A stretch of 61,031 nucleotides of DNA from Candidatus Hodarchaeota archaeon (GCA_016839815.1 JAEOTM010000099.1:1-61031), one strand, 5' to 3'. Shown: positions 1 to 61,031, counted from the stretch's first letter. The notes: a model not told the origin generated them from the sequence alone. Translations and numbers: made by a program.

Positions 1-408
1 AGTTGTGATATCGACCTTACTTACACCCTTGATTTCCTTTAATTCGTCTTGGAGCTGGTCTCGTGAGATAGTCAAGTCGCTAGAGTCGAGGTAACCCTCG
101 TAAGTACATGAATCCTGTGTGAAACACAGACCTGTACTATATAACGTCTTGATCTTACTTCGCATGAACACTACGCCCAGTTCTTGCAAAAAGTCAGGTG
201 ATAATTCTCCGATTTCAATGGCAACTTTTACCACTTCGGGACTTTTTGTTGGTATTATCCGGATGATTTTTGTTGAAGGGGCTAGGATCATAACAGCTGA
301 GCTTTCCTCCACATCTTTCGGTCGCAATGTTTCCAGGAAATCTGCGGGTAGTGATATGGGTTTTGATTCTTGTAATTGGATCATTTTTGCTATTGTGACT
401 GCAGACAT
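1..408 (-). CDS. Hypothetical protein (3' end off window), possible C-terminal ACT-like fold
   Basis: Not in the ORF track. Manual translation from ATG at 408 is open to base 1: MSAVTIAKMIQLQESKPISLPADFLE...STGLCFTQDSCTYEGYLD...ELKEIKGVSKVDIT. GGAGG SD-like motif upstream. Confidence 0.75.
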   Translation of the reverse strand, partial: MSAVTIAKMIQLQESKPISLPADFLETLRPKDVEESSAVMILAPSTKIIRIIPTKSPEVVKVAIEIGELSPDFLQELGVVFMRSKIKTLYSTGLCFTQDSCTYEGYLDSSDLTISRDQLQDELKEIKGVSKVDITT

Positions 409-1182
409 TCTAATTTTATGCCTCCGCGTATATTATATTTATTAGGGAGTATTCCGATGTTAGAAAGTGTTTTCGGCACCAGATGTGCCTAACGTTTCTT
501 ACGAAGAGATTGGCTAGCTTCATGTTTAAAAGGCTTTTTATTTTTGACTTGTTTTCGCCTGATTCCATGATTGTGCCCTTACCTCACATTATCGAAATTC
601 GTCCGCAAATCCACTATTTGTACTCGTTTATGGCGAGGTTAGAGGTAAGTTCCCTTAACTCGATTATTTGCTTAAAATCTTCTCCTCGTAGTTATTTTAC
701 CATACTTGTCTTTTTCATAAATTTATCTTATGTAAATTCCTAAATCCCAGCTTGATTTCTGAATTAACTTACAATTTCTCAAGTGACAATCACTATTGTA
801 TCATAATTATCTTTTTTACCTTCACATCCAGTGATAGTTTAGTTAAATGCTGCTTAGTAATAATTTCTTAAGTATATCAGAGATTTAATATTGAAGATGC
901 CTTCTTTTTTCATTTTAGATGTTTAAGTAATATTGAAGTGAATATACAACTTTCTGCCCTGACTATTTTGTGTTTTAGTTATAAGTACCCCCAAAAAAAA
1001 GTACTTGGAATAATGAGTATTATCTCTCATAGAAATTAATGGTTATCCCAGAGACGTCCCCTCCTTTGAGATTCATACTCGAATGTATTAAGCTAGTCTT
1101 ATTAGTAGCTTCAATTTCGAATAAAGGTGAGGAACTTAATTTTTTAGGTGTTCTTCTGCCCTTTACTATAGGGTGACTACTC

Positions 1183-1809
1183 ATGGTACTAGATAGAGAT
1201 ATTAGATTAACTATATTAGGGCACACAGGTGTTGGGAAAACCAGTCTCATAAAAAGATTGAAGGGTGAGGATCCTGCAGCCACAGAAAAAACGATGGATA
1301 TTATAATTGAAAGAAAAAAGATGGTTCTCTTATCTGCGGCAAAACATTCGAAGCTTTCATTAGAACGTTATCGAAAATACAACATCATTGCAGTTGACAA
1401 TCCTGGTGACTTTAAGCTAAGACGAAAATGGCGTGAAGCCATGCGTAGATATAAAACTAATGGAATTTTATTCATGCTTGACCTTTCTCAGCCTGTAGAA
1501 GCTCAGCGAGTTGCAATGGAAGATTCATTTAATTACTTTCTTGATAGCATCAATTTGGATCCAGTGAAAGCAGATAAAAAAGCACAGAAGAAAAAGACTT
1601 TATTCGTGTTTGTAGTGAATAAAATGGATACAATAAATTATGATGAGAACAAGGCGAGAGAATTTTTAGATAATTTCGATCCTGTTGTTAAAGATTTTAA
1701 GATGACTTTTCCATTCGCAGTCTTTGAAAGAGTATTCATAAGCGTTCAAGACTCTCCTTATGAAAAAATAGATGACATATTTGAAAAGTGTAAACAAGCC
1801 TTATATTAA
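1183..1809 (+). CDS. Small Ras-superfamily GTPase (Arf/Sar/SRbeta-like, divergent)
   Basis: G1 GHTGVGKTS, G3 DNPG followed by LRRKW, G4 NKMD. Confidence 0.9.
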   Translation: MVLDRDIRLTILGHTGVGKTSLIKRLKGEDPAATEKTMDIIIERKKMVLLSAAKHSKLSLERYRKYNIIAVDNPGDFKLRRKWREAMRRYKTNGILFMLDLSQPVEAQRVAMEDSFNYFLDSINLDPVKADKKAQKKKTLFVFVVNKMDTINYDENKAREFLDNFDPVVKDFKMTFPFAVFERVFISVQDSPYEKIDDIFEKCKQALY

Positions 1810-1835
1810 TGCAATTTGTTTGAACAGGATTAGCT

Positions 1836-2825
1836 ATGACTGATATTCATCAGGTTATTGTAAGAAATATCCCCCCAAAGGGGCTAGATGTTGTAGCTGC
1901 AACGGTTTCCAAAAGCCAAATCCAGGATTTATCGCAATATCTCCCGAAAAAACGACCTGTTCAATTCGATGAAGTATATTTGACAAAGTTTTTACATAGT
2001 TCTGGGAAAATCGGTTTAAGATTTACTTTCGATGATGGTACTGACCAATTTGGACGGAAAGCAATAAAAACACATACATTAATCATTGACAATTCCCTTT
2101 ATAATGAGAAATCGGCCTTATACTTCATTTCACCGCTATTTAATGGTAGTTTGAAAGTAAAAGGAAATCAACTTCTACATATAAATGACTTTGACAATAT
2201 AGATCCTTTACCAGTATCATCAAAACTTGTAGAATTGCTACTATGTAGAAAACACTTTGTGTTAGATAGCCAATCTCAACAAACACCGATATCATTGATC
2301 CATTTATTTGGCACATTAGATAGGATAATTCCACCATTACTTACATCTCGTTTTTCATTTCAAACCTATATTGACCAAACACAAATTTCCCTTCTGAAGG
2401 ATTTTGACGTTGTTTTTTCAAATTCTACCATCCCGAATTCTATTGATTTGGATACAATTCAGAACCAAACATCTGAATATCCGACAATTCGTGCATTAAC
2501 AGAATCTGTATATGATATATCTATTCTACATGGATTACAAAAACAAATCTTTTTAGGAATTCCAGAAAGGCGATTAAATTTCCGTATTCATTGGCGATTT
2601 GGAATAAAAACCTTCGCTCATATCAAAAAAACACTTGAGCTGGGTTTACATATAAACGATATTGTCAAAATTATTGATGGACCCTATCGGGGAAAGAAAG
2701 CACGTGTGGAAAATTTGGATGATGAAAATAACCAATTATCAGTTATACTTATTGAAAAAGGATCAAAAAGACCAATTACCATTCCAGTAAGTTCGGTATA
2801 TCTACTACAACCTCATGAATCCTAA
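1836..2825 (+). CDS. GTPase-adjacent protein: GAP1-N/DENN-like N-terminal region plus C-terminal KOW domain
   Basis: DQFGRKAIKTHTLII and FSFQTY motifs; C-terminal DIVKIIDGPYRGKKARVENLD is a NusG/Spt5-type KOW motif. Confidence 0.55.
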   Translation: MTDIHQVIVRNIPPKGLDVVAATVSKSQIQDLSQYLPKKRPVQFDEVYLTKFLHSSGKIGLRFTFDDGTDQFGRKAIKTHTLIIDNSLYNEKSALYFISPLFNGSLKVKGNQLLHINDFDNIDPLPVSSKLVELLLCRKHFVLDSQSQQTPISLIHLFGTLDRIIPPLLTSRFSFQTYIDQTQISLLKDFDVVFSNSTIPNSIDLDTIQNQTSEYPTIRALTESVYDISILHGLQKQIFLGIPERRLNFRIHWRFGIKTFAHIKKTLELGLHINDIVKIIDGPYRGKKARVENLDDENNQLSVILIEKGSKRPITIPVSSVYLLQPHES

Positions 2826-2863
2826 GGATAGCTAATAAAAATAGATGGGTTATTCAATAGACT

Positions 2864-3076
2864 CTAGTGTGATTTTTCTTTAACTTCAAATAACCGAGTA
2901 ATACATAAAACCACTTCAGGATCATTATCCGTTAGTGCATCTTTTAATATCGATTTACTTTCAGAATAGTTATACTTGAAAAGATACTGGGCTGCAAACA
3001 TCCTTTCGAACTTGTCTGGGTCGTTACGCAGCTTTTGAACCATTTTATCTTTCATTTGTGGCTTAGTTCCAGTCAA
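2864..3076 (-). CDS. Small HEAT-repeat-like protein
   Basis: ERMFAAQYL...ILKDALTDNDPEVV matches the HEAT/PBS-lyase repeat pattern; TTG start. Confidence 0.6.
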   Translation of the reverse strand: MTGTKPQMKDKMVQKLRNDPDKFERMFAAQYLFKYNYSESKSILKDALTDNDPEVVLCITRLFEVKEKSH

Positions 3077-3244
3077 TCAGATCAATGAGCCTTCAAAAAC
3101 TTTATTTTATATTCTTCTTCTTTATCCACCGCGAATCAAATGGAAGGTTGGTATATAATCTGACAAACCATAAAAGCCAAAACAACTAAAAATTGAATTT
3201 TTACTAATTCTGGGTTATTTGATATTCCACAAGGGTCTTTAATC

Positions 3245-3790
3245 ATGAGAATTATTCAGATTTTTGAAAAAAATTATCCTGAAAATAAGAAGGTAGTTTT
3301 TGAATATACTTCCAATTTCTATTATAAATTAAAATCGGATACTAGCCGAAAAAGGGACGGATGGATTTTCGAATGGGAAAAAACTGCATTTACTAAAACA
3401 TTTAGGAAAAAATTAAAAGGAAATTTTTTTGAATCTTACAAAGGAAACGCAGAATACTATATATTAGTAAATTCAGAAAATTTTGAGATTGGATTAATAG
3501 CCTTTGAACATCAATCCCACTCTAATCGAACACGTATATGGGATATCATGATTCACTCAGATTATCAACGAAATGGTCATGGAACATTTTTAATGAATTT
3601 TACATGTGAGAAGGCGAAAAATTTAAATTCTAGAGCATTAGTTTTAGAGTGTCAAAATACAAATGTGAAAGCAATAGATTTTTACTTAAAAAATGGATTT
3701 AATCTTATAGGGTTTGATCTAGAGGCATACACAGAAGAGCAAGGAGGAGGAATTGAAGCTAGATTTGAAATGAGCAAGAATTTAAGGTAA
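3245..3790 (+). CDS. GNAT-family N-acetyltransferase
   Basis: Motif A IHSDYQRNGHGT and motif B NVKAIDFYLKNGF. Confidence 0.9.
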   Translation: MRIIQIFEKNYPENKKVVFEYTSNFYYKLKSDTSRKRDGWIFEWEKTAFTKTFRKKLKGNFFESYKGNAEYYILVNSENFEIGLIAFEHQSHSNRTRIWDIMIHSDYQRNGHGTFLMNFTCEKAKNLNSRALVLECQNTNVKAIDFYLKNGFNLIGFDLEAYTEEQGGGIEARFEMSKNLR

Positions 3791-3865
3791 AATCAATTTT
3801 CGTGGTTTAGAAAACTACTGATCTGGAAGAGATCAAAGTAACACGAATCCTAGTTTATTATTGAT

Positions 3866-4585
3866 TTGATGTCTATGACAAAACCCAATCCGACTCCTAT
3901 TGATGAAGAAAAGATTAATAATATTCTAACATCTTTACAAGAAGCTACATCTTCATTACAAGATCCATTAGTTACAAATATCTCTAAAACAAGGCGAGAT
4001 CCTTTTCAAATTCTTATCGCAACTATTTTGAGTTTACGAACGAAAGATGAGACTACTTACAAAGCTAGCAGAGCACTATTCAACTTAGCTGCTACTCCAG
4101 AGGAAATTCTTGAATTATCACAAGAAGAACTTGAAAAAATCATCTATCCTGTGGGATTTTATCGACGTAAAGCTGAAACGATCAGAAATATATGCCAACG
4201 ACTCTTGGATGAATACGATGGGCATGTTCCTTCTTCTCTTAATGAATTATTAAGTTTCAAAGGAGTGGGGCGGAAAACTGCAAACTTAGTTGTTACTATG
4301 GGATTTGGAAAACCAGGAATTTGTGTAGATGTACATGTAGCAAGAATTACTCAGCGAATTGGTATAATACCAACGAAAGGAGAGAAAGAAGGAAAGTTAA
4401 TCTTCCATGATGCCGATAGTGTAGAAATGATGTTACGTAAAAACCTTCCCAAAAAATGGTGGATTCCAATAAACGATATACTTGTACGCTGGGGGCAGAA
4501 TATTTGCACTCCTACAAGTCCTAAATGTAGTCAGTGTCCAATAATTACACAATGTTTACGTGTAGGTGTTACTAAAAGTCGATGA
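3866..4585 (+). CDS. nth: Endonuclease III (HhH-GPD glycosylase/AP lyase)
   Basis: HhH FKGVGRKTAN, VDVHV, 4Fe-4S motif CTPTSPKCSQCPIITQC. Confidence 0.95.
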   Translation: MMSMTKPNPTPIDEEKINNILTSLQEATSSLQDPLVTNISKTRRDPFQILIATILSLRTKDETTYKASRALFNLAATPEEILELSQEELEKIIYPVGFYRRKAETIRNICQRLLDEYDGHVPSSLNELLSFKGVGRKTANLVVTMGFGKPGICVDVHVARITQRIGIIPTKGEKEGKLIFHDADSVEMMLRKNLPKKWWIPINDILVRWGQNICTPTSPKCSQCPIITQCLRVGVTKSR

Positions 4586-4600
4586 ATTCTATTAGTTTAA

Positions 4601-5761
4601 TCAATATTGTGAGCGAGACTGCCTTATAGTGGCAAAAGAACCTGTGACATATTTCTCTGTTTCTACTCCACCACGAAACGTATTAGTATTAAAACCCCTT
4701 TTTTTTGCCAGAGAATAGGAAATAAATTCTATTGGAATTGTCAAAACTAACGGAGATAAGATTGAATCCTTAGGTAAACCAATAGATATAGTTCTGGTCG
4801 AAGATTCAGCCAATAACGAATCACTTGTAAGAACTAATGTTTGAGCTCCAATTTGATCTGTAATAACGGGTTCTATTTCCATAATTCGTTTATAGCACTG
4901 CTCATCAGGGGCTAAAAAAACCACACTAGATTTATCAGTTGTAATAAAGTATCTTGTATGACAATATTCCTCAATATCACAAGAAAATCCATGAAGCGTG
5001 AATTCAAACATTTTATAGGCCCCAAAAAGACTGGTGGGAGAATTTGGCCCTGATCCAACGAAAGATATGTTTTCTGATGTACTAGATAATGATTTTCCAG
5101 CGTTAATGAATTCTTCTCGTTGATTTATGGCCTTTTTTATTAAGGAAAATGATTTTCGAATTTCTTCTTGATTTTTCTCTGGTTTTGAAGATAAAGTTGC
5201 GAATAAGCGCCCGATTGTTCCTAAATTTGCGAGATATGTCTTTGTTTGGGCCACGTCATTCTGATATCCAGTGTATTTTTGTGCTACTTCTGTGGTGTAA
5301 GAGGTGGTAAGTAAAGATTCGGGAGGAGATGCATTAATAAGAAGATGCATATCGGCCTCTCTTACGATTTTCCCATTTGGATTATCTGTCAAAACCATAG
5401 TTGTGGCTTTGTGTTTTCGTGAAAATCGCAATGCTTCCAATATGCGTAATGTTCCTCCTGAAACAGAAATTCCTATGACTAAAGTGTTTTCTAGTTTATT
5501 CGAATCATAATAATTTACAAAATCAAATGGTTCATAGAACTTAACATCATATTGAGGACACCATTTATCGGCAAGAAGGGCTCCGAACCATGCTGCACAA
5601 TAACTATCACCACAACCAGTTAAAATGATTCTACTAATGGATTCATTTTTAATTAGAATCGTGATTTTCTCAATGTCTTCATTCTCTAAAATCAATTGGA
5701 GAATTTGGGGTTGTTCCAGCATTTCTGCTAACATATAATCGATCCCATTCATTTGGTTCAT
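4601..5761 (-). CDS. Double-SIS-domain sugar-phosphate isomerase/deaminase (GlmS/AgaS/FrlB-like, no glutaminase domain)
   Basis: MLAEMLEQP, GCGDS, ISVSGGT, EEYCH. Confidence 0.85.
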   Translation of the reverse strand: MNQMNGIDYMLAEMLEQPQILQLILENEDIEKITILIKNESISRIILTGCGDSYCAAWFGALLADKWCPQYDVKFYEPFDFVNYYDSNKLENTLVIGISVSGGTLRILEALRFSRKHKATTMVLTDNPNGKIVREADMHLLINASPPESLLTTSYTTEVAQKYTGYQNDVAQTKTYLANLGTIGRLFATLSSKPEKNQEEIRKSFSLIKKAINQREEFINAGKSLSSTSENISFVGSGPNSPTSLFGAYKMFEFTLHGFSCDIEEYCHTRYFITTDKSSVVFLAPDEQCYKRIMEIEPVITDQIGAQTLVLTSDSLLAESSTRTISIGLPKDSILSPLVLTIPIEFISYSLAKKRGFNTNTFRGGVETEKYVTGSFATIRQSRSQY

Positions 5762-5997
5762 TCTAAAAATTTCCGTTCATTTGGATTATGTATTAATGCC
5801 TTGATAGATATTATCTGGGTACTTACCTATCGCTTTCAAGATAGCTCCAAGAATGGTAGTTATTTTGAATTTTCTTAGTATCTCTAGGGGGAGTTTTACC
5901 TGGAAATAAATCTTTTAGCTATTGGTTATCGTGTGTCTTAAAACGGTAGGTAGTTTGACGACTTTCGATCTTCTATTCTAATTGACGGATCACAATT

Positions 5998-8226
5998 TTA
6001 ATGCAATAAATCAGACGTTCCTACATTTTCCATTTCTTGATCTCGCTCTAACTCTTGAATTTTCTTTGTTTCTTCTAAAATAGTTTTTGCTAGCTCGTTA
6101 CCAAAACCAGGAATACTTGAAAGTTGAGATTGATCAATCTCTGATAACAGTTTAGTATTTCGTATACCATGATCAAGCAAAATTCGAGCTCTCTTTCTCC
6201 CAATTCCTTTTATAGTTGTTAAACTCACCGCATCAGTTTTAATACCATATTTCACTCTTTCTGATAAAGATTCGGTTTTTTTAACAAGAAAAAGAAATCG
6301 TGGATTATTTTTTGAGAATATAGAAGCAATTTCACTAATAGCTGCAGTAAGCCAAGTAGCTGTATCAGTAATTCGGTGAACATCACCAGCTCCAATTTTG
6401 TACCGAACAATTAATTTCTCTATGGGCATTTCGTTCACCCAATCCCATAAAAATAATGCTGTATAGAAATCACGAAGTCTAAAATCATATTCTATGTCAT
6501 CTTTTGTTGGAACGGGATTTATCAATCGTTCAGTGAATTTATCAAATCTTTTTTCAGTAATAGCTTGATTTGCTTTTCCAAACATCAATGTAACCATATC
6601 TGGAGTACCCACCAGTAAATCAAAGATTGCAATAGGATGGATCTTTGACATTCCCTTCTTTACTGATGTTTTTAATCCTTCTGCAACAGTTGCAGCAGTT
6701 TCTGGATCTAGATAGAGTTGACTGACACGGACCCCATAGGGAGTAGCTCTCAAGGATTCACGTGCATCTAGAGGATTTATCATCTCCCAAACGATTAACA
6801 TGTCAATCACTTCCCGAATCTTTCCCTCTAATAAGACGGCTTCATATTGATAACCATAGAAAGTTTTTTCAAAGAAGTTCAACAATTTTTCAACATCAGG
6901 AATTACTCTGGAGGCTATCAAACCAAGTATACTTCGTCTGAGGGCTGGCATAGCCGCTAATTTTGAATAAACTGCTTCAGGACCCTTTAAGATATAACGA
7001 TCCATAAGCCACTGTACTGAATGAGGTTGTTTTGCAATCAAGATTGCTTCCCCTTCTTTATCATATTGAGGACGGCCAGCGCGTCCACGCATTTGTTTAT
7101 ACTCTAGTGTCATAATAGGATAGGAACCTTGTTCCACAGAGTATCTATAAACACTTGAAATAATAACCTTCTTTGCTGGAACATTAATTCCAGCGGCAAG
7201 AGTTGGAGTGGCACATAGTACTTTAATCAGACCTTCTTTAAAGGACTCTTCGATAATTGAACGTTGATTAGAATTTAGTCCAGCATGATGAAATGCAGCA
7301 CCTTTCGTCACACAACTAACTAATTGCTTTGAAAGAGGATCAGAAAGGTTTGTAATTAGGGCAGACGCTTTCTCTGATAATCCTTTTTTATCCTGTAATT
7401 CAAGTAAAGGTTCTAAGAGATCACCGATCTTATTTGCGTTTGAAACGGCAGATCGGCGCGAAGGATTAAAAATCAGTAATTGTTCTTGTGAATGAAACGA
7501 ATCTAGGGCTAGGTTGAGTAATGGTTCCTTATTCTTAAATGGAACATCACGAGTAGCATAATCTGAATACGTGACATAATTATCATAATAAACACCTTCC
7601 TTTAGCGGAACAGGTCGCCAATCACTTTGCACTAATTCCGCCTTTAGCCATTCAGCAAGTTCATCACTATTTCCAACAGTGGCACTTAAAGCAATAATTT
7701 GTAGCTTAGTATTTCGTTGTAGTAATCGCGCTAACAATATTTCAAGGGTAGGGCCGCGGTGTTGATCATTTAATAAGTGGCATTCATCAACAATAACAAG
7801 GCTAACTTCATCCTCAATCCAGCTCACCTGATGTCGCATAAGGGCATCAAACTTCTCATTTGTTGAAACAATAATGTCATAACGAGGAAGATAATGATCT
7901 TTTGAATCGTAATCACCTGATGTGATTGCAATTCTCACACCCAGCTTTTGAAAACGTTTGAAATTCTGATACTTTTCACTAGCAAGAGCTCTTAATGGAC
8001 ACAAATACACGACTTTTGTTCGATATTCAGTCACATGTTGTAATGCAGCGATTTCTGCAAGCAAGGTTTTTCCTGCTGCAGTAGGGATAGATATTACAAG
8101 ATTTTTTCCCTCGAGCAAACCTTTTTCAATCGTGGCTTCTTGTGGAGGATATAACTCCTTTATACCATCGGTTTCAATGATTATTTTTTTGATTCCAGAT
8201 TGTACTGGTAATGAATCTACCTTCAT
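5998..8226 (-). CDS. hel308: Ski2-like DNA helicase Hel308
   Basis: PTAAGKT, DECH, SAT, FHHAGL, TPTLAAGINVPA, QMRGRAGRP, C-terminal HhH. Confidence 0.93.
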   Translation of the reverse strand: MKVDSLPVQSGIKKIIIETDGIKELYPPQEATIEKGLLEGKNLVISIPTAAGKTLLAEIAALQHVTEYRTKVVYLCPLRALASEKYQNFKRFQKLGVRIAITSGDYDSKDHYLPRYDIIVSTNEKFDALMRHQVSWIEDEVSLVIVDECHLLNDQHRGPTLEILLARLLQRNTKLQIIALSATVGNSDELAEWLKAELVQSDWRPVPLKEGVYYDNYVTYSDYATRDVPFKNKEPLLNLALDSFHSQEQLLIFNPSRRSAVSNANKIGDLLEPLLELQDKKGLSEKASALITNLSDPLSKQLVSCVTKGAAFHHAGLNSNQRSIIEESFKEGLIKVLCATPTLAAGINVPAKKVIISSVYRYSVEQGSYPIMTLEYKQMRGRAGRPQYDKEGEAILIAKQPHSVQWLMDRYILKGPEAVYSKLAAMPALRRSILGLIASRVIPDVEKLLNFFEKTFYGYQYEAVLLEGKIREVIDMLIVWEMINPLDARESLRATPYGVRVSQLYLDPETAATVAEGLKTSVKKGMSKIHPIAIFDLLVGTPDMVTLMFGKANQAITEKRFDKFTERLINPVPTKDDIEYDFRLRDFYTALFLWDWVNEMPIEKLIVRYKIGAGDVHRITDTATWLTAAISEIASIFSKNNPRFLFLVKKTESLSERVKYGIKTDAVSLTTIKGIGRKRARILLDHGIRNTKLLSEIDQSQLSSIPGFGNELAKTILEETKKIQELERDQEMENVGTSDLLH

Positions 8227-8249
8227 TGGTACCCCAAATAATCAGATGA

Positions 8250-10319
8250 TTAAATCTTTTGAACCCGACCTTGTTGAGGCTCGAATAGTTTCCCAATTCG
8301 AATCATTTTTGCTAAAGCTTGTTCAACTTGATTTCGATCTAATCCATCTTCAACTGCTTGCTCAATGATCGAATTAATTGCAATTGGTTCATTTTCAGAT
8401 TCTTTCAACATATTATCTATCAAGGCATCTATCCGATCCAACCGTCTTCGACTTTGATCACTTATCCCAGAAGCATATTTATCGATATCTAACTTACCAG
8501 TTTCAGCATCCTTGGCCAGTTTCTCCAGTGTTGCATTCATAAGATTTACAGCTCCTGATGCATCTTCATAAGTGACCTCTTCGCTCAATCGCATTTTGGC
8601 ACGCGCTTCTGATAATCGAACTAGCGATTCTAGCTGGCGTGGGGTAATCGCAATCGGATCTGGACGGCCCTCCTCGATCTTACCGCTTGAACTTCTTAAA
8701 TCGGTATAATATTCTAATAATCGGGCTTCAGCTTCATCCGAGAGTTTTGGTTGCATTGTCCTCCTTGCATGTGCGATATATTTGCGTAAAAGGGTCTGCT
8801 CAATGGGAGGATCAACTGGAAGTGTTTGGAGTTTATGGATTCTTAATATATGTGTTGCCTTATCATGATCCTCTTTCAAATCAGGCTTATCTTCAAGGAC
8901 AAAAATTAAATCAAAACGTGATAAGATCGTGGGAGGAAGGTTTAAGTTTTCTGCCGTGGCCTTGTAGGGATTCCACCTGCCTCTTCGAGGGTTAGCAGCT
9001 GCTAGGATTGAAGTCCTTGCATTTAACGTAGCAACGATTCCTGCCTTAGCTATACTTATCGTGTGTTGCTCCATCGCTTCATGGATTGCTGTGCGATCAT
9101 CAGGACGCATTTTATCGAATTCATCCACCATAGCTATCCCTTGATCGGCTAGTACTAATGCTCCAGCTTCTAAGGTTATCTCTCCAGTATCTTGATCTCG
9201 CATGACAGCTGCTGTCAATCCAGCAGCTGTACTTCCTTTCCCCGTTGTATATAACGCCCTTGGGGCCAACTTAGAGACGAATTTCAATAATTGGCTCTTT
9301 CCAACCCCAGGATCGCCAATCAGCAGGATATTGGATTCACCTCTGATTTTTAACCCATCAGGAGTCTTTTTTTCACTACCTCCAAAAAGTAATGTAGCAA
9401 TCGCCTCCTTGACTAAATCATGGCCATAAATCGAAGGGGCAAGTGAATCACGTATCTTCTTGATTATGTATGGAGATTTTGATAATTCTTCTATTTGTTT
9501 AAGATCTTCTTCTGTAATCTCAATATCTATGTACTCTGCTGTTTCTTTGCTAATATTCACTCCCTGAAAGAACTTACTATACGTTGCTAATTGCCCTCTT
9601 TTTAGCAGTCGAGTTACTCGGGCTTTTAATATTCCTACAATACCTACTCGATCTCCAGGCCGTGCAAGATCCACCAAATCATCAAGGATGTGAATCGTTA
9701 TACTTTGCGGTAATTGCCCTGGAGGGAGTTCTTCTGGGCGTTCTTGAATAGTAATTTTTTGCCAGTCGATGAATTGACTATCTTCAATTAGTAGTTTCAA
9801 GGATCCTTTTCTTTGACAATGTTCATCTCCACATTGATATGGAGGATTGTATATTCCTTCAGGAAACGTCTCAACTTGATGGTGACCACAGGACGCGCAT
9901 TTAAAATGTCCTTCTATGAGCAGTGGTTTAGTTTCTGTGACGCCTATTACTATACCTTCAAAACTAGTAAGTAAACCCAAATGTTCGGTTTTTAAAGTAC
10001 GAAGAAGTACCTTGTCAGTGTAGTTATCAATTCGAATATGGAATAGCTGGTACTTATCATAGTAGTCTGGATCGATCTGCATTAAGATATCGTGTAGTAC
10101 TTTTTCTCCTTCACTCAAACATTCTTCAGGATTAAGAACAATTTCTCTTGCTAACCGAGGATCATGATGTAATAAGTCATTATAAGATATTGACAGACTT
10201 CGAAGTTCTTGACGAGGCATATCGCGAATTTTTTCGCGATAACGCAACATTCCAGTTTCATCTGCAAATTCATTGATGAATGATTCAAATCGACCTCGTA
10301 TATCAAAAGGCAGACTCAT
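8250..10319 (-). CDS. mcm: Replicative helicase MCM
   Basis: Zn finger, GDPGVGKSQ, VDEFDKM, AMEQHTISIAKAG, SRFD; no intein. Confidence 0.98.
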   Translation of the reverse strand: MSLPFDIRGRFESFINEFADETGMLRYREKIRDMPRQELRSLSISYNDLLHHDPRLAREIVLNPEECLSEGEKVLHDILMQIDPDYYDKYQLFHIRIDNYTDKVLLRTLKTEHLGLLTSFEGIVIGVTETKPLLIEGHFKCASCGHHQVETFPEGIYNPPYQCGDEHCQRKGSLKLLIEDSQFIDWQKITIQERPEELPPGQLPQSITIHILDDLVDLARPGDRVGIVGILKARVTRLLKRGQLATYSKFFQGVNISKETAEYIDIEITEEDLKQIEELSKSPYIIKKIRDSLAPSIYGHDLVKEAIATLLFGGSEKKTPDGLKIRGESNILLIGDPGVGKSQLLKFVSKLAPRALYTTGKGSTAAGLTAAVMRDQDTGEITLEAGALVLADQGIAMVDEFDKMRPDDRTAIHEAMEQHTISIAKAGIVATLNARTSILAAANPRRGRWNPYKATAENLNLPPTILSRFDLIFVLEDKPDLKEDHDKATHILRIHKLQTLPVDPPIEQTLLRKYIAHARRTMQPKLSDEAEARLLEYYTDLRSSSGKIEEGRPDPIAITPRQLESLVRLSEARAKMRLSEEVTYEDASGAVNLMNATLEKLAKDAETGKLDIDKYASGISDQSRRRLDRIDALIDNMLKESENEPIAINSIIEQAVEDGLDRNQVEQALAKMIRIGKLFEPQQGRVQKI

Positions 10320-10321
10320 GA

Positions 10322-10918
10322 TTATTCTCTCTTCTTTTCTTGATTAACTAAGGATTTCCAATTTACAACCCAAGAATGCAATTTTTTCATAAGAATGGTT
10401 TCTGATGCAGTTAGATTCAGTTTCTGAGTATTTAATTCGTTACTATCAGATAGTTTTATGATTTTTGAAAGTCTTTCAGTTATCAGTTGTTTAAAACGAT
10501 CTTTTTGACGTTTTAACTCTATTTCATCATAATCTGAATCATTAACAGTTGACTTTAATACCTGTTCATTGAATAACGAATAGAAGTAAGGATGAAGTTG
10601 TTGTACTTCCCCTTGACGGATTTCTTTCCGAACAGCTGCCGTTAACTCTTGTAAAGAAAAAGGAAAATTATTCTTAAAGTCTTCAATAAGATCTTCTCTC
10701 CATAATAATTCAGCAATGAAGTATGGAATATCCATTCTACTGTTTTCAGTGGCGGAAGGAATTTTAATCCCTCCAAAATCAAAACCTGCAAACGGTTTAC
10801 TGAATTTCACTGAAATAGGAGTCTCTGTGAATTCAAATAGTATTCTTTTTAATTCTAGTTCTAGTTCCATTAGTTCTGAAGAATTCGTTTCAGGTTTATC
10901 TGGAATTGTGTTCTCCAC
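10322..10918 (-). CDS. gins23: GINS subunit (Gins23, Psf2/Psf3-like)
   Basis: Immediately upstream of mcm; B-domain DIPYFIAELL followed by helical A-domain LHPYFY...ERLSKIIK. Confidence 0.8.
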   Translation of the reverse strand: MENTIPDKPETNSSELMELELELKRILFEFTETPISVKFSKPFAGFDFGGIKIPSATENSRMDIPYFIAELLWREDLIEDFKNNFPFSLQELTAAVRKEIRQGEVQQLHPYFYSLFNEQVLKSTVNDSDYDEIELKRQKDRFKQLITERLSKIIKLSDSNELNTQKLNLTASETILMKKLHSWVVNWKSLVNQEKKRE

Positions 10919-11317
10919 CTAATTCTATTTTCAGAGGGCAGATTCTCCTTATCAACTAGGGAGGTGATTATTTGAATTATTGGAAATTTCCTGCACGAAA
11001 AATGCTTGTTCTTCATAGCTCAGAAAGATGACTCATTTCTATAGGAAATCCTCTCAGTTTTACAAACCCCTTTACAAACGAATTATTTGAGCGTTGAGTT
11101 AAAAGACCTTCCTTCCCGTATTACAAATAAATTACTTCCCTGATCTTAATTTAATGTAATAAAAATCTTGTACACGTATAAATTAATCCTTAGATTCTGT
11201 GAGACATCCTCCAGAACGAATTATATGAAGTAAGGTTCATTTAAACTCAAAGCGTTATGTTATATTAAGCTTAATATAATTAAACCGACTTAATATTCTT
11301 AAGGAAGTTCTCTTAAT
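10919..11317. other. Candidate replication origin (AT-rich intergenic with mini-ORB-like repeats)
   Basis: Lies between cdc6 and gins23; repeats TTACAAACGAAT (11072), TTACAAATAAAT (11121), CTCCAGAACGAAT (11209); 20-bp palindrome at 11260-11279. Confidence 0.4.
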
Positions 11318-12541
11318 CTATCTCTCACTTTTCAATCTTTTAGAAAGAAAGACTTCTATTCTCTCTATGAGGATCGCTGCTGGAACATCATGTATTGTGA
11401 GACGAGCACGGACACCTTTTCGACCTTTTACACCTTTTGTAACTTTACCCAAAATACCAATTGCTTCTAGAGTTGAAAGATAATTTCTAAAAGCAGCTTC
11501 TCCGTTGGGGGTGGAATTCCACTCTTCACATATAATCCGATAATTTTTAAAGGAATGTTCAATCGTAGTGGCTGTAATTCCCTTATGATGTAATCTCCGA
11601 GCTACACTAAGAGCCGCAAATAATTCGTGTGGATTAAGTTCTTCTAAGATATCAGCTCTCATTTCTGGATATACATCATTTTTCGCTCTACGAATAAGTT
11701 CAGGTGTTATTTCATCTATTCGCTTTTGATCAGCTGCCCTACCAGCTCGATAAAGTGTTTCTATACCGTGGCGCAAATTTTTTGTTTGATCGGAAATTTC
11801 AGCCACCATATCAATAATATCCTCTGATAATGCATAAGATTTGAAGGCGAGTTCGGCACGATAAGCAAGAATTCTTCGAGTTTCTTCATATGAATAAGGT
11901 TGGAAGTGAATTACATCGGAAATTCTTTGAGAAACCATTGATGAGAGAGCTACTTTCCACTCGGTTGGACGACTAATCATTATCAGCGATATTCGATGCT
12001 CCATACCAAACTCCTCGGATAAATGAACAAATCCCCGAATATCTTTTTGGTTTAAAACACTAACTTCATCCAGAATTAAAAGCAAATATGCTTGCTCTGA
12101 ATTCAGTCGTCTAATCAAGATATCTGTTGACTCTTCATCACTAAATCCACGACTCGCAACGCCAAATTGGTCACGAAGAATCGAGCGTAGAATTGAGGTT
12201 TTTGTACGAGTTGTCCAGCAATTCTTATAGTCAGTATACAACTTCAGATGATACTTTTCAGCAGCAGATTGTATTCGATCGACTGTATAACGGCTGGTAA
12301 CTGTCTTACCAATTCCAGCAGATCCAGTAATTGCCATATTTATTGAAAACCCAGAATATCCTCCTCTTTCAGAAGAAAAAAGTTCACGAAAATTCTGAGA
12401 GATCCTCCGAATATGATCTTCTCGAAAATTCAAGACCTCTGGAATATAAGATTGATTAAGAGTTCGTTCTCCACCTTCTTTAAAGACTGATGATGAGAAT
12501 AATGCCTCTTGGATAATATCAACTGATTTCTTATCATTCAT
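11318..12541 (-). CDS. cdc6: Orc1/Cdc6 replication initiator
   Basis: Walker A GSAGIGKT, Walker B LLILDEV, FQPYS, C-terminal winged helix. Confidence 0.93.
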   Translation of the reverse strand: MNDKKSVDIIQEALFSSSVFKEGGERTLNQSYIPEVLNFREDHIRRISQNFRELFSSERGGYSGFSINMAITGSAGIGKTVTSRYTVDRIQSAAEKYHLKLYTDYKNCWTTRTKTSILRSILRDQFGVASRGFSDEESTDILIRRLNSEQAYLLLILDEVSVLNQKDIRGFVHLSEEFGMEHRISLIMISRPTEWKVALSSMVSQRISDVIHFQPYSYEETRRILAYRAELAFKSYALSEDIIDMVAEISDQTKNLRHGIETLYRAGRAADQKRIDEITPELIRRAKNDVYPEMRADILEELNPHELFAALSVARRLHHKGITATTIEHSFKNYRIICEEWNSTPNGEAAFRNYLSTLEAIGILGKVTKGVKGRKGVRARLTIHDVPAAILIERIEVFLSKRLKSER

Positions 12542-12642
12542 CTGACTTGCTTCCTTTTCTTATTCAGAAATAATGTGCTGTTAATGGTTTACAGAGCATT
12601 ACTAGTATATAGAGATTATTGCAAATTTAGAGACATAAGTAT

Positions 12643-13824
12643 TCAAATTTTTTCTGAACACTTTCTCCATACCCCTGCTTCTTGTATTTCTTCTTTTAAT
12701 ACCTGAAGGTATTGGGAATTGGCTTCATTTATTAAAATATGACGTTCAATTTTCTGAGGATCAAGCTTATCATCATTTAATTTGGGACTGACGTCTAACT
12801 CATATACATTCTTACAATAATCGATCCAGTTTGTAGGAGAAAATTCAGGAAGAGAAACACCGCTTATTCCTGCTAATGTAGCCATCCACACGCGAGCTAC
12901 AGAGTCAGGATTATATCCTCCTCCTCCTAGTAATAACAATCGTCCATTCGCGGAACAATCACTACTTAATTCTGATATTCTTCTTCCAAGATAATTATAT
13001 AAATTGGTTGTTAAATTTAAATGTCCGAGTATATCTCCAAAGTGACCATCAGCTCCACATTGCCAGATAATAAACTCTGGGTCATACTCTTTCCATATGC
13101 AGGGAATTATTCCTTCGAAAAGTTCAATATAGAGGTCATCCCATGTTCCTGGGAATAAGGGGATATTTATTGTATATCCTAAACCATCCTCTCGTCCTAT
13201 CTCATCAGAAAGTCCTGTACCAGGAAAAAGAAATTGGGGTGATTCATGGATTGAAACGCCAAGGACATTTTTGCTAGAATAGAAGGCTCCTAATACTCCA
13301 TCTCCATGATGAACATCTGTATCGATATAGAGAATCCGTTCGATTCCATATTCCTCTTGAAGGTAATTTATTGCAATAACAGCATCATTATAATAACAAA
13401 AACCTGCTGCTTGTTCTTCAAAGGCATGATGTAGACCAGCCATTAGAGAAAACGCTTGATTAACCTCATTATTCATGATACGTTTTGTTCCCTCTAATGT
13501 ACCACCTACAATAAGACAAGAAGATTCATGCATTTCAGGGAATACAGGACAATCACCTGTTCCTAAACCATATCGGCCATAATAACCATCTCCTGCTTTA
13601 GAAAGGGATTTAACCATTTTTATGTAATTTTTAGAATGAAATCTTAAGAGATCGTCTTCTGACGCTTCTACTGGTGTAAACTCTGTAAATGAGGGATTAT
13701 TCAGAAAATCAAGATTTCTATAAAGCTGATACGGAATATCCAGTCTTCTTGTATTCATTGGATGTCCTTCCCCCAAATTATAATTAGTGAATTGGTCAGA
13801 CCAAATAATTCCAGTTTTTTTCAT
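12643..13824 (-). CDS. Histone deacetylase-family (AcuC/class I-like) deacetylase
   Basis: HPM, GLHHA, GFCYYND, DTDVHHGDG, GADGH, GGGGY. Confidence 0.93.
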   Translation of the reverse strand: MKKTGIIWSDQFTNYNLGEGHPMNTRRLDIPYQLYRNLDFLNNPSFTEFTPVEASEDDLLRFHSKNYIKMVKSLSKAGDGYYGRYGLGTGDCPVFPEMHESSCLIVGGTLEGTKRIMNNEVNQAFSLMAGLHHAFEEQAAGFCYYNDAVIAINYLQEEYGIERILYIDTDVHHGDGVLGAFYSSKNVLGVSIHESPQFLFPGTGLSDEIGREDGLGYTINIPLFPGTWDDLYIELFEGIIPCIWKEYDPEFIIWQCGADGHFGDILGHLNLTTNLYNYLGRRISELSSDCSANGRLLLLGGGGYNPDSVARVWMATLAGISGVSLPEFSPTNWIDYCKNVYELDVSPKLNDDKLDPQKIERHILINEANSQYLQVLKEEIQEAGVWRKCSEKI

Positions 13825-14017
13825 CTTTTCAGGTCCCTATCGCTCTAATCGGTAAATTTTTGGTGTTTAAAATGTTCAAACCTTCCCCATAAGTATCCTT
13901 CTAAATGATTCCTCTGAATCAAAAAATGCATAGGGGGATTTTGAAACGTTAATTATATAAGAGGACGTTCTATTTTCTTATTTGATAAACACACAGAATC
14001 GCAAAATATAAGGAGAA

Positions 14018-14605
14018 ATGTTTCACTTGATGAAAAAAAATGCGAAGATTAGTGTACTAGGGCTAGATCGTGCTGGAAAAACAACAATGCTACAAAGATT
14101 GAAAACAGGTAGGTGGATTCCTGATACTACCCCTACTATCGGAATGAATGCTGAAACGATTCAGATAGGTGATGTTACTTTTTCTGCCTGGGATCTAGGA
14201 GGTCAATTACAGTTTAGAAGAGCGTTATGGGAAATGTACACCAAAAATTCGAAGGGGCTAATTTATGTGATCGACTTAAGTGATCCTGCTCGTTTTCCAG
14301 AAAGTCGTAATTACCTTTGGCGAATGTTGAAAATGAATCATTTAAAGAACATCCCCTTAGCAATCTTTGCTAATAAAATTGACCTGGTCGATTGTACAGA
14401 AGAAGATTTAGCAAATTTTATGGGAATCAATAAAAAGATGAGTAGAGTTCTTTCAATATTCAAAACAAGTGCAGTAACTGGTGAGGGTATCCATAAAGGG
14501 ATTTATTGGTTAGCTGATGCAATTCAGGAAGGAAAACACTCTCCCATGGAACTTTACCAAATCAAGTCACTTTATGGAAGAGAATCATCCATACTAGCAA
14601 CATAA
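14018..14605 (+). CDS. Arf-family small GTPase
   Basis: GLDRAGKTT, TPTIG, WDLGGQ, RALW, NKID, TSAVTGEGI. Confidence 0.95.
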   Translation: MFHLMKKNAKISVLGLDRAGKTTMLQRLKTGRWIPDTTPTIGMNAETIQIGDVTFSAWDLGGQLQFRRALWEMYTKNSKGLIYVIDLSDPARFPESRNYLWRMLKMNHLKNIPLAIFANKIDLVDCTEEDLANFMGINKKMSRVLSIFKTSAVTGEGIHKGIYWLADAIQEGKHSPMELYQIKSLYGRESSILAT

Positions 14606-15319
14606 CTAGGCATCGAATGCTTGAGTTTCTATTGCAACTCTTGCCTCGCGAACCGCTCTTTCAATAAGTTCTTTTTCTTCTTGGTACATATGATTTGTAT
14701 CACAGAACAACCATTTTTCAGCTTGTTTTAAATAGGAAATATTCTTGAGAAGAGTTGCTTTTAACAACAATCTTACTCCTTGAAAGATGTGACTATTTAC
14801 TACATTAGCAGGAAGTTTTGTACCAAGTTCTTTCATTAGATGGGCTGCTTGAAAAGTATCTTCACTTAAAAACACACATAGAACAGCACATGAATATAAA
14901 CAGCTTGCATTTCCATAAAAATTTAATTCTAAATGTTTTTCTCCTGCAGTAAGATAAGCTTCTATTGCTGCTTTAAACTTCTTTATTGCTAGCTCTTCAA
15001 CATGCAAAACGATGGGATTTTTGGGGGGAGCTCCTTTCAATACCGAACCAAAACCGCTTTCTCGAATTTCTTTGAGGATATCGGAAGTTAAATCATCTTC
15101 AAGTGATAGGACCGATGTAAGATCGGAACCTTCAGATCCTGTTTCCTCAGGAAAAGGAGGACGGTCAATAATATCATCAGGAGATATAGGAGGAGGAGCG
15201 AGTATAGGATAATAAACAGATTGAGAATAAATTTTATCTTCAAGAGAGGGAGGAGTAGGTAAATCAGTAAGTGATTTCTTTTCAGATTTTCTTTTGGGTC
15301 GACGAAGGATGGGAGGCAT
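14606..15319 (-). CDS. Hypothetical protein: basic N-terminus, proline-rich region, WH2-like motif, TPR/SNAP-like helical C-domain
   Basis: PTPPS, APPPISP, RPPFP; DILKEIRESGFGSVLKG; AAIEAYLTAG...ASCLYSCAVLC; GAGGTG...GGAG SD-like upstream. Confidence 0.7.
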   Translation of the reverse strand: MPPILRRPKRKSEKKSLTDLPTPPSLEDKIYSQSVYYPILAPPPISPDDIIDRPPFPEETGSEGSDLTSVLSLEDDLTSDILKEIRESGFGSVLKGAPPKNPIVLHVEELAIKKFKAAIEAYLTAGEKHLELNFYGNASCLYSCAVLCVFLSEDTFQAAHLMKELGTKLPANVVNSHIFQGVRLLLKATLLKNISYLKQAEKWLFCDTNHMYQEEKELIERAVREARVAIETQAFDA

Positions 15320-15449
15320 AATCTAACTCCTGAGGTGAGTAGATTGGATGTACTGAGTAAGTACAGGCATACGAGTATAAAAAATCTACTAACCCGAATC
15401 TATTAAAATATGGATTAAGGTAATTTTTCTTCACTGAAGATGTGATTGT

Positions 15450-16022
15450 TTGGAAGCGGAACTAAAAATCCCAGTTGCAAATGTTTTTGTGAATGTCAAC
15501 CTAAGAGCGTATATCACAAAAATCCTTGGGTCTTCAAAGGAAGAAATTTTTCAAATCGATACTTATTTTCAGAGTCCAATCATTGATTTCTATCAAACGG
15601 ATGAAGCTTTCCGAATCAGACGAATCATTTCAAACGGTAAGGATGAAAAAATAGAAGTGACTTACAAGGGTCCAAAAAAAGGTAGAGAGATGAAAATTCG
15701 TGAAGAGATTACTACAGGGATACTTCATCATGCTGAGGCAACAAGGATTTTTCAACGATTGGGTTTCTCCATTGTAAGGGAAGTTTCGAAAAAACGGACT
15801 AACTGGAGGAAGCAATCAATCACCTTGTCCCTAGATGAGGTTGAAGGATTAGAAAACTACATCGAAATTGAGCTCATGGTCTCTGAGGATAAAACAGAAA
15901 TACAAAACAAGAAAGACAAGTTGGTGAATTTTACAAAAGAGATATTTCCAGAATGGGATGGAAAAGAGGAACGAAAATCATACTTAGAACTACTAATAAG
16001 AAAGGATTTGGATTTAGGATAG
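15450..16022 (+). CDS. cyaB: CYTH-domain protein (class IV adenylate cyclase CyaB-like)
   Basis: EAELK, DTYF, FRIR, TYKGPK, LDEVEGL, IEIE, SYLELL. Confidence 0.9.
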   Translation: MEAELKIPVANVFVNVNLRAYITKILGSSKEEIFQIDTYFQSPIIDFYQTDEAFRIRRIISNGKDEKIEVTYKGPKKGREMKIREEITTGILHHAEATRIFQRLGFSIVREVSKKRTNWRKQSITLSLDEVEGLENYIEIELMVSEDKTEIQNKKDKLVNFTKEIFPEWDGKEERKSYLELLIRKDLDLG

Positions 16023-16029
16023 GGACTCT

Positions 16030-16962
16030 ATGCATGAAAAATCGATTCCAAGAGAGTTCAGTGACCGATGGAGACGCTTTTATGGCGAAAAACCAACTAG
16101 AAATATCTTAGAAATCTTAGAGCATTCGGATCCGCGAATTATTGCTCCAAATCTCCTATATACGACAAAACCAGAACTAAAACAGAGTCTTGAAAAACAG
16201 GGATTTAGATTTAAATCCCAATCACAACTTGGTTGTCTAATTCTGGATTTTGAACCATTTAGCATAGTAGCGTCAAAAGAGTATTTATCAGGACAGTTTA
16301 CAATTCAATCACTCACATCAATTATTCCACCCAAGAGTTTGAATCCTTTATCTGATTCTTTAGTGGCAGATATGACCGCTTCTCCAGGAATTAAGACATG
16401 TTTACTTGCTAGTTCTATGAAAAATACAGGGACAATTTTTGCCATAGAAAAATCAAAAAAACGAATACCCGCACTAAAATCGAATCTTGCGCGAATGGGT
16501 GTTTATAACACAATCATCCTAAATGGAGATGCTAGATCTTTCCCTAAATTAGATATTAAAGTTGATCATGTCCTATTAGATGCTCCATGCTCTGGAACAG
16601 GACTTAAATTATCAAAGAATAAACGATTGGAACCGAGACTGATAAAAGATATCAAACGTCATTCTCAAGTTCAAAAGGAACTTCTAGATAAGGCTTGGAG
16701 TCAATTACGAGTTAATGGCACACTTGTATATTCAACATGTAGTCTAGAACCTGAAGAAGGGGAAGTTCAAATCAACGAATTTCTTACTAGGCATGATGGT
16801 GAGGTTCGAGTTCTTCCTATCAAAATTAATATTGGTGTTCCAGGTAGTAATACACAATGGGACACTGTTTATCATTCTCAGATAAGTAAAACCAAAAGAA
16901 TATTCCCCAGTCAAGGAATGGATGGATTTTTCGTCACTCTGATGGAGAAGGTGACCGCTTAG
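16030..16962 (+). CDS. NOP2/RsmB-family m5C RNA methyltransferase
   Basis: DMTASPGIKT, LLDAPCSGTG, VYSTCS, DGFF. Confidence 0.93.
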   Translation: MHEKSIPREFSDRWRRFYGEKPTRNILEILEHSDPRIIAPNLLYTTKPELKQSLEKQGFRFKSQSQLGCLILDFEPFSIVASKEYLSGQFTIQSLTSIIPPKSLNPLSDSLVADMTASPGIKTCLLASSMKNTGTIFAIEKSKKRIPALKSNLARMGVYNTIILNGDARSFPKLDIKVDHVLLDAPCSGTGLKLSKNKRLEPRLIKDIKRHSQVQKELLDKAWSQLRVNGTLVYSTCSLEPEEGEVQINEFLTRHDGEVRVLPIKINIGVPGSNTQWDTVYHSQISKTKRIFPSQGMDGFFVTLMEKVTA

Positions 16963-17507
16963 TGAGAATTTCTACACTTTCAGAAAAAGAAATCCGTGCT
17001 GTAACTAGAACAATCAATGAATTGATAAATGAAAATGAATTAAATTCAATTCAGAAGAAATATTCTCCTATTAAGATTCGAGATCAAAGAGAGGATGTAT
17101 ACCTTTTCAAAACCTCTGAAAAATCATGGTTAAATAAGATAATAGAAGGAGGGGGGACAAAGCTCTTTTCCATTCGGGCGTATAAGGTAAAATTAGGATT
17201 TCTAATCAATCAGGAATTTAAAATCGGAATTGAATCGCTCCGTTTTGTGGCTAGATATTGTCAAAATCCAATTATTCTCTCTTCTAGACAAGTAGAACGA
17301 TTTATATATGGTAAAGACGTAGATAAGAATCTAGAGAATTCAAAAAACTACTCAACAGTAGCTTCGGAAGGTTCATTAGTTTTAGTAACAGATAAAAAGG
17401 GAATTCCAATAGGTTATGCAAGATTATACCAAAAACAAGATCGAATTCACCTGAAAAACATAATTGATATTGGAATTTATCTTCGTTCTGAGAAAACAGC
17501 GTTCTAA
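16962..17507 (+). CDS. nip7: Nip7-like PUA-domain ribosome biogenesis protein
   Basis: FIYGKDV, GIPIGYA, DIGIYLRSE; adjacent to the NOP2 gene. Confidence 0.75.
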   Translation: MRISTLSEKEIRAVTRTINELINENELNSIQKKYSPIKIRDQREDVYLFKTSEKSWLNKIIEGGGTKLFSIRAYKVKLGFLINQEFKIGIESLRFVARYCQNPIILSSRQVERFIYGKDVDKNLENSKNYSTVASEGSLVLVTDKKGIPIGYARLYQKQDRIHLKNIIDIGIYLRSEKTAF

Positions 17508-17548
17508 GGGAAAAAAAGCTTATAAATGTGGATATTATTTTTGTAAAT

Positions 17549-17923
17549 TGAGCATCGAAGCAACAGCCTGACTTCGGATTTCTTAGTAAATCTGAGGAAA
17601 TTCCAGCCATTCATTCGTACCGAACAGGGATTTACTTTTTAAAAGTGAAATCTCAGTCAATCGAGAGGTTGGGCTCTGTTACAGAAACGACACGCCCTTA
17701 TTCAAATGGCGAGGATAGAGTAAGGTCTGTGGCAACACGTGACCATTCAAGCTCTTGAGGACGAATAAGGAATCGGTGAGACGAACATCCTCGGTGAATG
17801 CAAGCAGAATATTTGATCTTTTACAAGATCTAGGAGAGTTGCGCTTAGGTTGATGTCAGGAACCTAAATCGGGTGACTTATTTAGGTGAACAGAAGCTGG
17901 ATTACTCATTGGAGCGATGCTCA
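17549..17923 (+). ncRNA. rnpB: RNase P RNA
   Basis: P1 TGAGCATCG/CGATGCTCA; CR-I GAGGAAATTCCAGC (17594) pairs with CR-V AACAGAAGCTGGATTA (17889) to form P4; ACAGAAAC and TGCAAG conserved segments. Confidence 0.92.
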
Positions 17924-18020
17924 TTTTCTTCTCATATCTCACTTAAAGAAAACTCAAAATACTTTAGTATAGAACTAGAAAGCTGAACTGCTCGTAAAGT
18001 TCAGGGAGCTATCACAAACA

Positions 18021-19859
18021 ATGCGAATTGTAGTTCTTAATACTGATAAATGTAAACCGAAACGCTGTGTGAAAGAATGTCGGGGTTCATGCCCGGTAGT
18101 TCGTTCTGGAACAGAAATGTTTGAATTTCCCACAGATGTATCTCAGCCAATAATCCATGAACAGTTTTGTACAGGATGTGGGATCTGTGCCCGTACATGT
18201 CGTTTTCAGGCACTCACAATAATAAATACTCCAGAAAAACTCGACAAGGATCTAACACAGCGATTTGGAAGAAATGGATTCAGTTTGTTTCGATTACCCA
18301 TAATTAAACCTAATAAAGTGAACGGATTCGTTGGCCAAAACGGGATTGGAAAATCAACTGCATTAAAAATACTCTCTGGAGATGTAATTCCAAATTTTGG
18401 TCAGCATGACAAAGAATCCTCATGGGAGACAGTAAAAGAATTTTATAAGGGTACAGAATTACAAAATTTCTTCCAGAAAATGATAGATCAAGAAATAAAA
18501 TGCATCAGAAAGCCACAAACAATTGAAAACATTCCAAAGCAAGTAAAAGGTTCCGTAAAAGAAGTTTTAAGTCGATTTGATGAAAGAAACGCACTAAATG
18601 ATCTGAAAGAAGATCTAGCATTGGACAAAATTTGGAATAGAAAAATTGCTGTTCTCTCGGGAGGAGAATTGCAAAAAGTTGCCATAGCGGTAGCTATAAC
18701 ACGAGAAGCTGATATCTATCTTTTCGATGAACCTTCGTCCTTCTTAGATATCAATGAACGTTTACGTACAGGTAGAGTTATCCGTAGTCTGATTAATGAC
18801 AAGAAAACTGTGATTGTCGTTGAACATGATTTGGCCGTACTGGATTACCTTTCCGATTATGTTACAATGTTTTATGGAAGTCCTGCGTCCTATGGAATCT
18901 GTTCACTTCCGTATTCCGAAAAAGAAGGAATTAACGTCTTCTTAGATGGATTTATTCCTTCAGAAAATATGCGATTTCGAAATTATTCCATAAAAATCAA
19001 AAAATCTTCAGAACGAACTGCAAAACTAGATTCGGATAAACTTCTAACATATGAGGATCTCTCAAAGAATTTTGATGAGAGTAAATTCTCTCTTGATATT
19101 AGAGGAGGGGCAATTCACCAAAATGAAATTATTGGAATCCTTGGCCCAAATGGCATTGGAAAAACCACTTTCATAAGAATGCTTGCTGGGTTGGAAACAC
19201 CAACATCTGGTATGGTAGAGAATCAGAAATTAGTAGGGGGTAAAGATTCAGAGGAAAACGATGATATCGAAGAATCTGTTTTACGAATCGCCTATAAGCC
19301 TCAATATATTTCTTTAGACTCGGATTTATCTGTGGAAGCTTACTTACTTCAGAAAGGAGGGTCGATTGTGGCTACTCCTCAATTCAAAAGCGAAAATATT
19401 AAAGCTTTTGGATTGGAAGGACTACTTGATCAACAAGTCCGCCATTTAAGTGGGGGAGAAAAGCAAAAAGTAGCAATAGTAGAGACTTTAGCTCAGACTG
19501 CAGATTTATACCTGTTTGATGAACCTTCGGCATTTCTATCAATTGAAGATAGGTTAAATGCGGCAAAATTGATACGGAGGATAATTCAATCGCGTCATGC
19601 GGCTGCTTTTATAGTGGAACATGATATTGTAACTCAAGATTATGTTTCTGATCGAAATATTGTATTTCTTGGAATACCGGGTGAATATGGAAGAGCTTAT
19701 GCTCCCTCGGCTGTAAGAACAGGGATGAATCGATTTTTAGGGAACTTAAAAATCACTTTCAGAAGAGATCCGAAGACAGGACGCCCAAGAGTAAATAAAT
19801 ATGATTCAAAACTCGACCGTGAACAGAAGAACCAAGGCGAGTATTATTATGAGAAGTGA
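18021..19859 (+). CDS. abce1: Ribosome recycling ATPase ABCE1/Rli1
   Basis: N-terminal 2x4Fe-4S cysteines, two ABC domains (GQNGIGKS, GPNGIGKT, LSGGE), TFRRD...RPRVNK. Confidence 0.97.
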   Translation: MRIVVLNTDKCKPKRCVKECRGSCPVVRSGTEMFEFPTDVSQPIIHEQFCTGCGICARTCRFQALTIINTPEKLDKDLTQRFGRNGFSLFRLPIIKPNKVNGFVGQNGIGKSTALKILSGDVIPNFGQHDKESSWETVKEFYKGTELQNFFQKMIDQEIKCIRKPQTIENIPKQVKGSVKEVLSRFDERNALNDLKEDLALDKIWNRKIAVLSGGELQKVAIAVAITREADIYLFDEPSSFLDINERLRTGRVIRSLINDKKTVIVVEHDLAVLDYLSDYVTMFYGSPASYGICSLPYSEKEGINVFLDGFIPSENMRFRNYSIKIKKSSERTAKLDSDKLLTYEDLSKNFDESKFSLDIRGGAIHQNEIIGILGPNGIGKTTFIRMLAGLETPTSGMVENQKLVGGKDSEENDDIEESVLRIAYKPQYISLDSDLSVEAYLLQKGGSIVATPQFKSENIKAFGLEGLLDQQVRHLSGGEKQKVAIVETLAQTADLYLFDEPSAFLSIEDRLNAAKLIRRIIQSRHAAAFIVEHDIVTQDYVSDRNIVFLGIPGEYGRAYAPSAVRTGMNRFLGNLKITFRRDPKTGRPRVNKYDSKLDREQKNQGEYYYEK

Positions 19860-20397
19860 AGACACTTCAAGAAATTTAATAACGCTCTATCATGCAAACC
19901 AATGTGATCGACGCAAGTGTACTGGAACCAAAGTATGGCAACTTTATAAACAGAGCAAACTCTCGAATATTGACAATTTTCGCTTTGTGAAGCGAATCTC
20001 TCAAATTCCTAGAGCCTCGATTGTACTAAATCCTCTTTCGGAGATTAAACTGACAATAAGTGATAATTCTATTTATCATCGATTTGGATTAACTGTACTT
20101 GACTGTTCATGGAATCAAGCAGAGGATATTTTTTCTCATTCATTTCCGAATTCGCGATCACTTCCACGTTTAGTGGCAGCAAATCCTGTTAATTATGGGA
20201 AACAAGCTAAATTAAGTAGTGTTGAAGCATTGGCGGCTTCATTATATATTCTAAGTAAACCTGAATTGGCAAGTAGAATACTTTCACACTTTAAATGGGG
20301 TAATCAGTTCATAAAACTCAATCAAAATCTCCTTATTGATTATTCCTCATGTACAACATCTGATGAAGTCATCCAAGTAGAAAAAGAGTATTTCTAA
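19849..20397 (+). CDS. tsr3: SSU rRNA aminocarboxypropyltransferase Tsr3
   Basis: QCDRRKCTG, LDCSW, RSLPRLVAANPVNYG, LSSVEA, FKWG; start moved to ATG 19849, overlapping the ABCE1 end. Confidence 0.93.
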   Translation: MRSEDTSRNLITLYHANQCDRRKCTGTKVWQLYKQSKLSNIDNFRFVKRISQIPRASIVLNPLSEIKLTISDNSIYHRFGLTVLDCSWNQAEDIFSHSFPNSRSLPRLVAANPVNYGKQAKLSSVEALAASLYILSKPELASRILSHFKWGNQFIKLNQNLLIDYSSCTTSDEVIQVEKEYF

Positions 20398-20522
20398 ATC
20401 AATCTCAATAGATTTCTGCGGATTGACCAAAATTCGCTTAGAAACAAATATGTTTAACTCATAATAATACTCCAATAGCCTTAAATTCCCTGATCAAAAC
20501 CTCTTTCTTGAGTGTTCGATAT

Positions 20523-20990
20523 ATGGCATCAGATAAACCTGTAAAAATTACCTTACTTGGTGTAAAGCAGTCTAAACCCGGAAATAAATTCATCTTCGTT
20601 GGTGAAACCGAAGGGTGTTCCGATTGTCGACTTCGTGGTGCTTGTTTGAAACTTGAGGAAGGTAGGGTATATGAGGTTCAAAATGTCAAAGAGACTATTC
20701 ACGTTTGTAATGTGTTTGAAGAGGGAGTGAAAACTGTAGAAATAATTGATTCCTCGTACAAGGTAAGTACAGGAGCAAAATTAGCCATAGAAGGTGCCAC
20801 TATCACTTTTACTCCAAGAGAATGTGATATCATTGAATGTCCCAATCAGTATTTTCATTGTCGCCCCTCATTCTTACCTGAAGGAGAAAAACTGAAGATC
20901 TTAGAAATTAATGAAGATTCAATGGAATGTCCTCATGGTTATCAATTGAAGCTAATTACAGCAGATAGAATAGACAACTCAAACTCATAA
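20523..20990 (+). CDS. UPF0179-family protein
   Basis: ITLLG...F.FVG..CSDCRLRGAC..LEEGRVYEV...HVC, the Cys pattern of the archaeal UPF0179 family. Confidence 0.8.
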   Translation: MASDKPVKITLLGVKQSKPGNKFIFVGETEGCSDCRLRGACLKLEEGRVYEVQNVKETIHVCNVFEEGVKTVEIIDSSYKVSTGAKLAIEGATITFTPRECDIIECPNQYFHCRPSFLPEGEKLKILEINEDSMECPHGYQLKLITADRIDNSNS

Positions 20991-21012
20991 TTACACCCCC
21001 CGAGGGAAATGC

Positions 21013-21774
21013 ATGCCCGTACTAGAAAATGAATGGATTAAAATAAACTACACAGGCCGTTTAAAAGAAAATTCAAAAGTTTTTGATACAACTCTTGAGA
21101 CTGTAGCACGTCAAGAACAAATTTTTGATGAAAAAAGAGGTTACAGCCCACTACTATGTCGAGCAGGTGATGAAAAATTTCTGATTCCTGGATTAGCAAG
21201 ACAATTGGTAGGTATGGATCTTGATAAGCCACAGACACTCGAAATTCCAGTAAAGGATGCATATGGAGATAGAGATGCCAGTAAAATTGAAATGGTTCCC
21301 ACTAAACGCCTTAGAAACGCAAATATTGATCCTCGTGTAGGAAATCGAGTACAGCTTGCAGGTAGAAGTGGAACAATCATCTGGGCAGGTGGAGGACGGA
21401 CTCGGGTAGACTATAATCATCCTCTGGCAGGTAAAGACCTGATATTTGATGTGACTATTGTTGAACAGCTTAGTGAAGTAGAAGAAATTCAAAAAGAAAT
21501 TATCTCTCGTCGTCTTACTGGAGTTAACTTAGAGGAAGTTACCATTGAAACCTCAGAAGATCCAAAAACTATCATTATTTCTCTACCAAATTATCTAATT
21601 TTTATGGAAGGACTCGCAATTGCTAAGTACACTTTAGGCACAGATCTTCATGAATTTCTTGACTTTGAAGTTGTGAAATTCCAAGATATCTTTGATTATC
21701 AGAAAAAAGAGGAGGAAGTAGCAGAGGAAGAAACTACCACGAAAGATGAGAAAAAGTCATCTGAAGAGGAGTAA
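21013..21774 (+). CDS. slyD: FKBP-type peptidyl-prolyl isomerase (long archaeal SlyD-type)
   Basis: YTGRL...VFDTT, AYGDRD, VDYNHPLAGKDL. Confidence 0.92.
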   Translation: MPVLENEWIKINYTGRLKENSKVFDTTLETVARQEQIFDEKRGYSPLLCRAGDEKFLIPGLARQLVGMDLDKPQTLEIPVKDAYGDRDASKIEMVPTKRLRNANIDPRVGNRVQLAGRSGTIIWAGGGRTRVDYNHPLAGKDLIFDVTIVEQLSEVEEIQKEIISRRLTGVNLEEVTIETSEDPKTIIISLPNYLIFMEGLAIAKYTLGTDLHEFLDFEVVKFQDIFDYQKKEEEVAEEETTTKDEKKSSEEE

Positions 21775-21842
21775 TCATTCTTTTACTTTCTTTCACACTA
21801 TTCCAAAGTAAGAAAATAAAATAGGGGGAAGAATATACCTTC

Positions 21843-22043
21843 TCATTTAGCTTTCGCTTTAATTTTAGGGACATATTTTTTGGTCCATTTGAACTTACGT
21901 GGATCACGTTTGAAGTCCAATAAGGAACGTTGACATTTACGGCTACAAAAGCGAACCAATTGTCCATTCTTTCGGACAAATGACATACCAGTTCCAGGTT
22001 CAATTTGTTTAGCACAAAAATTACACTCGTATAATCTAACCAT
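21843..22043 (-). CDS. rpl24e: 50S ribosomal protein L24e
   Basis: CNFCAKQIEPGTG...FCSRKC...PRKFKWT; start moved to ATG 22043. Confidence 0.95.
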   Translation of the reverse strand: MVRLYECNFCAKQIEPGTGMSFVRKNGQLVRFCSRKCQRSLLDFKRDPRKFKWTKKYVPKIKAKAK

Positions 22044-22062
22044 TTTATCTACCTTCTTTATT

Positions 22063-22278
22063 TTATGGCCGCTTAAGATTACGGGCTTCTCGTTCTGTTT
22101 CTCGTAGCTGCAAGGTATCACCTTTTCGTACAGGTCCTTTTACATTGCGTACAATGATTCGGCCACGATCACGACCGTCTAGGACTCGGACACGGACCTG
22201 GGTGATTTCTCCAGTTACACCTGTGCGTCCAATTATCTGTAATACTTCAGCTGGAATGCTGATATTATCCTCACTCAT
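22063..22278 (-). CDS. rps28e: 30S ribosomal protein S28e
   Basis: [14 protein letters not shown]...[20 protein letters not shown]. Confidence 0.97.
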
Positions 22279-22291
22279 TCAAGCAGGCCTC

Positions 22292-22669
22292 TTAAATTCC
22301 GGCTAGCTCCTTGATTCGGGCTGCAAGGTTATCGATTTTAGCTTTTAATTCGCCTTCATTAACAATTGAACAGCTGGCTGTCTTTACACCAAGATTGCTA
22401 GCATTTCCCAAGATTTCTTTGTTTGTTACATATAGATATGGAATCTTTTTATCCTTACACAGAAGAGGAATGTGAGCTACAATTTCTGGTGGATCAACAT
22501 CTAATGCTAAGAAAACAAGCTTTGCATCTCCGCGTTCGACACTTTTTGTTGTTTCATTTGTTCCTTTACGAATATTAGATGGATCAGCACTAACAGTTTC
22601 TAATACCGATAAAGCATCATTTTCAAGCCCTTCAGGCTGTTCATAATTTACATAGAATGGTTTACTCAT
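22292..22669 (-). CDS. rpl7ae: 50S ribosomal protein L7Ae
   Basis: RKGTNETTKSVERG, DVDPPEIVAHIP. Confidence 0.97.
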   Translation of the reverse strand: MSKPFYVNYEQPEGLENDALSVLETVSADPSNIRKGTNETTKSVERGDAKLVFLALDVDPPEIVAHIPLLCKDKKIPYLYVTNKEILGNASNLGVKTASCSIVNEGELKAKIDNLAARIKELAGI

Positions 22670-22871
22670 TTTTAATTCGACCTCCAGGGTCTAGGATCTG
22701 AGAAATTCCACATTATCTGCAAAAGATAAGGTAAAAGTTCCCTAAATTTGGTTTTAATTCAACCCAATCCTTGGTCGGGCAAATGAATCAGCCTAAATTC
22801 ATAGATAAAAATGTTTAGCTGGATATAAATTTACATTTCGTCTTTATCCTAATTTCTACTACCTTTTATAG

Positions 22872-24008
22872 CTAATTTTGTCGAGAAGAATACTCGCCAG
22901 GATTAATTCCAAAAGCTCTTAATAATTCAGCTGTTTTTCCAGATATTATTAAAGGAACTGTTCTTAAATCATTAATGGTCTGAGATCCAGTTAAGAAACA
23001 AGCAAGGCGGATTTGATAAGTAACTTCTTCTAAGAATTTGATTGATTTCTCAATTGAATTTTCTTGTATAGCAAACAGAAATGGAATAGCCATTCCTGCT
23101 GCATCAGCTCCAAGTGCTAGAAGTTTTGCAACCTCCAAACCATTTCTTACCCCGCCCGAACCTATTATATGTCCATTGAACTGTTCTTTCGCTAGGATGG
23201 TGCTTATGGCTGTAGGGAGGCCCCAATCCCAAAAAACTTCCCCAGTATTTTTATATTTTGGATCTTCTGCTCTAATAGATTCTACCCCAGCCCATGAAGT
23301 TCCTCCTGCACCTTGAATATCAATTCCTGTAAATCCTGCTTTTTTTATTCGCACAATATCAAACTTACTAAACCCTGATCCAACTTCTTTTGCTAAAATT
23401 GGAATTGATGATGCATTTATTAGCTTTGAAACCTTATCCATTAGATCTTGAAGATTAGTATCACCCTCAGGTTGAATAGATTCTTGCAATGGATTGAAAT
23501 GAAACGCGAGCGCATCTGCATCTATCATAGAAACAATATCTTTTAAATCAACAGCAGATAATCCTTCTACAATCTGTCCTGCACCAATATTCCCAATTTT
23601 AAGTGCAGTTGGGGCATTTCTTTTGACAATCTCAAATGATTCTCGTGCTTGAGTATCCTCTAGGGCAGCTCGTTGACTACCAACACCCATTCCTATTTGC
23701 GTTTTTTCTGCTACTTGAGATAAATAATCGTTAAGTTGCTGTGCAAACGCATGACCTCCCGTCATTCCTGAGATAACTAATGGAAACTGTAATTTTTTTC
23801 CGAAAAGTTCTATAGAAAGGTCAATATCTTCCATATTGAGATCTGTAGTCGCATGATGTACAAAAGATATATCTTCCAAACCAGTAGTGATATTACGACC
23901 TTGAACATCATGCTCAAGACAAATTTGTAGATGTGCAAGTTTACGTTCAGATGTAATGGTAGTTTCTTTTTTTCCATTGATTTCATGAGGAGTAATTTTC
24001 GATTCCAT
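22872..24008 (-). CDS. fni: Type 2 isopentenyl-diphosphate isomerase
   Basis: RKLAH, GMTGG, GVGSQR, NPLQESIQPEGD, KEVGSG, GAGGTSW. Confidence 0.96.
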   Translation of the reverse strand: MESKITPHEINGKKETTITSERKLAHLQICLEHDVQGRNITTGLEDISFVHHATTDLNMEDIDLSIELFGKKLQFPLVISGMTGGHAFAQQLNDYLSQVAEKTQIGMGVGSQRAALEDTQARESFEIVKRNAPTALKIGNIGAGQIVEGLSAVDLKDIVSMIDADALAFHFNPLQESIQPEGDTNLQDLMDKVSKLINASSIPILAKEVGSGFSKFDIVRIKKAGFTGIDIQGAGGTSWAGVESIRAEDPKYKNTGEVFWDWGLPTAISTILAKEQFNGHIIGSGGVRNGLEVAKLLALGADAAGMAIPFLFAIQENSIEKSIKFLEEVTYQIRLACFLTGSQTINDLRTVPLIISGKTAELLRAFGINPGEYSSRQN

Positions 24009-24050
24009 TCGAACTACACTTCTTAATTAATATCTTTAATTTTTATAGGC

Positions 24051-24644
24051 TTATTCTGATTCTAGGATGCTACTCCACCGTTTATATTTTTCATTGGGGA
24101 TATTGAAACAGTCTAGTACCTTACCTGAAATAAAATCGAATAAATCATTGATAGTTTTTGGTCGATGATAGAATCCAGGACTAAGAGGAAGTACTACTGC
24201 TCCGTAAATTGCGAGTTGATTTAAATTATGTAAACACGCAGGGCTTAAAGGAGTCTCCCGGATGCCAATAACTAATGGTTTTTTCATTTTCAACATGATA
24301 TCCGCTGCACGGGAGATTAAATTTCCTGTATTAGCCGTAGCAATATTACTAACCGTCTTAACAGTAGCTGGAATAACAACCATCCCATCAACGATAGTTG
24401 AACTACTGGAAATGGCTGCGTTCATGTCGTTTTCCTTATAGGTATAATCAGGTATCTTTTGAAATTCATCTAAAGAGCTAAGTGATTCTTTTTCGATCAC
24501 TTGCTTCGCCCACCTACTAATTATGACGTGAGTCTCAACATTGTGAGAGGATAGTGCTTTTACGACTTCAATGCCATAATCAATTCCAGAAGCACCTGTT
24601 AAAGCTACAATTATTTTGTTAGATTTCAAGAATCGTATCACCAA
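24051..24644 (-). CDS. ubiX: Flavin prenyltransferase UbiX
   Basis: TGASG, RAAD, RETPL, PGFYHRP. Confidence 0.93.
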   Translation of the reverse strand: MVIRFLKSNKIIVALTGASGIDYGIEVVKALSSHNVETHVIISRWAKQVIEKESLSSLDEFQKIPDYTYKENDMNAAISSSSTIVDGMVVIPATVKTVSNIATANTGNLISRAADIMLKMKKPLVIGIRETPLSPACLHNLNQLAIYGAVVLPLSPGFYHRPKTINDLFDFISGKVLDCFNIPNEKYKRWSSILESE

Positions 24645-24778
24645 TACAGAACGAATACCAGAAATTTTTATGTTTAATAAAATGCTACTACGGAAATAAC
24701 TTCATTATGAATAAATCATTTTTACAAAGACTGATTAATTAATCTTTGTTCTACATAATCTTCAAGGTATTGATGCTA

Positions 24779-25771
24779 ATGAAAGCAACTGCAATTGCAA
24801 ATTCTAATATTGCACTAGTAAAGTACTGGGGAAAAAGAAATTCTGATTTAATATTACCTTATAATTCGAGTATTTCAATGACCTTAGATTCTCTAAATAC
24901 AAAAACAACAGTTGAATTTAATAAAGAATTTTCAGATAATGAAGTGATTATTAATGGAAAGACAGTAGAAGGAGAAGAAAAGGCAAGGGTTGTCCATCAT
25001 CTTGATTTATTACAGGAATTCGTTACTGAAAAAGTATTTGCTAAGGTTAAGAGTGAAAGTAATTTTCCAAAAAAAGCGGGATTGGCCAGTTCGGCATCTG
25101 GTTTTGCAGCTCTAACATTAGCTGGAATTAAAGCTCTGGATCAAAATCTCACAACGAAAGAATTGAGTATTCTATCAAGAAGAGGAAGTGGTAGTGCCTC
25201 CAGAAGTGTACTAGGCGGATTTGTAGAGTGGAATAAGGGTTCACTACCAGATGGCTCAGATAGTCATGCAATTCAAATTGAGAAAGAAGATCATTGGCCA
25301 GAGCTCTCAATGATCGTAACCATTATATCGACAGAAGAGAAGAAGGTTTCTTCACGAGTAGGGATGAGTCAAACCGTAAAAACTTCTCCCTTTTATCCAG
25401 CCTGGCTAGATACAATAGAGTCTGATGTGGAAAAAATGAAAAAAGCTATATCGCAAAAGGATTTTGTTTTATTAGGTCAAATAGCGGAAAATAATGCTCT
25501 GAAAATGCATGCCACAATGCATACAACTGTTCCTCCTATTATTTATTGGGAATCTGGATCATTAACCATTATGAAAGAAGTAATAACACTCAGAGAAGAG
25601 GGGAAAGAGTGTTATTTTACCATGGATGCAGGCCCACAAGTTAAAATATTGTGTTTAGAAGATGATTTAGAAGTTATTAAATCACGAGTAAATAAATTAG
25701 ATGTGGTTCGAGATATCATGATTTGTCATCCAGGTAAGCAGACATCGTTAACAGATGACCATCTTTTCTGA
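24779..25771 (+). CDS. mvaD: Diphosphomevalonate decarboxylase
   Basis: NIALVKYWGK, AGLASSASG, RRGSGSASRS, FTMDAGP; adjacent to PMK. Confidence 0.92.
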   Translation: MKATAIANSNIALVKYWGKRNSDLILPYNSSISMTLDSLNTKTTVEFNKEFSDNEVIINGKTVEGEEKARVVHHLDLLQEFVTEKVFAKVKSESNFPKKAGLASSASGFAALTLAGIKALDQNLTTKELSILSRRGSGSASRSVLGGFVEWNKGSLPDGSDSHAIQIEKEDHWPELSMIVTIISTEEKKVSSRVGMSQTVKTSPFYPAWLDTIESDVEKMKKAISQKDFVLLGQIAENNALKMHATMHTTVPPIIYWESGSLTIMKEVITLREEGKECYFTMDAGPQVKILCLEDDLEVIKSRVNKLDVVRDIMICHPGKQTSLTDDHLF

Positions 25772-25777
25772 TTGTAT

Positions 25778-26908
25778 ATGGATAGTATAGATATGATTAC
25801 CGTTTCGGCACCTGGGAAATTGATGCTTTCAGGTGAATGGAGTATTCTAGAGAAAAATGTTCGATGTATAGTTCTTGCTGTTCAACAACGAGTGTACGCT
25901 ACGATTCAACCGAGAGAGAAGATGAGTGTTTATTTGAGAGATTTCGAATTGAAATCAGCATGTCATTATGCTGATGGAAATTTCTCATTCGATATCGAAG
26001 ATGAGAAGTTGATATTCTCAAAGTATGCTATTGAATCAGCATTGAGATATCTGAAATCTAGAAACATTCCTATCAAACCATTCCACTTAGAAACCTGGGG
26101 TGAGATCAGTAAAGTGGAAAATGTGGAAACGGGACAAGAGATGAAAGTAGGATTCGGAAGTAGTGCCGCAGCTGTTGTAGCTATTATTGGTGCAGTAATC
26201 CAATATCATACAAACTCTAGTTTTACACACCAGAAGAAAGAAGAGATTTTTAAATTAAGTATTATCTCACATTACCTCGGCCAAGGAAAACTTGGATCAG
26301 GGTTTGATGTTGCCGCGTCCACTTTTGGAGGAGCACTTATCTATAGAAAATTTGATCCTAAGTGGTTACAAGAGGAAATTACAACTGAAAATTTGGACAG
26401 ACTAGTTGATAAAGAGTGGCCCTTGTTACAATATATTCCAATTGAATTACCAGCTGATCTTGTCATGATGGTAGGCTTTACAGGAACGAGTGCCTCCACC
26501 AAGAAACTAGTACAGGAAATGAAGGTGTATAAACAGAAAGATCCCGATGGTTACTTTACTATAATTTCTAGAATTGCTGATGTTACTGAACAATTAATTA
26601 AAGCTATTAAATCCAAGAACCAAATATCGATACTTAAACTACTGGATCAAAATCGTATTTTGTTAGAAGAATTAAGTTTTGCTTGTTCTTGTCATTTAGA
26701 AATTGAAGCTCATCAAGTAATGAGTCACACGGCTTCAAAATATGGTGCCGTTGCAAAATTTTCTGGTGCGGGAGGAGGAGATTGTAGTGTTGGAGTTTGT
26801 TTCAATGACTCAGATGCAGCGATCATTGTCAAGGAATGGGTTCAGAATGGAATAATGCCAATTGATATCGAGTTTTCTAGGGAAGGAATTCGAATAGAAA
26901 AAGAGTAA
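25778..26908 (+). CDS. mvaK2: Phosphomevalonate kinase (GHMP; ERG8/MvaK2-type)
   Basis: SAPGKLMLSGEW, KVGFGSSAA, GSGFDVAAS, ASTKKLV, KFSGAGGGDC. Confidence 0.9.
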   Translation: MDSIDMITVSAPGKLMLSGEWSILEKNVRCIVLAVQQRVYATIQPREKMSVYLRDFELKSACHYADGNFSFDIEDEKLIFSKYAIESALRYLKSRNIPIKPFHLETWGEISKVENVETGQEMKVGFGSSAAAVVAIIGAVIQYHTNSSFTHQKKEEIFKLSIISHYLGQGKLGSGFDVAASTFGGALIYRKFDPKWLQEEITTENLDRLVDKEWPLLQYIPIELPADLVMMVGFTGTSASTKKLVQEMKVYKQKDPDGYFTIISRIADVTEQLIKAIKSKNQISILKLLDQNRILLEELSFACSCHLEIEAHQVMSHTASKYGAVAKFSGAGGGDCSVGVCFNDSDAAIIVKEWVQNGIMPIDIEFSREGIRIEKE

Positions 26909-26934
26909 AAAAAGGAAAGAAAGGAAGAGAGTCT

Positions 26935-27324
26935 CTAAACAATCTCTACGGTGCCATTTTCGCCATCAACTTCGATTTGCATACCAGATTCAATTTTAGT
27001 AACGTCAATCTGATCAACGCAAGGAAGTTCGCTTATAATAGTGCCAACTGCGACAATAGCTTCACAGTCATTAAGAACCAGTGCTTTTGGACCCTTACCA
27101 GTCATTGCCATCTGGTAGATAACGTAAGATCCAACAGTAGATCCTTTTCCTGAAGGAAAGACAAGAATCTTATCATTGATACTGACTCCTTCTAATTCAT
27201 GGCCCTTTTCAACGACAATTCCATTTTCTGGATCCACACCGCCATAAAATGAGATACTATCCGAAGTTACTAAAGCCTCACCTTTAGCTTTTCCTTTATA
27301 GATTTTTCGACCTGTTAATTTCAT
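26935..27324 (-). CDS. Phosphomevalonate dehydratase small subunit (AcnX swivel domain, DUF126)
   Basis: ISFYGGVDP, FPSGKGSTVGS. Confidence 0.9.
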   Translation of the reverse strand: MKLTGRKIYKGKAKGEALVTSDSISFYGGVDPENGIVVEKGHELEGVSINDKILVFPSGKGSTVGSYVIYQMAMTGKGPKALVLNDCEAIVAVGTIISELPCVDQIDVTKIESGMQIEVDGENGTVEIV

Positions 27325-28505
27325 TATGACAAAGCCTCCTCAAGACATTCATCCATTGACATTAATTTGACCGCAAATTTATTACGTCCAGACCCGTAAT
27401 AACACATCTTTGCAGAATCTGAAGCAAGACCATGGAAACGACCTTTGATAGGAGCTACAACACAGCAGGTATCTGCAGCGATCTTTGCACCAGAATCCTC
27501 AATCATTTTTGTAAAGCCCATTCGATCAGCAATCTGCTTGGTTGGTCGTGCAGTGGTAATCCATACTTCTTTTTTGGGATTAATTGATTTACCACTTAAT
27601 TTTTTGGCAATGTATTCTAATTCAGCTAAAGAAGCATGAGGACAGCCTAAACTGATGAAATCAATTTCAGTGTCATCATCTAAATCTCCCAAAGCCTTTT
27701 TCATATCATTTTCAGTAACGGTTTCGATCGTATCGGGAATTTGGTTCACTTTATTTGGAGTAATATCTTCCATATGAAAGAGTGCAACTCCGCCGTAAGT
27801 AGCGTATGATGCACAAAAGGATTTCAATTCTTCAACTGAAGCTTTGGGGATTCCAGTGATGTAGGTAATTTTTTTACCAAAACGATCTCCCAGTACTTTC
27901 CCTAACGCTCCAAATCGGAATGTCCCTTTAACTTCGCACTCAATATTTACAGTCAATTCGGGCTGTCGATTTTCTTCAAGATGAAATCCATATTCAGGAG
28001 TCTTCCCGACAAGTGCAGCGCTTAAAGCACTGGGACCACCTTCACGATTGGTCTTGGCCCCTAATACCGAGTTGGCATAGCAAACAGCCGAGCTCTCACT
28101 CCAAGCTATATGTTGACCATACGCAGGAAGGTTACCATAAAGATAAGGGGTACAAGAGCATGTAGTAATCACATCCAAGCGCTTAAATGCATCCACAACT
28201 CGAATCTGGTTTTCTGCAAACTCTTCACTAATAGCTAGCTTACGCCAATCAATTAAGTCCATTCCAGCAGGATTTAAGGTTGTCATAACTCTTACCTTAC
28301 CATCTACTGCCATTTCTTCCAGCCACGCTAGACCTGGTTCATTTAAATTTGCGTAGCTGACCCCAGCAATTTGTACGGATGTAACATCGATAAGTTTCTT
28401 CGCGCCATAAATCTCACCTAAAGTTATGAGAATCTCCATTGCTGTTTGCGCCGCTTTTCCATGTTTCCCTGCCACCATTTCCTGTTCTTCGGATGTCAAT
28501 TCCAT
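27324..28505 (-). CDS. Phosphomevalonate dehydratase large subunit (AcnX, DUF521)
   Basis: GVSY, TTLNP, CSCTPY, WSESSA, NSVLGAKTNRE, GCPH, DTCCVVAP, DSAK. Confidence 0.92.
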   Translation of the reverse strand: MELTSEEQEMVAGKHGKAAQTAMEILITLGEIYGAKKLIDVTSVQIAGVSYANLNEPGLAWLEEMAVDGKVRVMTTLNPAGMDLIDWRKLAISEEFAENQIRVVDAFKRLDVITTCSCTPYLYGNLPAYGQHIAWSESSAVCYANSVLGAKTNREGGPSALSAALVGKTPEYGFHLEENRQPELTVNIECEVKGTFRFGALGKVLGDRFGKKITYITGIPKASVEELKSFCASYATYGGVALFHMEDITPNKVNQIPDTIETVTENDMKKALGDLDDDTEIDFISLGCPHASLAELEYIAKKLSGKSINPKKEVWITTARPTKQIADRMGFTKMIEDSGAKIAADTCCVVAPIKGRFHGLASDSAKMCYYGSGRNKFAVKLMSMDECLEEALS

Positions 28506-28579
28506 AATTATCTCTCCATTATTACAACTCTTACTTACAAAAGATAACTCTAATGCTTGAAAGAAATTTCTTACTCGAT

Positions 28580-29473
28580 TTATTGTTCTTTTATTTCTGA
28601 ATTGGAATGAGTATTTATATATTCGAGATATCTTTGGAGTGTATTCTGAGTAAATTCTGTCCGTGTTATTGCCTCAAAATCTATAAGGGTAAACCTCTTT
28701 TTGACTTCATCTCTTGAGATTGGATTAAGTTTCTGGAAATCGTTTATTTTTTCTGTTACTATTGATATTAGAGAGTTTTTGAATTTCTCTGGATCTTTGA
28801 GGTACTCTTTTCTTGACTCATTAAAATTGTTCTTCTCTACATACTCATTTCTGACTATTGCCCATATTTCCCCAAAACGAGATAGTCCCTCAGTACTTAA
28901 ATCAGGTATTTCAAAGTTTATTATCCCGTCCGCTTTGTGTTTTTGCAAAAGAAGAGAAATTTTTCTTTGATTTTCCCCTATAGGTGGAAATTTATTTAGA
29001 TCTGAAGCTAAAAAAACGGTTGCTGAAAATGGAAGAAAAGGATCAGCTCTATCGTGGTTAGTTTTAAAAATTTCTGAAATGACTCCTTCAACAGAAGAAA
29101 CAATATCATTGCTTACTACTTTAATGAATAAAAGCTCTGTCGATCCTGAAGTTGTATTATAACCTGAAACAACATCGGGAATGCTTGCAGCTGTATAAGA
29201 CTTACCATACGTATCTACCACTCTACTAGACTTCATTGATTGAGAGATAAGATATTTTTGATCTTTCTTTGGATATTTGGTTAAATCTAATGGAAGTTGT
29301 ACTTGATTCATGATATTATTGTTTTTGCGAAATTCAGATGAAAGAAATAAACCTGCACAAAAGGAATTGACTGGCCCGTCCCCTTCTTCTTTAAGGAGTT
29401 TGACTATACTTCCTGGTGGTACATGGTACTTACATCCAGATACCGAGGAAAATCTATGGGTGTATATTAGCAA
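28580..29473 (-). CDS. Hypothetical protein
   Basis: ~297-aa ORF with no recognised motif; start uncertain. Confidence 0.6.
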   Translation of the reverse strand: MLIYTHRFSSVSGCKYHVPPGSIVKLLKEEGDGPVNSFCAGLFLSSEFRKNNNIMNQVQLPLDLTKYPKKDQKYLISQSMKSSRVVDTYGKSYTAASIPDVVSGYNTTSGSTELLFIKVVSNDIVSSVEGVISEIFKTNHDRADPFLPFSATVFLASDLNKFPPIGENQRKISLLLQKHKADGIINFEIPDLSTEGLSRFGEIWAIVRNEYVEKNNFNESRKEYLKDPEKFKNSLISIVTEKINDFQKLNPISRDEVKKRFTLIDFEAITRTEFTQNTLQRYLEYINTHSNSEIKEQ

Positions 29474-29519
29474 ATACGATGGGTTTGATTAATAAACCCC
29501 CAAATCACTTCTTTTTATA

Positions 29520-30167
29520 TTGAGGTGGAAAATAATGAGGAATTTTCAAAAACTGTTAATAGTTAGTGTATTACTTAGTTCTTTGGGATTCTTAAATCAT
29601 GATTTTCTTCATCGAAATCCATTAGTAACTGTCTCTACGAGTATGATTTATAAAGAAGGAAATCTAAGTCTTAGTAACACTAGTGAAATTGCTACTATTA
29701 TGGACTATGGTGTTGAGGAGGGCAACATTGGCACCACATATAATTTTACGATACAGTTAGATGCTAGTTCTACTTCAGGTATTAATCTAACATTGATAAA
29801 AATGCATGATTGGCGTGGTAGCCCACATATTTTTCCTGTTGTCCCAGGTGAAACAAGGACAGTTATGTACGTACAGCACAGCACTGCAGATGAAAGAGGG
29901 ATGCTGAATCTCGAATATCACTTGTTGAATACTTCTGGTACTGTTACAGGGACCTATCAGGTTAGATTAGTCTTTGGGGGTTATCCTGTCGATATCGGAA
30001 CTGGAGGTCTTTATGTTGAGGATATCACAGCTTGGCTTCGTACTCGTTCACAGACTAAACCCAGTACCATTACTTTCTCTTTTTCTCCGCTCATGTTGCT
30101 GCTTCTCGTCTACGTGTATATCTATTGTAGAAAGAAGAAAAATAGACCTTCTAAAAGCCTTGGTTAA
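29520..30167 (+). CDS. Hypothetical cell-surface protein (signal peptide, beta-rich domain, C-terminal TM plus basic tail)
   Basis: N-terminal hydrophobic stretch, several NxS/T sequons, LMLLLLVYVYIYCRKKK. Confidence 0.65.
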   Translation: MRWKIMRNFQKLLIVSVLLSSLGFLNHDFLHRNPLVTVSTSMIYKEGNLSLSNTSEIATIMDYGVEEGNIGTTYNFTIQLDASSTSGINLTLIKMHDWRGSPHIFPVVPGETRTVMYVQHSTADERGMLNLEYHLLNTSGTVTGTYQVRLVFGGYPVDIGTGGLYVEDITAWLRTRSQTKPSTITFSFSPLMLLLLVYVYIYCRKKKNRPSKSLG

Positions 30168-30272
30168 CGCATCCTGATACGGAAGTACGAGTTACGAATT
30201 ATTTTGATTAATTTGACAATCGGTCTTCTAATTTATGTAAAGACTGAGGGAAACAGATCCTTCTTCTTTTGC

Positions 30273-31583
30273 TTAATCCTCAAAATAATCTTTTAGATCA
30301 ACTGCAGGAAATTTTGCTCGGCCGAAACTTTTTCCGGCAGTTTTAAGCGGTGCAGTTAGGTCAAAACCAACTTTGTTGGTCATTTTTGTCCCAGGTTCGG
30401 CACTAGGATCTAAACTTGATCCTGGTTCTTTTCCAATATCAACTAAATCGCGTTCAGCTTGGAATCGTGTTGCCATTGACCATTCGACCTCGAGAGGATC
30501 ATAAATATTGATATCCTTATCTACGACAAACACATGTTTACAACTTCGATGTCCTTGGAATGCGGCATGGATAGCTTTCTTACCATCATCCTCTTCCTTT
30601 TTATCAATCTTTACAATGGCATGTAACCAAGAAGAACCACCAGGATTAACGTTGACATCGATACAGGTAACCCCAGCCTCATTTACTGTCTTAAAGATTG
30701 TGGGTTCTCTGGGCATTCCCATCAAAACTTTGTGTTCTAACGCTCCAGGTATTAATGCTTGCCAAATGGGATCCTTTCGGTGTGTAATTCTTCTAACTTC
30801 AAAAACTGGTTCTTCTCGAACTACATCGTAGGTCTCGGTTAGATCTATAAACGGACCTTCATCTGATCGATCCTGCATAAATACGCGTCCTTCTAGTACA
30901 ACCTCGCATCCTGCGGGAATTAATACATCAATAGACTTCGCTTTCACTATTTGGGTTGGTGCGAGTGCATTCGCAATTTCTAGCTCATTTATTCCCGTTT
31001 TAACTGAAGTTGCTGCAGCTACTAATACATTGGGGGTATTTCCAACGCAATATACTGCATCCACTTCCCCTGTTCTCTCTAAGAATTTGTAAAAATCTCT
31101 TCCTTTGATGATCCGTGTACTCATACGGTCACTGGAAAACTGCATTGCACGATGAAAGTCTAAATTCTGTCCATATTCAGGATCTTTTGTTACCACAACT
31201 GCTGATGAAATATAGCGTCCACCATCGCGTTCATTATGTTTTAAGATAGGTAATTTATCTAAATTCACACTTTCCATGACCACTTCTTGGCATGGTGCAC
31301 TGGTTACCTCTTCAGGTAGACTCCTATTATCAATTGCAGAGGTTAATTTGGGAATAAGCTCTGCGGTCGAAATTCCAAAATAGTCAGCTATACTGATCTT
31401 TGTACTGAAAATATTTCCTGCAACTCGGAAATCTGAATAACCTTTGACATTTTCAAATAAAATTGGGGTTGGTTCCGCTGTTTTCAATACAGCAGCAGCT
31501 TCAATATCTATATCAACAGCTTTTTTGATTTTTGTAATTCCATTTTTATTTTCTAATTGAGTAATATACTCTCGAAAATCCAT
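30273..31583 (-). CDS. ubiD: UbiD-family decarboxylase, probable anhydromevalonate-phosphate decarboxylase
   Basis: DGGRYI, EGPFIDLTETYD, GGSSWLHA, VVDKDINI, GSSLDPSA; clustered with mvk, acnX and ubiX. Confidence 0.9.
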   Translation of the reverse strand: MDFREYITQLENKNGITKIKKAVDIDIEAAAVLKTAEPTPILFENVKGYSDFRVAGNIFSTKISIADYFGISTAELIPKLTSAIDNRSLPEEVTSAPCQEVVMESVNLDKLPILKHNERDGGRYISSAVVVTKDPEYGQNLDFHRAMQFSSDRMSTRIIKGRDFYKFLERTGEVDAVYCVGNTPNVLVAAATSVKTGINELEIANALAPTQIVKAKSIDVLIPAGCEVVLEGRVFMQDRSDEGPFIDLTETYDVVREEPVFEVRRITHRKDPIWQALIPGALEHKVLMGMPREPTIFKTVNEAGVTCIDVNVNPGGSSWLHAIVKIDKKEEDDGKKAIHAAFQGHRSCKHVFVVDKDINIYDPLEVEWSMATRFQAERDLVDIGKEPGSSLDPSAEPGTKMTNKVGFDLTAPLKTAGKSFGRAKFPAVDLKDYFED

Positions 31584-31617
31584 ATCAATCTACACCTGCA
31601 TTTTATTATACTTTAAT

Positions 31618-32556
31618 TTAAACTCCGATTTTTGTTTTCCAGACAGCAAACCCTGCATCCTTTAATGCGTTGTAAACTTTATCCTGAAGATCTACTCCTG
31701 GTGTTAATACATTAATATTGCCTCCCCGTCCTGTGCCTGTAACTTTTGCCCCCAAGGCACCTGCTTCTCTTGCGATAGATACCATTTTATCTAGAATATC
31801 ATTAGAAACAGTTATTTCCTGTAAAAGTTCATGATTTTTATTCATGAGTCTTCCTACTTGTTTTAAATTCATTAATTCCAAAGCATGACGGCCTTCTTTT
31901 ACTACTGATTTATATTCTTTTACTATTCTATCAAACCACTTGGGATTCTCTTCTTTCTTTTCACGTACATCTGCTACAACTACACTCGTATTAGCAGTCA
32001 TTCCTGAACTAGCTATGACGAGATCGACGGGTTCAGAGAGTTTTATGGTCTCCATTGTATTTGGCCCTCCGTGAAGGTTTTTTACAAAATAAACCAACCC
32101 TCCAAACGTTGATGCGGTATTGTCAATACCACTTGGAGTTCCGTGATATCCTTTTTCCCCTTCATATGCGGCCTCGTTGATTTTTGTATCATCCCACCCT
32201 AGTTGAAATTCATCATTAATTGCGCGTGCTAAGGCAACGCAACTTGCTGCAGAGGCTCCTACACCACTAGCACAGGTTAAATTTCCCCCTAATGTAATTT
32301 TCATCTTCTTTTCATCAAGGTTTACACCCATAAAGTCAAGAACGTTTTTGATCGAGACCTTTTGTTCATCAAATTTCTTTTTTTTGTATCCAGGTACCTC
32401 AGGTCGATTATCAAATAGCTCGTATCCCTGTCCCTCTTCAATTTCCACAATTGCTTCTGTAAAATCGCCAATTGCGGAAGCCATGGCTGGTAAACCATAA
32501 ACTACAAAATGCTCGCCGAATAGTATTGTTTTTCCAAAACCAGAACCCGTTCCCAT
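31618..32556 (-). CDS. mvk: Mevalonate kinase
   Basis: GKTILFGEHFVVYG, GVGASAA, HGTPSGID, GAKVTGTGRGG. Confidence 0.93.
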   Translation of the reverse strand: MGTGSGFGKTILFGEHFVVYGLPAMASAIGDFTEAIVEIEEGQGYELFDNRPEVPGYKKKKFDEQKVSIKNVLDFMGVNLDEKKMKITLGGNLTCASGVGASAASCVALARAINDEFQLGWDDTKINEAAYEGEKGYHGTPSGIDNTASTFGGLVYFVKNLHGGPNTMETIKLSEPVDLVIASSGMTANTSVVVADVREKKEENPKWFDRIVKEYKSVVKEGRHALELMNLKQVGRLMNKNHELLQEITVSNDILDKMVSIAREAGALGAKVTGTGRGGNINVLTPGVDLQDKVYNALKDAGFAVWKTKIGV

Positions 32557-32718
32557 TTTTAATTCTCACCTTAAACTGAAATTATTCAATAGTCATTTGG
32601 ATTGCAGTATACACACAATCTTTATCGATTCTTTCGGATGAAAGCTTCTCCTCACTTGTCTTTTTTTGTCTAGCTAACTGAGAAAGGTTGAAAAAAAAAT
32701 TTTTTTCCGCGTTTAGAT

Positions 32719-33939
32719 ATGAGGTCTCTGTTAGATTTCGATTTAAATGAGAAAATTTGCTTAACTCGAGTAGATTTTAACTGTCCACTTGATGACAACA
32801 AAAATATCCAAGATTTTACCCGAATTAAAGCACATGCAGATACAATTAAAGCAATTTCCGACAATCAAGGAAAAATAGTTATTATTGCTCATCAGGGAAG
32901 ACCTGGGAGTGTTGATTTTAGTAGTTTAGCGCAACATGCCGAAAAATTACAACTAGTACTATCAGACAAGTATACTGTTGATTTCATTGGACAAACGCAC
33001 GGGCTAGATGTAGAACAGAGGATAGGTCAAATGAATCTGGGTGACATCCTAGTTCTTGAAAATGTTCGACAAGTTAAAGGAGAAATCCTAAATAAAACTC
33101 CTCAAGAACACGCTACAAATGAGTATATCAAAAGTCTTTCTCGTGTAGGGGAGATTTTCATCAATGATGCTTTTTCTGCAGCTCACCGGTCACATATGAG
33201 CCTAGTTGGATTTACAGGGATTTTACCTGCAGCTGCTGGTCTTATCATGGAGAGAGAAGTAACAAACCTCCAACGAGTTGTAGATAATCCTCAAAAACCC
33301 TGTGTCTTCGTACTAGGTGGTGTAAAACCCGAAGATTCATTTAAAGTTGCGGATCATGTTCTTAGGAATGATATTGCAGATGTAGTTTTAACTGGAGGAG
33401 TTATTTCTGAGATTCTATTAATTGCAATGGACAAATCCTTGGGAGAACCGACAATGAGTTTTCTTCGGAAAAAAGATTTGTTAAAATTTGTTGATCCAGC
33501 TAAAAGTTTGCTTTCAGAATTTTCCGATAAAATTGAGATTCAGAAAGATTTTGCAGTTGATGAAAATGGTCGAACTAATTATGATATGAACGATCTTCCA
33601 TTAAATGCATCGATTTTTGATATAGGAGAAAAGACGATCGAACTTTATACAGAAATTATTCAAAATTCCTCGACTTGTGTTTTTAATGGTCCAATGGGAA
33701 GATTTGAAGACCCAGAATTTGCAAAAGGGACATTAGAAGTATTTAAAGCCATGAGTAAATCTCAAGGATTTTCTTTAGCTGGTGGTGGACACAGTATTTC
33801 AATTTTAGAGAAGAATAAAATCAAACTCTCCTATATGAGTACAGCTGGCGGGGCAATGATTCGCTTCTTAATGGGAAAGACGCTTCCAGCCATTGAGGCT
33901 CTTTATACTAATACTCAACTATTTCCTAAAAGTGTATAG
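32719..33939 (+). CDS. pgk: Phosphoglycerate kinase
   Basis: RVDFNCP, AHQGRPG, LENVR, NDAFSAAHR, NGPMG, STAGGA. Confidence 0.97.
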   Translation: MRSLLDFDLNEKICLTRVDFNCPLDDNKNIQDFTRIKAHADTIKAISDNQGKIVIIAHQGRPGSVDFSSLAQHAEKLQLVLSDKYTVDFIGQTHGLDVEQRIGQMNLGDILVLENVRQVKGEILNKTPQEHATNEYIKSLSRVGEIFINDAFSAAHRSHMSLVGFTGILPAAAGLIMEREVTNLQRVVDNPQKPCVFVLGGVKPEDSFKVADHVLRNDIADVVLTGGVISEILLIAMDKSLGEPTMSFLRKKDLLKFVDPAKSLLSEFSDKIEIQKDFAVDENGRTNYDMNDLPLNASIFDIGEKTIELYTEIIQNSSTCVFNGPMGRFEDPEFAKGTLEVFKAMSKSQGFSLAGGGHSISILEKNKIKLSYMSTAGGAMIRFLMGKTLPAIEALYTNTQLFPKSV

Positions 33940-34493
33940 GGATTAACATCCATAATAGACAAAATTTTGCCCTTATTAACAGTTAAAAGTCTATTAATCC
34001 TTAGCTTCTTTTTTAATGTTATAATCCACAGTATAAAGGAGAGAATAGAAGCATCCACTATAGATAATTTCTTACTCCATTATTTCGAAAAAATGGAAAA
34101 AAGAAGGAAAGGTAAATTCTTGTTAAAATGATGAGTTGAATATGACTGATTTTGTCAGACAGGACAGAAGTACTATCTCCTGAACAGGATGAGTCACACA
34201 TCCGCTATTCGGCAGGTTGGCGCCCCAATAAATGACGTCTTCCATTGAGATTACTTTTTACAAAATTTTCTTTCAGAATCTACAACTACAATCGTTTAAA
34301 GTTTTCTCAAGCGTATAATCCTTCACCTTTGACGGGTTACTCGTTTAACGTAGTTACGAAGGAAGATTTTACAAAAAATATCCTTCCTTTTTGTTCATCA
34401 CCTCACTTCAGGAATATAGAGAAAAGAAGTTCTTATAAATTCGAAAGAGAGAGAGTAATCCGAAACTACTAAAAATGACTTCAATGGATAAAA

Positions 34494-35012
34494 ATGATCA
34501 TGGTTAAACCTGAAGAAGTTGAACAAATTCAAAACGATTTGGAACTAGTGACTAAAACCGCTAAAGTCTTAGCTACTAAATTAGAAAAGATATCTCAGAG
34601 AATAGATGAATTGATGAAGTCAGTGGGAGGAGTTTCAACTGCAACTACTCAAGCACCTGTTTCTAGAGCAGCTCCCAAAGTAAAAAAGACCGTTAAAGCT
34701 GCTCCAGTCGCACAACCAGAACCACGAAAGCCAAAAGAGACTGCTGCGTTTGATAGTACAAGTACCAAGGCAGGAAGATATTTGGATGCATTTTTAACTC
34801 AATTACAGGAGCTTAAAAGAGGAAGAGAGATTTCTGAAGTCCTTTCTCGCCTAAGAGACCAGGTTATGCAATCTGCAGAGGTGGGTTTTCATCCTGCATT
34901 TCATGAAATGGGAAGAGAAGCGAGTCGTTTAAAGAACATGAGCATCATTACCGAGGAAGAAAGGGAAGAGTTAATCGAAAAAGTCTATGATTGGAAAGAC
35001 CGTATCGGGTAA
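34494..35012 (+). CDS. Hypothetical protein (N-terminal coiled coil, Ala/Pro/Lys linker, helical C-domain)
   Basis: 172-aa ORF with heptad pattern. Confidence 0.7.
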   Translation: MIMVKPEEVEQIQNDLELVTKTAKVLATKLEKISQRIDELMKSVGGVSTATTQAPVSRAAPKVKKTVKAAPVAQPEPRKPKETAAFDSTSTKAGRYLDAFLTQLQELKRGREISEVLSRLRDQVMQSAEVGFHPAFHEMGREASRLKNMSIITEEEREELIEKVYDWKDRIG

Positions 35013-35042
35013 ATACTTGTTGGAATTCTATTTTTAATCAGT

Positions 35043-35570
35043 CTAGCCTGATCTTACATGACTCCCACATTTATTACAGAAAAAGGCATTTCCGGGAAGT
35101 GTTGATCCACATGAAGAACATTTTCGCTTATTATCCATGTAAGAAGGACTAGAAGAGAATACGGGTTCTTTCTCATTTTCCACTTTATTAGAGAAGGGGC
35201 TAGAACTAAAAGGAGAGAAACTTGGGGTTGAAGACTCTTCACTTGGCGTATCAAAAAAGGAATGGTCGGGAGGAGAAGAAGTGGTACCTCTCTCTTCGGC
35301 AAAGTCAACTCGATTTGCTAGATTGTCCAATTTATCAGAGATTTGTGACATAATAGGCAAGAAAGGACAAGTTACACCTTGGCCTATATCCACTGAATTG
35401 GGAATGGAAGTAGATTCGGGACTGATCAGCTTAAAACCAATGCGTAATCCCTCTGTTTTTTCATTAATGGCAATTCCTTGTTCAAGTAATCCACGGATCA
35501 CTTCTTTCGCAGAATAAGAACGTCCACGAATTAGGATCCTACCAGAGACTTGATCAAGGGGTTGATTCAT
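35043..35570 (-). CDS. Zinc-ribbon protein with Ser/Pro-rich linker
   Basis: C-terminal CSSCG...FCNKCG. Confidence 0.75.
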   Translation of the reverse strand: MNQPLDQVSGRILIRGRSYSAKEVIRGLLEQGIAINEKTEGLRIGFKLISPESTSIPNSVDIGQGVTCPFLPIMSQISDKLDNLANRVDFAEERGTTSSPPDHSFFDTPSEESSTPSFSPFSSSPFSNKVENEKEPVFSSSPSYMDNKRKCSSCGSTLPGNAFFCNKCGSHVRSG

Positions 35571-35939
35571 GACTTCGAGTCCTCAGTTACCTAGGGAGTG
35601 TCCCAAGATAATAAGAAAAAATATCATGTACGTATTATTGATAATATACTCTTAACTAAGAATCACCAATCCTGCACTACAATCACTTTGAAAGCTAATT
35701 CTAATTCATAGAAAAAGTTATGTGTAAGAAATCTTGCAAGAAATAAAGATTGATACTCTTCTCGACCATCATTGTTTCTCTTGTGCTAACATTATTCCTT
35801 ACACCATTCTCTGCGATTTAATCAAAAATTACGAATTCCTCAATAACAAGATTTTTGAAAATGAATAATTTTTAAAAGGATAAGCTGAAAAGACTAGAAG
35901 TGACAAAAAAAAGGATATAATTACTGTTGAGGTGAAAAA

Positions 35940-36182
35940 ATGCCTGCTGCTTTTGTATTAGTTAATGCCGAAATCGGGTCAGAAGATGATGTACTAGATG
36001 AATTAAAAAGCACCAAAGGTGTTGTTGGTGCATGGATTGTTTACGGTGTTTATGACATCGTAGCTAAAATTGAAGCTGATTCTATGGAAAAACTCAAAGA
36101 AGTCATTACTACCAATATTCGTGGCTTAGAGAATGTTCGTTCAACCTTAACCATGATTGTTGTTGAAACGGCAAATCAATAA
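35940..36182 (+). CDS. Stand-alone Lrp/AsnC ligand-binding (RAM) domain protein
   Basis: AFVLVN...VYGVYDIVAKIE...VRSTLTMIV; GAGGTGA SD. Confidence 0.9.
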   Translation: MPAAFVLVNAEIGSEDDVLDELKSTKGVVGAWIVYGVYDIVAKIEADSMEKLKEVITTNIRGLENVRSTLTMIVVETANQ

Positions 36183-36364
36183 TACAAAGATCGGTAATAG
36201 ACGATTGGATGGACTAATTACAAGTAAATTTCTATTCATTCTCAGCTGTCCATCTTTTTTCTTTTTCTAAAGGCCTATTACTCCAATTTACGTACTCTTA
36301 TATATTACTATTAGATAATTAGTGTAGATTTCCTCTAATCAAATTAGACATATTCGGTGAATGT

Positions 36365-37063
36365 ATGAAGGAAATATTAACAGATATTTACTGGCTTCTT
36401 GGCCAGGGGTTTAATTGTAACGTGTTTATAATCGATTCAAATAAAGAAACGATTATGATTGACACAGGTGTGGGTAATACTCTTGGTCAGGCATTTAACA
36501 CAGATTCCTCGAATCTTGAAGCACTGCGACGAGCGATAAAGAATAAAAGAATTAACCACATCTTTCTAACTCATGGTCACATCGATCATATAGGTGGAAT
36601 CTTATCGCTTCGATCTGAAGTGGATTGTGAGATTTCCGCGTCCCACGAAGAGGCAATACATTTAACTTCAGGGAATAGTCCATATCTTGATCCAATCATG
36701 AACTCAACCTGTTCTGCTCTTGAAATTATCAGTAAAGTCGGAGAAGGGGATACAATTTCTGTTGGTGACTTTAATTTTCAAGTATTGGAAACTCCGGGAC
36801 ACACCAAAGGATCTTTGTCTCTATATGAAGAGGATAAGAAAATCCTCATTAGTGGGGATACAGTTTTTCCTCAAGGATCGTTTGGAAGAACGGATCTTCC
36901 TTCTGGGTCGAGTTCAGAACTTTTAAAATCATTAGAACGTCTATCTAATCTAGAAATTCATGTTCTATTGCCAGGACATATGCCACCTGTAATTTCCTCC
37001 ACCGTTATAAATTCTGTTAAAGATTCACTGCGAAATGCCAAGATGATGCTTTCTTATTATTGA
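36365..37063 (+). CDS. Metallo-beta-lactamase-fold hydrolase (glyoxalase II-like)
   Basis: THGHIDHIGG, TPGHT, SGDT, GRTD, PGH. Confidence 0.92.
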   Translation: MKEILTDIYWLLGQGFNCNVFIIDSNKETIMIDTGVGNTLGQAFNTDSSNLEALRRAIKNKRINHIFLTHGHIDHIGGILSLRSEVDCEISASHEEAIHLTSGNSPYLDPIMNSTCSALEIISKVGEGDTISVGDFNFQVLETPGHTKGSLSLYEEDKKILISGDTVFPQGSFGRTDLPSGSSSELLKSLERLSNLEIHVLLPGHMPPVISSTVINSVKDSLRNAKMMLSYY

Positions 37064-37579
37064 TTTAATGTGTTCGCAGGTATCTTGAACACTTCTATCA
37101 TCATTGTGGACTTCGAATATCTTTTCTGATGGGTAAAACTCTGTAAAATCATAATATAAGACATTCATTATTTCTGCTTCGATGTTTGACTCGATTTTTT
37201 CTTTTGAATAATCACGCTTCTCAAGTCGGTTCCTAAGAACATGGATTGATGTATGAAGAATAATGATATAATCAATTGGAAGATCCTGTAACACCATTCC
37301 ACCTGAGAGGCAAAGATTTACTTTCTTTTTCATTTTTTTAAGAAGTTCTTCTTTTAAAAGATCATCATCAACGATATAACTTTCTCGATCAATGTCATAT
37401 CCGAAATACAATCCCTCTTTTATGATAAGATCGTTTAGTTCTAGAAATTCCAGATTCAGATCATGGGATAAATCTTTTGCCACAGAGGTTTTTCCAGTGC
37501 CTGGCGTACCAGTAATATATACACGGAGTACGGAACTATTACTCATGACAACCATCGTTCTTTTATCTATCAAGTTCAA
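37025..37579 (-). CDS. Adenylate kinase 6/Fap7-family kinase
   Basis: ITGTPGTGKT, LRNRLEKRDYSKEKIESNIEAEI; true start probably ATG 37546. Confidence 0.85.
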   Translation of the reverse strand: MNLIDKRTMVVMSNSSVLRVYITGTPGTGKTSVAKDLSHDLNLEFLELNDLIIKEGLYFGYDIDRESYIVDDDLLKEELLKKMKKKVNLCLSGGMVLQDLPIDYIIILHTSIHVLRNRLEKRDYSKEKIESNIEAEIMNVLYYDFTEFYPSEKIFEVHNDDRSVQDTCEHIKSIIRKHHLGISQ

Positions 37580-37672
37580 ACATGGCTTATCCCCGATTCA
37601 ACTTTATGTAGGTTTAAATTATTATCTTAATAAAGAGGTTGTAGAAAAGAGAAGATTCTATCCAGAAAATGG

Positions 37673-40162
37673 TTGTGTAATTTGAGTTCAATAATCTCAA
37701 TTGTCGCAGAAAAACCCTCTATTGCTAGAGCATTAGTTAGGGCATTCTCCATCGTTTATAAAATGAAATTTAAAAGCCGAAAAGGTCAAACACGGTATAA
37801 TTATATCTTCGAAGCCGAGCTGGATGAACAAAAAATTACTTTTTCTATTGAAACAACTGATTTTCGTTTAAAGAAGGGGGATACGTTACTCATTACAAGT
37901 GTGACTGGACATATTCTCAATTTTGATTATCCTCCTCCTTTTGATAAGGAAACAAACTGGCATAATTCTGATCCGCTCGAAATGGTTGAAATAGAACCAA
38001 TAGAAAGAGCTATTAATGAAAACATGGTAAATCATGTCAGTCATGTAGGAGCCCTTTCCAACGTGCTAGTAGTAGCTACAGATTGGGATGGTCATGGAGA
38101 AGCGATAGGTCGAGAAATTGTTGAAGTTGCTAGTAGAAATAATAAGAAAATCCATCATGGAAGAATGAGATTCACCAGCACGAATCCATTATCTCTGCAA
38201 CGTTCATTTGAATCCCAAACTGGGTTGAATTGGGACTGGATTCGTCAAGTTGACTCATTAAGAAAACAAGATTTACGAATGGGATCTTCTATCACTCGTT
38301 TCTTAACAGTTGGGGTTCAAGACCGGGGAATTCACAACCAAATGATTTCCTATGGCCCATGTCAGACTAGTGTATTATACTTAATTGCCAATCGTTATCT
38401 CGAGAATAAAACTTTTATCCCAGAGAAATTTTGGAAACTTTCTTTGAAGATTATTGTGAATGATAAACCACTGTTCCTCAATTGGCATGGCAATCCATCT
38501 ACCGATGAAGAATATGTCGATAATATCATTAAAAAGCTTGAAGCTGAAGAAATAGCAGTTATCAGCGATTTCAATGAAGAAATTGGTGTAATCCGCAGGC
38601 CGCTTCCTCTAGATACTGATACACTTGAAGCAGAGTGTTCCAATCTATTCAAAGTAAGTCCAAAGCAAATTTCTGATATCGCAGAACGTCTCTACAATAA
38701 TGGATTTATAACTTACCCTAGAACAGAAAGTTCATATTATCTTGAAAAGGATCTAACAAAATTAACTACAGCATTTACTAATCATGAGGAATTTGGGCAA
38801 ATTGCTCAAGAGTGTATAGATTTAGGGGGAGTTACCAACCCTTCTAAAGGGCGCTTTACAAAAGATCATGAACCTATAAAACCCGTGAAAGCAATAATTA
38901 AAAAAGACTTAGAGAAAACCTTTGCAAAGACTCCTTCAATTATTAATTTATCTTGGGCAATATATACTTACATTGTTTGGAGGTTTCTGGCAAGTGTTCA
39001 TATTGATGCGAAAACACTTGATCAGTACATAATCTTAACAGCCGGGGGAGAGGATTTTAAAGGAAAAGGGAAATTGATTATAGAACTAGGATTTCTAAAA
39101 TTCTATCAATATCGGAATATTGTCTCTACAGAGCTTCCAAAATTAGAAAAAAACACCGAATTTCCTTTTGAAATTAATAAACATCTGGGTTTTACTACAC
39201 CTCCTCCATTATGGAGCGAGTCTATGTTAATCCGGAAGATGTCTGAACTAAATCTGGGTACTGACGCCACACGATCATCTCATATTGACACAGTCCAGAA
39301 ACGGAGATATACTTCCCCTACTGGGACTCAACGCACGCTTATCCCAACTCCGCTTGGTCTCGCTTTGTATGATGTGCTCAATGACAACGCACAAGAATTA
39401 ATTCTTCCTGAAATTCGAGGAAAAGTAGAAGCATGGACACAACAAATTCGAGAGCACAAAAAAACTGCTGATGAAGTAGATAAGCTTGTTATTGACTTAA
39501 CCACACAAGGGATTATAGCTATGAAGTCAAATGAAGAAGATATTTTTTCCACTCTAGCGAGTAGCTTTAAAGAGATGACTGGAGTAGGCAGTGTCTTAGG
39601 GGTGTGTCCAGACTGTGAGGGAGATTTAATTCTATTTCAAGGTAAGAAAGGATCTCGTTTCTTAAAATGTACAAATCCACTCTGTGAAGCGAGTTTTCCT
39701 CTACCAAAAAAGGGGGAATTAATAAAGTTAGAGGGGGAACAATGTAGAATCTGTAATACTACTCCGCTATTGGTAACAGTGAAATACCATAATTGGATTA
39801 TGTGCCCAGTTTGTTGGACTCGTGAGGCGAGTGAAGAACAACCTTGGTTCTGTAGTGAATGTAACCAAGAAGAATGCCCGTATTCAGGTTCTTGGAAGGC
39901 CAGATCAAGTAATGAACCTGTGGGAACCTGTCCTGACTGTAATGGTGATTTATTCCTTCAGATAAAGGAAAATATTGCGCAAATTGAATGCAGTTCATGT
40001 CAAAAAGCTTGGAAAACCCCCAAACTTCGTCCTAAAATGTCCATTACATTAGGAAGACCATGTACAAATTGTGCAAGAAAAACCCTCTCAATTGTAAAAC
40101 AAGGAAAGAAACCCTATAGATTATGTGTATTTTGCTCCCTCTTCTATTTTGATGATTACTAA
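37673..40162 (+). CDS. Type IA DNA topoisomerase (Top3-like) with C-terminal zinc ribbons
   Basis: VAEKPS, TSVTGH, TOPRIM DWDGHGE, SYGPCQ, catalytic ITYPRT, GTDAT; many CxxC pairs. Confidence 0.93.
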   Translation: MCNLSSIISIVAEKPSIARALVRAFSIVYKMKFKSRKGQTRYNYIFEAELDEQKITFSIETTDFRLKKGDTLLITSVTGHILNFDYPPPFDKETNWHNSDPLEMVEIEPIERAINENMVNHVSHVGALSNVLVVATDWDGHGEAIGREIVEVASRNNKKIHHGRMRFTSTNPLSLQRSFESQTGLNWDWIRQVDSLRKQDLRMGSSITRFLTVGVQDRGIHNQMISYGPCQTSVLYLIANRYLENKTFIPEKFWKLSLKIIVNDKPLFLNWHGNPSTDEEYVDNIIKKLEAEEIAVISDFNEEIGVIRRPLPLDTDTLEAECSNLFKVSPKQISDIAERLYNNGFITYPRTESSYYLEKDLTKLTTAFTNHEEFGQIAQECIDLGGVTNPSKGRFTKDHEPIKPVKAIIKKDLEKTFAKTPSIINLSWAIYTYIVWRFLASVHIDAKTLDQYIILTAGGEDFKGKGKLIIELGFLKFYQYRNIVSTELPKLEKNTEFPFEINKHLGFTTPPPLWSESMLIRKMSELNLGTDATRSSHIDTVQKRRYTSPTGTQRTLIPTPLGLALYDVLNDNAQELILPEIRGKVEAWTQQIREHKKTADEVDKLVIDLTTQGIIAMKSNEEDIFSTLASSFKEMTGVGSVLGVCPDCEGDLILFQGKKGSRFLKCTNPLCEASFPLPKKGELIKLEGEQCRICNTTPLLVTVKYHNWIMCPVCWTREASEEQPWFCSECNQEECPYSGSWKARSSNEPVGTCPDCNGDLFLQIKENIAQIECSSCQKAWKTPKLRPKMSITLGRPCTNCARKTLSIVKQGKKPYRLCVFCSLFYFDDY

Positions 40163-40368
40163 AGAACCAACTAAACACAAATTTCCTTTAGTAAAAAGCT
40201 TGAATTCACAATCTAAAGGGTAAGAATACAGATAGCACCAGATCAGTGATAACTCGAAAATCCCTTTAATACGAATAGAATAATATAAAATACTACAAGG
40301 GATAAATGAAATTCAATCGCATTCAATAATATGATTTCACCCTGAATGCCGTAATATTATTTCCTTCA

Positions 40369-42675
40369 GTGATCTATATGAGTTCTAACAAAAACTTTGG
40401 TAAAGATCCCGCCCCCTCTGCAATTCGCTACTTAGTTTTGTTAAGTGCGTTGGTTTCAGGAGTAACCGCCCTTTCATTCCTTCCGAAATTAGCTGGTTCT
40501 AGCACGGCAGAATCAAACTTCTATGAAGGGGCTATTCCAGTTTTTGCTGTATTTGGACTAATTTCAATTGTTGAATGGTTTTTTTTAGGTCGCTCTCGAA
40601 GGATCAGGGGTCCTTATGGATTTGCACTCATAGTAGAGACATTAAAATTCGTAGCTTTAGGAATTGGGGAAAGAGAGTATACAAGAAATGTTGCTAGTGC
40701 ATCGACTGGAGATTTCCTTCTCCTCCAATTAACGACAATAGCAATTCTTGTAACGCTTGCTGCCACGAAATTTTTAAGAACCAGGATTGAGGAAATCGCG
40801 CAAAGAGACATAAGCCGACATATTCTTAATCTTTTACCAACCATTTTAGTGATCCTCCTTTTTATGGGAACTTATATAACTGAAATTGCGGGTCTTGGAA
40901 CACCCCGTCAGAGACGTGAATTTGATACATACACAGAAAAGGAAATTGATTGGAGAATGTTTAATACTCCCACCTGGGACGCTACATATATCTTAGAAAA
41001 TCTCTTAGATCAATTTACAGCTGGATTAAACGCTCCTAATGTGGTTTTATTTAATGTCACGAGTGACGACCCAGCTGATTCGACTGAACCACCTGCATAT
41101 TGGCGAATATCTAATCTGGACGAATATATATATACTAATAAACCCCCTTATACTACTGATTGGGATCCAAGTACATCTGTTAAAAGAGATACATTTACTT
41201 ACTCTAGTAGTGTACCAGCTGATTCTCGTACTGCACGATTCACCGTTGAAATGCCTTTGGATCACAATAGTACTACTGTTGATGTTACTATTCATCCGAG
41301 TTTTCCAAATATGTTACCTACCACTTGGAATGGTCCATTAGGATCCTATGTTGATTCTAATTCATTTAATCTGTATGATAGTAATGATAGCTCTTTATCT
41401 CTTGTAAATCCAGCTTCAGAGCAAGCAAAAGAAGTCTTTCCTAACGCTGATCCTTCTGATTTTTTTGGAGTGTATGCAAACCTGCAGGTTTCAGAAACAT
41501 CGACTGAAGCTGGCCGTTTTGAATATACTATGGACTATCAGACTCCAGATATTCAAACAGCAGCAGCCTTTTCTTTATCCCGAACAGAAACAGCTTATTT
41601 AGACTGTATCGATCCTGTTACTTGGGAATCGATTAAATCTCGTTATCTTCAGCTTCCAGAGATAGTTCCTGATGGATACGATAATTATACTCATTGGGCA
41701 CCTACTGTTCTTGAAACCGCACAGGATTGGAATGATTCACTACAGACAGTCTTCGGGCAAGCTTATGCGAATATGTTAAAATTTGGAAATCAGGATAATT
41801 TTACTTTTGATCAGAACATGTGGCTTACTAATCAGGTTGCAGGTGATGATCTGATGGATCATCCAGCTCCATATGAAGATTATAATGAATGGTTCATTAA
41901 TCGAGGTAGTGGAGTATCCTTACATTTTGCTTCAGCATATACTATCATTAATCGACTACAAAATATTCCTTCCCGTGTGGTCATTGGCTATTTAGCAGGT
42001 AATGACTCTTATGTTTATAATGGAAAACGGGCAGTGACCTCTCGCTTCTTACACGCATGGTCAGAAGTATTGGTACCCATAGATCCTAATCCTCTATTTA
42101 ATGGGGATGAACGGCTAGAATGGATGAGCTTTGATCCACTCTTAAGCCAATTAGCCGAGGAATATGGGTATGATCTCCCTTCAGATATTATTCCACCGTC
42201 TAGTGACGAACAGACGACTTTTATCAGCGCAGACTATGATTTGGAAGCAAATGGAGTAGCCGGAGCCTATGCTGATGATTTAACTGCTAGAGCAACTGGA
42301 GATTGGATTTTTGGCCGTTGTAGAGTAAATAACAGTGAGTGGGGCCCAGGAACAACTCTTAATGATAGCGATTTTGTCTATGTATCTACACGCCTAATTA
42401 TCGTTCCTTCTATAGCTACTTGGTTACCTATTGGTAATGCTACAATAGATTTCTATGTGGCAACCACAACCGAGAACATAACGGGTACCCCAGAAGAAAA
42501 TGGAACATTTATAGGTACAGCAATCACTGATCCGAATGGTAGAGTTACACTACCCCTAACAATCAGTATTGCGCTCATTGGACCCAGAGATGTCAACTTT
42601 TATGCAATTGTTCGAGTAGGGGCAACATTGGTTAGAAAAATTGCTGTGTCGTACTCCTATACCATTTCTTTCTAG
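40369..42675 (+). CDS. Membrane protein with extracellular transglutaminase-like (TgpA-type) domain
   Basis: About 5 N-terminal TM segments; GVSLHFASA, IPSRVVIGY, HAWSEV, WMSFDP. Confidence 0.8.
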   Translation: MIYMSSNKNFGKDPAPSAIRYLVLLSALVSGVTALSFLPKLAGSSTAESNFYEGAIPVFAVFGLISIVEWFFLGRSRRIRGPYGFALIVETLKFVALGIGEREYTRNVASASTGDFLLLQLTTIAILVTLAATKFLRTRIEEIAQRDISRHILNLLPTILVILLFMGTYITEIAGLGTPRQRREFDTYTEKEIDWRMFNTPTWDATYILENLLDQFTAGLNAPNVVLFNVTSDDPADSTEPPAYWRISNLDEYIYTNKPPYTTDWDPSTSVKRDTFTYSSSVPADSRTARFTVEMPLDHNSTTVDVTIHPSFPNMLPTTWNGPLGSYVDSNSFNLYDSNDSSLSLVNPASEQAKEVFPNADPSDFFGVYANLQVSETSTEAGRFEYTMDYQTPDIQTAAAFSLSRTETAYLDCIDPVTWESIKSRYLQLPEIVPDGYDNYTHWAPTVLETAQDWNDSLQTVFGQAYANMLKFGNQDNFTFDQNMWLTNQVAGDDLMDHPAPYEDYNEWFINRGSGVSLHFASAYTIINRLQNIPSRVVIGYLAGNDSYVYNGKRAVTSRFLHAWSEVLVPIDPNPLFNGDERLEWMSFDPLLSQLAEEYGYDLPSDIIPPSSDEQTTFISADYDLEANGVAGAYADDLTARATGDWIFGRCRVNNSEWGPGTTLNDSDFVYVSTRLIIVPSIATWLPIGNATIDFYVATTTENITGTPEENGTFIGTAITDPNGRVTLPLTISIALIGPRDVNFYAIVRVGATLVRKIAVSYSYTISF

Positions 42676-42944
42676 GAGTAAGGCAGAAGTACCCAATTAT
42701 TTGAGTTAAGACTACTTAAAAACTAGATTTTCGGGTTATTGATTCGTATACATAGAAGTAAAAACTTTTGAGTCCCAAGATGTCCCATTTCGCTTGAATA
42801 ACTTCTGATAAGAATTCCACGAAATAATCAATACATATAAATATAAGGCAAATTTAGATGATTTAATAGATATACTTGAGTATAATGGTAGAAAACACCA
42901 AACCAAGTAAATATCTTTTAACATTAATGGAGTACGACTAAATT

Positions 42945-43244
42945 ATGTCTAAAGATAAAGTCTATGGATATGGAATATCTATAATTACAATAATATTACT
43001 TCTCTTATACACATGGTTTTTACCAATCCAAAATTACTTCCCTGATTTTCTACAGGATCTAAATATTCTAAATGTGACAGTAACTGACGCATTATTGTGG
43101 CCAGTTTACTTGGCAACCTTAATGGTTGGGTTCATCATCGCTTGGATTGGAATAACTATGGCAACCACTCCACCTCCAGAGCCTATTGATCTCGATGATC
43201 TAAACCTAGAAGATGAAGATTTCGACGAAGAAGAGAAAGACTGA
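42945..43244 (+). CDS. Small 2-TM membrane protein with acidic tail
   Basis: Two hydrophobic segments, WIGITMATTPPPEPI, D/E-rich C-terminus. Confidence 0.75.
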   Translation: MSKDKVYGYGISIITIILLLLYTWFLPIQNYFPDFLQDLNILNVTVTDALLWPVYLATLMVGFIIAWIGITMATTPPPEPIDLDDLNLEDEDFDEEEKD

Positions 43245-43288
43245 AAACTAAGATCCTAATTTCTCTTTTTCTAGTTTTTAATTTTTTT

Positions 43289-44326
43289 TTATATTTCAGG
43301 ATCTGGAATTCCTAGAAGGTTATCTAACATATTTGGGAAATAAATAGCTATCAAAAATAACAAAACGATTATCATACCCGTGATCAATAATTGTTTGTCT
43401 AAAAATAACCTTTCAGCTTTTCGACTTGCGGCCGTATTCTTAGAGGTTAAGAATAGAAACCGAAAAAAGAGAAACGTTATCAATGGTAATGCACCAACAA
43501 TAAACACGGTTTCTTTCGGATGTTTATCAATTAAGTAGATAAAAATCGCCAGCATCTCAATCGCTATTATCGTTGAGAGGCTTTGATTTAGTAATTCGGG
43601 AGTATAACTCGAAAAGACGCCTTTATGCATTTGAGCTTCATCTCCAAGAAAAGAGAGATCTCCTATACGTTTTGCTATAGAAAGCATCATTGCTGTAATA
43701 AAACAGAGAATTATCAACCAAGGAGAGACTGATACTGAGATCAATACTGCTCCAGCAATCGCTCGCCAAACATAATTTACTGATATTGTTATAACATCAG
43801 CGAAAACTATCTCTTTAAGAAAAAGGGAATATGCTTGACTAGTAAAAAATAAGCCTATTATCACTAATGTAAAGGCTTTTATTGAAGGTCCAAATATTGT
43901 TGCTTCTTGGATTTCTTCCCCTTCTATCGTAAAAAGGTATACTGGAGAAGAATTACTTGGAAGAAGGAAAATTAACCCAGAAATTATAAGTGCCAAGACA
44001 ATCATTAATATAATCGCTTCACTACGCGAAATCTTACCCGAGGGTAAAGGACGATGTGATTTTTCTGGATGATGACGATCTTTTTCAATATCTCGAAAAT
44101 CATTAATGATGTAATTTAGCGAAGAAACCAAACAAAGGATAATGAAAGCAATTACAATTGGAATCCACAAATCTACCCGAACTAAATTCCGAGAAAAAAA
44201 TAAACCAAAAAATACAAGGAGGTTCTTATAGTATTGATGAGGTCGAAAAAGCGCAATAATGGCTTTCAAACGTTGAGTAATGGAATAATGTGGATCTTGA
44301 CTTGTGTTTGATGTATTATTATTCAA
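43289..44326 (-). CDS. UbiA-family prenyltransferase (decaprenyl-phosphate phosphoribosyltransferase-like)
   Basis: RPHQYYKNLLVF, YIINDFRDIEKDRHHPEKSHRPLPSG, AYSLFLKE. Confidence 0.85.
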   Translation of the reverse strand: MNNNTSNTSQDPHYSITQRLKAIIALFRPHQYYKNLLVFFGLFFSRNLVRVDLWIPIVIAFIILCLVSSLNYIINDFRDIEKDRHHPEKSHRPLPSGKISRSEAIILMIVLALIISGLIFLLPSNSSPVYLFTIEGEEIQEATIFGPSIKAFTLVIIGLFFTSQAYSLFLKEIVFADVITISVNYVWRAIAGAVLISVSVSPWLIILCFITAMMLSIAKRIGDLSFLGDEAQMHKGVFSSYTPELLNQSLSTIIAIEMLAIFIYLIDKHPKETVFIVGALPLITFLFFRFLFLTSKNTAASRKAERLFLDKQLLITGMIIVLLFLIAIYFPNMLDNLLGIPDPEI

Positions 44327-44379
44327 ACAGGTTTTCTCCTTGTGAGTTTAATGTCAATTTAAAAGCAGTGTAAGCTGAT

Positions 44380-44748
44380 TTACTCCTTACTATGTTGAAG
44401 CAGTTCAAAAAGCACCATACCTGGATCTAGATCATCTCCTATCGCAGCTAAGGTATTTTCCATATCGATTCGCAATACAACAAGATAACGGTTGGCCCGG
44501 CCTTCTTTCGCAACTATTCCCCGATTGTTTTTCATGACCATCTCATAAATCTCATCATTGGCCAATCTAATTGGCATTGCGATCTCTGATTCCATCACAG
44601 CTTGAATATTGGATTTAATAATAGCATTCACGAACGATTCCTGTCCAATCCGCTCAACAGCTTCGTAGTTTTTACTAAAATGTATTAAAGCTTTTAATTC
44701 CAGCTCATCCTGGATAGCGTTAAGTGTGATTGGCGTTTTCTGGGACAT
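44380..44748 (-). CDS. Hypothetical protein
   Basis: 122-aa ORF, ATG start, protein-like composition. Confidence 0.65.
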   Translation of the reverse strand: MSQKTPITLNAIQDELELKALIHFSKNYEAVERIGQESFVNAIIKSNIQAVMESEIAMPIRLANDEIYEMVMKNNRGIVAKEGRANRYLVVLRIDMENTLAAIGDDLDPGMVLFELLQHSKE

Positions 44749-44808
44749 CTTCGTTCCATTAACCTAAAAAAATCCTAAAATTTTAATTTTTCTTAGGAGT
44801 GAAACTAT

Positions 44809-45243
44809 GTGAAACACCTCAGTGCTTTTCAAACTGCAGAATTGATTTTAATTCCCCTCACTTTCTTCTTCAGCCAAATAATAATTATCTTATTCGGATT
44901 AGAAATAATAGGTGAAAATACATGGATTCTTATGGGGATTCCGATTGGGATTGGGGTTTTAGTTGCCATAGTCCTCCTAGTAGTTGTAAATAACGCTGTT
45001 ACAATAAATGAATTTCGTCAACTCGAGGTAATGTTTAGGATAATTACGATTATTGGAGGGATTTTATTTATTCTAATTTTAGGTATTCAAATCGTATTTC
45101 AAATTACTGGGATTCTAATATTTTCTCTCCTCACCCTCGTAATTTCCATCATCGGAGATATAATGACTTTTCAGTGTATTTCCTTTCTATTGAGATACAT
45201 ACTTACTCAGGATCATTTAGAATTATCCGAGCATCAACAATAG
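44809..45243 (+). CDS. Hypothetical 4-TM membrane protein
   Basis: Four hydrophobic segments; AGGAG upstream. Confidence 0.6.
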   Translation: MKHLSAFQTAELILIPLTFFFSQIIIILFGLEIIGENTWILMGIPIGIGVLVAIVLLVVVNNAVTINEFRQLEVMFRIITIIGGILFILILGIQIVFQITGILIFSLLTLVISIIGDIMTFQCISFLLRYILTQDHLELSEHQQ

Positions 45244-45907
45244 TAACCCCTTTTTCTGTAGCAAATATAGGATTAAGGTCTAATTCTTCTATTTGAGGAA
45301 GATCGTTGATAAAATCTGAGGTTTTTAGAAGGAGCTCAATTAATGCTTTTTTATCAACTGCTGGTTGACCACGAATACCATCCAGAATTTTTGTGGCTTT
45401 GATCTCTGAAATCATTTCAGTAGCATCTTCACGTTCTATTGGTATTAGCCTGAAAACGACATCTTTTAGAACTTCGACATAAATTCCTCCCAAACCGAAA
45501 GCTAAAATTGGTCCAAACATTGGATCTTGAGTAGAACCAATTAATAATTCGATGCCTGACTCCATTTTTTCTATTAGATAGCCTTCAATATGAGCATCAG
45601 GAAGAAATTTTGCGATTTTTTCTTGCATGGTGTTATATTGTTCTTGTAATTCCTCTACAGTTCTAATTCCAGTTACTACTCCTCCTACATCAGATTTATG
45701 AATTATATCTTCTGAACTAACTTTCAAAACCAACGGAAAACCTATTTTTTCAGCTTCTGCAATTATTTCTTCCAATGATTGTCCGTATCCTGTTGGATTA
45801 ACAGGAAATCCTTCAATTTTAAGGATTGTTTTCGCTTCTTGTACAGTTAAGACTTTTCTTTTCTGTTGTAGGGCGGAATCAAAGATTTTTTTCGCTTCAG
45901 ACATCAT
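45203..45907 (-). CDS. acdB: ADP-forming acyl-CoA synthetase beta subunit (ATP-grasp)
   Basis: GFPLVLKVSS..IIHKSDVGGV, DPMFGP, FGLGGIYVEVLKDV, ELDLNP, VDAR. Confidence 0.9.
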   Translation of the reverse strand: MMSEAKKIFDSALQQKRKVLTVQEAKTILKIEGFPVNPTGYGQSLEEIIAEAEKIGFPLVLKVSSEDIIHKSDVGGVVTGIRTVEELQEQYNTMQEKIAKFLPDAHIEGYLIEKMESGIELLIGSTQDPMFGPILAFGLGGIYVEVLKDVVFRLIPIEREDATEMISEIKATKILDGIRGQPAVDKKALIELLLKTSDFINDLPQIEELDLNPIFATEKGVTIVDARIILNDPE

Positions 45908-46014
45908 CTTTCCTTCTTACTATCTTCTTAGTCAATCATATGGATTATTTTATATCTTTTAGTAAAGTTGGTTTTCTGTGTTCCTACAGTAAATATTAGT
46001 TGAGTCTGAATGAA

Positions 46015-46914
46015 TTACCTCAAACCTATTGTAAGCAACTCAGAAACGCCTAAAATTTGATTTTTCTTGTCTGATATTCCTTTCAGAATCATAATAAATT
46101 CATCCTTATTAGAGGGAATGTTTATTTGATCATTCACAATTGAATAAATTGCAGATTTTGTCCCGAGACTTCTAACTCCTGCTAAAATCAACACCCACTT
46201 GTTTGTATGATGGGGATTGCGAAAAACTGCTATTAAAGCCTGACTTGGTTCCGAAAACTCATCGTTCTCGGATACAATTTTATTTTCCGTGAAATAAACG
46301 TTGAATTTCTGCTTCAGTGTTTTATTATAATAAGCAGTTAAATCATTCGTAATATGGCCCCCTATTAAAATCAAGTTCTTTGGGGGGAGGGATTTCTTTG
46401 ATATGTACTCTAAATCTGTAATGACGAGTTCAGACACTGGAGTTTGTACGGTACTTGCTAAGTGAGAGCCAAGATACCAGCACAATTCGCCCACGAGATG
46501 TCCATCTCGAGAAATTGCATCATAATGTCCATGAGGCACTGAACTTCCAACTATAATTCGAGCTTCGAATGAATGTGACGTACAGAAACGTGGAAATATT
46601 AATTTGTTATATACTGACTCATCTAGATTTGATTTATCATTTAGTAGTGTAAGTATGAAATCTGTGGCTACAGGTCTGAGTAGCTTCGCTCTTCCTTGTT
46701 TGATCGAACGTACTCCCTGAAACTCTATTAACCCAGCCTGACGTAACTGGGCAAGATGATAATGAATTTTTGATTCAGAAACTTTCAAACTTATTGCTAA
46801 CTGCTTTGCGTAACTAGATTTCTGTTGGATTAGAAGTTTCATGATTTTCCAACGCAATCCGTGGGATAGAACCATTGCTTGTTTAGGATCAATTAAATAA
46901 CGAGATTTTTTCAT
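46015..46914 (-). CDS. ArsR-like winged-HTH transcriptional regulator with C-terminal alpha/beta domain
   Basis: LRWKIMKLL...AKQLA...KIHYHLAQLRQAGLI; NLILIGG; divergent from glmS. Confidence 0.8.
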   Translation of the reverse strand: MKKSRYLIDPKQAMVLSHGLRWKIMKLLIQQKSSYAKQLAISLKVSESKIHYHLAQLRQAGLIEFQGVRSIKQGRAKLLRPVATDFILTLLNDKSNLDESVYNKLIFPRFCTSHSFEARIIVGSSVPHGHYDAISRDGHLVGELCWYLGSHLASTVQTPVSELVITDLEYISKKSLPPKNLILIGGHITNDLTAYYNKTLKQKFNVYFTENKIVSENDEFSEPSQALIAVFRNPHHTNKWVLILAGVRSLGTKSAIYSIVNDQINIPSNKDEFIMILKGISDKKNQILGVSELLTIGLR

Positions 46915-47245
46915 CAGTTTAACTCCAATCGTACTCAGAGAAACAATAAGATATCAAAAGAACTGCCTCTAAAAAAACTGACTCAAATATATCTAGAATA
47001 GAATCGGTCTAAAATGAATAGTATGTGTCATTTTTACAATAGGAATTCATTAATAATGAATACAGTGTTAATGGGGCATATTCTCTTAAGGATAACTAGA
47101 ATGATTTCTTAAACTGTTTTGATTCGATTATCTACTTCAAGTGAATCTTAAGATAAGACATTTAAATATCGAATATTGTAGATTGTACTGTCAGAATAAT
47201 TTTTATCCATTATACTTATCTCAATTCTGGGTGGAACTACTATCT

Positions 47246-49075
47246 ATGTGTGGAATCATCGCTATCACTACTCGCAAAAAAACCAATGTTTCAAAAATGA
47301 TCACCTCAGGCTTGAAAAGACTTGAGTACCGAGGGTATGACAGTGTCGGGATTGCAACTATCAGTGAGGGAAAAATTCAGACAATGAAAGATGCAGGTAC
47401 TATTGATGATGTAACAAGTAGATACTCTTTTGAATCTCTTCAGGGGAGTACTGGAATCGGACATACCCGATGGGCTACCCATGGTCCGCCAACAAGAATT
47501 AATGCCCATCCTCATGCTGATTGCACAAATTCATTAATGGTAGTTCATAATGGAATCATCGATAACTATCTATCTCTCAGAAATGATCTAAAAAAACAAG
47601 GTCATAAGTTTAAATCAGAAACGGATACTGAAGTTCTGGCACATTTAATTGAAGAAGAATTTAAGTTTGAAAAAGGGCCAAATGCCGTAATCAATTCCTT
47701 TAAAAAAGCACTATCAAAGATAGAAGGTACCTATGCCATCACCTTAATCCATACAGCCGATCCTACAAAAATATTCTTAGCCCGTAAAGATAGTCCACTT
47801 GTTATAGGAGTACATGAAGACACAAAATTTGCTGCGAGTGATATACCTGCTTTCTTGGAATATACAAAAAGTGCTATTGTACTAAAAAATGGTGAAGTTG
47901 CCACATTAACACCAGAGGCAGTTTATATAGAAAAAAATGGATTTAGAGTGCAACCAAAGCCATTTATTGTATCTTGGACTGCAGAAAGTGCACAAAAAAG
48001 CGGATATCCTCATTTTATGTTAAAAGAAATTCATGAACAACCTATCGCTCTGCAAAATACATTAAGCGTAAATACTGACGCCCTTGAACAAGCTACAAGA
48101 AGAATTCTTGATGCAAAGAAAGTAATCTTCCTCGCCGCTGGGACTAGTTATCATGCAGGACTTACTAGTTATTACCAATTTCAGCGACTTCTGAAACAAA
48201 AACCAATATATCCAATTATTGCATCAGAGTATGAAACCTATGAGCATTTAATTGATGAAGAAACGTGTATTCTTGCTGTAAGCCAATCTGGTGAAACATT
48301 AGACGTGATGAAAGGGCTTACTTCAGCGAGAAAAGCAGGGGCAAAAATTATATCAATAGCAAATGTCATTGATTCTTCAATTCCTAGATTGAGTCAAGTG
48401 GCTCTTTACACAAAAGCTGGACCAGAGATCGGGGTTGCAGCTACGAAAACTCATACTGCACAAGTTGCCTTACTCGTAAGATTAGCATTAGAGCTTGAAT
48501 TTTCATTAGATACATGGACTCAGAAGGAATTTTCATCTATTATTACTGATTTTACCTCAGAGGTTCCAACCATTGCACGAACTGTCATAAATCAGAACGA
48601 ATTTAAATCTAAACAGCTAGCCGCTCACATAGCAAATCAAAATCATTCATATTTCCTCGCGAGAGGTAGAAATTTGCCAATTGCAATGGAAGGCGCCTTG
48701 AAATTAAAAGAAATTTCTTATATTCATGCTGAAGCTTTTCCTGCAGGAGAAAGTAAGCATGGCCCAATAGCTATTGTAGAACCTAATTTTCCCGTCTTTG
48801 TAATATCCCCAAGGGATGAAACAACCAAAAAGATGTTAAGTAATTCTGAAGAAATGAAAGCCCGTGGGGGATACATTATTTCTATTACTCATAAAGATCA
48901 AGAACTCGTGGGAAGGTCTGATCAAAGTTTTCTTATTCCTAAGTCCAGTACCCCATTAGTTACGCCCATCTCATATGTTATTCCACTGCAAATGATATCC
49001 TACTATGCCGCAGTTCAGCGTGGCTTCGATCCTGATAAACCCAAAAATCTAGCAAAAACTGTTACGGTAGAATAA
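47246..49075 (+). CDS. glmS: Glutamine--fructose-6-phosphate aminotransferase
   Basis: Start moved to MCGII (catalytic Cys2); LEYRGYDS, HTRWATHG, SQSGET, KNLAKTVTVE. Confidence 0.97.
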   Translation: MCGIIAITTRKKTNVSKMITSGLKRLEYRGYDSVGIATISEGKIQTMKDAGTIDDVTSRYSFESLQGSTGIGHTRWATHGPPTRINAHPHADCTNSLMVVHNGIIDNYLSLRNDLKKQGHKFKSETDTEVLAHLIEEEFKFEKGPNAVINSFKKALSKIEGTYAITLIHTADPTKIFLARKDSPLVIGVHEDTKFAASDIPAFLEYTKSAIVLKNGEVATLTPEAVYIEKNGFRVQPKPFIVSWTAESAQKSGYPHFMLKEIHEQPIALQNTLSVNTDALEQATRRILDAKKVIFLAAGTSYHAGLTSYYQFQRLLKQKPIYPIIASEYETYEHLIDEETCILAVSQSGETLDVMKGLTSARKAGAKIISIANVIDSSIPRLSQVALYTKAGPEIGVAATKTHTAQVALLVRLALELEFSLDTWTQKEFSSIITDFTSEVPTIARTVINQNEFKSKQLAAHIANQNHSYFLARGRNLPIAMEGALKLKEISYIHAEAFPAGESKHGPIAIVEPNFPVFVISPRDETTKKMLSNSEEMKARGGYIISITHKDQELVGRSDQSFLIPKSSTPLVTPISYVIPLQMISYYAAVQRGFDPDKPKNLAKTVTVE

Positions 49076-49088
49076 TGTAAAGAGTTGC

Positions 49089-49415
49089 TTACCTATATAG
49101 TACGCGCTCTAGAGTTTTTGAGGACTTATCCTCTTCTATTTTATTTTCTTCTTCCTCTTGATCCATGGGGATTCGATAGAATTTATTTTCATTCCCCACT
49201 TGGACATAAATTGCTCCAGGATATTTATTTTTGTTATCCAATTTCTCTTTGAATTGTCCAAAGAACCGGATAATTTCGTCTTTTGTTTCAGAAACAGCTA
49301 TCACACGGCTTCCATAAAGCAATACCCATTTGCCTTTGCATATTGCCTTTCGTAGGAGAGCCTGCATACTCCAATATGATGCTTCTTCATGGAGAAAGTA
49401 ATCTAAAATCGTCAA
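49089..49415 (-). CDS. Hypothetical protein (DUF5678-like)
   Basis: KGKWVLLYGSRVIAVSET pattern; TTG start. Confidence 0.5.
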   Translation of the reverse strand: MTILDYFLHEEASYWSMQALLRKAICKGKWVLLYGSRVIAVSETKDEIIRFFGQFKEKLDNKNKYPGAIYVQVGNENKFYRIPMDQEEEENKIEEDKSSKTLERVLYR

Positions 49416-49619
49416 ACAATTGCATCCTTTTTCTTGATGAATTAATATCTGTCAAGAAAAAATCATGTTCCTCTTGAAATCTTAGGTTAAAAAAAGTTAT
49501 GGTTGAATGAAATAAAGATTAGAGGGGTTTATATCCTCAATTATTGATCAAAAGGTAGAGAAATCTATTTCTTATTAAAATTTCAAAAGGAAAAAAACAA
49601 AAATGAGCGATTCACGGAT

Positions 49620-50066
49620 CTAAATAGGTTCGAAGAGGATCCAGAAGTGGATAGCAAATCCAGTCAATATAGCCATGATAATCAAGCGAATTGTGGTTCC
49701 AATGATGCGTTCTCTTATTGTTCGTTCCTTACTGGTCTCTACGAAGAAAATTAACCAGAAAACCGAAAATATCCCACCAAATGAAAATATGAGTGCCAAC
49801 GGGTAATAAAGTCCTTCATCGATAAATGGAATCCACCCAGAGAATTCATCTTCACTAGTGGTGGTAGAGTTTGTTGTATCAGTATCATTTTGAAGAATAT
49901 TGAACGATATGGAGAAATCTAACATTTCAGTTTCTTCAATAGCAGGGATTTGGTTAGTATTTCCATTCTCCTGATGATGGGAAGTTACGGGAGTTATGAC
50001 AAATACTGTGAATAGAGTTAGTATAAAAAGACATATACCAATATGTCGAATACCCTTAGAGGTCAT
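49620..50066 (-). CDS. Hypothetical membrane protein (signal peptide plus 2 TM)
   Basis: Hydrophobic N-terminus, Thr-rich linker, two C-terminal TM segments. Confidence 0.7.
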   Translation of the reverse strand: MTSKGIRHIGICLFILTLFTVFVITPVTSHHQENGNTNQIPAIEETEMLDFSISFNILQNDTDTTNSTTTSEDEFSGWIPFIDEGLYYPLALIFSFGGIFSVFWLIFFVETSKERTIRERIIGTTIRLIIMAILTGFAIHFWILFEPI

Positions 50067-50277
50067 TGTTTTTCTTTACTCCAAGAATTAGGCTGAAGAA
50101 ATCGCCCTTTTCATCGAATCTTGCTTAAAAGCAGTTGTTTAAAAAAACTTACTTAATATTCCAGCTTCATTTATTTTTACATTAAACTGCTAAACTGAGG
50201 GGAAAAGAATAAAGAAAAATAATTAAATCTCCCTGATAGCCTTATTATTTTTAATTAACAATTTAAACAAAAATGAT

Positions 50278-50350
50278 GCGCTGATAGTCTAGTCTGGTAG
50301 GACTCCAGCCTTCCAAGCTGGCTGCCCGGGTTCAAATCCCGGTCGGCGCA
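50278..50350 (+). tRNA. tRNA-Gly(TCC), no intron, CCA not encoded
   Basis: Acceptor GCGCTGA/TCGGCGC; anticodon arm CCAGC-CT TCC AA-GCTGG; T-arm CCGGG-TTCAAAT-CCCGG. Confidence 0.96.
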
Positions 50351-50366
50351 TGTTTTAATTCTGAAT

Positions 50367-51608
50367 TCAGGATAGAACATAACGCAAAATTACGCATATT
50401 CCACCAAAACTTTCAATTTGCCTTCCTTCTTCTGTTTGAGAACTAATAATCTCTACCTGAGTGTTTGTCTTTTCAGCTAAATCGCCAAGATCCATAATCA
50501 AATCTTTTATTGTAACATCCCAGTTAGTATTATTACATTTAGTGCATTGATTTTTTTGTAGACTAGAAATCACTGTATCAACATTATCTGGATCTACGGT
50601 ATTTTCAACAAGATAGTCACAATTCTTACATTGAGCGATAATCCTTTTCTTTTTAACACTCTCAGAAATTAGTAATACTTCAACAGCTCCCATAATTAAA
50701 TTTTCTCTGACTTGTTGTTCCCCATAGTTGCCTTTTCCTTCTAATAATGCTTCTTTGAATCTCCGTACTAGCTGCTTCTCTTCCATAATCGCAATTCCTT
50801 CTAACACATCCTCAGAATTCTCAACTAGTTCGTTAATTCCTCCTTCATCTCCTCCATATCCCAAGTCCTTTATTCCTGCAACTTTGTCTTTTAGTCGATT
50901 ATCAAAATGCTCGACAACTTGATCTTTAGTTTGACCAGGGCCGCCAATAATAACTCCTTTCAATTCAAATTTAGCATCTTCGAGGAAGTATTGCTTCATT
51001 TCATCAGCAACTCGTTTTAGATATCGAGCTATGGCTTCAACACGCAATCGAGCGTAACGGACACTACTCTGACCTCCTTTTCTATGTTTTTTTGCCGCTC
51101 CACTACGTGTACTCTTAATAATCTGAACCCGATCCCCTTGCAAGGTTGCAATTGTAGCTTTAGCACTATCTATAGCTAATAGGGCATACACATCTTTTTC
51201 CCCGAGTTTTTCAATAAGGTGCTCTACATGGAATCGATTATCACAAACATATAATTTACGTGAAATCGGATCTTTCGGCTCAAATACGTAAGATTCTAAT
51301 TTAAAGTCCTTATGTCCAGAATCTGCTGTAGCGCCTGCAAATATTGCCAAACCTGATTCTGGTGCTTTATGTCCATACAGTCTGAGCTTTCCAATTACAT
51401 TTCTTAATGCAGAGACAACGTTTTTCTGAGTAAATTTACTTCTAATATTGGTAGCCGTGCCAATTTCATCTGATAATTCTTGTACGAAATCTGCGATGGC
51501 ACGATTCGGAGGAACATAGAGAGAAATTAAACAAGTGCTTCCATCTGGAGATTCTTTAGCTTTTAATTCGTTTAATTCCTGTTCATACTTATAAGCTCTG
51601 TAAGAAAT
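50367..51608 (-). CDS. prf1: Peptide chain release factor aRF1 (extended upstream of the ORF-track call; non-canonical start)
   Basis: Frame open from 51653 encodes LISLYVPP...GTATNIRSK, then YVCDNRF and GGQS. No in-frame ATG/GTG/TTG before 51350. Confidence 0.92.
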   Translation of the reverse strand: MSYRAYKYEQELNELKAKESPDGSTCLISLYVPPNRAIADFVQELSDEIGTATNIRSKFTQKNVVSALRNVIGKLRLYGHKAPESGLAIFAGATADSGHKDFKLESYVFEPKDPISRKLYVCDNRFHVEHLIEKLGEKDVYALLAIDSAKATIATLQGDRVQIIKSTRSGAAKKHRKGGQSSVRYARLRVEAIARYLKRVADEMKQYFLEDAKFELKGVIIGGPGQTKDQVVEHFDNRLKDKVAGIKDLGYGGDEGGINELVENSEDVLEGIAIMEEKQLVRRFKEALLEGKGNYGEQQVRENLIMGAVEVLLISESVKKKRIIAQCKNCDYLVENTVDPDNVDTVISSLQKNQCTKCNNTNWDVTIKDLIMDLGDLAEKTNTQVEIISSQTEEGRQIESFGGICVILRYVLS

Positions 51609-51775
51609 GATAAACTTCTCCTCTAGTATTGCTGGAATGTATTTATTCTCCCCTTACTCCATATTTCCTTCTTTCAACACATCATTAAAAGTATTATCAA
51701 TGATAATAGCAAAAGAAGGAGAGAATAACTAATTTACTAAGATTGAATCTTCAAAAGACATCTCCGTTTCCTGAT

Positions 51776-52774
51776 TTATTTCTCATATACAGGTCGAAGT
51801 AATTTCTCAAGTAGATTGTATTTTCTTATTAACGCATTTAAAGTTAAATGTTCCCAATCAGATATAGCAGAGTACTCTACCAAATCCAAACTTAGGAGGA
51901 GGGAGTTATTCTCTTGGAATAAAGTCGATATTTCACCTATAAGCTTCACAAGCTTTTGTATTTGTAAATTAATACTTCTTTTTTTATATTCCATAAAAGA
52001 TGACAAGTTTTCAAAAATATTAATCTCTTTACCTATAAGTATCGATTGGGATCGATCAATGTGGTCTGGAAGCATCTGAATTTGTTGGTTCAAATTTAAA
52101 GAATGCCCAATGAACAGATTACGATTCCAAAAACTTGATAAACCTAAATATTGAGCTTCAGGGGGAAAAAAATCTAGATCTATTGTTAAATAGACTGTCT
52201 TATTTTTGATCCAATCTAAGAATGGTTTCTCATCCCTCAACTCTGTCAAGCTTGGTTGAAAATATTTGGCAACCTTAGATCCTGATTTTACCTCATAATC
52301 TGGATCAGCCCAACCTCCTACAATCGCTGTCTTTCTGGCAAGTTTAGGTGTAATCCAAGCCCCATGGATTCCGAAAGAATTCCCCAAATCCAAGTGTGCA
52401 TCAAAAGTAATGATTCTTAACTGGTCTTCGTACTTACGTGATAAAATTTCAGCTTTATAACGTGAAGGAGCATGGGACGTCGATATACCTATTTCTTTAG
52501 TACTGAGTTCCCAAGAATTCTCCGGAATATCCCTGAAAGAATGAGTATTCAAGATATTACAGTGAGGTGCTTTACTAAGAAGGTTTTTGACGTGATTTTC
52601 AAATATATAATTCACCAGACCCTGAAAATCGACTTGGGGATACTTTCCACGAATTTTCTGAATCTGACGCCAAGCCCAATATTCCTCTGCCCAAAATTGT
52701 GTAATTCCATAGGTCGAACTGGGAACGCAGTCTGGATATGGAGAATTATGTATATAATTCGGATGTTTAGTCAA
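51776..52774 (-). CDS. Divergent arginase/ureohydrolase-fold protein
   Basis: ITFDAHLD and LTIDLDFF metal motifs, DLVEY; canonical GGDH replaced by STSH. Confidence 0.7.
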   Translation of the reverse strand: MTKHPNYIHNSPYPDCVPSSTYGITQFWAEEYWAWRQIQKIRGKYPQVDFQGLVNYIFENHVKNLLSKAPHCNILNTHSFRDIPENSWELSTKEIGISTSHAPSRYKAEILSRKYEDQLRIITFDAHLDLGNSFGIHGAWITPKLARKTAIVGGWADPDYEVKSGSKVAKYFQPSLTELRDEKPFLDWIKNKTVYLTIDLDFFPPEAQYLGLSSFWNRNLFIGHSLNLNQQIQMLPDHIDRSQSILIGKEINIFENLSSFMEYKKRSINLQIQKLVKLIGEISTLFQENNSLLLSLDLVEYSAISDWEHLTLNALIRKYNLLEKLLRPVYEK

Positions 52775-52780
52775 TTCTAA

Positions 52781-53461
52781 TCAAGAGTTCTGGATTATTG
52801 TACCTACGTTGACTCCTTCAATGGCTTGTCGAATTTTCTGTATTTCTTTTGGACAAATTATAATCCTCATATTAGATCTTTCACAAATCTTTGCTGCAAT
52901 CAGAGTGAATGGGGCATTTGATCCGGCTCCTAGAGAAAGGGGAGAAATTACTTCATAAAATTCCTTATATGATAATTCAGGAAATTTTCTCGCATCAGAA
53001 TTGTTTCTAGGATCCTTATCATAAATTCCATCAACATTTGTGACATTTATTAAAATAGGTGACCCGAAAAGGTCAGCAACAACAGCAGCGTCTTCATCAG
53101 TTTTAACAGCAGGTAAAAAACCCCCAGATAACCCAATATCATAATGTTGCATTTGTTGCATTAATTCCTCCACAGTTCGGGGCAAAACTGGAGCGGTTTT
53201 TCCTTTAAAATAATACGATAATAATTCTGCATTTAACCATGTTGCAGCAATTCCCATATAATCTCGTTCACCCTCAGTAAGTCCTTGAGGAAGCGCATGA
53301 ATATAATCACGAGCGACTTTTCCCCCCCCGCAAACAATCATGAATTTGTACTTCGATAAAAGTTCTAGAATTACCTTGGTAAATTCCTTTAAGAATTTGA
53401 CATCAATTTCTCCTGGATTAATTATTGAACCACCTAAAGATAGAGTAATAACTGGTTTCAT
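52781..53461 (-). CDS. pyrH: UMP kinase
   Basis: LSLGGS, VCGGGKVARDYI, DYMGIAATWLNA, TNVDGIYDKDP. Confidence 0.92.
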   Translation of the reverse strand: MKPVITLSLGGSIINPGEIDVKFLKEFTKVILELLSKYKFMIVCGGGKVARDYIHALPQGLTEGERDYMGIAATWLNAELLSYYFKGKTAPVLPRTVEELMQQMQHYDIGLSGGFLPAVKTDEDAAVVADLFGSPILINVTNVDGIYDKDPRNNSDARKFPELSYKEFYEVISPLSLGAGSNAPFTLIAAKICERSNMRIIICPKEIQKIRQAIEGVNVGTIIQNS

Positions 53462-53680
53462 CTTAAAAATCTCCGAATTTTTCTTAGTAAAAGTCCATCT
53501 TATTACCTTAAGATATTTCCTCTCGATTTATTAGATTTATTCTTCCATGGTTAATTCAGTATAAATGAAGGAATATTTGCTTAGTATGGGAAATGTTCCG
53601 TTAGAAAGAAAAATTTGAAAATTCTACTCTAAGAAGTTACTAAAAATTTATCTTGACATAATCAGAAAGAAGAGAGTAGT

Positions 53681-53874
53681 GCCTAGGGTGCGAGTTTCAG
53701 TTAGGGACACCTGTTCCCTATTATTACCTTTTGAACGCACGGCAACTGGATTTCTGACGGTTTATTCAACCTTCAGACTTCAGTCCAGCGCTTACGGGAT
53801 TCGCCTCCTATTATGGAGGCAATCCTCCCGGGTTACTCGTTTACTCGACAGAGCAAACTCTAAGCTACCTAGGC
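53681..53874 (-). ncRNA. Unidentified highly structured RNA immediately 3' of rpl37e
   Basis: GC-elevated island; terminal stems GCCTAGG/CCTAGGC and GAGTTT/AAACTC enclose three hairpins; pyrimidine tract follows on the minus strand. Confidence 0.65.
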
Positions 53875-53881
53875 TGTGTGT

Positions 53882-54070
53882 TTAGGTTATCCTTCGACGG
53901 TGATTAAAATTCTTTCGTTGCCAAGCATATCGTCTTAGCTTGGGACTTGGATATCCACAGGATGCACATCGACCTTTACGTTTGTGAAAACTCCGGTTAC
54001 CACAGCGTCTACATTGCATATGTGTTCTGTGTGCTGTTCGTTTTCCTCGTGAGGTTGTTCCTTTTGTCAT
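53882..54070 (-). CDS. rpl37e: 50S ribosomal protein L37e
   Basis: MTKGTTS.GKR...H..CRRCG..SFH....CASCGYP. Confidence 0.97.
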   Translation of the reverse strand: MTKGTTSRGKRTAHRTHMQCRRCGNRSFHKRKGRCASCGYPSPKLRRYAWQRKNFNHRRRIT

Positions 54071-54113
54071 TTTATTTCAGCTCGATATTTTCAGGTTGAT
54101 CTGAGATACAAGT

Positions 54114-54356
54114 CTATGATGGAGGCGAGATTAGGATTACATTATCTCCCCGAAGAATAATATTTCCAAGGGTTTCTGTACGTTCTTCTTCACCTGTTTC
54201 TTCATTGCTTGGATGAATCATTTCAGCACTTTCAAGGTAAAGATTGAGATGAGGATCATAACTACGTAAGGTACCACGAATCTCACGTCTACCTCGTACT
54301 TTAAGGATTACTGTTTGATTCAAAGCATTTGTTAAGACATCTAAAGGTCGACTCAT
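54114..54356 (-). CDS. lsm: Sm-like archaeal protein (SmAP1/Lsm)
   Basis: RPLDVL, Sm1 GTLRSYDPHLNLYL, Sm2 ILRGDNVILISP; upstream of rpl37e. Confidence 0.95.
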   Translation of the reverse strand: MSRPLDVLTNALNQTVILKVRGRREIRGTLRSYDPHLNLYLESAEMIHPSNEETGEEERTETLGNIILRGDNVILISPPS

Positions 54357-54399
54357 TTCTAATCACTCTAAATTGAAAAGACTTTGTAATCTAAGGATA

Positions 54400-54535
54400 T
54401 GCTCCGACCGGGATTTGAACCCGGGTCCTCTCGCAGGAGACTACTGGTGTAATCCTATATCGAGGCGAAAGCCCGATATGATTAGCCGTAGGTATCACAA
54501 TGATGCCCTCTTGGGCCGAGCTACACTATCGGAGC
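54400..54535 (-). tRNA. tRNA-Glu(TTC) with two non-canonical introns (21/22: 54482-54511; 44/45: 54428-54458)
   Basis: Removing the 30-nt and 31-nt BHB/BHL-flanked inserts gives a 75-nt cloverleaf GCTCCGA TA GTGT AGCTCGGCCCA TCAT A TCGGG CTTTCGC CTCGA TGAC CCGGG TTCAAAT CCCGG TCGGAGC A. Confidence 0.88.
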
Positions 54536-54715
54536 CGAAATCCTCACACTAGAGCCCTTTCTTGGCAGTACTTCCCCCCTTACATTACACTTATTTCATT
54601 TCCCGAAATTAAATGGAGATTAGAATTTAGACTATGAATAAAAAATGTAAATAGTTTACGGCCTAGAAGAAGAAAAGGCATAGAATGGTTAATAGATAGC
54701 TGGAAGGCTTAATAA

Positions 54716-55063
54716 ATGGCTCCCTCGAAGCAAAAGAAAAAACGACGGTCAAGAACAGAAAAGCAAACAAAGAAACTACTTTTTTCTGAAGCGATTAATT
54801 ATCTCCTCGAGCAAAGCCTAGAGCAGCGAGTAAAAGACCCTGATTTATCAAAGGAGTATTTTTTATCTGCTAAAAAAATGGGGATGCGAGGAAGATTTCA
54901 TCTTCCTAAACAGTACCGACATTTATTCTGTCACAAATGCTATACTCCACTTACTTCAAATACAGCAAGAGTACGTCTTAATAGTAAGAAAAAACAGGTT
55001 CATTATCAATGCTTGATATGTCGATCTGAACATCGAATTGGTTATCATAAACCGAAACCGTGA
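54716..55063 (+). CDS. rnp4: RNase P protein component 4 (Rpp21/Rpr2)
   Basis: FCHKCYTPL...ARVRL...YQCLICRSEHR. Confidence 0.85.
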   Translation: MAPSKQKKKRRSRTEKQTKKLLFSEAINYLLEQSLEQRVKDPDLSKEYFLSAKKMGMRGRFHLPKQYRHLFCHKCYTPLTSNTARVRLNSKKKQVHYQCLICRSEHRIGYHKPKP

Positions 55064-55398
55064 GAATTATGTTTGTAGCAGTTTATACAACATTTGCTAG
55101 TATTGAAGATGCAAAAGCATTTGGGAGAAAAATTGTTGAAGAAAGGCTTGGAGCTTGTGTTAACATTCTTCCTAACATCATATCAATTTATAGATGGAAA
55201 GAGAATATTGAGGAAGAACCAGAAGTAGTAGTTTGGATGAAAACACGAGAGGTACTGGTTCAAAAAGTGAAAACGGTATTGAAATCGATACATCCATATG
55301 ATCTTCCCGCTTTTGCGGTTTATAAAATCGATACAGGAAGCGAAGAATATCTTCAGTGGCTAAGTGAAGAAACAATGCCATTAAATATCGACAGATAA
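55060..55398 (+). CDS. cutA: Divalent-cation tolerance protein CutA
   Basis: LGACVNI, SIYRWK, HPYDLP, YLQWL. Confidence 0.93.
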   Translation: MRIMFVAVYTTFASIEDAKAFGRKIVEERLGACVNILPNIISIYRWKENIEEEPEVVVWMKTREVLVQKVKTVLKSIHPYDLPAFAVYKIDTGSEEYLQWLSEETMPLNIDR

Positions 55399-56415
55399 AC
55401 GAAAACTGTTAGATAATTTCTCGACGGATATTACTGCATCAGTAAACGTTTCAATAAGGTTAATATTAGTTTGAGTATGGTTGGTGAGAGTAGGAGCTGT
55501 AAATGTACTCGAACTTCTTGCTAGTGCCATTACAGGTAAAATCTGATCGGCTAAGAACTTATCAACAGTACAATTGTTTGATAAAGTCAAAAAATAGTGG
55601 GAAAAAGCGGTAAGGCCTACTTTTTCAGCGGATTTCTGTCTTTCACCCACAGCATCACCTGCAAGAATGGCATCATCAGTGTTGGAAAAAACAAGAACAC
55701 CAGAACCAGGACTTTTTGCATCTACAACCGATAAATCTATTGTGGCATTAATATCATATTGAGCAAGATTCCGTTGAATCTCTTCTGCCTGTCTTTCAGC
55801 TACTTTGGCCTTTTTTAGATGATTTGTGGCAACAGATTTAATAAGAGCATCATTTATTTCGGATTTTCTTATTAAGTTTATACCTGATAATTTAGAGGGT
55901 GAAGACATTGAAACATTCACTTGTGCTCCCCCTTTAGGATAGAAACCATGTTGAAGAATTGTTAGTTCTAAAGAATAGTTCATCTGGTGAAAGATCTTCC
56001 AAGTGACATTTTGAATATAATCCAGACTAGGAGCCCATTTTCCATAGGTTCCCCCTCCATGAAAAGTAAGATTTAAACTGTGATTTGAAGAAGCAAGCAT
56101 CCCGATCTGAAGAACCTGTAAAACTAAACCAATACTACCTGCCGTGGGAATAGAAACAGAGAGCTCTGTTTTCCAATCAGTACCGGGATGGAAAGTTATT
56201 TTTTCACTTCCAATTTTCCCCCCAATCAGTTCACCCCCACATAGGTCCGTTAAAGCACGCAATCCTAAAAGATGTTGAGCTCGTAAACCAGGAACTGGTC
56301 TTTTCTTACGAATGTTTTCAATAGTAATAGACTCCTGGTTAATTAAAGCTAGAGCGGTAGCAATACGCAATACTGAGCCTCCACCCTCACCTTGGCTACC
56401 ATCAATTACACGCAT
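55381..56415 (-). CDS. rtcA: RNA 3'-terminal phosphate cyclase
   Basis: IDGSQGEGGG, RPVPGLRAQH, GFYPKGG, FLADQ, TNHTQTN. Confidence 0.93.
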   Translation of the reverse strand: MRVIDGSQGEGGGSVLRIATALALINQESITIENIRKKRPVPGLRAQHLLGLRALTDLCGGELIGGKIGSEKITFHPGTDWKTELSVSIPTAGSIGLVLQVLQIGMLASSNHSLNLTFHGGGTYGKWAPSLDYIQNVTWKIFHQMNYSLELTILQHGFYPKGGAQVNVSMSSPSKLSGINLIRKSEINDALIKSVATNHLKKAKVAERQAEEIQRNLAQYDINATIDLSVVDAKSPGSGVLVFSNTDDAILAGDAVGERQKSAEKVGLTAFSHYFLTLSNNCTVDKFLADQILPVMALARSSSTFTAPTLTNHTQTNINLIETFTDAVISVEKLSNSFRLSVDI

Positions 56416-56496
56416 GATAGATTCTCCTATTTTCTAAGAAAGCCCAGATAGAAAGATACAAAATGTATCTTAAAAGATGTGAAAATGAATATATGT

Positions 56497-56658
56497 TTAT
56501 CCTGCACGCTCTTTCCGCTTGGGACGAAGTCTTGTTGATCGACAGCGGCGACATTTAGTAGCATTAGCAGGATTTCTAGCATAGCACTTACGACAAATCA
56601 TCATATCAAGGAGAGCACTACGCACAATGTCTCTTTTATCTGGATCGGTGATAGGCAA
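56497..56658 (-). CDS. rpl40e: 50S ribosomal protein L40e (not ubiquitin-fused)
   Basis: Not in the ORF track; TTG start, MPITDPDKRDIVRSALLDMMICRKCYARNPANATKCRRCRSTRLRPKRKERAG*. Confidence 0.93.
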   Translation of the reverse strand: MPITDPDKRDIVRSALLDMMICRKCYARNPANATKCRRCRSTRLRPKRKERAG

Positions 56659-56882
56659 TGAATACAGGACTCCATTTCTTAGTTCTATTGATCAAAAGTC
56701 AAAAATTCAAACAAACACTGTTTAAATCATGAATTATGACCGATTTAAGGGATTTTATTGAGTGTTAAAATCTTATTTGTAGAATTTTTTCAAGAATAGT
56801 ATGTTTATTGCATGAAGAATATTAAAAACGAATGAGGACTTGCTTATTTAGAGTTTAATACTATTGAGTATAGTGAAAATGG

Positions 56883-57734
56883 ATGGAATTAAGAGCAATT
56901 ACTGATTTGGCACGTCTTAAAGCTTCCTTCATTACGGGTTTAGTTGTAGTATTTGGAATGATTATTGCATCAACAGAATCACCATTGGACTATAAACTCT
57001 TCCTTGGATTTCTTGTTGGATTATTGCTATCAGCTAGTACTAATACTATAAATGACATTTTAGATAGAGAAATCGATAAGTATGAAAAACCCAATCGTCC
57101 CATCCCTCGAGAAGGGATCTCCATTAATGAAGCAATAGTAGTATTTACTTTAGAAACATTGCTTGGGTTATTCCTTACGTTCTATTTGAATTTCTATTCA
57201 TTTCTTCTTTCCGTAAGTGTAACAATTTTATCCCTACTTTACTCTTGGAATCTTAAAAATATACTGTTAGTAAAGAATATTATTACCTCATTCGGCATTT
57301 CATCGGCATTAATAGTTGGTGTATTTGCAAGGAACCCAGATGAAATATCTACAGATATTTTATTATTTTTCCTGTTAATATTCATCATAGTGGTTGCCTT
57401 TGAAATGCATAAGGACATAGCTGATGTAGAAGGGGATAGAAAAAATAAGAAAAATACCATCCCAGTCAGATACGGAACACAAAAAACCGCTATACTAGTA
57501 ATTAGTCTCTATTTACTAGGTATGAGCTTATACTATGGCATTTTATTAACCACAGGAAACTTTTTTGAACTGCTTTTCTTGGTAGTAGATGTATTCATTA
57601 TAATCGTGTTAATACCCATCTTCAAACTTCTAAAACACCATGATGACATTGCATATATTCATAAAACCAGGAAATATACCATGGGTGTATTATTCCTAAT
57701 TACTGGGTCGTTAATTGTTAATTTTCTGACCTAG
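56883..57734 (+). CDS. UbiA-family prenyltransferase (DGGGP synthase-like)
   Basis: NDILDREIDKYEKPNRPIP and KDIADVEGD Asp-rich motifs; multi-TM. Confidence 0.85.
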   Translation: MELRAITDLARLKASFITGLVVVFGMIIASTESPLDYKLFLGFLVGLLLSASTNTINDILDREIDKYEKPNRPIPREGISINEAIVVFTLETLLGLFLTFYLNFYSFLLSVSVTILSLLYSWNLKNILLVKNIITSFGISSALIVGVFARNPDEISTDILLFFLLIFIIVVAFEMHKDIADVEGDRKNKKNTIPVRYGTQKTAILVISLYLLGMSLYYGILLTTGNFFELLFLVVDVFIIIVLIPIFKLLKHHDDIAYIHKTRKYTMGVLFLITGSLIVNFLT

Positions 57735-57800
57735 GCTAAAAGTAAAGAATTAGTTTGTCGTTATCTGATATCTTATAAAGTTTCATTTCGATTTAATAGT

Positions 57801-58748
57801 ATGTGTCAAATAAACAAAAAAATCCTCTGCCTGACCACAATAGTCTTTCTTATGATTATTACTATTCATTCCGCTCTTGCGTGTACTATCTTTACAATTT
57901 CACATAATGATACAGTCTATTTTGGTAATAATGAGGATTGGAGTAATCCTGAAACTTATATTTGGTTTAAAACCTCCAATCAGAATCAGTACGGGGGAGT
58001 GTACTTGGGATTTGATGATTTCTTTCCACAAGGAGGTATGAATGTCAAGGGATTATGCTATGATGGAAACGCTCTATCTTCTGGTGAGTTAAACCCCCAC
58101 CCCGAATTACCTTCCCTCACCAAGTGGGTAGGAATATATATTATGGATACGTGCGCAAATATCTCCGAAGTAATTGAGACATCCCTTTCCTATAACTGGG
58201 GAAGTAGAATGAATTACCAGATTCAGTATGCAGATGCGGATGGTAATGCTGTCGTAGTATCTTCTGGATTAGATAAGGAACTTGCTTTTACACGAAAAAT
58301 AAACAGTAGTTATTTAGTTTCAACAAATTTTAATGTCAATTATACTGGATATTCATACAGCTGTCAACGCTATGACACAGCAACCGAAATGCTTGACGTG
58401 CTTTCTTCATCTGAGAATCTCACCATTGAGGCGGTAAAGGACATTCTTGCAGCTACTCATCAAACAGGAACTTATGCTACAAAATACAGTAATATATTTG
58501 ATCCTGTAAATTTAAAAGTCTATTTATGGTACAACCATAACTTTACCACCCTAATTGAATTCGATCTTATGGAGGAACTTACACTAGGCAATCACCAGTA
58601 TAAAATGAGAGAGATATTCACAGAAACTACTACTCAGGAACCAGTTACTTCGGTGGATCAGCCAACTACTTCTTCCACAGCTGGATTCATAGTATTTATG
58701 CTAATACTGGCATTTGTGATCTTGGTAAAATTCAGAAGGAAAAATTAA
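57801..58748 (+). CDS. Surface-anchored Ntn-hydrolase (C45/choloylglycine hydrolase-like)
   Basis: Signal peptide ending ALA followed by nucleophile CT; GNNED, GGMNVKGL, STNF, RY; Thr-rich linker, AGF, TM, RRK. Confidence 0.82.
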   Translation: MCQINKKILCLTTIVFLMIITIHSALACTIFTISHNDTVYFGNNEDWSNPETYIWFKTSNQNQYGGVYLGFDDFFPQGGMNVKGLCYDGNALSSGELNPHPELPSLTKWVGIYIMDTCANISEVIETSLSYNWGSRMNYQIQYADADGNAVVVSSGLDKELAFTRKINSSYLVSTNFNVNYTGYSYSCQRYDTATEMLDVLSSSENLTIEAVKDILAATHQTGTYATKYSNIFDPVNLKVYLWYNHNFTTLIEFDLMEELTLGNHQYKMREIFTETTTQEPVTSVDQPTTSSTAGFIVFMLILAFVILVKFRRKN

Positions 58749-59212
58749 CTTGTTATTATATGTATCTGAGAATGAAATAGGAAGAAAACTCTGTGTCGTA
58801 AAATAATCCAGATGAGATAACTAGAAAGAAAGAGTCAGCAGTTTGATAAAAAGACGAGCTTCGACTGGAAGAAACCATCTCCTATTATGGCTAGATAAAG
58901 TGCCCTCTTTGAGACAATATCAACCGACTAAAATAGTAATATCTCAAGTTCTATTTTGAGAAAAACCTCTGTTCCTATATAAAAGTCAGATAAACGAGTA
59001 TTAGCTGAAAGGTGAATAAAGTCGGAAAATCGAACACCGCCCCCCGATTGTTTCCAGTCGATAATTCGAAAAATTCGACAAAATTAAGAACTATTCGGAT
59101 TACGGATGTAAGTATGAACGTTTTTCCCTTCTATCTATTTCCAGAAAAGGTTAATATATTATTAGTTTCATAATTAGTCTTGAAATACAAATTCCTAATT
59201 GGTGATACCCGT

Positions 59213-59500
59213 ATGCAATATTACATGAGTGTAAGTGAAATCCAAGATCGAGTGAAAACCCTTCTCAACCACTTTACTGGCAGTTATAATAACAAGTCTC
59301 CCTTCTTCAATCCTGAATTAGTGGCTTCTTTGAAAAAAGCTATGGATCCGACACTATTAAACAACGAACAAGTTGCCGAAGAAATTCTTACCGTCTTTCT
59401 TAACTCCATTATCCTCGCGGGTCAATTAGGGATCGATATTGAAACTAAGATTAATGAATATCTTGTACAGCTTGAACGTGAAGCTCTGGTTGCCATGTAA
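59213..59500 (+). CDS. Hypothetical protein, weakly MazG-like helical fold
   Basis: VAEEILTVFLNSIILAGQLGIDIE resembles the MazG C-terminal half without its acidic catalytic motif. Confidence 0.55.
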   Translation: MQYYMSVSEIQDRVKTLLNHFTGSYNNKSPFFNPELVASLKKAMDPTLLNNEQVAEEILTVFLNSIILAGQLGIDIETKINEYLVQLEREALVAM

Positions 59501-59610
59501 TCCAATTTCATTCTTTTTCTTATCTTTTTTCCAACAACTACTTCTTTTCTTCTTCTCTTTTCTCTTTTAATCATGAAAAACAGAGGAAATCTTATTTAGA
59601 TTTGACTTTC

Positions 59611-61031
59611 TTACCCAAATAGATTGAGAATAGCTTCAACAGAAGTTCCTTCGACAATCATTAGGAATACTAATCCTAGCACCATCAATCCAATCCCTCC
59701 AAAGATGGGTAATGGTAATCCTGGAAGTGCGCGTTCTTCTTTTAAATATTGAAATGTGTAGTATGCTCCTCCCAGGAGACCAATCGTTGCCATAATCAAC
59801 GGTATTATGCTATATAATTCGGTACTAATAACTACAGCCGCACTGATAAACATACTAAAGAAAGCAAAGTCCCCCAATCCGATACTTATTAGGGGAGTTG
59901 AATAGACCGGTAATGCTGGCATGAGGGGTACTAGTTCCACTTCACTCATATCGATCTCTTCCTCCTCGATCTGATATTCCATATCCTTGGCATTTTCTCG
60001 GCTTTCATCGATTATTCCTTTGAGTGGTCCTCTGAAAACGGCATAGATGTCATATAATGATAATCCAATTAACACCAAAAACACTGTCAAAAGACCAAAG
60101 TGAATAGCTAGCATAGATCCTATCATTGGCCCAAAAAATATCATCATTAAGTTACGAACCCAAATTCTCTTGAACGACTTAACAGCAAATGAAACAGTGC
60201 CAATTATCCCAAGAAGAGCAGCAATGAGATACAAAAGGGCTTCAATTAATATTGGCCCCCCTGGAAATATTGGTGTTTCAAAGAGGAATAGAATAAAATT
60301 CTGTGCGAATGCTGGTATTCCCTCCCAGATGTCATTAAGTAAAATAATTAGTTGAGTCAGAATTATACTACCATAAAACAACCCAAAAGTAAACCAGCTT
60401 ATTCCCATAATAAAGGCATAGAAGTAAGATAGTAACATCATTAACCCTTTTTTAATGATGAAGAGCACGACAAAGCCACTAATCGTTATTATCGCGACAT
60501 AAAAAAGCGTTGTCATAATAGCCCCATATGCAATTCCACCTGTATCATCAGAACTTTCGGGAATAGGGGCAATGTTTGGAATCGCTGTACTAGAAATATC
60601 TATCGTGTCTATATTAATGTTAGTCGATATCCCTGTATTCGTAATATTAAATTTGTTTACTGATTTATCGATATCGAGATTTGTAATGTTTTTTTGAACC
60701 CATGAAGCTGTATCGCTTAAGGAATACGAGTTTATGCTTGTTGTGTCGTCTGTATAGGAAACGATAATTTCAAATGTGCTGTTATTTACATCCAAGACCC
60801 AAAATGTGAATGATGCTATGTCTTTTACAGGGATATTCTCAAGAGTTTGTGCAACATATCCACCAGGAGCTATTTCGGCAGAATTTGATCCATTTGCAGC
60901 TGGAGGACCAAAACTTACCGCGGATGTATTCCAACTTGAATGATCCTCCTCCTCAAACCCAAAATCTTGCACAACATTCTCCGTAACATTGGCATAAAAA
61001 TCAAGTGTAAGAACAGATAATAGGATTGTAA
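59611..61031 (-). CDS. Presenilin/A22 intramembrane aspartyl protease with large extracellular insertion (5' end off window)
   Basis: LSLYDIYAVFRGPL, IGLGDF, LPGLP; frame open to the window edge. Confidence 0.9.
   Translation of the reverse strand, partial: TILLSVLTLDFYANVTENVVQDFGFEEEDHSSWNTSAVSFGPPAANGSNSAEIAPGGYVAQTLENIPVKDIASFTFWVLDVNNSTFEIIVSYTDDTTSINSYSLSDTASWVQKNITNLDIDKSVNKFNITNTGISTNINIDTIDISSTAIPNIAPIPESSDDTGGIAYGAIMTTLFYVAIITISGFVVLFIIKKGLMMLLSYFYAFIMGISWFTFGLFYGSIILTQLIILLNDIWEGIPAFAQNFILFLFETPIFPGGPILIEALLYLIAALLGIIGTVSFAVKSFKRIWVRNLMMIFFGPMIGSMLAIHFGLLTVFLVLIGLSLYDIYAVFRGPLKGIIDESRENAKDMEYQIEEEEIDMSEVELVPLMPALPVYSTPLISIGLGDFAFFSMFISAAVVISTELYSIIPLIMATIGLLGGAYYTFQYLKEERALPGLPLPIFGGIGLMVLGLVFLMIVEGTSVEAILNLFG

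Follow-up and report, generated by a model that had tools for sequence, protein, structure and literature searches.

Hodarchaeum (Hodarchaeales), an Asgard archaeon, encodes at a single locus two lower mevalonate routes that branch at mevalonate 5-phosphate. Gene identities uphold the claim of an earlier note that both are encoded. With an IPK gene elsewhere in the genome both are complete on paper, and the genes are under purifying selection. The locus lies in a 61,031-nucleotide stretch of DNA, here called the window, and probably represents an archaeal operon that acquired a classical cassette once, with both branches intact and under selection. The dual-route layout itself is already known for the genus, as Zhu et al. 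2024 (Microorganisms 12:707, PMC11052028, Fig. S5), whose data set covers the same order and includes Hodarchaeum MAGs, found PMK and DMD co-located with AMPD and AcnX on one contig in Hodarchaeales. For these authors, the eukaryote-type route had its cradle in such clusters. In contrast to that reading, the cassette is found here to be accessory within the genus, to occur in two orientations and as one relic, and to group with sequences from DPANN and CPR. These observations, together with the insertion site and the division into core and accessory genes, are what the present analysis adds.

Gene content of the locus

All ten ORFs between positions 22872 and 32556 were confirmed at their coordinates and strands, and none is interrupted (Table 1), which bears out the gene content, strands and intact frames described earlier. 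Families were assigned with Pfam and NCBIfam models at curated bit-score cut-offs. The minus strand carries IDI2, UbiX, both AcnX subunits, the UbiD-family decarboxylase and MVK. DMD and PMK, which lie between ubiX and acnX, are on the plus strand. MVK provides the first step common to both routes, and the UbiX product, prFMN, is the cofactor for the UbiD-family decarboxylase. The DMD and PMK frames are open from 24746 and 25772, yet their probable true starts, 24773 and 25793, agree with the gene calls of the protein collection and place the PMK start 21 bp downstream of DMD.

Table 1. Features of the mevalonate locus, in window coordinates, with model scores given against their cut-offs
Feature	Coordinates	Strand	Evidence
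IDI2/fni, type 2 isopentenyl-diphosphate isomerase	22872..24008	-	TIGR02151 equivalog, 378 bits vs 281
UbiX flavin prenyltransferase	24051..24644	-	NF004685, 197 bits vs 188; PF02441
ubiX/DMD divergent intergenic region	24645..24772		AT-rich, TATA-like boxes, TTGATTAATTAATC palindrome
DMD, diphosphomevalonate decarboxylase	24773..25771	+	TIGR01240, 335 bits vs 171
PMK, GHMP-type phosphomevalonate kinase	25793..26908	+	TIGR01220, 220 bits vs 166
AcnX small subunit (phosphomevalonate dehydratase, swivel domain)	26935..27324	-	PF01989; NF003046, 180 bits vs 163
AcnX large subunit (phosphomevalonate dehydratase)	27324..28505	-	PF04412, 485 bits
ORF without assigned function, 297 aa from TTG start	28580..29473	-	inside operon; no family match
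ORF without assigned function, 215 aa	29520..30167	+	no family match
UbiD-family decarboxylase (candidate AMPD)	30273..31583	-	TIGR00148, 351 bits vs 245; three UbiD Pfam domains
MVK, mevalonate kinase	31618..32556	-	TIGR00549, 228 bits vs 163

The archaeal (Aeropyrum-type) pathway is reportedly known from work of Hayakawa, Yoshida and their colleagues in 2018 and 2020. For its dehydratase, the best solved-structure match of the AcnX large subunit is 7cnr (332 bits, compared with 205 for hydroxyproline dehydratase), deposited as ‘DUF521 domain-containing protein’ and presumably a Thermococcus AcnX of type IIb, the phosphomevalonate-dehydratase type. Three conserved cysteines are present in this subunit, and the matches to PF04412, NF003046 and 7cnr identify a two-subunit AcnX of that type. 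The UbiD-family protein has as its top PDB match 6h6v, which was deposited under a generic UbiD-family name and which we take to be HmfF. Its family and conserved operon context, with the gene always between MVK and AcnX1 throughout the order, point to AMPD as its probable role. IPK is found on another contig (G000:C206:59704-60516; NF040647 at 161 bits, cut-off 120), so that both routes are complete on paper. Counting the candidate AMPD, all components of the Aeropyrum-type pathway (PMDh, i.e. AcnX type IIb, AMPD, UbiX and IPK) are represented as a conserved core operon, although in this genome the operon is split by the DMD-PMK cassette and two ORFs without assigned function.

These two ORFs, located between acnX1 and ubiD and absent from the earlier note, have no match among the Pfam and NCBIfam models. 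The 297-aa ORF has no convincing neighbor in the Atlas (best 0.87) and is missing at the equivalent place in G005 and G007, with a 56% identical copy beside acnX1 in G018. The 215-aa ORF, which is confined to the source genome among the relatives examined, begins in translation with a signal-peptide-like segment and has a hydrophobic anchor at its C-terminus. A mobile-element reading of this 1.77-kb insert was dropped, as it has no terminal repeats and no second copy in the genome.

For the classical route, the decarboxylase scores higher with TIGR01240 than with the sister models PMD NF040704 (186 bits against a cut-off of 475) and MBD NF040847 (70 against 560). Aligned with Firmicutes, Chloroflexi, Loki-type and PMD-like sequences, it shows YWGK, EEKKVSSRVGM and FTMDAGPQ, and so has the lysine of YWGK, the serine and arginine of VSSR, the loop lysine (for its role, see PMC9254496) and the catalytic aspartate of MDAGP, without the PMD-type histidine. 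Loki-type Asgard and Chloroflexi decarboxylases, unlike the window enzyme and the Firmicutes DMDs that it resembles here, have YWG[H/N/V] and SSxxGH at the same positions. The window decarboxylase thus has the signatures of a true DMD and not those of a phosphomevalonate decarboxylase. An exact look-up of the DMD sequence in public contigs returned no match. The kinase had been described as ‘ERG8/MvaK2-type’, of which the Gram-positive part stands, given its TIGR01220 score, GHMP motifs and adjacency to DMD, while the ERG8 part does not, with TIGR01219 reaching 120 bits against a cut-off of 377.

Both enzymes score higher against Firmicutes than against eukaryotic enzymes. The closest solved relative of DMD is E. 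faecalis MDD (277 bits, compared with 168-181 for the human, yeast and plant enzymes and 192 for that of Saccharolobus), and the top PDB match of PMK is 3k17, the Listeria ‘Lin0012 protein’ (162 bits), with which its motifs PGKL, GFGSSAA and GAGGGD align. Firmicutes mvaD and mvaK2 (6e2s/5v2l and 3k17) are thus the best solved matches, with common catalytic motifs and adjacent genes, but DMD is only about 45-48% and PMK about 30% identical to them. The closest sequences, from DPANN and CPR, reach 56-59% for DMD and about 49% for PMK, and in contrast to the Firmicutes classical genes there is no dedicated mvaK1 beside the Hodarchaeum pair. Sulfolobales, with their classical pathway, are likewise archaea with PMK and DMD, but the Sulfolobus control genome matches DMD and not AcnX, and so has one route only, unlike Hodarchaeum.

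Distribution and origin of the DMD-PMK cassette

In 10 related species MVK-UbiD-AcnX1-AcnX2-UbiX-IDI2 forms one unbroken operon, with IDI2 as its final gene in all relatives, and AcnX is present in 22 of the 24 genomes of the order. DMD was identified in seven of the 24, which together with a PMK fragment in G006 places the pair in about eight. It always occupies the acnX2/ubiX junction, inverted in G000, G005, G007, G002 and G017 and colinear in G001, whereas G003 keeps only a 60-codon PMK remnant with a stop. What has been lost within Hodarchaeales is the classical pair and never the archaeal operon, which is the core; the pair is the accessory, dispensable part. The same insertion with the same neighbors recurs in the independent assemblies G005, G007 and G002 (B3_Heim), which excludes misassembly at the junctions, raised earlier as a possible source of error.

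In the DMD tree, the Hodarchaeales sequences form one clade (SH-aLRT 90) that nests among Diapherotrites, Aenigmatarchaeota and CPR (supports 98*, 97*), and the PMK tree has the same pattern. Both enzymes thus group with DPANN and CPR and then with Firmicutes. The DMDs of the remaining Heimdallarchaeia fall elsewhere, and a topology that unites all Heimdallarchaeia in one clade is rejected (AU p=3.9e-9). The trees cover archaeal and bacterial sequences, and the comparison with eukaryotes comes from PDB bit scores and Zhu et al. By the bit scores, DMD and PMK are not closer to eukaryotic than to bacterial enzymes, and the trees speak against vertical descent within Heimdallarchaeia. Whether transfer ran from DPANN to Hodarchaeum or the opposite way depends on the rooting and on a best-hit-biased sampling. 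Because the DMD tree and a proxy species tree disagree slightly over the position of G017, transfer within the genus is possible. The base composition of the cassette is not anomalous and matches its flanks, so the acquisition is old.

Based on this pattern, we propose that a conserved Hodarchaeum operon of the Aeropyrum type (MVK, AMPD/UbiD, AcnX1, AcnX2, UbiX and IDI2, with IPK elsewhere) would have received the two-gene cassette between acnX2 and ubiX. A single gain within the genus, from a pool of genes that DPANN archaea have in common with CPR bacteria and that is akin to the Firmicutes genes, would have been followed by at least one inversion and at least two losses of the cassette.

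Alternative readings of the two-route locus

The most serious alternative, possible but clearly less probable, is plain redundancy without a conditional role: a duplicate route, gained laterally, would raise flux or be near-neutral, and drift would decide which species keep it and which drop it. A scattered occurrence, two or more losses and one relic are what such a history would leave, and the association with terminal oxidases described below is not significant once relatedness is considered. Selection argues the other way. All genes of the locus are under strong purifying selection, with dN/dS of 0.07-0.10 for DMD and 0.04-0.07 for PMK in carriers, at saturated dS and similar to the neighboring genes, and the cassette has been retained across deep splits of the genus (DMD identity of 65-80%). 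It also appears to have its own conserved promoter region, as about 110 bp between ubiX and DMD are nearly identical in G000, G005, G007 and G002 despite saturated synonymous sites in the flanking genes, which suggests a regulatory role. A scan for sigma-70 promoters and intrinsic terminators, built without a model of archaeal promoters, yielded as many hits as expected from shuffled sequence or fewer.

The earlier note also suggested that the locus possibly captures one pathway replacing another in the lineage leading to eukaryotes. On this view the classical route either originated in Heimdallarchaeia or came to them by vertical inheritance, and Hodarchaeales keep a both-route intermediate as in the archaeal ancestor of eukaryotes. 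Hodarchaeales have been reported as the closest relatives of eukaryotes, Zhu et al. interpreted the co-located genes in this way, and in one Heimdallarchaeia family (f7) DMD is present in nine of 12 genomes and AcnX in one of 12, so that replacement has happened somewhere in the class. We nonetheless consider this account improbable, and ‘toward eukaryotes’ unsupported, given the nesting of both enzymes with DPANN and CPR away from other Heimdallarchaeia, the higher bacterial than eukaryotic scores (the f7 DMD ranks in the same way), the fit of PMK to the Gram-positive model and not ERG8, and the loss within the order of the classical pair alone. The pair has the look of an add-on, gained laterally and lost often, and not of a step toward eukaryotes. 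Next to DMD in f7 there is only a sub-threshold GHMP kinase, and a complete classical route is not claimed for that family.

The locus would lack the two stated routes if the decarboxylase were a PMD, as in the haloarchaeal-type route and as the earlier note had cautioned in naming an enzyme specific for MVA-5P, or if AcnX and UbiD acted on unrelated substrates. GHMP decarboxylases are frequently misannotated (Zhu et al., PMC11052028), and Loki-type Asgard clusters (UbiD-AcnX1-AcnX2-decarboxylase-MVK, family f20) do pair AcnX and UbiD with a GHMP decarboxylase directly after acnX2, likewise giving two routes from mevalonate 5-phosphate. Those decarboxylases are PMD-like, however, with YWG[H/N] and SDxGH, no accompanying PMK, and isopentenyl phosphate and not IPP as the product. 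As the window enzyme has the YWGK lysine and SSR arginine without the PMD histidine, falls far below the PMD cut-off and is closely followed by PMK, signatures and model scores favor DMD. With AcnX and UbiD between MVK and UbiX-IDI2 in every relative, either version is very unlikely. That bacterial or DPANN DNA was joined to an Asgard contig in assembly or binning has a negligible probability even for a MAG with 7.8% estimated contamination, given the same junctions in at least four independent assemblies with cassette proteins 77-84% identical, a base composition matching the flanks, and flanks that carry archaeal RNase P RNA and housekeeping genes.

Possible role and significance

Both branches are intact and under selection, so mevalonate 5-phosphate has two ways open to it, and both probably carry flux. 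One branch would run through an Fe-S dehydratase, a prFMN decarboxylase and IPK at 2 ATP per IPP; the other, with PMK and DMD, would cost 3 ATP and need neither an Fe-S nor a prFMN cofactor. From its own conserved divergent promoter region, the cassette may provide a bypass independent of those cofactors wherever oxygen, oxidative stress or iron shortage limits AcnX or UbiD. Such an oxygen or iron-sulfur backup, proposed earlier as an oxygen- or energy-dependent switch, is plausible, with only a weak, non-significant trend behind it. Heme-copper oxidase or cytochrome bd is present in all eight cassette carriers and in 10 of 16 non-carriers (naive Fisher p ~0.06, with only two phylogenetically independent contrasts), which we treat as a lead and not as evidence. 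Two genomes, G003 and G010, have neither the cassette nor a terminal oxidase. Against a bypass role stands Aeropyrum pernix, an aerobe that is reported in the 2018 work of Hayakawa and colleagues to use the AcnX route. It is conceivable, though rather doubtful, that the whole scenario applies: a bypass controlled from the divergent ubiX/DMD region that keeps up isoprenoid lipid synthesis where iron shortage or oxygen disables the Fe-S dehydratase or the prFMN decarboxylase, obtained from DPANN archaea that lived together with a facultatively aerobic Hodarchaeum and discarded where lineages abandoned oxygen respiration.

Archaeal membranes are built from isoprenoids, and the origin of the eukaryotic mevalonate route belongs to the ‘lipid divide’ question. 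An archaeon close to eukaryotes and equipped with both routes has been taken for a transitional form, and the comparison across Hodarchaeum argues against that. The classical pair is a mobile, dispensable add-on common to DPANN and CPR lineages, and the archaeal route is the constant one, with some species paying for a second route that is more costly in ATP.

Gene content and enzyme identities

The region at 22872-32556 holds exactly the genes that the earlier note had listed, with names supported above the curated cut-offs of Pfam and NCBIfam. Two ORFs absent from that list, neither of which matches a Pfam or NCBIfam family, lie in a 1.77-kb insert that is unique to this genome and separates acnX1 (AcnX large subunit) from ubiD within the operon. 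The longer ORF has a copy, 56% identical, adjoining acnX1 in a related genome (G018), and the shorter resembles a small anchored surface protein; we found neither terminal repeats at the insert nor a second copy of it in the genome. The cluster is flanked by housekeeping genes (ABCE1, Tsr3, FKBP, L7Ae, PGK, topoisomerase) and an archaeal RNase P RNA gene. Isopentenyl phosphate kinase (IPK), which the archaeal mevalonate route requires, is encoded on a different contig of the same genome, and the genome has no second homologue of the diphosphomevalonate decarboxylase (DMD).

Features of the mevalonate locus and acnX1 genes of relatives that carry an insert
Feature	Sequence	Position	Strand	Remark
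RNase P RNA	window	17556-17916		Rfam RF00373, 127 bits; amid protein genes upstream of cluster
IDI2	window	22872-24008	minus	
UbiX	window	24051-24644	minus	
ubiX/DMD spacer	window	24645-24772		128 bp
DMD	window	24746-25771	plus	ORF; between ubiX and acnX
Phosphomevalonate kinase (PMK)	window	25772-26908	plus	ORF; between ubiX and acnX
AcnX small subunit (acnX2)	window	26935-27324	minus	
AcnX large subunit (acnX1)	window	27324-28505	minus	
1.77-kb insert	window	28506-30272		
ORF, 297 aa	window	28580-29473	minus	between acnX1 and ubiD
ORF, 215 aa	window	29520-30167	plus	between acnX1 and ubiD
UbiD-family decarboxylase	window	30273-31583	minus	
MVK	window	31618-32556	minus	
acnX1	G007 L072	9489-10703		36-nt insert, in frame, stop codon
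acnX1	G002 (B3_Heim) L073	8911-10125		36-nt insert, in frame, stop codon
acnX1	G006 L083	697-1911		36-nt insert, in frame, stop codon
acnX1	G006:C158 L066	1227-2433		34-nt insert, frame-breaking
acnX1	G020:C145 L061	1501-2626		34-nt insert, frame-breaking

The DMD scores 335 bits on the NCBIfam DMD equivalog (cut-off 171) and just 186 on the phosphomevalonate decarboxylase (PMD) model, below its cut-off of 475, and its alignment with Enterococcus faecalis MDD (277 bits) spans the whole protein. When aligned with homologues from Firmicutes, DPANN, CPR, Chloroflexi and other Asgard archaea, its motifs YWGK, EEKKVSSRVGM and FTMDAGPQ are seen to contain the Lys, Ser-Arg and Asp characteristic of genuine DMDs. 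We take the roles of the signature residues other than the loop Lys to be those known from S. epidermidis work; that of the loop Lys is described in PMC9254496. In the same alignment, these signatures are replaced by YWG[H/N/V] and SSxxGH in the homologues from Loki-type Asgard archaea and from Chloroflexi, which is the PMD-like pattern (no Lys, His present) of Zhu et al. (PMC11052028). The kinase, which the earlier note had called ERG8/MvaK2-type, fits the Gram-positive PMK model (220, cut-off 166) but misses the ERG8 model (120 against 377); it aligns with PDB 3k17, a Listeria entry under the name ‘Lin0012 protein’, and has retained intact GHMP motifs. The AcnX large subunit retains three aligned cysteines and is nearest to PDB 7cnr, deposited as ‘DUF521 domain-containing protein’ and presumably Thermococcus AcnX (332 bits, compared with 205 for hydroxyproline dehydratases). 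The UbiD protein is a putative AMPD, assigned by its place between MVK and AcnX1, which is fixed in relatives. Compared with the three nearest species, DMD has a dN/dS of 0.07-0.10, PMK one of 0.04-0.07 and the neighbouring genes as a whole 0.02-0.10, values that are rough because dS is saturated, yet all far below 1. Both routes are likely functional.

Distribution and history of the DMD-PMK cassette

Of the order's 24 genomes, 22 contain AcnX1 and seven contain DMD, with a PMK fragment in G006 bringing the carriers of the DMD-PMK cassette to about eight; no genome of the 24 has the cassette without AcnX. In ten related species, MVK-UbiD-AcnX1-AcnX2-UbiX-IDI2 form an unbroken run on one strand, and a gap of ~100 bp separates acnX2 from ubiX. 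This gap is the sole position of the cassette, which occurs there in three states: inverted relative to the operon (the window's genome, G005, G007, G002 and G017), colinear with it (G001), or as a relic in which roughly 60 codons from the C-terminus of PMK, including a stop codon, are left (G003). A proxy species tree built from ten flanking proteins places G017 as sister to six species without the cassette and the other six of these genomes in one clade (support 98). Since the Hodarchaeales DMDs also form a single clade (SH-aLRT 90), the states are consistent with a single gain, one or more inversions and two or more losses. The gain is old, because the base composition of the cassette matches its flanks.

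Elsewhere the operon itself is rearranged. In G018 (L079, G018:C46:41000-60999) it is broken up, with ~7.6 kb between ubiD and acnX1 and ~4 kb between acnX2 and ubiX, the latter including a further, truncated copy of acnX1 with 112 codons and one TAG. On G006:C7 (L083:1-2300), a 31-codon piece of acnX2, encoded on the opposite strand, comes after a PMK 3' end and before a complete acnX1-acnX2 pair of the other orientation. Either a local inversion that duplicated this piece or a chimeric assembly would explain the arrangement. The junctions of the archaeal-route operon seem insertion-prone.

Across 400 Asgard genomes, AcnX was found in 330 and DMD above the cut-off in 43. In the Heimdallarchaeia family f7, nine of 12 genomes have DMD and one has AcnX, so replacement did occur elsewhere in the class, although the GHMP kinase next to the f7 DMD scores below threshold. 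In the Loki-type cluster of family f20 (L124:4370-9406, G216:C43), UbiD-AcnX1-AcnX2-decarboxylase-MVK includes a PMD-like decarboxylase (YWGH/N, SDxGH) without PMK, therefore giving two routes to isopentenyl phosphate. This arrangement is common in genera g53-g55.

The acnX1 of five related contigs carries an insert at one site, after codon 81, that is absent from G005 and from the window (corresponding site near 28260). Exact excision gives back ...NPAG|MDLE... in all five cases. The inserts fold as helix, 3-nt bulge, hairpin and 3-nt bulge, each bulge lying in a different strand of a short helix, and the inner stem varies in sequence among species while pairing is kept by compensatory changes. 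This fold resembles a bulge-helix-bulge intron. The insert probably represents a mini-intron of the tRNA type within an mRNA, but the gene may instead have been split, with translation restarting at Met82.

Proposed working of the two routes

MVK would yield mevalonate 5-phosphate, the branch point. In the archaeal branch, AcnX would dehydrate it, UbiD (with prFMN from UbiX) would decarboxylate the product and IPK would phosphorylate the result; in the classical branch, PMK and DMD would give IPP directly at the cost of one more ATP, with IDI2 common to both. DMD-PMK is divergent from ubiX, and the spacer between them is nearly invariant in the four closest species although synonymous sites are saturated, making it a candidate regulator site. 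The spacer has TATA-like boxes, and its sequence includes TTTAATAAAATGCTACTACGGAAATAAC and the palindrome TTGATTAATTAATCTTTG; taken together, this suggests that the cassette may be under its own regulation.

Heme-copper or bd oxidases are encoded in all eight cassette carriers compared with 10 of 16 non-carriers, a difference that cannot be significant because it comprises two independent contrasts; G003, with the relic only, has neither oxidase. The oxygen argument is weakened because Aeropyrum, which is aerobic, also uses the AcnX route. What these counts offer for a possible role of the cassette in bypassing failed Fe-S or prFMN enzymes is a trend.

Origin of the cassette and the eukaryote question

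Outside Hodarchaeales, the most similar DMDs (56-59% identical) come from a Promethearchaeota-labelled MAG, Diapherotrites, Aenigmatarchaeota and CPR bacteria, and the PMK search returned the same lineages, partly on the same contigs. When the DMD tree is rooted on the PMD-like homologues from Asgard archaea, the Hodarchaeales clade falls inside the Diapherotrites/Aenigmatarchaeota/CPR lineages (support 98 and 97), with Firmicutes and the Asgard family f15 next and the Heimdallarchaeia families f5, f6 and f7 placed elsewhere; the PMK tree, rooted on MVK, has the same pattern. Constraining all Heimdallarchaeia DMDs together is 126 log-likelihood units worse (AU p=3.9e-9), the group being a prior taxon but chosen after the tree was seen. 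These gene trees provide clear evidence of a lateral history. Against known structures, the window DMD scores 168-181 bits with eukaryotic, 192 with Saccharolobus and 250-277 with Firmicutes proteins, a ranking shared by an f7 DMD; within the limits of such scores, nothing points to a particular affinity with eukaryotes. The suggestion that the locus is a snapshot of pathway replacement toward eukaryotes is therefore not supported.

The proteins most closely related to the DMD and PMK carry the labels Candidatus Hodarchaeales, Heimdallarchaeota B3_Heim and Candidatus Hodarchaeum mangrovi, and the G001 DMD is identical to the H. mangrovi protein. Zhu et al. (PMC11052028), whose data set contains Hodarchaeum MAGs, reported a contig shared by PMK, DMD, AMPD and AcnX in this order (Fig. 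S5) and put these Asgard archaea forward as the cradle of the eukaryote-type route and as its donor, so both the shared location of the genes and its interpretation as a step toward eukaryotes are already in print. The feature is thus already described for the order Hodarchaeales, and the detail added here is its history of gain, inversion and loss inside the genus, together with the DPANN/CPR affinity of the cassette.
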